From the NCBI GenBank assembly GCA_043767805.1, contig JAYUGC010000103.1, forward strand, positions 1-29,485: DNA of 29,485 nt, in the 5' to 3' direction. The stretch is from Pseudomonadota bacterium. Its GTDB lineage: Bacteria > Bdellovibrionota > FAC87 > UBA2466. The number at the start of each line of letters is the position of its first letter. Positions within the stretch are counted from its first letter, which is position 1. A program made the position numbers and the translations under genes. Positions 1-29,485 of this stretch are shown piece by piece. The notes beneath the pieces were generated by a model that was not told the origin of the DNA, did not search any database, and worked only from the letters and a program-made list of their open reading frames with translations.

Positions 1-89
1 CAGGGGGCCGTACGTAGCTCCCCGTGGCACTTGTCGCAACGGTACTTGTGCCGCTTCTGCTCCACGACTAGGTACTGTTTGGGGATGAC
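1..89 (-). mobile_element. IS66-family transposase (TnpC) remnant, zinc-finger region; runs off the left edge
   Basis: Manual translation of the minus strand from 89 to 3 gives [29 protein letters not shown], matching the IS66 TnpC pattern P...V....R.KY.C..C......AP. The first CxxC of the finger is missing upstream, so the copy is 5'-truncated. Not in the ORF track. Confidence 0.7.
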
Positions 90-225
90 CGGACTGGGAC
101 CAGCTCGTTCTGAACAATTTTCTCGAGCTTTGCCGGGATCGGATTCCGCCCGCTTACTTAAGCCTGCTGCAGACGGAAACCAAAAAAAAAGTGGTTTGTA
201 TTTTCCCGAAACGGTGGGGCAAGCA

Positions 226-411
226 ATGAGCGATTGTCCCATCCTAGTTTTAGTCGCCAAGCCAGGTCTCGACGGCCACGATCGGGGAGCCAAGGTGCTG
301 GCCCATTCCCTGCGGGACGCCGGCATGGAAGTCATCTACACGGGACTGCATCAAACGCCTGAGATGATCGTGAACTCCGCCATCCAGGAGGATGTGGACG
401 TCATCTGCATC
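226..411 (+). pseudogene. Truncated cobalamin (B12)-binding domain, methylmalonyl-CoA mutase C-terminal-domain type
   Basis: [62 protein letters not shown] carries the DxHxxG motif. Similarity stops abruptly after 62 codons, where S-x-L-S-G-x-H is expected. Confidence 0.85.
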
Positions 412-667
412 AGGATTGTCCAAGTTGAAGTACGCCACTGCCGCTACGCTCAAACGATTCGGCGCGGCCATCGACAAGCTCGTGGCGGCGAGACTTTTTC
501 ACAACGATATCCACGTTGCGATTCTTCCGGACGGCTCTCTCAAATTCTACGACAACGATCTGGCCGCTCCCATGACCTTGCTGGGGCTTTCGCTCTTGGG
601 TTCCTCTGTTCAAGGGGACGATCAGACCCGGCCTTTTCTACTCCGGAGCGGCCGATGGTTTTCTTAA
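412..667 (+). pseudogene. Possible protein-kinase-like fragment (in the frame of ORF 392..667)
   Basis: [24 protein letters not shown] resembles the kinase catalytic loop (HxDxH) followed by a DFG-like segment. No N-lobe and no good start codon. Confidence 0.35.
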
Positions 668-699
668 GGAAATGTCTAAAAGAAGATCCGAGCTCTCCT

Positions 700-2241
700 C
701 TAGTCCGTGTGCGGTCTGAGCCGTGTGGAACGAAGCCATGAGAAGTAGACGCGCGCGAGCGTGTCGTTAGATCCGGTCCTGAGTCTTATATTCGTCCATT
801 TTTTCCAGCTTTCGAGCAAAGTACCGAATAGGTAAATCGCTATCCGATCGCGCGCGTAATCCGATTGATGGCTCATGAAAGTGGCCACCGGGGTATCGAT
901 GAGCATCGGAAACACACTCAGGCGAATGGTTTCGTTCATTTCCTGCCGGCTTATCTGAAAAAAGGAATAGTGGTCGGACCAGCAGGCGCGCCCGCATCCT
1001 TTTCTCGGCATTACCGCTACTCCGCCGTACACGAAGCCGTTTTCGATTTCGGTCGTCGCCGAATAGAGCGTTCCCCAGACTTGCCGCCAAGCCTCGTAAA
1101 GCGGCGGGTGGACCGGAAAAATACCGAAGTGAACCGGCGTGAGCTGGAAACGGGTCATGTAGGGCAAAACTCCGGATTTCGATGCCCACGCCTTGGATTC
1201 GTTCATCAGTGAAATAAGGTCCTTCACGGAAAGGGGAAGCACGCTTTGATGTTTCGGAAGGTGGTCGAACCAGAAAAACTGATCGCGGGCTTCGACGAGC
1301 GCCCGGTCTCCGGCTCGGTCGTCGAACGGAAATTCCCCGTACTGAGCTTCGTACCAGCCCGAATTGAAACCCAGATTGAAACGGAATCGTTCCCCTATGA
1401 GAGCCGAAAATCGGGCTTGAGTTCGTAGAATGGCCTCTACATCGACACGCTGGATTTTTACTTTCTGTTTCTTGGGGTCCGGATCCCAATTAGGCTGAAA
1501 GATATCGTCAATATCAATCCCGAGCCACCGGGAGGTCATTAACGGGAGAGGGGCCGGAGAGAGCCACCGCAAGGCATCTAGAAAAAGTAAATCCCCCACC
1601 CAGTAACGTACGAAATCGTGTCCGTTGAAAATCCGGCGGATTCCATCAAACCGACCCGGGTCCAGCATGAGGCTGGTTCCGGCCGTTCTTCTCGCGTCGG
1701 TTTGCAGCACGGACTGATAGGGCTTGCCTCCATGGAAGTGGACGCCCCAGCCGGGCAGCGCGGCTCCCGCTTCGTAAGCTGCCCGCGTAAGATAGAGCAC
1801 GGGTCCCGCGATCGCCCGGGGCGAAGTCATTGCCCCACGTGAGCCGGTCGTAAGTTCTCCCCCGTTCAACGAGGCATTGGCTTTTACGTAAAGGAAGTAG
1901 GCACCGACCCCATAGGTGCGGCAGTAGCGGTCGAGGACCGCTTTCTTTGAAGGGGAAAGGCTCGCGTACGCTCCATAGTCGGTGAATAGGAGAATGGAGT
2001 ACCGGCCGATGCCGCTCCGAACTAGGGTCGGGTTGCCATCGATGGGCGAGCTCTCGAATGGGAGATGCTGATTGGCCAGAATACCGGCTGCGTTCCGCGT
2101 GTAAGTATGGTGGCGCGGCACCTCTCCGCCATGGAGGATTAAGATTCTTGGTTCGACCTGGTAGGGGCCGGCCGTCAGACAAGCGGCCCCAACGAGCCCT
2201 GCTAAGGAAAGGAGTAAGCCCCATCGGTATGACCGGTTCAT
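700..2241 (-). CDS. Exported protein homologous to the N-terminal + N-deacetylase domains of heparan sulfate N-deacetylase/N-sulfotransferase (NDST); putative GlcNAc-glycan N-deacetylase, 513 aa
   Basis: Colinear motifs versus human NDST1 (recalled): [11 protein letters not shown]~[21 protein letters not shown]~DLGLHDGIQR, IDIDDIF~VDIDDIF, FRFNLGF~[17 protein letters not shown]~[25 protein letters not shown]~[27 protein letters not shown]~[20 protein letters not shown]~WTNLRLQT. Start placed at ATG 2241, which gives a hydrophobic signal or anchor and an ATGA overlap with the upstream ORF. Confidence 0.88.
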
Positions 2242-2540
2242 AAAAACCCGAGCTCGAGAATCTGCCGTTTGAGCGCCGGAGCGCAGGTGAAGAAACTCGT
2301 TTCGCGCAAGTCTTGCGTGCCAGTGAACGAGAACCATTCACTGCCGGCCTCTTCGATGAGGCGTCCCACCAGCGTGCCGAAGAGCGGGATGCCGCGGATA
2401 AAGCTGCGGGTGCCGTTGACCGGAGTCATGTTCTCCTTCATCTCGATGAGGATCGGCGTGCGAAAATACTGGAGAGCGGTGTGCGAGGCATTTTCCGCAA
2501 TGTAGACGACTTCCTGAACCAGTTCGGCGTAATCAGACAT
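2238..2540 (-). pseudogene. Inositol-monophosphatase-family (HisN-like) remnant with two in-frame internal deletions, 100 aa
   Basis: The N-terminus (ALQYFRTPILIEMKENMTPV), the central NGTRSFIRGIPLFGTL and the C-terminal LIEEAG blocks are joined directly. The GEE, DP(I/L)D and WD metal-binding segments are missing. Confidence 0.8.
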
Positions 2541-2583
2541 AGGCCTATTCTGGCCGAAAACCGCACGCCCCGGCAAATGCTTA

Positions 2584-3009
2584 TCAGTGATGGATGGGCC
2601 GCATAGCCGTGACTGGGATATTCCGGCCCTCTTTTCCGATTATGGTGAGATACGTCAATCCCGTAGTGGGGTTAGTCGAAAGAAAAAGCCGTCCCTCAAA
2701 CAGGGTAAACCATAAATCCAGTCCATTTGGTTCGCGCTGGATTTCGACACCACCCATTAAGCTAATCGCCGTTTCGCCCGTCCTTCCATTTTTAACCTCT
2801 TGTACAGCGCGGTGGATACCCCTGCGCACTTCTTTGGCATCTAAAAAAAGAATTTTATCAGGCCTAGATCCCGAAATTGTGGGTTCCACAACTTTGGAAG
2901 CAATAGAATTTGGATCTCCATATTCTTGCCATAGCTTTTCAAAAGCTTCCGAATTCAATATATGTTGCTCATTTGAAGCCAAATCGAGTTTGAGGGCAAC
3001 TCGGCCCAA
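2584..3009 (-). CDS. Hypothetical protein or gene fragment in an AT-richer segment
   Basis: 141-aa ORF with a TTG start. The segment is visibly more AT-rich than its flanks. No family recognised. Confidence 0.4.
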   Translation of the reverse strand: MGRVALKLDLASNEQHILNSEAFEKLWQEYGDPNSIASKVVEPTISGSRPDKILFLDAKEVRRGIHRAVQEVKNGRTGETAISLMGGVEIQREPNGLDLWFTLFEGRLFLSTNPTTGLTYLTIIGKEGRNIPVTAMRPIHH

Positions 3010-3057
3010 TTCAAAGGCCTAACATCCGGCATTATCGAGAAAGAACCCAAGATCGGA

Positions 3058-4251
3058 TCAGGGGCGGTAGAGGAACTTCAAGGCTTGCCCCAGCCGGGCG
3101 CCCCACGAGCTTTCGTGGTGAATGCCACCCTTGGCGACGAAGGCCGAGAGGTCGCGGGAAGATATGATCCGGTTTTGCAGCATGAGCTGCTCCGCCATCT
3201 TCAACTCTTGCACGCCGTTTCTAAACTTCACGGCGCCGTCATCAAAGCCTTCGCGGTCGCCCATGTCCATCCAGAGGCGGTCGGGTGTCTGGGAGAAGGG
3301 GGCCTGGAAAAGATTCAAGATACAGCGGTTGCTCCACCAGAGCGCCGGCGACATGGCGAGAAAGCGAGAGAAGGTGGCGCCAAAGTGCTTGGCCGTGAAT
3401 AGCGTGAAGCTTCCTCCAAAGGAGGAGCCCATGAGCGCCGTGTTCTTGCGATCGGGAAGGGTGCGATAGAGCTTATCGATCATCGGCTTCACTTCGCCGC
3501 CCAGAAAACGCGCATACTCTTCGCCCATGGGACCACGGCTCAAAGGATCTTTGCAGGACAGATATTCGTCCGCTCGCTTAGCCGTGTTGTAGACGCCGAC
3601 CACGATGAACGGCGGCAGTTCTTGCCGGGCGAACAAGGTATTTAATGTCTCGTCCATGCCCCACTCGGCGCCGTAAGCGGAGGTGGCCTTGTCGAAAAGA
3701 TTGTTGCCATCCAAGGCGTAGAGCACGGGAAAGCGTTTCGAGGTCTGCGTGAAATATTCCGCGGGAAGCAAGACGGCGAGGCTGCGGTAATTTCCAAACG
3801 CGGCCGAATAAAGATCGTGGTGATAGTAGACGTTCAGCGCGGCGGTTTGCGGAACGGGGTGGGGCACCTTCAGGCGAAAGTTCTCCACCTTCACTGGGAC
3901 CGTACAGCTCTGTAAGCAACTGAACGTCCGGTTGGATCGTTCCTTACCATTCGCCAGGGTCTCGCCGTGATTCCAATCCCCGAGGTTTACCTTGAACTCG
4001 ATGGGATAAGCCATGGGGACACGGACCGTGGCCGATAAGCGATTGCCCCGGCTACGAATGAGCTGAACAGTATTGGGAACCCAGTCTCCGAGACTCTTGT
4101 GATTGCCCGCCAGATAAGCGCGCCCCACGGTATTGAATTGCTGCGGAAGCTGGACGTCGAACGTAACCAGAATTTCTGGAGAGGCAGCTCCACAGGGCAA
4201 AACCCAGAGGGTGATCGCCAACAGCAGAGCTGCCTTTAGTGAAGTCACCAA
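3058..4251 (-). CDS. Secreted alpha/beta-hydrolase (putative esterase) with N-terminal CBM20-like carbohydrate-binding domain
   Basis: Signal peptide; YLAGNHKSLGDW...IEFK (CBM20-like); FPVLYALDGNNLF, nucleophile GSSFGG and C-terminal HHESSW of the IroE/Fes-type esterase family. Confidence 0.85.
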   Translation of the reverse strand: MVTSLKAALLLAITLWVLPCGAASPEILVTFDVQLPQQFNTVGRAYLAGNHKSLGDWVPNTVQLIRSRGNRLSATVRVPMAYPIEFKVNLGDWNHGETLANGKERSNRTFSCLQSCTVPVKVENFRLKVPHPVPQTAALNVYYHHDLYSAAFGNYRSLAVLLPAEYFTQTSKRFPVLYALDGNNLFDKATSAYGAEWGMDETLNTLFARQELPPFIVVGVYNTAKRADEYLSCKDPLSRGPMGEEYARFLGGEVKPMIDKLYRTLPDRKNTALMGSSFGGSFTLFTAKHFGATFSRFLAMSPALWWSNRCILNLFQAPFSQTPDRLWMDMGDREGFDDGAVKFRNGVQELKMAEQLMLQNRIISSRDLSAFVAKGGIHHESSWGARLGQALKFLYRP

Positions 4252-4257
4252 AATGTT

Positions 4258-5589
4258 TTAGTCGCCTTCGACCACGCCGTAGTACGTGAGGCCCAAGTGG
4301 TTGATGAGCTCTTCGCCGCCTAAGAACCGGAGCGTGTTGTGGAGCTTCAACTGCTGGACCATTAGGTCGTGCTCGGGCTTGAGGCCCGGGCCGGCCAAGG
4401 GTCCTTTGAAGTAGAAGGACAACCACTCCTGGATGCCGTGGAAATCGCTGCGAGCCGCGAGATCCAGGAACAGCGCCAAGTCGAGTACGAGAGGCGCGGC
4501 GAGGATGCTGTCACGGCAAAGGAAGTTCACCTTGATCTGCATTGGGTAGCCGAGCCAGCCGAAGATGTCGATGTTGTCCCAGCCCTCTTTATTGTCGCCA
4601 CGGGGCGGGTAGTAGTTGATCTGAACCTGGTGGTGGACCTTGCCGTAGAGCTCCGGGTAGGTCTGGGGCTCGAGGATTTGGTCGAGTACGCCGAGCTTGG
4701 TGACTTCCTTACTCTTGAAAGAGCCTGGATCCGCGAGCACTTCCCCGTCCCGGTTACCGAGAATATTGGTGGAGTACCAGCCGTTGAGGCCCAAGAGACG
4801 GGCCTTGATGCCGGGCGCGAGCAGCGTCTTCATCAAAGTTTGGCCGGTCTTGAAGTCGGAACCGCAAATCGGAACACGCATCTCGCGGGCGAGGTGCTGC
4901 AGGGCGGGGACTTCCACGCTGCGGTTCGGAGAACCGTTCGCGTAGGGCACGCGCTCTTTGATCGCGGCGTACGTGTAAATCTGAGAAGGCGAAATGTTCG
5001 GATCGCTGTCCTCGAGGCCTTTTTCGAAAGCCGCGATGCTTTCGTGGCACTCGGAAGGCGTCGTGTAGCGCTCGGTGCTCGCACACCAGACCATCACGAG
5101 ACGGTCGCAGTTCTTGTCTTTATTGAAATTGCGGATGTCCTGGCGGAGCTGTTCCGCGAGGTCACGCTTGTTCTTGCCGATCTTAACGTGGCTACCGTTG
5201 ATCTGCGTGATGTAGTTGGGATCGAAAACCGCCGACATGGGCTTGATGGTCTCGAGGGTGCCTTTGAGCTCCTGCACGAGATCTTTTTCGAGAACTTGGC
5301 TCTTCATGGCCGCGTCGTACGCGTTGTCTTCGAAAATGTCCCAGCCGCCGAAAACCAAGTCTTCGAGCTCCGCGAGAGGAACGAAATCTTTAATGGCAAC
5401 ATCGCGGTTTTCGATGCGCTTGCCGAGCCGCATGCGGCCCATCTGCGTGACGGAACCGATCGGTTTCGCGATGCCGCGGCGGACGGCTTCCACGCCGGCG
5501 ATTAAGGTCGTCGAGACGGCGCCCATTCCAGGCAACAAAATTCCCAGGCGGCCTTTGGCCGGGGCAATATTGGTTTTCGTCGGGCTCAT
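4258..5589 (-). CDS. ino1: myo-inositol-1-phosphate (inositol-3-phosphate) synthase
   Basis: GMGAVSTT Rossmann motif, VMVWCASTE, ANGSPN, GSDFKTGQT, NILGNRDG, YYPPRGDNKE, CRDSILAAP. Start at ATG 5589 after an AAAGGAG Shine-Dalgarno. Confidence 0.95.
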   Translation of the reverse strand: MSPTKTNIAPAKGRLGILLPGMGAVSTTLIAGVEAVRRGIAKPIGSVTQMGRMRLGKRIENRDVAIKDFVPLAELEDLVFGGWDIFEDNAYDAAMKSQVLEKDLVQELKGTLETIKPMSAVFDPNYITQINGSHVKIGKNKRDLAEQLRQDIRNFNKDKNCDRLVMVWCASTERYTTPSECHESIAAFEKGLEDSDPNISPSQIYTYAAIKERVPYANGSPNRSVEVPALQHLAREMRVPICGSDFKTGQTLMKTLLAPGIKARLLGLNGWYSTNILGNRDGEVLADPGSFKSKEVTKLGVLDQILEPQTYPELYGKVHHQVQINYYPPRGDNKEGWDNIDIFGWLGYPMQIKVNFLCRDSILAAPLVLDLALFLDLAARSDFHGIQEWLSFYFKGPLAGPGLKPEHDLMVQQLKLHNTLRFLGGEELINHLGLTYYGVVEGD

Positions 5590-5740
5590 GAAAGGCTCCT
5601 TTGAGCGGCGGTGGCGCACGACTCTTCCCTTGAAGGGTGTGCCGTCATCGATATACAAAGAGGCCAAGCTAGAGTTCACCGGGGCCAGCGGTCAAGCGGG
5701 AAGTTAGAATCGGTTTTTCCCGTAAAGTTCCTACACTTAC

Positions 5741-6694
5741 ATGACGACATCAGACGAAAGGAAACGCCGCCGCAGTCGACGGCCGAAGGTCACTCCGGCC
5801 CCCGTGCGCGAGGTCCCCACGGAGCCCACCGCCGCCCCCCGTCAGGGCTTCTTCCAGGCCGAGGATGGAACCCCCATTTACTTCGAAGTTCAGGGAAAAG
5901 GGCGTCCGCTGCTGCTTTGTTACGGACTGCTTTGCCGTAAGGATCATTGGCGGCATCAGATCGGCGAGTTCTCCAAGAACTATCAGGTCATCACCTTCGA
6001 TTATCGGGGGCATCAACGGTCGGGACGCCCGTCCAACGATCGCAATCTGTCCCTTCACTGGGTGGCGAAAGACATTCAAGGGCTCTTCGATCACTTGGGA
6101 TTGGAGGAAGTGGTGGGCTTCGGCCACAGTCTCGGCGTGCCGGTCCTGGCTCAGGCTCTCAGCCAGGAAAAGCGGTTCAAGGGAGCCGTGCTCATTTGTG
6201 GCGCGGTCACCAATCCCTTCAGGCACATGTTTTATACCGATCGCCTGAACGGGCTTTACCGTTTCACGGCCGCGGCCCACGAGCACGCACCGAAACTCGC
6301 GAGCTATTTCTGGAATAAGCTCACCAAGGTCAACTCGTTCAGCTATCAGCTCACTCGCCATCTCGGTTTCAATCCGGACACGGCCACCGAGCGAGACGTC
6401 ATCTCCTACATGGAAGGCGTTTCGGAAACGCCGTTCTCGGTCTTTCAAGCGTTCCTGCGCGATTACACGAATTACGACGGGCGAGGGGTATTGCCGAAAA
6501 TCAAGGTGCCCGTGCTCATCATCGCGGGGGAAGACGATCTCATCACGCCCGTTTATCTCATGGAAGAAATGGCGCGGCTTCTTCCCGCGGGCGAAATCGT
6601 GAAAGTGACACAAGCGAGTCACAATGCTCATATGGATTTTCCGAAAGAGGTAAACGATACTATCGACCACTTTCTGAAGAGGATCGGATACTGA
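5741..6694 (+). CDS. Alpha/beta-fold hydrolase
   Basis: DYRGHQRS, nucleophile GHSLG, GEDD acid and SH catalytic His. Confidence 0.9.
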   Translation: MTTSDERKRRRSRRPKVTPAPVREVPTEPTAAPRQGFFQAEDGTPIYFEVQGKGRPLLLCYGLLCRKDHWRHQIGEFSKNYQVITFDYRGHQRSGRPSNDRNLSLHWVAKDIQGLFDHLGLEEVVGFGHSLGVPVLAQALSQEKRFKGAVLICGAVTNPFRHMFYTDRLNGLYRFTAAAHEHAPKLASYFWNKLTKVNSFSYQLTRHLGFNPDTATERDVISYMEGVSETPFSVFQAFLRDYTNYDGRGVLPKIKVPVLIIAGEDDLITPVYLMEEMARLLPAGEIVKVTQASHNAHMDFPKEVNDTIDHFLKRIGY

Positions 6695-7512
6695 TGCGCC
6701 TAGTGTTACTGACCGCTCTCATCTGTCTCGCCGGCTGTACGCAAAGTCCCGTCGCTTCTTCTCCCAAAGCGCTGCTGCCGGGAACGGCGGAACTGACGAC
6801 CGATAGATTTTGGGAAGACCAGAAAGAGCGCACTGAAGAAGCCTCGCAGATTTCCGCCAAAGTGCGGGTGAGCTACCAGGGCAGGGGAGGAAAGAAAATC
6901 TCCGGCAATGGGCGGCTCGTTCTGCAGCCCGATTCCAAATTGCGTCTCGAGTTGCGCGATCCCCTGGGCCGGATCCATTATCTGGCGGCGCTCACCGACG
7001 GCCACTTCGCGGCTCACTACCCTCGCCAGAAACTGGCTTATGTCGACGATAGAGGCGGCGGCGCGTATGTTCTCGATTTCCTCGGAATCGATTTCAATTT
7101 CTCGGATCTCCACAGTCTTTTGCTCGGAATTCTACCGGGGCGTTTCGCGAAAGCCTCTTTCGAGGCGTGGCATTTCGATAAGCCGTCCAATACCTACCGC
7201 GGCCTGCTCACGGTGTCGGACTACCGGGTCTTGGCGACGGTGGACGCGAGCTCCGCTGCACTCAAAGCCTTGGAGCTCAGCTCGAAAGCTGGAAAAATCA
7301 CTTTGGATTATTCGTCGTTCGAGCCCTGCTGCCACGGCATGACGGCCTCTCGCTCGGTGCGCGTGGCTCAGGTGGTCGACTTGAAGCTCGATCGCGCGCG
7401 CACGTCGCTCTCCATCGAGTGGGAAAAAATCACGCCCCTCGAACAGGCCCGTCCAGAAGAGGTTTTTCGCCTGGAGATCCCGGAACAAGATCAGAAAATC
7501 GTTTTGAAGTAG
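6694..7512 (+). CDS. Lipoprotein, LolB/DUF4292-like
   Basis: LAGC lipobox; LRLELRDPLG motif typical of LolB-like folds; 1-bp overlap with the upstream gene. Confidence 0.65.
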   Translation: MRLVLLTALICLAGCTQSPVASSPKALLPGTAELTTDRFWEDQKERTEEASQISAKVRVSYQGRGGKKISGNGRLVLQPDSKLRLELRDPLGRIHYLAALTDGHFAAHYPRQKLAYVDDRGGGAYVLDFLGIDFNFSDLHSLLLGILPGRFAKASFEAWHFDKPSNTYRGLLTVSDYRVLATVDASSAALKALELSSKAGKITLDYSSFEPCCHGMTASRSVRVAQVVDLKLDRARTSLSIEWEKITPLEQARPEEVFRLEIPEQDQKIVLK

Positions 7513-7521
7513 AATACTGCG

Positions 7522-7983
7522 ATGGCCCTACCCAAGACGCGCGAACCGGTGCTTCCTTCCTTGGAGACGTTCCTATTCTCCGAGAAACTGCTCTCTCCGC
7601 AAAAGTCGGTGGAGTTATTGCGCTACATGTCGAGCGAGGAGCTGACGGCGGGATCGGCCGTCATGCGGCTTCGGTTGGTGACGCCCCAAATCTTAAGCGA
7701 AAAGCTCATGAAGCACTTCGGCATTCCGACGGTGAAAATCGAGTCCATAGGCGGGACCAAGATGCGGAAAGTTCTCACCGAGGACAAGGTCCGCGCCTGG
7801 CAATCCGTGCCCGTGGACTTCGTGGACGACAACGGCGTCCGCAAACTCATCTTGGGCATGACCGATCCGCTTCATCGGGCCATCCAGCAATCGGCCGAGA
7901 CGTTGACGCGACTGACGATCCAGCCCGCGTTTCTTACGTGGGAAGACTTCGAGACGATCTGCGCGACTTGGTTTGGAAAGTAA
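7522..7983 (+). CDS. Stand-alone GspE/PilB N-terminal (T2SSE_N, MshEN-like) domain protein
   Basis: Two helical repeats followed by HFGIPTV...VPV...LILGMTDP. No ATPase domain. Confidence 0.7.
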   Translation: MALPKTREPVLPSLETFLFSEKLLSPQKSVELLRYMSSEELTAGSAVMRLRLVTPQILSEKLMKHFGIPTVKIESIGGTKMRKVLTEDKVRAWQSVPVDFVDDNGVRKLILGMTDPLHRAIQQSAETLTRLTIQPAFLTWEDFETICATWFGK

Positions 7984-8009
7984 TCTTAATCCGCCACAGG
8001 CGTAGGCGG

Positions 8010-8459
8010 TTAATCCGCCACGCAGCGGCGCATCTTGAGAAGTACACTCAACGCTTCCCCGAGCTCGTCCGGGCAAAGCGGCGCGAGTAGCGTGTCGTAG
8101 AGACCCGCGGCGAAAGCGCGCTTTAAAAGCGGTCCGTCGGTCGCCGAGTCCGACGTGCGGATAAGCACGATGGGGGCGGTGAGCAGCCGGCTGATCTCCT
8201 CGATCGCGGCCACGGGTTCCGCCCATCCCAATTCCGATTCCATCAGAATCAAGTCAGGCTGCTTGGTGAGCAGGGCATGGCGAAAGCCAAGCTTCGAGCG
8301 AATGTCTTCTATCTCGAGAAACGTGTGCGATCCCAGCATGTCCAGCCAGGCGCCATCACGGCTCAGATAAAAGATCGGATGCGTCTCCGTCTCGTTTCGG
8401 CGAGTGCGGTATGCAGCCATTTCAATAACGTTGGCCAAAGGCGGTTGCCTAGTTCCCAC
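8010..8459 (-). CDS. Atypical (pseudo) receiver-domain protein
   Basis: QPDLILME, APIVLI and AFAAGLYDTLLAP follow the receiver fold, but the phospho-Asp and the conserved Lys are replaced. Confidence 0.7.
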   Translation of the reverse strand: MGTRQPPLANVIEMAAYRTRRNETETHPIFYLSRDGAWLDMLGSHTFLEIEDIRSKLGFRHALLTKQPDLILMESELGWAEPVAAIEEISRLLTAPIVLIRTSDSATDGPLLKRAFAAGLYDTLLAPLCPDELGEALSVLLKMRRCVAD

Positions 8460-8534
8460 GATCGTTCCCCCCGGTTTTCATTCTAAATAGACGGCCCGGG
8501 TCTGCAAGAGCGATTTTTGGAAAGGTAAGATTTC

Positions 8535-9194
8535 TTACGCTGCCGCGCGTTCCTTCAGAACGGGGATGTACTCGGTGAGGGCTTGTTCGTCGGGGATGAG
8601 GTAGCCGTCGGGAAGCTTCTTGATGATGTCTTTCTTCACTAGGTGATTGAGACACCGTTCCACGAAACTAGGCTCGACGTTGGCGCCGCCGGCGACGTCC
8701 GCACCGGTCAAGACGACCCTTACGCCGTTCTTTTCTTTGATACCGAAATGATTGCGAAGATAGAGGAGGTACTCCACCACGCGCTCGGTCGGATCGGGAA
8801 GCTGAAGGACGGAAACCAGGAGATTGGCCTTATCCAGCCGGCGGATGACCAGCGAGAGGAGCTTCGAGGTGAAGTCGGGCCAGCTCTTTTGGAGCGCCTT
8901 GAGGTCGTCGGTGCCGAACTCGAGGACGCTGGACTCCGTCTGGGCAATCGCCGAAAAAGCGCGGCGGTGAGGGCCTTCGCCCAGCATCGCTTTCTCGCCT
9001 ACGACTTCGCCAGCGCCGAGCGAGCCGACCAAGCGCTCCGTCGAATAAATGCGATGGGAGAGCTGAATGCGGCCTTCGAGAATGATGTAGAGCGTGTTTC
9101 CCTTTTCGTTTTGGCGAAATAGGAAATCCCCCGCGGAAAGCTCCACGAGGTATCTCTTGAGCAGCGTGTCATCGATTTGATCGCGACTGAACAT
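8535..9194 (-). CDS. Crp/Fnr-family transcriptional regulator
   Basis: cNMP-binding domain (LFRQNEKGNTLYIILEG, GEVVGE, RAFSAIA) plus a C-terminal HTH. Confidence 0.92.
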   Translation of the reverse strand: MFSRDQIDDTLLKRYLVELSAGDFLFRQNEKGNTLYIILEGRIQLSHRIYSTERLVGSLGAGEVVGEKAMLGEGPHRRAFSAIAQTESSVLEFGTDDLKALQKSWPDFTSKLLSLVIRRLDKANLLVSVLQLPDPTERVVEYLLYLRNHFGIKEKNGVRVVLTGADVAGGANVEPSFVERCLNHLVKKDIIKKLPDGYLIPDEQALTEYIPVLKERAAA

Positions 9195-9204
9195 TCTCAG
9201 GTTC

Positions 9205-9231
9205 CTATCGGAATAAGAAAGAGGGAACTGA
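9205..9231 (-). promoter_or_regulatory. Putative sigma-28 (FliA) promoter for the Crp-family gene
   Basis: Minus strand TCAG-N15-TCCGATAG versus consensus TAAA-N15-GCCGATAA. Confidence 0.5.
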
Positions 9232-9254
9232 AATGGGGAGTTTGTGCGGAGGGC

Positions 9255-9281
9255 TCAACTATTCCGCGGCAATGCCGACAA
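9255..9281 (+). promoter_or_regulatory. Putative sigma-28 (FliA) promoter for the response regulator
   Basis: TCAA-N15-GCCGACAA versus consensus TAAA-N15-GCCGATAA. Confidence 0.6.
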
Positions 9282-9324
9282 GTAGGTAACACTTTTGAGC
9301 CCAACCTTTGAGCAAAGGGTAGCC

Positions 9325-10050
9325 ATGGACAAGATTCTCGTTATCGAAGACGACAAAGATTATCAGTTCCTCATCCAGACCGCGCTGACGGGAGAGTACG
9401 AGGTGCTCTGCGCCGATACGGGTAAATCGGGCGTGCAACTCGCCAAGGAACACAAACCAACGCTCATCTTGCTCGACATCTCCTTAGGAGAGATGGACGG
9501 CTTCGAAGTGTGCCACATGCTGAAAGGGCAGAAGGAAACGGCGGTGACCCCGGTCATCTTCCTCTCCTCTCGTAACGACGCCCACAGCAAGGTGATGGGA
9601 TTTGACCTAGGCGCGGATGATTATCTGCAAAAGCCCTTCGAGCCGGATGAGCTCAAAGCGCGCATCAAGGTGCGTATCCGCCAGAGCGCCGCGCGGCGCG
9701 AAAATCTTTCGACCTTCGAGATGCAGGGACTCAAAATCGATTTCCTCGGTCACCGCGTTCACGTGGAAGACAAGGAAGTCCCGTTCTCCGCGCTCGAGTT
9801 CAAGCTGCTCTCTTACTTCGTTCGCAATCCCGACCGCGTTTTGTCGCGCGAGCGGATTTTGAATAACGTCTGGGGCGTCGACACCTTCGTCACCGACCGC
9901 GTGGTCGACTCTCATATCCGCAGCATCCGTAAAAAGCTCGGCGCTTACAAAGATCATATCGAGTCCATCTACGGCGAAGGCTATCGGTTCAATCCGGTGC
10001 CTCTCAACGCGCAGCAGCCGCTCGAGAAAAAAGACGAAGAAGCCGCGTAA
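9325..10050 (+). CDS. OmpR/PhoB-family DNA-binding response regulator
   Basis: KILVIEDD, LILLD, GADDYLQKPF receiver; winged helix with VVDSHIRSIRKKL and YGEGYRF. Start at ATG 9325. Confidence 0.95.
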   Translation: MDKILVIEDDKDYQFLIQTALTGEYEVLCADTGKSGVQLAKEHKPTLILLDISLGEMDGFEVCHMLKGQKETAVTPVIFLSSRNDAHSKVMGFDLGADDYLQKPFEPDELKARIKVRIRQSAARRENLSTFEMQGLKIDFLGHRVHVEDKEVPFSALEFKLLSYFVRNPDRVLSRERILNNVWGVDTFVTDRVVDSHIRSIRKKLGAYKDHIESIYGEGYRFNPVPLNAQQPLEKKDEEAA

Positions 10051-10069
10051 CAGGGGCTTTCGAAGCCCA

Positions 10070-10078
10070 TGTTATAAT
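10070..10078 (+). promoter_or_regulatory. Extended -10 promoter (TGnTATAAT), 7 nt before the PilZ gene ATG
   Basis: TGTTATAAT at 10070-10078, preceded by a short hairpin GGGCTT-TCG-AAGCCC (10054-10068). Confidence 0.55.
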
Positions 10079-10085
10079 TTCGGGC

Positions 10086-10751
10086 ATGCGCAAACGCCCG
10101 ACAGCTCTCTTTATCTGCGCTCTGCTTTTCTCTTACTTTCCCATCGAGTTCGCCTCCAAGATGATTCAGGGGGGCAAGTACCACGGTTTCGAGGCGATGC
10201 TGAGCCTCGGCCTTCCGGTGCTCTTGATGTTTGGGCTCATCCGCGTGAACCGGGTCGGCTGGTACACGCTGGTCACTTTCGTCGCGCTCTGGGGCGTCGA
10301 AGATCTCTATCAGTATTACCAGCGCCACACTTCGAACCTGACTCCGCTTCTTGCCCACTTGGCGATTTACGTCATCTCGCTCACTTACTTCATCAATCCG
10401 CGGGTGAGAACGCTCTATTTCGATCCTAAAATGCGCTGGTGGCGGGCGAAACCTCGTTTCGAGACGCACATGCCGAGTCTCATGCAGGAGAAGGAAAATT
10501 GGAATTATCCCGTGCTCCGAAACATTTCGGAGGGCGGCTGCTTCATCGAGACGGCGCATCTTCTCGACGTCAATTCCCTGGTGAACGTCGCCATTCCCTT
10601 GCCCGTTCCGCTGAATCTCTCCGTCATCAAGGCGGAAGGCTCCGTGCGCTGGGTCTCGACTAATCCGCTCCGCCACGGCATGGGCATTCAGTTCAACACT
10701 CCGGCTCCGCACTCCAAAGCGCTTCGCGGCTTCGTCGTCAAACAGCTCTAG
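10086..10751 (+). CDS. Membrane protein with C-terminal PilZ (c-di-GMP-binding) domain
   Basis: About four hydrophobic segments, then RAKPR (RxxxR), NISEGG ((D/N)xSxxG) and GMGIQF. Confidence 0.88.
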   Translation: MRKRPTALFICALLFSYFPIEFASKMIQGGKYHGFEAMLSLGLPVLLMFGLIRVNRVGWYTLVTFVALWGVEDLYQYYQRHTSNLTPLLAHLAIYVISLTYFINPRVRTLYFDPKMRWWRAKPRFETHMPSLMQEKENWNYPVLRNISEGGCFIETAHLLDVNSLVNVAIPLPVPLNLSVIKAEGSVRWVSTNPLRHGMGIQFNTPAPHSKALRGFVVKQL

Positions 10752-10808
10752 TCCCGTCTAAAAGTGTCCACACACTTTTTAGACCCGCGTGATTTTTGGC
10801 CGGGTTGC

Positions 10809-10837
10809 TTGAAAAGCGGGCGAAACGCCGACATAAT
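10809..10837 (+). promoter_or_regulatory. Putative sigma-70 promoter of the kamDE-moxR-vwa operon
   Basis: TTGAAA-N17-CATAAT, 10 nt upstream of ATG 10848. Confidence 0.55.
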
Positions 10838-10847
10838 CTGGCGCACT

Positions 10848-12434
10848 ATGTCGTTTTCTCCCGTCCTCCCTTTGCCACTGAAGCAAATCGCCCGCTGTCG
10901 GCAAATTGCTTCCTCCATTGGCGATCAGGTGGTGAGCCTAGTCCAGGCCAATTCCACCGTCGGGATCGAGCGGACGGCCTTGCGCCTTCTTGGATTTAAC
11001 GGGGCGCTCGCGCACGAAGGGCTCCTTTTTCCCGTTTCGAACTTCATCGTGGACCAGTTAAAGCGCGCCGACCGCCTCCATGAAGGCGCTCTTTACGGCG
11101 TAGCCAATGCGCTCGTCGCGACCGGAGAAACCTCCGCCTCGCTCGAGACCAGGATTCTCGAAGGCAAGTTCGACGTCGGCAGCGTCGTCCTTCAAGACCG
11201 CAAGAGGGTCGCCAAACTGGTCGACAGCCTTTGCACGAAGTCTTTTCAGAATTTGAAAAAGTACCGGGCCGCCCGCCAGAAGTTGAAAGCCAAGCAGGGC
11301 GATCCCAAAAAAAACGGCCGCCCGCTCAAGTACGTCATCGTCGCGACCGGAAATATTTTCGAGGACGTGACTCAGGCGAGAAGCGCGGCCATGGACGGAG
11401 CGGACATCATCGCCGTCATTCGTAGCACCGCCCAGTCGCTCCTCGATTACGTGCCTCAGGGTACGACGACCGAAGGCTTCGGTGGCACTTACGCGACGCA
11501 AGCGAACTTTCGCGTGATGCGCGAAGCACTCGATGAGCTGGGCACCCAGATGGGGAAGTACATACGGCTCACCAATTACTGCTCGGGCCTCTGCATGTCG
11601 GAAATCGCGGCGCTCGCCTCGATGGAAGGCCTAGACTGCCTGCTTAACGACGCTATGTACGGTATTCTCTTCCGCGACATCAACATGAAGCGGACTTTAG
11701 TCGACCAGCATTTTTCGCGCGTGATTTGCGGCTTCTCCGACATCTGGATCATGACCGGCGAAGACAACTACATGAAGACCACCGACGCCGTGGAGAGCGG
11801 CGACCAGGTGCTCGCCTCCGAGTTCATCAACGAGCGTTGCGCGCTCAACGCCGGCATGAAGCACGATCAGATGTCCATCGGCCACGCCATGGAGATGAAT
11901 CCCGATTACGAGAACGTGATCCTCATGGAAATCGCCCGCGCGCAGATGACGCGCCAGATTTTTCCGAAGAGTCCCTTGAAGTACATGTGTAATACCAAGT
12001 TCAAGACGGGCGACATCTTCACGGGCCACGCCATCGACACCATTTTTAATCTCATCGGCTCGCTCACGGATCAGGGCACGCTCCTCCTCGGTATGCCCAC
12101 GGAAGCCATCCACACGCCCTGGCTTCAAGACAGGACGCTTAGCATCCGCGGCGCGAACTACGTTTTGAACGGCACCCGCGCCGTTTCGGGCGAGCTCGGC
12201 TACCGCAGCGACGGCTTCATCGCCAAGTTCGCCAAAAAGGTTCTGGTAGATTGCGTGCGCCTGCTCGAGAAGATCGATGACCAGGGTTTCCTCGACGCCA
12301 TCGAAAAACGCACGTTCGCGGGCGTCAGCCGCACGGAAAAAGGCGGGAAGGGCTATGACGGCGTCTTCACCATCGAGAAGGGCCGTTACCAAAATCCTTT
12401 CTACAAACTGATGGGGAGCCGGATTACGGTATAA
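10848..12434 (+). CDS. kamD: Lysine 5,6-aminomutase alpha subunit
   Basis: YVIVATGNIFEDV, IAVIRSTAQSLLDYVP, GFGGTYATQANFR, NYCSGLCM, LNDAMYGILFRDINM, TGEDNY, TEAIHTP. Start at ATG 10848. Confidence 0.93.
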   Translation: MSFSPVLPLPLKQIARCRQIASSIGDQVVSLVQANSTVGIERTALRLLGFNGALAHEGLLFPVSNFIVDQLKRADRLHEGALYGVANALVATGETSASLETRILEGKFDVGSVVLQDRKRVAKLVDSLCTKSFQNLKKYRAARQKLKAKQGDPKKNGRPLKYVIVATGNIFEDVTQARSAAMDGADIIAVIRSTAQSLLDYVPQGTTTEGFGGTYATQANFRVMREALDELGTQMGKYIRLTNYCSGLCMSEIAALASMEGLDCLLNDAMYGILFRDINMKRTLVDQHFSRVICGFSDIWIMTGEDNYMKTTDAVESGDQVLASEFINERCALNAGMKHDQMSIGHAMEMNPDYENVILMEIARAQMTRQIFPKSPLKYMCNTKFKTGDIFTGHAIDTIFNLIGSLTDQGTLLLGMPTEAIHTPWLQDRTLSIRGANYVLNGTRAVSGELGYRSDGFIAKFAKKVLVDCVRLLEKIDDQGFLDAIEKRTFAGVSRTEKGGKGYDGVFTIEKGRYQNPFYKLMGSRITV

Positions 12435-12436
12435 CC

Positions 12437-13192
12437 ATGGCGGAAATCGATCTCAAAAATCTGCTCCCCTACGGCGATACCACTCAAGACGGCGCCGTCC
12501 AGCTGAGCTTCACGCTTCCCGTGGAGCCCGGCCAGAAAGCAAAAGAAGCCGCCGCCCAGCTTGTAAAACTTTGGGGCTTTACCGACATCAAAGTCGCGCA
12601 CATGTCCAAAGCCGGCGTGAACTACACCTTCTTTGTTTGCTTCGGCCGTGTCGATAAAGGCATCGACTACGCCACGTTGCACGTACCGGAAGTCGCCATC
12701 ACCACGCTCTCCTATAAGGAGATCGACAAGCTCATCAAAGAAAAGGTAGGCCGCAAGATCGTGGTCGTCGGCGCTTGCACCGGTTACGACGCGCACACCG
12801 TGGGCCTCGACGCCATTCTCAACATGAAGGGCTTTGACGGAGATATCGGTCTCGAGCGTTACCAGGGCTTTCGCTGTGTTAATATGGGAAGTCAGGTGCC
12901 CTCCGATGAGCTCATCGATCGGGCGGTGAAGGAAAAAGCGGACGCGATCTTGCTCTCGAAGATCGTGACCCAGAAAGACATTCACATCCACGACATGCAA
13001 GAGCTGATGAACAAGTTGAAGAAGCGGGGCCTGCAAGATCGGTTCATTTTGGTCGTCGGTGGCCCACGCGTGACTCATAAGCTCGCTCTCGAATTGGGCT
13101 ACGACGCAGGCTTTAGCATCGGCACCAAGCCCAGCGACGTCGCCAACTATCTGCTCGATAAGATGATCGAGCGTAAGGACAAGGGCAAATAG
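12437..13192 (+). CDS. kamE: Lysine 5,6-aminomutase beta subunit (AdoCbl/PLP-binding)
   Basis: PYGDT..DG.VQLSFTLP dimerisation domain, DAHTVG (DxHxxG) and the PLP lysine in AILNMKG. Confidence 0.93.
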   Translation: MAEIDLKNLLPYGDTTQDGAVQLSFTLPVEPGQKAKEAAAQLVKLWGFTDIKVAHMSKAGVNYTFFVCFGRVDKGIDYATLHVPEVAITTLSYKEIDKLIKEKVGRKIVVVGACTGYDAHTVGLDAILNMKGFDGDIGLERYQGFRCVNMGSQVPSDELIDRAVKEKADAILLSKIVTQKDIHIHDMQELMNKLKKRGLQDRFILVVGGPRVTHKLALELGYDAGFSIGTKPSDVANYLLDKMIERKDKGK

Positions 13193-14028
13193 TGGGCGCC
13201 AAGGAAAAATCTTCCGTGGTGGGACGGGGCACTGAGCGGGAGCAAATCTCGAGCGCCATCGGTTTGCAGAGAAATATCCTTATCGAAGGCCCAGTCGGGG
13301 TCGGCAAAACCTTTCTCGTCCAGGAAATCTTGAAAAGCCGCAAGCACGACTACGAGCGCATCGACGGCGATTCCCGTTACACCGAGCAAAAGCTCACGGG
13401 TTGGTTCGATCCGCCGCTGGTTTTGAAGAAGGGCTATACCAAGGACACGTTTCTCGACGGGCCGCTGGTCACCGCCATGCGGGAAGGCAAAATTCTTTTC
13501 ATCAACGAGCTAAACCGCATGCCGGAAGCCGTGCAAAACATTTTGCTCCCCGCCATGGACGAGCGGCGCATCTCGGTTCCCAAAATCGGCGTCATCCTCG
13601 CTAAAAAGGGTTTCGCGGTCATCGCGACCCAAAATCCCCGTGAGTTCACGGCGACCCATTCTCTGTCCGAAGCGCTTCTCGATCGTTTCGAGATGGTCCG
13701 GCTCGATTACCAATCCGAGGACGAAGAGCGTCGGATTTTAGACGAGCAGGCGGGAGACGCCGACAAATCCACTTTGGCTCGCGCGCTTTATCTGGTGCGG
13801 GCGACCCGGAACCATCCAGCCATCAAACGCGGGGCGAGCATTCGCGCGGCGCTCGCCGTTTGTCACTTAGCCGGCTCCGGCATCGATTTCCGTTCCGCCG
13901 TTTTCATGGCGCTTCCGGGCCGCATCGAAATGGTGGCCTCCGATCAGGACGCCCGCCAAATACTGGCGGAAATCCTCGATAAGGGGATGCCTTCGGGCTC
14001 CGCGGAAAAAAAAAATCAAAAAACCTGA
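13192..14028 (+). CDS. MoxR-family AAA+ ATPase
   Basis: Walker A GPVGVGKT, Walker B LFINELNR, IATQNP, LSEALLDRF. The GTG start overlaps the kamE stop. Confidence 0.92.
   Translation: MGAKEKSSVVGRGTEREQISSAIGLQRNILIEGPVGVGKTFLVQEILKSRKHDYERIDGDSRYTEQKLTGWFDPPLVLKKGYTKDTFLDGPLVTAMREGKILFINELNRMPEAVQNILLPAMDERRISVPKIGVILAKKGFAVIATQNPREFTATHSLSEALLDRFEMVRLDYQSEDEERRILDEQAGDADKSTLARALYLVRATRNHPAIKRGASIRAALAVCHLAGSGIDFRSAVFMALPGRIEMVASDQDARQILAEILDKGMPSGSAEKKNQKT
14006..14015 (+). other. A10 slippery run: candidate -1 frameshift or transcriptional slippage site joining MoxR and VWA
   Basis: GAA AAA AAA AAT in the MoxR frame. The -1 frame is stop-free from 13983 to 14900 and in frame with the VWA ORF. 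Confidence 0.6.
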
Positions 14029-14066
14029 CCGATAGGCTCTTCCCCTCGAATGTCGCGGCCGTTTTC

Positions 14067-14903
14067 ATGCCGCCCGAGCTCTCTCAAAACCTTGACGAGG
14101 AGGCGGAGGAATCCGCCTTGGGCGGCAAAACCGATCTCATGCGCCAGATATATTTCCGCAGCCTTCAAGGGGCGGAGCGCAGCGAGGAAGAGGATCGGCG
14201 GCTCGTGCGCCTCATTCTCGAGCATGCGAAGCAAATCATCGCGCACCCCGCGAAACCTCTGGAGCGCCATTTCGAGGAATGGGCGCGGTCGCCTTTCGGA
14301 GAGCTCGCGCTCGAGGAATCCCTCGAAGAAGATCCCATGCTGGCGGATGAGAAGAGCCTTCTGGTGGAAGAGCGCCGCGAGAAACGGTTTTCCTGCGCGG
14401 CGATGCTAGACACCAGCTCCTCCATGTCGGGCGATAAGCATTTGCTCGCGAGCATCGCGGTAGCGGTGCTTCTGCTCGAAGTCCCTTCCGCCCATAACTC
14501 GCTCTCGGTCTTTTCCTCGAAATCGAAAACCGTGAAAGATCTCGAGAAGCGGGAATCGGTGGAAGCCACCGTGCTGCGGTTTCTCAAGACCCGGCCCAAA
14601 GGCTTCACCAATATCCACGCGGGGCTCGAAGCGGGGCTCGCTCAGTACCGGCGCGCGGGGATTACCCGGCGCAAAGTGGGATTACTCGCGAGTGATGGCC
14701 GCTCGACCGAGGGGCCGGACGCGACGGACATCGCCCGCCAATACGATTTTCTCGTGGTGCTCCATCTGCACGGGCCCGGAAGTCTCCTCCAGGCGAGCGA
14801 AGCCATCGCGGCGGCCGGCAATGGCGTCTGCCTGGAAGTGAAGGCTTTCGAGGAGTTACCTCGGCGCTTGTACGATGCCCTTCGCCTGATCGCCCGCCGT
14901 TAG
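14067..14903 (+). CDS. VWA-domain protein (possibly the C-terminal part of a frameshifted AAA-VWA fusion)
   Basis: MIDAS DTSSSM, GFTNIHAGL, ASDG; acidic N-terminal linker; no Shine-Dalgarno before ATG 14067. Confidence 0.88.
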   Translation: MPPELSQNLDEEAEESALGGKTDLMRQIYFRSLQGAERSEEEDRRLVRLILEHAKQIIAHPAKPLERHFEEWARSPFGELALEESLEEDPMLADEKSLLVEERREKRFSCAAMLDTSSSMSGDKHLLASIAVAVLLLEVPSAHNSLSVFSSKSKTVKDLEKRESVEATVLRFLKTRPKGFTNIHAGLEAGLAQYRRAGITRRKVGLLASDGRSTEGPDATDIARQYDFLVVLHLHGPGSLLQASEAIAAAGNGVCLEVKAFEELPRRLYDALRLIARR

Positions 14904-14932
14904 CTCTTTGCATCACCTAGGTCCCCCTTAGG

Positions 14933-14968
14933 TTGACGCCTAGGAAACGGCGCGGCTAGTTTCGTAGG
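14933..14968 (+). promoter_or_regulatory. Putative sigma-70 promoter with overlapping imperfect palindrome
   Basis: TTGACG-N18-TAGTTT; CCTAGGAAAC-N10-GTTTCGTAGG is a 9/10 inverted repeat. Confidence 0.35.
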
Positions 14969-14985
14969 CTACGAGAGGGGGTTGG

Positions 14986-15654
14986 ATGAAAGTCTGGAAA
15001 ATGGCTCTGGGGTTGGCTCTTGCGGCGTCCCCCGTTTTTGCCGTGCAGCCCGTGAACGAAGTCACCGGCCTTCGGGACGGCGAAAGCCTCCAATTCGAGC
15101 TCAAACACCTGCGCCTTTACGGGGATCTCAATCGCTTTCAGAGCTGGTTTCCCCATCCCAAAAAGGCCAACCTCTATTACCGTTTTGATTACTGCATGAC
15201 CCTTCCGGTTCCGGCGCGCAGTAAGAAGAAGCCCCAGGTAAAGTGCACGTTCTTGAACCGCACCATGGACTGGACCCTGACCGTAAAGAATCAGGACTAC
15301 AGCACGACCACCACGCGTCCCTTCTCGACCATCGCTTGGGATAAGGATGGCCCGACCTGGACCCTATCGGCCGAACGGCTGAGAGAGGTCGCGCTCGCCC
15401 TAAACCCGAAGGGCAAGAATCTTGGATTTGTGCGCGTTCGGTTGCAGAAGCCCGGCTGGTTCTGGGCGTGGAACTTGGGCGAGACCGAGCTTCCGTTGCC
15501 GGCGCGAGCCCGCGGCGGCTGGCCCACAAAAATCGACCCCACCGGCTACGCGGCTCTCGACTCCAAACCCCTCGGCGTAGAGGGAAAAGAAGCGGAAGGG
15601 GCGCTGTCGGCGGTGATCGTGAACGCTTCTGGTGAACCGGCTCCCTCGGAGTAG
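14986..15654 (+). CDS. Secreted hypothetical protein
   Basis: Sec signal MKVWKMALGLALAASPVFA; GAGGGGG Shine-Dalgarno; host-like codon usage. Confidence 0.75.
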   Translation: MKVWKMALGLALAASPVFAVQPVNEVTGLRDGESLQFELKHLRLYGDLNRFQSWFPHPKKANLYYRFDYCMTLPVPARSKKKPQVKCTFLNRTMDWTLTVKNQDYSTTTTRPFSTIAWDKDGPTWTLSAERLREVALALNPKGKNLGFVRVRLQKPGWFWAWNLGETELPLPARARGGWPTKIDPTGYAALDSKPLGVEGKEAEGALSAVIVNASGEPAPSE

Positions 15655-15726
15655 TTTTTTTTAACCCGTCTTACTACTCGGGTTTGCTCGGCATTTTGAG
15701 AGCGAAAAAAGGCACCTCCGCGGTAT

Positions 15727-15754
15727 TTGACTTAGTGCGTAAGATCCGTAGAAT
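15727..15754 (+). promoter_or_regulatory. Putative sigma-70 promoter
   Basis: TTGACT-N16-TAGAAT upstream of ATG 15798. Confidence 0.55.
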
Positions 15755-15797
15755 CGCCTACCGCTCGACTAAAACTTTTTACCAAGTAGGTACTTTA

Positions 15798-16769
15798 ATG
15801 AAGAAGCTCAGTTTCCTGTTCGCTTCGTTCCTCGTCCTCTCCGCCCAAGCGGCCCACCTCGTCCTCCCCGCGAACGTGCAGACGGATCTCCCGTCTTGCG
15901 GCGGCACGATTCAGACGAATCAGTCCAATGGCCAGTACAACCTCATTTTCCGTAACGTGAAAGATTGCTCGAACTTCGATATCGTCGCGACCGATTTCGG
16001 CATCATCGACGCGAACTACCAAGCGAAGAAGATCCCCGAAAACGGCTCTGGCACGCGCTCGGGAAGCTTTACGATTCCCCAGGCGTACATCGACCGCGGC
16101 TTGAACACGATTCGCGTGGAAGTGAAGTCCAATAAGGGCGCGCACTCCGACACGATCGACCTCGTGTTCGTGGCGGGTCCCTCGCGTCCGCAGCCGGTTC
16201 CGGTGAATCCGACGTCGCTCAAGGGCCGTTGCCAAGACAACGACCACTCGAACTTCGCGGCCGCCAAGAGTTTCGCATACAGCCCGTCGGGTTTGAATAT
16301 GAGCGATTCTCAGGCCACGAACTGGGCGCTCGATTACCAGAACTCGCACCGTTGCAACACGATCGCGGAATACCAGGCGCGTTTCACTGAGTTGAAGAAG
16401 TATGCCTACTCGCCTTCTTACATGAACAAGAGCGACTCCGAAGCGGCTCAGTTCGCGCTCCAGAACGTCGAAGAGACGACTGCGGCCGACGTAAAGGGTT
16501 GGATGGCGACGTTCACTCCCGCGCAGCAATTCTTCTATAGCCCGAGCTACCTGAACATGGACTCCTCGCGCTCCTCTTCCAAGGCCGACCAATGGGTTCG
16601 TCGCGGTTGCGGCAGCATCGGTCAGATCGAGCAGATCAAGGCCGAGTTCACAAACCAGTACAAGTTCGCTTACAGCCCGTCGGGACTGAACAAGTCCTCG
16701 TCTGAAGCGATTCAGTACGCGGTCCAGAAGATCAGCGGCATGAGCCGTTGCTCGGATCTGTTCCGATAA
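15798..16769 (+). CDS. Secreted hypothetical protein with four C-terminal ~43-aa 'YSPS' repeats
   Basis: Signal peptide MKKLSFLFASFLVLSAQA; repeats FAYSPSGLN, YAYSPSYMN, FFYSPSYLN, FAYSPSGLN. Confidence 0.85.
   Translation: MKKLSFLFASFLVLSAQAAHLVLPANVQTDLPSCGGTIQTNQSNGQYNLIFRNVKDCSNFDIVATDFGIIDANYQAKKIPENGSGTRSGSFTIPQAYIDRGLNTIRVEVKSNKGAHSDTIDLVFVAGPSRPQPVPVNPTSLKGRCQDNDHSNFAAAKSFAYSPSGLNMSDSQATNWALDYQNSHRCNTIAEYQARFTELKKYAYSPSYMNKSDSEAAQFALQNVEETTAADVKGWMATFTPAQQFFYSPSYLNMDSSRSSSKADQWVRRGCGSIGQIEQIKAEFTNQYKFAYSPSGLNKSSSEAIQYAVQKISGMSRCSDLFR
16272..16766 (+). repeat. Intragenic degenerate tandem repeat (4 units, 129/129/135-nt spacing)
   Basis: Repeat cores start at 16272, 16401, 16530 and 16665. 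Confidence 0.8.
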
Positions 16770-16789
16770 TTAGCTCTCTCCCAAATTAG

Positions 16790-16829
16790 AAGCCCGGTTC
16801 TCCGCAAGGGGGACCGGGCTTATTTTTTT
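16790..16829 (+). terminator. Rho-independent terminator
   Basis: AAGCCCGGTTCTCC-GCAA-GGGGGACCGGGCTT stem-loop followed by ATTTTTTT. Confidence 0.9.
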
Positions 16830-16905
16830 GACTGACTAAAGGACCGCTGATTGAACATTAAGATTCGCTCTTTTGGCGAGCCTGTACTCTCGTGGCCTCC
16901 CGCAG

Positions 16906-17187
16906 CTAATTGATTAGAGTACGGGATTTTCCATTTGAAGACTGATTCGCGCCTTGCAATTTCCCGCCCGAGCTCACGCCAAAGAAATTAGGCGCGGCAA
17001 TTACGGGAGTGAAAAGGGAGAAGCCGAATACTACGCCGAGGATGACTAGCCAGTCGACAGCGGTGGCTAGAAAACGAACGGCAAAACCCGGGTGAGCCTC
17101 GGGCAGCCGAAGGAAGGTCTGATTCTCGGAACTAGGTGAGGACGAACGGTATTCTGCTGGTCTTCGCGCTGCCGTCTTTGCTTCCAT
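16906..17187 (-). pseudogene. Truncated RDD-family membrane protein
   Basis: HPGFAVRFLATAVDWLVI is the RDD N-terminal motif. The ORF ends after one transmembrane segment, without the GK...G and HD motifs. Confidence 0.55.
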
Positions 17188-17250
17188 GCCTTAAAAAATT
17201 GCAAGGCTAGGGCCAAAGCTTTGAGCGTGGACGCACGAGGGAAATGGCAA

Positions 17251-17285
17251 GGGCCGGGCCCGGAGCAAAGCCCCAGACCCGGCCC
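17251..17285 (-). terminator. 16-bp GC-rich RNA hairpin downstream of the S41 protease (terminator or stabiliser)
   Basis: GGGCCGGGUCUGGGGC-UUU-GCUCCGGGCCCGGCCC pairs fully only on the minus strand (3 G-U pairs). No long U tract. Confidence 0.6.
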
Positions 17286-17300
17286 CTAGTAACCTCGTGG

Positions 17301-19055
17301 TTATAAAACCCCGATGCCGGGGACCACGAGGTTGAAGTTGAAGAACGCCGGGTAAACGAACAGCCAGCTTTGCGCGTTTCCGATCTCAAATCCGCTGCTC
17401 GTCGCGAGCTTCGGAGAGCTGAGCACGCAGCTCAAAACGTCCTCAGCGACCAAGACCTGGTATTCAGGCAAGATCGCTTCGGTCTGCCCGTCTTGGAAAA
17501 GTGTCTCCGCCTGTCCGGACTTATCGAGGCAGGTTTCGATGGCGGCTACTTTCTTAGCGCGCGGCTGCTGCCAGGGCGTACCGACGGGGGCCAAAGCCAT
17601 GTACTCGTCTTCCTCGCGGTAGGCGACTTTCTCGTCTTCCGTCGGATGCGGGCTTGCGTATGCCGTGAAATCCGGAAGGACGCCTTCGATTTGATTCGTC
17701 CGTCCCGAGGGAAGGTAGAAGCGAGCGATCGTCTGGCGCATCGCCAAGACCGGATTGACCGCGCCCTGAGTTTGCACGGTCGCCTTGCCGTAGCTGCGCT
17801 CACCGACGAGCCAAGAGCGGGCGTGATCCTGCAGGGCCCCCGATACGATTTCGGACGCGCTCGCCGAGCGGGAGTTGATGAGGGTTACCAGAGGAAGCGT
17901 CGTGAGAGGCATCTCCGTGGTTTCCAGAATCTTGTCAGGTTCCCCTTCGAGAGATTTGGTCACGACGACCGTTTTGCCCTTGGGCAAAAAGATATTGGCA
18001 ATGCACACCGCTTGAGTGAGCAGTCCGCCGCCGTTATCGCGCAAGTCGAAGATGAGGCCCTTCGCGCCTTGCTTTTCGAGATCTTCCACCGCTTCGGCGA
18101 CGTCTTTGCAGCCATCCGCTTGGATGAAGCCGGCGAGCTTTACGTAGCCGAGAGTGGTTCCGTCTTTCAGCGTGAGAACTTTTTCCGAAACGTTGAGCTG
18201 TTTGATGACGTCGCGAGTGACGACGAGCTGCAGGGATTTCCCGGCGCGCTCCACGGTGAGAGTAACGGTGGTGCCCTTCGGTCCCTTGATTTTTTCGACC
18301 GCTCCCGAGTAATCCTCGCCGCTCACGTTGACGCCGTCGATTTGCATGAGCACGTCGTGGGGACGAAGGCCCGCTCTCAAGGCGGGGCTTCCTTCCATCG
18401 GAGTTTCGAGCACGATGAGGTTCTTGCCGTTCCGCTTGGTGACTTTGAACCGGGCGCCGATGCCCGTGAAGTTATTGGACGTCGGGTTTTGTTCGTCCGT
18501 TACGTACGCGAGCGGCAACACCATGGTGTGCGGATCGTTGATGACACCGAGGTAGCTGTTAAAGACCGTGGCCGACAGAACGGCCTCGCGCTTAGTGAAA
18601 TCGGGAAGCCCTTTCACCCAGGCGAGGATTTTCGGAAAATCCACTTCGCCCGCGACCGCGCGGTTTTGATAAAGGCGTGTCCAGAACTGATGAACCGCGG
18701 TGCGCTCGTCCTTTTGCTGTTTGTAGGCGGCGGCCGGGCTTTCTCCCTTGGGAGGGGCGGGAACGACGGCCACGACCGGACCGAAATCCGCTTTCACGGC
18801 GCCGAAGCCGGGGTTCGCGGTTTGCGCGCGTTCCGCGGTAGTCAAAATCGCTCCATCGAGACCGGCGGCGGTGGAAAGGGCCATCATGCAAGCCAGAAAT
18901 GATCGCTCCGCTTGGTAGCACTCGGCCTTATCGAAGCTAGACTCCACAGCCGAAAACGGCATGTGAACGTCTTCCCAATACTCCCGCATGGATTTTTGGC
19001 CGGCTTGGGCGGTGGCGAGCGTGGCAAAACAGGTAAGTACGAGCAGTCGCTTCAT
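17301..19055 (-). CDS. S41 carboxy-terminal processing protease (CtpA/Prc-like) with PDZ domain
   Basis: Signal peptide, DPHT, FTGIG PDZ, DLRDNGGGLL, SASASEIVSGALQD, GERSYGKATVQ. Confidence 0.93.
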   Translation of the reverse strand: MKRLLVLTCFATLATAQAGQKSMREYWEDVHMPFSAVESSFDKAECYQAERSFLACMMALSTAAGLDGAILTTAERAQTANPGFGAVKADFGPVVAVVPAPPKGESPAAAYKQQKDERTAVHQFWTRLYQNRAVAGEVDFPKILAWVKGLPDFTKREAVLSATVFNSYLGVINDPHTMVLPLAYVTDEQNPTSNNFTGIGARFKVTKRNGKNLIVLETPMEGSPALRAGLRPHDVLMQIDGVNVSGEDYSGAVEKIKGPKGTTVTLTVERAGKSLQLVVTRDVIKQLNVSEKVLTLKDGTTLGYVKLAGFIQADGCKDVAEAVEDLEKQGAKGLIFDLRDNGGGLLTQAVCIANIFLPKGKTVVVTKSLEGEPDKILETTEMPLTTLPLVTLINSRSASASEIVSGALQDHARSWLVGERSYGKATVQTQGAVNPVLAMRQTIARFYLPSGRTNQIEGVLPDFTAYASPHPTEDEKVAYREEDEYMALAPVGTPWQQPRAKKVAAIETCLDKSGQAETLFQDGQTEAILPEYQVLVAEDVLSCVLSSPKLATSSGFEIGNAQSWLFVYPAFFNFNLVVPGIGVL

Positions 19056-19173
19056 GAATCCCCCCCGGGATGAAGTAGTGGTTTGTCACAAGGTGTCAGC
19101 TTGCAGCGCGCCTAGTCAAAAGCGCGTAACACGAAGTGTTAACTTTTCGCTTCACCTGGGGGAAGTTGGCTAA

Positions 19174-19401
19174 TTACTTATTGATATCGAGACTGAAGCA
19201 GGAGTTGCCGGAGGGGAGGTCGGGAGCGCGGCCACCCTTGGTGGAGCACTCGGGGCAGGCGATGGAAACCTGGAGTGCCATACCGGTCCAGAGGCAGTAA
19301 ATCGTCTGGTTGGTGTTCCTGATGACGACCGCCATGGTCACGGCGAGCATCACCACCATCAGGATGTACTCGATGATGGCTTGGCCGCGCCGGTTTCTCA
19401 T
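19174..19401 (-). CDS. Flp/TadE-like type IV pilin
   Basis: MRNRRG-QAIIEY class III signal followed by a hydrophobic helix; four Cys in the tail. Confidence 0.75.
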   Translation of the reverse strand: MRNRRGQAIIEYILMVVMLAVTMAVVIRNTNQTIYCLWTGMALQVSIACPECSTKGGRAPDLPSGNSCFSLDINK

Positions 19402-19437
19402 CCTTTCATTATAGCGGATCGCGCGGCGCGACTTAAG

Positions 19438-20109
19438 TCACCACAAGTTCGACGCTAAATTGAGCGCGAAATGACCGAGAACACAGGGCAAAACTCGTCC
19501 GGTCGCCCAGCGCAAATACCCAAGCCAAAGGCCCGTCAAAAGCGTGTACATCATTTGGAACGCGACGAAGCCCAAGGGCTCAATCACCGCATTTTGTAAG
19601 TGCCAGAAGGAAAAACCGAGAGCGGACGCCCAGACGGCGATGGGAAGGGGATTGGTCTCGGTGAGACGGACGTTGGGCACTAGCCGTTCGGCGATGGATT
19701 GCAGCCAGCCACGAAAGAGCCACTCCTCGCCCAGCGGAATGCAGATGAGAAACCACAAAAGCGCCTCTTTGCCGTCACTCGACCGAGCGAGCTCGAACAC
19801 GCTGGGCGTTCGGTGAAAAAATCCGAAAACGAAGGAAATCGCCATGGGGACGGGGATGGTCCACAGCGCTTTTTCCACCGAGAGCCAGGGCTTGTCGGCG
19901 GAAGGCGGCCGCGGCGTCGTCAGAAAGAAAAAGGCCGCGAGGCCCGGGAAAGCGACGGCGCTGACCCATTTGCCCGGGAAATAGGCCCCCACGGCGTCCG
20001 CCAGGCTCCTCGTCGTGGGCAAAAATCCACCCGCGAGCACTAGACCACAAGCGACGGAGGCCGCTATGGTTCCCCAACGGAGCCGGCGTGAGGCGATTCG
20101 GAAGGACAT
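19438..20109 (-). CDS. CPBP (CAAX protease/Abi) intramembrane glutamic endopeptidase
   Basis: EEWLFRG, FSFWH and GHFALN motifs. Start taken as ATG 20109. Confidence 0.88.
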   Translation of the reverse strand: MSFRIASRRLRWGTIAASVACGLVLAGGFLPTTRSLADAVGAYFPGKWVSAVAFPGLAAFFFLTTPRPPSADKPWLSVEKALWTIPVPMAISFVFGFFHRTPSVFELARSSDGKEALLWFLICIPLGEEWLFRGWLQSIAERLVPNVRLTETNPLPIAVWASALGFSFWHLQNAVIEPLGFVAFQMMYTLLTGLWLGYLRWATGRVLPCVLGHFALNLASNLW

Positions 20110-20170
20110 TGGGGAAGCCTCATGCAAAAACGGTTTCCAGGCAACCGAACGCTTAGTATTTTGTGGGCAC

Positions 20171-21163
20171 ATGACACTTCCTTTTGAAACTCCCGGCCGC
20201 ATCCTAGTGCGTGCCCCCAATTGGCTTGGGGACCACATCATGGCGGGGACGTTCTATAGAGCCCTCAGGGCTCGCTATCCCGAGTCGCATCTGGCGCTAC
20301 TTTGCCGGGAGAACGCGGCGGGCGTCGATTACCGCTCTATTTTTTCCGAAGTCCGCGTGCACACCCGTCAGGAGACCACCCTCAGCCGAAAAGTCATCGG
20401 GACCGCGGCCTCTTTGCGCCAGGGCAATTACGATCTCGCGATTTCCTTGCCGGCGTCCTTATCGTCGGCGGTTTTGCTCGCTCTCTCCGGCATTCCCAAC
20501 CGGGTGGGGTTTGCGGAAGGGGCGGCCGAAGGATTTCTGACCCACTCCGTGCCGTGGCCGGATCGCCACGCCGAGCTTCACAAGTCTCAAGTTTATTTCT
20601 CGCTCCTCGACGTATTCGGCGCGCGGCCCTCGGTGCCGCCTCCGGTGCCTCAGGCCGCGGGGAAAAGAGAGAATCTCATCGTCATTGCGCCGGGTGCCGC
20701 CAACCCCTTGCGCGAGTGGCCTCGTTACCAGGAGCTGATCTTGGAGCTGCGCCGCCGCTATTGGGCTTTTAAGATTGTGGTCGTCGGATCCTCGGGCGAA
20801 GCGAAGTGGCACGGCATCTTGCAGCGGCTCGGCAATCCGGGCGTCGTCGATTGGGTGGAAAAGACCGATCTGCCGGAGCTCGTCGCGCTTTGCCGTAGGG
20901 CTAAAGTCGTCGTCGCCAATGATTCGGGCGCGGCCCACGTCGCGGCGACTCTCGCCGGGGTGCCGACGGTCGTGATTTTCGGTCCGGGCGATCCGCGCTA
21001 CATCAAGCCGGTTGGGCCCGCCGAAGTGGTGCGCCGTACGGATTTGGCGTGCTCACCTTGCGAAAGCGCGCAGTGCAAGGCGCCCTATGGGTATCAAGTT
21101 TGCCTGAAAGACCTACCGCTCGAGCCCGTCTTGGAGAGTGTGGCGAATCTCCTTTCGCTTTGA
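20171..21163 (+). CDS. waaF: ADP-heptose:LPS heptosyltransferase II (GT9)
   Basis: ILVRAPNWLGD, IAPGAA, ANDSGAAH, IFGP, CSPC. Start at ATG 20171. Confidence 0.85.
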   Translation: MTLPFETPGRILVRAPNWLGDHIMAGTFYRALRARYPESHLALLCRENAAGVDYRSIFSEVRVHTRQETTLSRKVIGTAASLRQGNYDLAISLPASLSSAVLLALSGIPNRVGFAEGAAEGFLTHSVPWPDRHAELHKSQVYFSLLDVFGARPSVPPPVPQAAGKRENLIVIAPGAANPLREWPRYQELILELRRRYWAFKIVVVGSSGEAKWHGILQRLGNPGVVDWVEKTDLPELVALCRRAKVVVANDSGAAHVAATLAGVPTVVIFGPGDPRYIKPVGPAEVVRRTDLACSPCESAQCKAPYGYQVCLKDLPLEPVLESVANLLSL

Positions 21164-21195
21164 CTGGGGCGCCTGCGGGAAGGCATGATTTCGCC

Positions 21196-21888
21196 ATGAA
21201 AATTCTATTTCTGGCGATTCTCACTTTGGGTCTTTCTGGGTTTGTAAGAGCCGACGAAACGGCGGCGAAAGCCCCGGAAGCCGAGGCGAAGGCGCCGGCC
21301 TCCGACGCCACGGCCGCGGCTGCCCCCGCCGGTGGCAGCAAAGTCTTCACGGGCGAGGCCGCGAAGCTGAAAGACACCATGGTCGATCTCTTCGAAAAAT
21401 CGAAGAAGGTCGGCTCGACGGACGCGACCGAAAAGAAGAAGGGTCAAACCAGAGTCGAGAAAGCGCTCGATTGGGACCGCATCGCGAAAGATTGTTTGGG
21501 CTCCAAGCGATGGTCGGGGCAGAGCGCTGGCAACCGCAAGGCCTTCCGCGATCTCCTGCAGGACGTCGTCGTCCGCACGGCGTTTAGCCGGCTCGATAAA
21601 TTCTGGAAGGACGTCAAGCAGTATGACGTGGAAAAAGTCGACGTGAAGGGCTCAGGCGCTCATGTCGCCACCAAGTTTCTCGTCGGTAAAGAGGATTTTC
21701 TCCTCGAGTACTTCATGAACAAGACGGGAGGCCAGTGGCTCATCTACGACATCTCGTACGAAGACTTGAAGTACAGCGAGAACATCAGCGAGCAGATCAA
21801 CGCTTTCATGAAGGACAATAACTTCAACACGCTCCTCGATAAGCTCAGAAAGCGCCGGGACGAGCTCAAAGAAGACAAAAAAGCTTAA
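21196..21888 (+). CDS. mlaC: MlaC/Ttg2D-family phospholipid-binding periplasmic protein
   Basis: Signal peptide; LDWDRIAKDCLG..W and WLIYDI...LLDKLRK. TTGACT-N18-CATGAT lies directly upstream. Confidence 0.8.
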   Translation: MKILFLAILTLGLSGFVRADETAAKAPEAEAKAPASDATAAAAPAGGSKVFTGEAAKLKDTMVDLFEKSKKVGSTDATEKKKGQTRVEKALDWDRIAKDCLGSKRWSGQSAGNRKAFRDLLQDVVVRTAFSRLDKFWKDVKQYDVEKVDVKGSGAHVATKFLVGKEDFLLEYFMNKTGGQWLIYDISYEDLKYSENISEQINAFMKDNNFNTLLDKLRKRRDELKEDKKA

Positions 21889-21919
21889 AGAATTTAAACG
21901 TATCAATCAGGAGATTCTA

Positions 21920-22465
21920 ATGAAGATGAACATCGTCAGTTCGCTCGTTGTGAGCGTGTCCCTCATCGGCTGTGCTGGCTCGAAAGTGACCAGCCACACC
22001 GTAACGAAGACCGAGACCACGTACTCGTCGGCGGCGGGCACGCCTTTTCAGTTCAACATGCCCGCGGGCGCCCAGAGCACCACGCAGAGGGCTCCCGTTG
22101 TGAAAGATCCGGTCGTTGCGGTCGCTCGTCCGGTCAATCCCGGTCAGCTCGCTAAAGACGTTCCCATGGATTTCGAGCCGATCCGGTTCGAGACTTCGAA
22201 GTCGAATCTCGATAAGGCGAGCGCGCGCTCGGTTGCTTCTCTCGCGGCTTACCTGAAGGCGCACCCCAAGGCCAAGGTCACCATCGAAGGCCATACGGAT
22301 GCCCCGGGAACGCTTGCGGTGAATAAGACTCTCGGCGCCCAGCGCGCCAATGTGGTCCGACAGTCGCTTCTGAAGCACGGCGTGCCCGCACGGCGCATCG
22401 CCACCTTGAACCGCGGCGGCGACGCCACGGAACGCAAGGCGACGGCGACCATCGCCATCGACTAG
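21920..22465 (+). CDS. OmpA-family peptidoglycan-binding lipoprotein
   Basis: LIGC lipobox; IRFET, IEGHTD, NKTLGAQRA; AGGAG Shine-Dalgarno. Confidence 0.9.
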   Translation: MKMNIVSSLVVSVSLIGCAGSKVTSHTVTKTETTYSSAAGTPFQFNMPAGAQSTTQRAPVVKDPVVAVARPVNPGQLAKDVPMDFEPIRFETSKSNLDKASARSVASLAAYLKAHPKAKVTIEGHTDAPGTLAVNKTLGAQRANVVRQSLLKHGVPARRIATLNRGGDATERKATATIAID

Positions 22466-22477
22466 TTCTTTAAAAAG

Positions 22478-22514
22478 AAAAAGGCCGCCAGGAGAGATCC
22501 TGGCGGCCTTTTTT
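22478..22514. terminator. Bidirectional Rho-independent terminator
   Basis: AAAAAGGCCGCCAGGA-GAGA-TCCTGGCGGCCTTTTTT between convergent genes. Confidence 0.92.
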
Positions 22515-22521
22515 ACTTCTG

Positions 22522-22872
22522 CTAGCGCTGGGCGCTGACTTCGTACGAGCGAAGCGTGCCTTGTCCGTCGAAAACCGCGACGACTTCGTCGAAGAGCTCG
22601 AGGTTCTTCTTGTCGCGGCCTTCCTCGCCAATCCATTTCATGCCGAGCTTCTTGTAGAAACGGCAGGTCTCGCCGTTCGGCTCTTTCACGCGGCACCAGT
22701 TGGCCGATCCGAAGTACTCCACGAAATCCGTCTTCGTAGCGGAGCCGACCTGGTCCTTATATTTTTTCTCGAGCTTGGCGCGCGCCTCGCTGGAGGTGAG
22801 GCCGTCGCCCGCTTGTTTGTGCGAGCAGGCGGAAAGTCCAAGGAGCAGTAAGATTGTGAGAGCTTGTTTCAT
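22522..22872 (-). CDS. Hypothetical lipoprotein
   Basis: LSAC lipobox; AAAGGA Shine-Dalgarno; directly downstream of pepP. Confidence 0.8.
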   Translation of the reverse strand: MKQALTILLLLGLSACSHKQAGDGLTSSEARAKLEKKYKDQVGSATKTDFVEYFGSANWCRVKEPNGETCRFYKKLGMKWIGEEGRDKKNLELFDEVVAVFDGQGTLRSYEVSAQR

Positions 22873-22892
22873 GGGGGTTTCCTTTCTGTGGC

Positions 22893-24221
22893 TTAACGGC
22901 TGCAGAGCGACTCGACTTCCTCGATCTCCTTCGGAGCCTTGACCGTCAGTACCTTGCAGCCGTTTGCGGTAATCAAGATGTCGTCCTCGATGCGGACGCC
23001 GATGCCCTTGTAACGGGTGGGGCCCGGAGAGTCGGGACTGAAATAGAGGCCGGGCTCGATGGTGAGCACGTGGCCCGGCTCGAACTTTCGGTAATTCTTG
23101 TAGTTCTCGACGTAATACGTGCCGATGTCGTGCACGTCCATGCCGAGCCAGTGTCCGGTGCCATGCGGGTAAAAGGGCGTATACGCTTTCGTTTCGATGA
23201 GCCGTTTGGCCGGGCCTTTCAAAACCTTGAGCCGTTTCAATTCCTCGACGAGCACTTCCACCGTGGTCTGATGGACGGCCTGCATGGTTTTGCCGGGACG
23301 AGCGTGGCGGATGCCTTCCTTTTGCGCGGTGAGTACGGCTTCGTACACTTCCTTTTGGGGCTCGGTGAAAGAGCCGCCGACCGGCGATACGCGCGTGATG
23401 TCCGCCGTGTAGTAGTCGAACTCGGCGCCTGCGTCGATGAGCAGTAAATCGCGGCCGCTCATGCGCCGGTCGTTTTGAATGTAGTGAAGCACGCAGGCAT
23501 TCGGGCCCGAGGCTACGATGGACGAATAGCCAGGCCGGCCCGCTCCGTGCACGCGAAACGCGTGGTGAAGAATCGCTTCGAGCTCGTACTCAAACATGTG
23601 CGGCTTCGCCATGCGCATGGCATTCACGTGGCCTTCCGCCGTGATGTCGGCGGCGATTTGCAAACGCTGTTGCTCCGCGGCCGTCTTCACCAGACGCATT
23701 TCGCCTAAGATGCTTTCCGGATCGACGATGGGCCAAAGCGAGCGTCCCGTGCGGCCGAGACGGCGGCAGGCGGTGGCGAGCAGGCGGAAGATCCGCTGAT
23801 CCATTTCGGGCTGTACGCCGACGCGGTAATAAAGTGTGTCGGCTTCTTTCAAAGCCTCGATGAGCGAGGCGTCGAAAAAATTATTCGGATCGGAAGGGAA
23901 GGCGGCATCGGCGCCGAGACGCGCTTTCGCGCCATCGGGCCCGAGGATCTTTCCTTCCCAAAGCTCTTTGGTTTTATTTCTCGGCTCCACGAACATCTGG
24001 AAAGGTGTTTTGCTTTCCGGTGAGAGCACGCAAAAGGCTTTCGGCTCCTCGAATCCCGTTAGGTAGAAGAAGCTAGAGTCCTGACGATAGGGATGGTGGA
24101 CGTCGTTATTTCTGATCGGGTTCGGCGCGGAAGGAAAAACGGCCACTCCGCCCTTGATTTTTTTAAGAAACGAACGCCGGCGGGACGCGAAATCGATCGT
24201 CTGCATCTCAGTGGGCCACAT
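22893..24221 (-). CDS. pepP: Xaa-Pro aminopeptidase (aminopeptidase P)
   Basis: YRQDSSFFYLTGF, IDAGAE, YTADITR, HGTGHWLGMDVHD, TIEPGLY, GVRIEDD. Confidence 0.95.
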   Translation of the reverse strand: MWPTEMQTIDFASRRRSFLKKIKGGVAVFPSAPNPIRNNDVHHPYRQDSSFFYLTGFEEPKAFCVLSPESKTPFQMFVEPRNKTKELWEGKILGPDGAKARLGADAAFPSDPNNFFDASLIEALKEADTLYYRVGVQPEMDQRIFRLLATACRRLGRTGRSLWPIVDPESILGEMRLVKTAAEQQRLQIAADITAEGHVNAMRMAKPHMFEYELEAILHHAFRVHGAGRPGYSSIVASGPNACVLHYIQNDRRMSGRDLLLIDAGAEFDYYTADITRVSPVGGSFTEPQKEVYEAVLTAQKEGIRHARPGKTMQAVHQTTVEVLVEELKRLKVLKGPAKRLIETKAYTPFYPHGTGHWLGMDVHDIGTYYVENYKNYRKFEPGHVLTIEPGLYFSPDSPGPTRYKGIGVRIEDDILITANGCKVLTVKAPKEIEEVESLCSR

Positions 24222-24265
24222 GGAGGTTAATCCTAAAGGTGGGGGGTGGCGAATTCAACCATGGC

Positions 24266-24589
24266 TCAGGGATTGATTTCGAGGGTGAGCGACCGGACCC
24301 CCAGCGCCTTCGCGTCCGGCCAAAGGGCTCGGCTGACTCGTTCAAAGAGCGCGATGGAGTCCAGGTCACGCCCGGCGCCGCAGTAGTAGCCGATTTCTAT
24401 CTCCGCGACTTTGCCCGTGGGAAGGATTTCGACCCGGTAAGGCAGAGAGCTCATCATTTCGAACCTGGCTTTGATGGCGGACGCTTTGGACGCGTCCGCT
24501 CGGACGACGGTCGGAACCTCGGGGCAACGAGGCTCGGGCGGCGAGCCAAGAGCGGCCACTGTAAGGACGAGTAAAGTGAGCCAGCGCAT
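24266..24589 (-). CDS. Small secreted hypothetical protein
   Basis: Signal-like N-terminus; AAGGGAG Shine-Dalgarno. Confidence 0.6.
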   Translation of the reverse strand: MRWLTLLVLTVAALGSPPEPRCPEVPTVVRADASKASAIKARFEMMSSLPYRVEILPTGKVAEIEIGYYCGAGRDLDSIALFERVSRALWPDAKALGVRSLTLEINP

Positions 24590-24684
24590 GTGAAGTGTCT
24601 CCCTTAATCAGACGGATCTTACTTCAGATTAGTGATAGCGCATCGCGGCAAGGCGTCGCTCGGAGAGCCAAGTAGCCTTTTCCC

Positions 24685-25284
24685 ATGGTTCGTCTCTACG
24701 AGTTTCTCCTTTCGGGCAATTGTTACAAAGTTCGCCTTCTGCTTGCCCTTTTGGGAGTGCACTACGAACGTGTCTCAGTGGACTTAAAAGGTGGAGAGAC
24801 GAGGCGGTCCGAGTTCCTCGCGCGCTTTCCCTTGGGAAGAGTCCCTGCCGCGGAGCTCGACGACGGAACGATTCTCGCCGAGTCGAACGCGCTGCTTTGC
24901 TACTTCGCGGAAGGCACGCCTTATCTGCCGTCCGATCGATTGCGGCGGGCGAAAGTAATGCAGTGGCTCTTCTGGGAACAATACGGACATGAGCCCTACA
25001 TCGCGGTTTTGCGCGCGTGGAAGAAATTTTTCGGGGTGCCTAAGGGGCGCGAGGGAGAAATTCCCGTTCTCGAATCCAAAGGTAAAATCGCGCTGGCGAC
25101 CATGGACAAGTGGCTGAAGACTCGGCCGTTTCTGGAAGGCGACTATTCCATCGCCGACATCTCGCTCTACGCCTACACGCACATGGCCGATCAAGGTGGC
25201 TTCGACTTATCGAGCTACTTTGCGATTGGCAAATGGCTGGAACGTGTGCGCGAGCAAAAAGGGCACATTCCGCTGATGGCTTAG
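24685..25284 (+). CDS. Glutathione S-transferase
   Basis: SGNCYKVRL, PLGRVP, LAESNA, YSIADISLY. Confidence 0.93.
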   Translation: MVRLYEFLLSGNCYKVRLLLALLGVHYERVSVDLKGGETRRSEFLARFPLGRVPAAELDDGTILAESNALLCYFAEGTPYLPSDRLRRAKVMQWLFWEQYGHEPYIAVLRAWKKFFGVPKGREGEIPVLESKGKIALATMDKWLKTRPFLEGDYSIADISLYAYTHMADQGGFDLSSYFAIGKWLERVREQKGHIPLMA

Positions 25285-26543
25285 AGCGCCTTTTCGGCGA
25301 GCTTCAAAGCCTTTTGCATGTAGTCGAGCCAGATCCACTGATTGACCGCTTTCGCGTCGTCATTCCACGCGAAGGACAGACAACCCCATTTTCCCGCCTG
25401 GCCTTGCAGGAGATAGGTGAGGGTTAAGACGCCGGGCTCGGAGCCGCCTTTGAAGCCGGCGTACTTGAATTCCCCCTTTTGCACGAGCGGTTGGTTGACC
25501 GAGAGAACGGCTTCGATTTCCGCGCTCTTGCGGTCGTGCAGCTTTTCCATGGCGCTGCATTGACCGTCGGTGGAACCAAACCACTCCAAGTCCCGAATGC
25601 GATTGGGAGTGGTGAAGGACGCGCCGTTCGTTCCGATGTTTGCGATCGGAAGGGTCGCAATCGTCGTAGCGAGTAACTGACGGCGATCGGCTTCGGAAGC
25701 GGCCACGAAACTATCGGTGACCGCGGGCGCGGCTCCCCATTTCAGTTTGAAGAGCTCTAGGGTCGTCAGAAACGGTTTGTTCAGCGCGGGAAAAGGATTG
25801 GCTAGCGAAGTGAGCTCCGCTTCGACCTTCTCTCGGCCGAGACGGCGGATGAGATGATCGGTCGCGGTATTGTCGCTAATCGAAATCATTTGCGTCGCAT
25901 ACTGTTGGAGCGTGAGCTCGGTGCCCGCTTTGAGGGTATGCATCGTGCCGGAGGGAAGCGACTTCCATTCGTCTTTGACGGCGAGCTTCTCGTCCCACTT
26001 AGCGGTTCCGGCCTTCACCGCGGAATCGAGCGCCGCGAGCACGTAGAGCTTGAAGCCTGAGCCAAGGGGCTGGCGATCGGAGCCTTTCGCTGATTCCAGG
26101 GCGCCTCCAAAAACGGAGAGTGTCGAGGAAGTTTGCCCGCGGAGTGAACCGAGATAAGTGCGAGCGTCGTCGAAATTGGTGAGAGGGGCGTTGCGCTCGA
26201 ACTCGGTGAAGCGCAGGGAAACGATTTTTCCCTGGCCGTCCAGAGCGAACTGACTGCGGGCGCGGTGGCCGGCGGCGGAAATCAAATCGTAACTCGCGGC
26301 GGTTTCCGTTTCAGTGACGACTTTATTTTGCGTACAGTCGCCCGCGGCTTCCCGCAAGTCGGCGGCGAGCTGCCGAAAGTCCGCTTCGGCAATCGCGGCC
26401 ATAAAGGACGGCGCGAAATGATCGGCGTACCCATAAGTCTTCGCGCCGAGAACCGAGTCGCAAAGAAACTCGGCGCTCGTGGAATGCGTGGAACCAAAGC
26501 CCGTGAGGGCCCAACCCATGACTAGGACAGCAAGTGTTTTCAC
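25281..26543 (-). CDS. Secreted serine hydrolase (class A beta-lactamase/PBP-like fold) with N-terminal extension
   Basis: SxxK (GSGFK), SDN (ISDNTATD) and KGG (FKGGSEPG) motifs; signal peptide. Confidence 0.85.
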   Translation of the reverse strand: MKTLAVLVMGWALTGFGSTHSTSAEFLCDSVLGAKTYGYADHFAPSFMAAIAEADFRQLAADLREAAGDCTQNKVVTETETAASYDLISAAGHRARSQFALDGQGKIVSLRFTEFERNAPLTNFDDARTYLGSLRGQTSSTLSVFGGALESAKGSDRQPLGSGFKLYVLAALDSAVKAGTAKWDEKLAVKDEWKSLPSGTMHTLKAGTELTLQQYATQMISISDNTATDHLIRRLGREKVEAELTSLANPFPALNKPFLTTLELFKLKWGAAPAVTDSFVAASEADRRQLLATTIATLPIANIGTNGASFTTPNRIRDLEWFGSTDGQCSAMEKLHDRKSAEIEAVLSVNQPLVQKGEFKYAGFKGGSEPGVLTLTYLLQGQAGKWGCLSFAWNDDAKAVNQWIWLDYMQKALKLAEKAL

Positions 26544-26552
26544 TCGGCCAAA

Positions 26553-27029
26553 TTAGGGTTCTTTGACCAAGCTGTCTAGCGAAACCACGAGCTGATAGCG
26601 CGCCGATGCGCCGCTCCGCGACGCGTCTCCGATCGTAAAGAGAATCGGCATTCCCTCTCCGCCTTTGAGTGGAATGTCGGTCTGGAAAAAGCCACGGTAC
26701 CGCGGCGAATTTTCCGGAAGGCCCGACGTATCCCACACCTGAAGGCGCAAGTTGGCCGAGCCGTCGTGGATTTCCGTCGCGGTGACGTTGAGTCGTGCGG
26801 AAACGTCTCCCGCCGCCGCTCTTCCGTTAAGCTCCCACATGCCGGAGCCGAGCTGATTCAAAACGCCCTGATCGGTTGTGCGAGCGGCATAATCCCAGCT
26901 CGCCACCAAAGCGTTCGGCACCGCTGAAGAGGAGACGCCTTGAAACGCGCGCACCTTCCATTCCGCTTTAAGGCCCGCGGCGGACGCAAGAGACGACGCC
27001 ACGACTAACGCCAAGGCGAGCGTCTTCAT
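26553..27029 (-). CDS. Secreted hypothetical protein
   Basis: Signal MKTLALALVVASSLASA; ATG 27029 overlaps the upstream stop (ATGA). Confidence 0.8.
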   Translation of the reverse strand: MKTLALALVVASSLASAAGLKAEWKVRAFQGVSSSAVPNALVASWDYAARTTDQGVLNQLGSGMWELNGRAAAGDVSARLNVTATEIHDGSANLRLQVWDTSGLPENSPRYRGFFQTDIPLKGGEGMPILFTIGDASRSGASARYQLVVSLDSLVKEP

Positions 27030-27868
27030 TCTCCGAGCTCCGCGAAACCGAAGCCGCGCTGGGTTCCCCAAGGCGGCAAATCGCCGAGTTCTTTTTGAGG
27101 ATCGCGGTTCAATTCCGCCACGCGAAGCCATTCGGCTTTCAGATAACCGAGCTGATCTTGTTTCGCGCGGCTGCCTTGCGAGGCGGGCTTACCGCAGGAG
27201 CTCGAGGGCGTGTAGGCGTTGCCTTCGCAAATCGCTACCTTTACCGACGAGGGATCTGTCGTCATGGTGGAAACCCATTCGGTCAAGGTGAGAGGGCGGC
27301 GCGGCTCGATGGCCGGATCGAAAACGACGATCTGCTGGCCGTTTTTCAGCACCGGCACTACGTGGTACCACCAGCTGACCGAACCGCCCGGGGCGTTCGC
27401 CGTTTTCACTTCGAGGTTGCCGAAGATGAAAGCCTTCGCGGGCTGGAAGCCGCCCCATTGGCGCAAATTTTCCAGCATGAGCTGGGCGCGGGCGAAGCAA
27501 CCGTCATCGGGAAAGAGCCAGGTCGACCGGCGCTTGAACCCCTGATGTTCGGCATCGTCCATGAAACGAGAGTCGCGCACTCGCTTGAAACCTTCGGCGA
27601 GAGTAAACGAAGCGCGCCACTGCGGGGCGCGAGAAGTGTCGAGCTCGCTAAGCGGTTTTGCCATCTTCAGAGCGGAGTCGTCCTGGCTGATGTCTTCGTA
27701 CGTGTGGCTCTGCTTCAAGCGGCCCAGATACCGACGATACGCGTTTCCAGCCGTCTCGCCGCGCGAGCGCATGGCGGAGTGCGTGTGGATCCTCATGGTG
27801 GTGGCAGCCGAGGAAGCCGAGCTGACGAAAAGCAGTACGACGGAAAGCGATAACCCAATCATCCGCAT
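27026..27868 (-). CDS. Secreted protein-glutaminase (protein-glutamine deamidase) family enzyme
   Basis: FPDDGCFARA (Cys), WWYHVVPV (His) and VFDP (Asp) match the Chryseobacterium protein-glutaminase triad motifs; signal peptide from ATG 27868. Confidence 0.85.
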   Translation of the reverse strand: MRMIGLSLSVVLLFVSSASSAATTMRIHTHSAMRSRGETAGNAYRRYLGRLKQSHTYEDISQDDSALKMAKPLSELDTSRAPQWRASFTLAEGFKRVRDSRFMDDAEHQGFKRRSTWLFPDDGCFARAQLMLENLRQWGGFQPAKAFIFGNLEVKTANAPGGSVSWWYHVVPVLKNGQQIVVFDPAIEPRRPLTLTEWVSTMTTDPSSVKVAICEGNAYTPSSSCGKPASQGSRAKQDQLGYLKAEWLRVAELNRDPQKELGDLPPWGTQRGFGFAELGE

Positions 27869-27958
27869 GCAGTGAACCCCCCAAAGATTTTGTTCCTTGG
27901 TTAAAACCTTCGGGAGCCCAAAACTCAACCCTTTTGACAGGCTAAGTGCGTCATACTG

Positions 27959-28090
27959 TTAGCGGATGCCGCAGTACGTGTAGAGAAAAGTTTTGGTGTA
28001 CGGCTGGTACTTGTAATCACTATACGCGTGGAACTGCGACGGACCCGGGACCGCGTCGCGGTTGATCGATTGGAGATCCCATTGCGTCAT
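27959..28090 (-). pseudogene. Small ORF or 3' gene remnant (43 aa)
   Basis: MTQWDLQSINRDAVPGPSQFHAYSDYKYQPYTKTFLYTYCGIR with coding-like codon usage. No Shine-Dalgarno, no family recognised. Confidence 0.3.
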
Positions 28091-28139
28091 CGGAATGGAT
28101 CCCAAGACGGGCGATCGCACGCGCAGGTTTAAGTGACAC

Positions 28140-28170
28140 TTGACCCTCACGTAACGTAATACCTTAGCCT
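28140..28170 (+). promoter_or_regulatory. MerR-type autoregulated promoter (19-bp spacer with dyad operator)
   Basis: TTGACC-N19-TAGCCT with TCACGT-A-ACGTAA dyad, similar to the Mta/TipA operators. Confidence 0.85.
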
Positions 28171-28177
28171 TAAGGAC

Positions 28178-28954
28178 ATGCGTGACGGAGTGAGATACAC
28201 GGTCAGACAACTGGCGAAGCTCTCGGGAGTGAGCGTGCGAGCGCTGCACTTTTACGACGAGATTGGGCTTTTGAAGCCCGCCTATGTCGGCGAGAACGGC
28301 TACCGCTATTACGACAACGAGCAGCTCATGATGCTGCAACAGATTCTCTTTTACCGGGAGCTGGGGTTTCCGCTGGGCGACATCCAAAAAGTGCTGGGCG
28401 CGACGGAGTTCGACAAGGTCGCGGCCTTGAAAGCCCATCGCGCGGCGCTCGAGGAAAACGTCGGCAAGACTCGTGAGCTCATTCGCACCATCGATAAAAC
28501 GATCGCGAAACTCAAAGGAGAGTCCACCATGTCCGATAAAGATCTGTATCAAGGGTTCGATAAGCGTCTGCAAAAGGGATACGAAAAGGAGCTCGTGGAT
28601 CGCTACGGCAAAAAAGCCGAGGATCACATCAAGGAAAGCAAAGAACGCACCAAGCACTGGAAGAAAGACGATTGGGAGCGCGTGGGGAAAGAGAACGTCG
28701 CGCTGCTAAAAGATCTCGTCTCCGAGCTGGAAAAGGGCTCGCCCGCCTCGGCGCCAAGCGTGCAGAAAATCATTCAGCTGCACTTCGAGTGGCTTTGCCA
28801 CTTCTGGACGCCGAACCGGGAAGCGTACACGGCGCTGGGCCGGCTGTACGTTGAGCATGAGGACTTTCGTAAATTCTACGAGCCCTTTCATCCGGAGCTT
28901 GGGAACTATCTCGCGGACGCGATGAAAGTGTACGCCGACCGCAAGCTCGCCTAG
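28178..28954 (+). CDS. MerR-family regulator with TipAS effector domain (TipA/Mta-like)
   Basis: YTVRQLAKLSGVSVRALHFYDEIGLLKP, NGYRYY; C-terminal LGRLYVEHEDF..FYE...ELGNYLADAM. Confidence 0.93.
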   Translation: MRDGVRYTVRQLAKLSGVSVRALHFYDEIGLLKPAYVGENGYRYYDNEQLMMLQQILFYRELGFPLGDIQKVLGATEFDKVAALKAHRAALEENVGKTRELIRTIDKTIAKLKGESTMSDKDLYQGFDKRLQKGYEKELVDRYGKKAEDHIKESKERTKHWKKDDWERVGKENVALLKDLVSELEKGSPASAPSVQKIIQLHFEWLCHFWTPNREAYTALGRLYVEHEDFRKFYEPFHPELGNYLADAMKVYADRKLA

Positions 28955-29485
28955 CGAAGGCTTTTGCCTAGGCGCTGGAACGCTAACTCGATGAGCTTCG
29001 TGACGAGCGCTTGGTACGAAAGCCCCGAGGTCTGCCACATCTTCGGGAACATGCTGATGGGCGTGAAGCCGGGAAGGGTGTTCACTTCGTTAAGGTAGAA
29101 CTTGCCCGTCTTTCTCTCCAGGAAAAGATCGACGCGCGCGAGGCCGTCGCACTCGAGGAGGCGAAACACCTGGAGGGCGAGCTCTTGCGCTTCTTTAGTC
29201 TGGCCGGCATCGAGCGGCGCTGGGGTGAGAGCTTCCGCGCCGTCGCTCATCAGATACTTCGCCTCGTAGCTGTACCAGCCGACTTTGGCAGACGGCACGA
29301 TTTCGCCGGGTAACGCGACTTGCGCGGTTTTGTTCAAGCCCAGCACCGCGCACTCGATTTCCCGTCCGTCGATGCCTTGCTCGATGAGGACCTTGGTGTC
29401 GTACTTGAAACCGAATTCCACGGCTTTTTTAAGCTCTTCTTTGGTGGTGACTTTGCTGACGCCGACGGAAGACCCCTGACGAGAG
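28951..29485 (-). CDS. ddl: D-alanine--D-alanine ligase, 3' part (5' end outside window)
   Basis: The frame is open to the window edge: QGSSVGV, GREIECAVLG, YSYEAKY, ARVDLF, NEVNTLPGFT. Confidence 0.95.
   Translation of the reverse strand, partial: SRQGSSVGVSKVTTKEELKKAVEFGFKYDTKVLIEQGIDGREIECAVLGLNKTAQVALPGEIVPSAKVGWYSYEAKYLMSDGAEALTPAPLDAGQTKEAQELALQVFRLLECDGLARVDLFLERKTGKFYLNEVNTLPGFTPISMFPKMWQTSGLSYQALVTKLIELAFQRLGKSLR

Follow-up and report, generated by a model that had tools for sequence, protein, structure and literature searches.

The MoxR-type AAA+ ATPase ORF and the von Willebrand factor A (VWA) ORF that follow the lysine 5,6-aminomutase genes kamDE in the window, the whole 29,485-nt stretch of Bdellovibrionota DNA analysed here, are very probably one recoded gene. 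Reading without a slip would end at the TGA at 14026 and yield a 278-aa AAA+ ATPase, and a one-base slip on a run of ten adenines (14006-14015) would lead into the -1 frame and yield a 570-aa protein in which a Lys/Pro-rich linker connects the AAA+ domain to a VWA(MIDAS) domain. A single locus would then supply two subunits, one short and one long, in a ratio set by the frequency of slipping. As the best explanation of the whole, we lean towards one recoded gene, a slip made by RNA polymerase, and a mixed ring that reactivates KamDE.

Anatomy of the locus

All features described here lie on the forward strand. An OmpR-type response regulator gene (9295..10050; Pfam Response_reg and Trans_reg_C), which is an upstream neighbour in most related loci, and a gene for a PilZ-domain protein (10086..10751; Pfam PilZ, 5.9e-11), an upstream neighbour in a conserved position, are followed by kamD (10764..12434) and kamE (12437..13192). 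These encode the alpha subunit (NCBIfam NF052384, 694 bits with a cut-off of 600; Pfam PF09043, 1.9e-206) and the B12-binding beta subunit (NCBIfam NF052385, 348.7 bits with a cut-off of 280) of lysine 5,6-aminomutase. The kamE stop and the start of the MoxR-type ORF overlap by one base. The latter ORF (13192..14028) starts with GTG and ends on the codons GAA AAA AAA AAT CAA AAA ACC TGA. Its TGA (14026..14028), the zero-frame stop of the AAA-only product, ends 13 nt 3' of the A10 run at 14006..14015. Because the run begins at the middle position of a codon, A_AAA_AAA (14007-14013) is in phase, as is A_AAA_AAT (14010-14016).

The last -1-frame stop before the run is a TAA at 13980..13982. From 13983 the -1 frame is open for 307 codons; via KKKSKNLTDRLFPSNVAAVF it reaches an ATG at 14067, and it closes with the stop at 14901-14903. 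Its part between the run and this ATG, a linker without a start codon of its own (14016..14066; SKNLTDRLFPSNVAAVF), is followed by the VWA (MIDAS) ORF as called from the ATG (14067..14903; Pfam VWA, 2.5e-5, 25 bits with a cut-off of 23.8), which in our reading would be the C-terminal part of the slipped product. A sequence-only reading of the same DNA had noted the closing codons of the MoxR-type ORF and the in-phase heptamer and had placed the A10 run, the -1-frame stop, the open -1 frame, and the VWA ATG at these positions, and all of this holds. It had also given about 570 aa for the fusion and 278 aa for the AAA-only product, in agreement with a computed slip product of 570 aa and a zero-frame ORF of 278 aa, and had noticed that the VWA ATG lacks a Shine-Dalgarno sequence; no purine-rich Shine-Dalgarno-like stretch was found in the 24 bases 5' of 14067.

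Domains of the two ORFs

The ATPase ORF matched Pfam AAA_5 (2.3e-24, 86.4 bits, cut-off 22) and AAA_3 (1.1e-18, 67.9 bits, cut-off 27), and its solved relatives by sequence are the AAA domains of midasin, CbbQ, and NorQ. In 62 homologues, the Walker A, sensor, and Arg motifs were conserved, with GPVGVGKT, ATQNP, DRFE, and RGASxRA kept to at least 90%. Walker B reads LFINE, with Asn in place of the usual Asp. The ATPase has an adjacent VWA partner, in which the residues of the metal site DxSxS...T...D (D115, S117, S119, T181, and D210) were invariant in 21 sequences. Searching solved structures with the sequence of the VWA protein gave no match at E up to 1. An AlphaFold model of the VWA ORF (pLDDT 88) was matched by Foldseek to the MIDAS domain of MDN1/Rea1 and the VWA domains of CMG2 and NorD, with a probability of 1.00 to MIDAS/VWA domains.

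Assignment to the ChlD/BchD/ChlI chelatase proteins was considered and rejected, with scores of 19.2 bits for PF01078 Mg_chelatase (cut-off 20.3), 25 bits for TIGR02031 BchD-ChlD (499.55), and 26 bits for TIGR02442 (779). The large chelatase subunit CobN/ChlH (PF02514) had no match in the genome that carries the locus, 100% complete by markers; as a control, the same search gave matches in 5 of 14 genomes. Several VWA relatives carry the JGI label 'Mg-chelatase subunit ChlD'.

Conservation of the A-run and of the frame relation

A search with the VWA protein by itself returned one weak Nitrospinota-labelled match only and was insufficient, so related loci were collected by an alignment-based scan. 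The comparison covers 62 distinct loci, which belong to several families within a single phylum, the named relatives being labelled Bdellovibrionota; these loci are related, and counts among them therefore overstate independent support. Of 401 genomes from this phylum, 122 carry the MoxR-VWA pair. Throughout the 62 loci, VWA is read in -1 relative to AAA, and the AAA ORF has an A-run at its end (A9 in 27, A10 in 33, and A11 in 2). Two properties that the sequence-only reading had named for comparison among orthologues thus turned up throughout, namely, the poly-A run, with 9 to 11 adenines, and a -1 overlap entirely free of stops. The zero-frame stop of the relatives ends 3 to 82 nt 3' of the run. 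Nine loci have a -1-frame stop at most 2 nt before the run or overlapping it, and there the shift must therefore occur on the run itself.

The genome (4.52 Mb, 57.9% GC) holds 18 A/T runs of at least 9, against 5.8 expected from its composition, and 2 of at least 10, against 1.2 expected. By itself, the A10 run is unremarkable; its position and conservation go beyond chance. Among the 18 runs, only this one marks the end of a long ORF at a point from which a different frame remains open over some 300 codons. In-frame AAA_5-VWA proteins also occur in the wider family, as found for 16 of the 18 long profile matches tested.

RNA polymerase or ribosome as the slipping machine

A run of 9 to 11 adenines matches the RNA-DNA hybrid in length. 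On such a run the transcript could realign within RNA polymerase and gain one A, and ordinary translation of the longer mRNA would then give the fusion; -1 slippage of the ribosome may contribute. RNA polymerase appears somewhat more likely than the ribosome to be the slipping machine, because the loci share no conserved stimulator or Shine-Dalgarno-like element, all runs comprise at least 9 adenines, and two tRNA-Lys species are encoded in the genome. Across 29 loci we found no conserved structure in the 75 nt downstream (mean z +0.07) or the 60 nt upstream (mean z -0.06) of the run. Shine-Dalgarno-like 4-mers upstream were not enriched, being present in 12 of 62 loci compared with 18 of 62 in a control window. 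According to passages of PMC5009743, polymerase slippage is efficient at 9 A/T, and the RNA-DNA hybrid measures 9 to 10 bp. All 62 runs reach this threshold of at least 9, the one that applies to slippage of the Thermus dnaX type, although 7 would suffice for a ribosome. They start at all three codon positions (4/34/24). Both tRNA-Lys(UUU) and tRNA-Lys(CUU) are encoded, a situation tied to polymerase slippage in Thermus dnaX in the same passages. Two relatives from the wider family in which the same run accompanies other frame relations were also counted for the polymerase: L180 has an A11 run with AAA and VWA in frame, as they are in L181, and L182 has an A11 run with VWA in +1.

The same two products would result if the ribosome slipped, by programmed -1 frameshifting on the in-phase A_AAA_AAA or A_AAA_AAG as in E. 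coli dnaX, which we regard as a possible if less favoured alternative. A_AAA_AAA is in phase in 62/62 loci and is followed in register by A_AAA_AAG, the classical site of ribosomal slippage in bacteria, in 41/62, and the zero-frame stop is near, its end lying 7 nt 3' of the run in 29/62. However, every run of at least 9 holds an in-phase heptamer, which makes the phase uninformative, and a run of 7 or 8 or the sufficient form NNA AAA AAG was seen in none of the loci. In a chelatase-gene reporter cassette in E. coli, 7 A's already gave 10% shifting (as described in part of PMC3711429), and therefore ribosomal slippage without a stimulator is plausible; A_AAA_AAR in chelatase genes is treated as a ribosomal shift site in a section of PMC5009743. 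By an argument set out in that paper, on the other hand, tRNA-Lys(CUU) should hold AAG in frame. Forty-seven of the 62 runs end in one shared register; the cause may be a constraint imposed by the ribosome, or simply shared ancestry. With its narrow length, 9 to 11 in any codon phase, the run offers a good natural case for separating polymerase from ribosomal slippage.

A coding linker and the missing VWA start

That the pair consists of two ordinary genes, with VWA translation starting at ATG 14067 or reinitiating after the MoxR stop and the A-run encoding a Lys-rich tail, is very improbable. Gene callers do predict stand-alone VWA proteins (159-299 aa), and an ATG is present at the position aligned to 14067 in 3 further loci, but in 25 of 29 close loci this position is occupied by F, L, or V. 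The sequence-only reading had named an independent RBS for VWA in orthologues as a refuting observation, but an independent VWA start is hard to place: no ATG, GTG, or TTG precedes the conserved VWA N-terminus within the open stretch in 17 of the 29 close loci, nor the conserved F-x-P-P-E motif in 35 of the 52 loci in which this motif is recognisable. Its P-P-E part, at residues 2-4 of the VWA ORF and thus directly behind the ATG that lacks a Shine-Dalgarno-like stretch, is conserved to at least 90%.

The linker upstream of the ATG position likewise argues against a second gene. In 14 pairs of loci, nucleotide differences were distributed 71/56/124 over the codon positions of the -1 frame, that is, mostly to third positions, and the ratio of synonymous to non-synonymous changed codons was 70:95 in this frame compared with 23:142 and 12:148 in the other two. 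The linkers of L033 and L036 differ by 11 nt and encode identical peptides. Judged by these substitution patterns, the sequence behind the run evolves as a -1-frame coding sequence. Linkers measure anywhere between 16 and 40 codons, yet the -1 relation is kept in 62/62 loci. Protein databases held 124 VWA-only clusters and 1 fused cluster, and the junction of the latter is exactly that of the predicted slipped product. If the pair is one slip-dependent gene, every database VWA 'gene' of the MoxR-linked family, with its 159-299 aa, would therefore be mis-started. Two annotated genes would become one gene across a phylum, needing a slip on 9 to 11 A's.

Run length in assemblies

Poly-A tracts also slip in replication, as noted in part of PMC3711429, and the fusion is in frame in 1 of 125 database clusters and in the distant relative L180 with its A11 run. 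A contingency locus at the DNA level, in which replication alters the run and turns the fusion on or off in subpopulations, would accommodate both observations, but such a switch should show both states, and all 62 loci were out of frame in the same way, whether the run had 9, 10, or 11 adenines. Logan contigs of three sequencing runs span the run without a gap and read A10, not A11, the alternative for which the sequence-only reading had suggested a look at the raw reads; these contigs come from one study with four DNA runs, in which one bridging run may be the source of the assembly and two may be one data set. A search of sequencing runs for the locus turned up no RNA run. With A10 in the contigs, the refuting observations that the sequence-only reading had named all came out in its favour. 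No length variant appeared in contigs of the other runs of the study, although contigs, from which run length was judged here, can hide rare variants. Taken together, we consider phase variation very improbable. Homopolymers are error-prone and the genomes are metagenome assemblies, but a homopolymer error in one fused gene, or decay of the VWA part to a pseudogene, is scarcely credible given the same -1 break in 62 independent assemblies, the A10 repeated in Logan contigs, and a VWA part whose MIDAS residues are intact and which is still 50-58% identical between genera.

Linkage to kamDE and a proposed function

Genes kamD and kamE lie directly upstream of the pair in 20 of 22 loci and, in another count, in 25 of 30; kamE did not adjoin the pair in 2 of the 22 and 5 of the 30, 2 of these 5 being cut at a contig end. 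The link to an aminomutase to which the sequence-only reading had drawn attention is thus real and conserved. We also examined 80 KamD loci for KamB/KamC. These were present in none of the 13 loci with MoxR downstream, and both occurred in 41 of the 67 others, so that the MoxR-VWA pair and KamB/KamC are mutually exclusive in this set. In the genome of the present locus, complete by markers, KamB (NF052386) had no match, and for KamC (NF052383) there were KamC-like matches only, at 186.7 bits with a cut-off of 300, which are MutS-like.

We infer that the short and the long product may assemble into a mixed MoxR ring that bears only a few VWA arms, an arrangement like that of NorQ6-NorD and CbbQ6-CbbO. 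The slip would set the ratio of AAA to AAA-VWA in this ring, and the ring might act as an ATP-driven reactivating chaperone for the AdoCbl-dependent KamDE, replacing KamB/KamC. It is tempting to speculate further, and we do so tentatively, with more doubt than confidence, that such rings are an undescribed type of AdoCbl-enzyme reactivase which replaces the MutS-like KamB/KamC phylum-wide and takes its stoichiometry from an A-run read by the polymerase, and that the recoded module is a portable repair motor with the orphan frameshifted chlD-like genes as its relatives. Some observations count against this function. KamBC and MoxR-VWA are both absent within 5 kb of KamDE in Myxococcota-labelled records. 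Beyond the phylum, in other phyla and also in archaea, the recoded module is not accompanied by kamDE, and the non-Bdellovibrionota relatives L180-L186 share no common neighbour gene. Complex predictions for KamE with the VWA protein, run with two alignments, scored 0.00, which counts neither for nor against the function.

Lysine 5,6-aminomutase is a concrete, assayable candidate client; it lacks its usual reactivase KamB/KamC exactly where the recoded pair is present. Frameshifted chlD-like pairs in genomes without a large subunit are called unknown in function by the authors of PMC9227772, in the part of it that treats them, and the present locus offers a way to test one such pair. If the mixed-ring reading is true, the recoded module would serve generally as a portable motor for the repair of enzymes. 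Recoding of the pair would extend the 'two subunits, one gene' logic of the chelatases from ChlI/ChlD to MoxR-type ATPases.

The literature searched, mostly without subscription journals, contained no relevant paper on a frameshifted MoxR/von Willebrand pair, although the family may sit in the supplements on frameshifted genes of PMC3711429 and PMC9227772. Searches of the same scope gave no relevant paper linking an aminomutase to MoxR, none on transcriptional slippage for VWA/AAA+ proteins, and none relevant for Bdellovibrio.

Comparison with known systems

Recoding of chlD genes on poly-A was reportedly treated in a 2020 paper in Mol Biol Evol. In frameshifted chlD (fs-chlD) genes, an AAA+ ORF and a -1 ORF annotated as two genes are joined on a conserved A-rich run, as described in sections of Antonov et al. 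2013 (PMC3711429) and PMC9227772, and the comparison with chlD-type chelatase genes made by the sequence-only reading is apt. Both systems have, as predicted products in our case, a short form with AAA+ alone and a long form built as AAA+-linker-VWA, and in-frame fused homologues exist for both; some fs-chlD genes also reside in genomes without the large chelatase subunit and have, in these sources, no assigned function. Four features of a gene of this kind, a VWA ORF in -1, A_AAA_AAR at the overlap, a coding linker without its own start, and in-frame fusions, are found here, the two being likened by description. Unlike in fs-chlD, the ATPase is of the AAA_5/AAA_3 (MoxR) type and not ChlI/BchI, the genome is without CobN/ChlH, the locus is linked to kamDE, and the downstream structures reported for chlD have no conserved counterpart.

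The tau and gamma products of dnaX result from -1 ribosomal frameshifting at A_AAA_AAG in E. coli and from transcriptional slippage on a run of 9 in Thermus thermophilus, according to parts of PMC5009743 and PMC3711429, which also include a dnaX variant whose long form needs the slip. As in dnaX, two products would come in a fixed ratio from one gene by a slip on an A-run and serve, as proposed here, as subunits of one ATPase assembly. With a length of 9 to 10, the run resembles the slippage-type dnaX of Thermus. Of the E. coli type, the in-phase X_XXY_YYZ is present, and the upstream Shine-Dalgarno sequence, the downstream hairpin, and a single tRNA-Lys that reads AAG weakly are absent. The proteins belong to different families.

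KamB/KamC, the reactivase of lysine 5,6-aminomutase, resembles the present pair in being an ATPase-containing pair encoded beside kamDE. It differs in that the two show no homology, KamC being MutS-like, and the role of MoxR-VWA as a reactivase is a proposed one. Among solved structures, Midasin/Rea1 (MDN1) matches the AAA part best by sequence (E 3.4e-38), and in the fold search its MIDAS domain ranked first for the VWA part. Moreover, it carries AAA_5 and MIDAS on one polypeptide, as would the slipped product, but it is eukaryotic, 4700-4900 residues long, has six AAA modules per chain, and is not recoded.

NorQ/NorD and CbbQ/CbbO are MoxR-VWA systems of two genes. Alignments to NorQ and CbbQ (E 3e-13 to 7e-10) cover the AAA part of the present pair from end to end, and the VWA model matches the VWA domain of NorD from the NorQ complex. 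In these systems, too, the pair adjoins the enzyme to be served, which is a proposed client in our case. Their VWA partner is a separate protein with its own start, whereas the one described here is reached only via the ATPase frame, and the proposed client, a B12-dependent aminomutase, would be new for such a pair.

The MoxR-VWA junction and its poly-A run

The MoxR-type AAA+ ATPase ORF (13192-14028, forward strand; GTG start, 278 aa; Pfam AAA_5 2.3e-24, AAA_3 1.1e-18) closes with the codons GAA AAA AAA AAT CAA AAA ACC TGA, which carry an A10 run at 14006-14015 on the same strand. In the -1 frame, a TAA at 13980-13982 (forward strand) is followed by 307 open codons, leading via KKKSKNLTDRLFPSNVAAVF through the ATG at 14067 to a stop at 14903, and Pfam identifies the product of this downstream ORF as a VWA protein. 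A slip of one base on the run yields a 570-aa product. When the ORFs, the run, and the -1 frame were re-derived from the window, every coordinate and the fusion length of the sequence-only reading proved correct, and inspection of the sequence ahead of ATG 14067 revealed no purine-rich stretch, in line with its statement that this codon lacks a Shine-Dalgarno sequence. The observation of an A10 slip site between the two ORFs is thereby confirmed, and its interpretation as recoding is supported. That reading had also asked whether the run might be A11; in Logan contigs of three sequencing runs from one study it is bridged gap-free, which supports A10. The window itself may derive from one of these sequencing runs, and two of them may be a single data set.

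The genome (4.52 Mb, 57.9% GC) contains 18 A or T runs of at least 9 versus 5.8 expected from composition, and 2 of at least 10 versus 1.2 expected; taken alone, the A10 run is no more than chance. It alone among the 18 sits at the end of a long ORF, open for 276 codons ahead of the run and 6 beyond it, with another frame opening there (7 codons ahead, 298 beyond). The sole longer run, an A11 at G000:C129:152 near a contig end, is surrounded by frames that, in all three phases, stay open for only 15-50 codons. The second run of the window, an A9 at 182-190, shortly precedes the probable start of an ORF with a B12-binding domain (1-741; Pfam B12-binding 1.2e-14), and the frames around it lack the pattern of one ORF ending and another opening.

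Conservation of the site

The VWA protein was present in 23 of 41 relatives' genomes, and an alignment-based scan of public genomes returned 26 loci, of which 20 duplicated ones already found; together these gave a first set of 29 distinct loci. Where records are named, they are labelled Bdellovibrionota, Pseudobdellovibrionaceae, or similar. All 29 have the VWA ORF in the -1 frame relative to the AAA ORF, and this frame is open from the run up to a conserved V-F-F-P-P-E-L N terminus; the AAA ORF ends on A9 in 6, A10 in 21, and A11 in 2. A scan for KamD relatives added a second clade, which is distant (27-31% VWA identity) and carries Bacteriovoracaceae or Oligoflexia labels; its AAA ORFs likewise end on A9 or A10 in five of five loci. 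Searching with a fused relative detected the pair in 122 of 401 genomes of the phylum; this search returned 30 loci, 2 of them cut by contig ends, and the 28 uncut loci comprise 18 with A9 and 10 with A10, all with VWA in the -1 frame.

Pooling gave 62 distinct loci without duplicates, with A9 at 27 of them, A10 at 33, and A11 at 2. The first A of the run is the first base of a codon in 4 loci, the second in 34, and the third in 24, and G directly follows the run in 51. As anticipated for orthologous loci, each retains a poly-A run with a nearby zero-frame stop, ending 3-82 nt past the run (7 nt in 29 loci). Nine loci have a -1-frame stop that overlaps the run or is no more than 2 nt away from it, which leaves the run as the only place where the frame can change. 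The open -1 frame measures 280-353 codons in 59 loci; of the other three, L079 is cut by a contig end, L066 has 232 open codons, and the Bacteriovoracaceae-labelled L078 breaks frame a second time after 83 codons, some 150 nt past the run. The L078 break falls inside the VWA N-terminal region, downstream of a conserved V-F-L-P-P-E, and would be either an assembly indel or a mark of a decaying copy. In one genome of the phylum, a second AAA match besides the split pair (G298:C93:3814-4623, minus strand) lies within a 660-codon open frame and is possibly an in-frame fused paralogue.

Evidence for translation of the linker

The linker, taken from the Lys codons to the conserved N terminus, was compared in 14 pairs of closer loci, after one of 15 was dropped for unequal length. 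Differences at -1-frame codon positions 1, 2, and 3 numbered 71, 56, and 124, and synonymous to non-synonymous codon changes were 70:95 in this frame; the other two frames gave 23:142 and 12:148. These counts are not independent because some loci enter several pairs. Between L033 and L036, the latter with a TGA abutting the run, 11 of 54 bases differ and the 18 encoded residues are identical. The linker of the distant clade holds an extra conserved peptide motif, F-K/R-S-I-F.

Dependence of VWA on a start in the ATPase frame is supported: at the position of ATG 14067, 25 of the 29 first-set loci encode F, L, or V, the entire open stretch is free of ATG, GTG, and TTG in 17 of 29, and no start codon occurs between the run and the F-x-P-P-E motif in 35 of the 52 loci in which that motif is recognizable.

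Fused relatives

Among database proteins of similar length there were 124 VWA-only clusters, whose predicted starts are scattered (159-299 aa). When longer proteins were searched, a single 574-aa fusion came up, encoded on one contig; its junction, SEKKKELKPKSRLEG, is exactly the -1 slip product expected in the most similar loci. Profile searching of 1.84 billion representatives gave 3652 matches, 444 at E 1e-10 or better; 17 of the best 150 were 560-711 aa long. Because 16 of 18 long matches scanned combine N-terminal AAA_5 with C-terminal VWA, the fused architecture is a natural one. Among DNA loci of relatives of one fused protein (L180-L186), L180 is an in-frame gene that retains A11, the archaeal-labelled L181 is in frame with three Lys codons (AAG AAG AAG) and no run, the archaeal-labelled L182 has TGA after its A11 and carries VWA in the +1 frame, and three loci beyond the phylum (L184-L186) have A9 and the -1 arrangement. 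The junction lies near 4810-4900 in each of L180, L181, and L182.

The two proteins

By sequence, the AAA part matches midasin AAA modules (E 3.4e-38) and aligns full-length with CbbQ and NorQ. Its Walker A, sensor, and Arg motifs are at least 90% conserved among 62 homologues, as is LFINE (window 13498-13518, MoxR residues about 103-109) at the Walker B position. We take LFINE to be the Walker B motif, which in AAA+ proteins usually has Asp in place of this Asn. In the VWA part, D-x-S-x-S, T, and D are invariant, and the predicted model (pLDDT 88) matches MDN1/Rea1 MIDAS domains, CMG2, and the VWA domain of NorD from the NorQ complex. A chelatase motor was ruled out: chelatase family models scored below cut-offs, and neither CobN nor ChlH was found in this genome, which is 100% complete by markers.

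Association with kamDE

Directly upstream lie kamD (NF052384, 694 bits) and kamE (NF052385, 349 bits), the kamE stop overlapping the MoxR start, and the order response regulator, PilZ, kamD, kamE, MoxR, VWA recurs. MoxR adjoins kamE in 20 of 22 loci of one set and 25 of 30 of another, in which two of the five remaining loci are contig-end cuts. In L039, MoxR directly follows PilZ without kamDE between them, and in L035 kamE and MoxR are about 1.8 kb apart.

In Caloramator- and Alistipes-labelled loci, KamB (NF052386) and KamC (NF052383), which form the usual reactivase and both score above cut-offs, precede kamD. Among 80 KamD loci, both are present in 41 of the 67 without MoxR, and either one in none of the 13 with MoxR. 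KamB had no match in the genome of the window, and KamC-like matches there were MutS-like and below cut-off. Within 5 kb of KamDE, KamB/KamC and MoxR-VWA are both missing in Myxococcota- and Sorangium-labelled loci (L083-L087, L091, L099, L104, and others). Downstream of the recoded pair in L186, a Verrucomicrobiota-labelled locus without kamDE, a lysine-2,3-aminomutase-like radical SAM gene (6668-8008) follows after about 900 nt; this may be coincidence.

Discussion

Given the mutual exclusion with KamB/KamC and what MoxR-VWA pairs do elsewhere, we infer that the pair may serve KamDE as a replacement reactivase. Against this stand the Myxococcota-labelled KamDE loci, which have neither system, and the relatives of the pair outside the phylum, which stand without kamDE.

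As to which machine slips, we lean towards RNA polymerase. In bacteria, 9 consecutive A or T are described as enough for efficient polymerase slippage, with a hybrid length of 9-10 bp (PMC5009743); none of the 62 loci has fewer than 9 A's, and all three phases are represented. A -1 frameshift by the ribosome is plausible, though less likely: every run of at least 9 contains an in-phase A_AAA_AAA, A_AAA_AAG is also in register in 41 of 62 loci, and chelatase reporters shifted frame at 63, 40, and 10% on 11, 9, and 7 A's, respectively (PMC3711429), thus at 10% with just 7. However, folding near the run is unremarkable in 29 loci (mean z +0.07 for 75 nt downstream, -0.06 for 60 nt upstream), Shine-Dalgarno-like 4-mers precede the run in 12 of 62 loci, fewer than the 18 in which a control window contains them, and the wider family has the same run with other frame relations. 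Moreover, the genome encodes both tRNA-Lys(UUU) and tRNA-Lys(CUU), and two tRNA-Lys species are suggested as a possible reason for polymerase slippage in Thermus dnaX (PMC5009743). Polymerase and ribosome may also both act at the run.

Antonov et al. (PMC3711429) described 23 'magnesium chelatase' genes in six genera, each split by annotation into two genes about 1000 nt in length, which a -1 shift on poly-A joins, with fused homologues elsewhere; recoded genes of this kind also occur, with no known function, in genomes that lack the large subunit (PMC9227772). New here are the MoxR/AAA_5 ATPase family, the spread across the phylum, the lack of a stimulatory structure, and the link with a B12 aminomutase; no publication on these four points was found in a search that covered part of the literature. 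Like the fs-chlD genes, the MoxR-VWA site represents poly-A -1 recoding of a kind already known, here with a testable proposed client, lysine 5,6-aminomutase.
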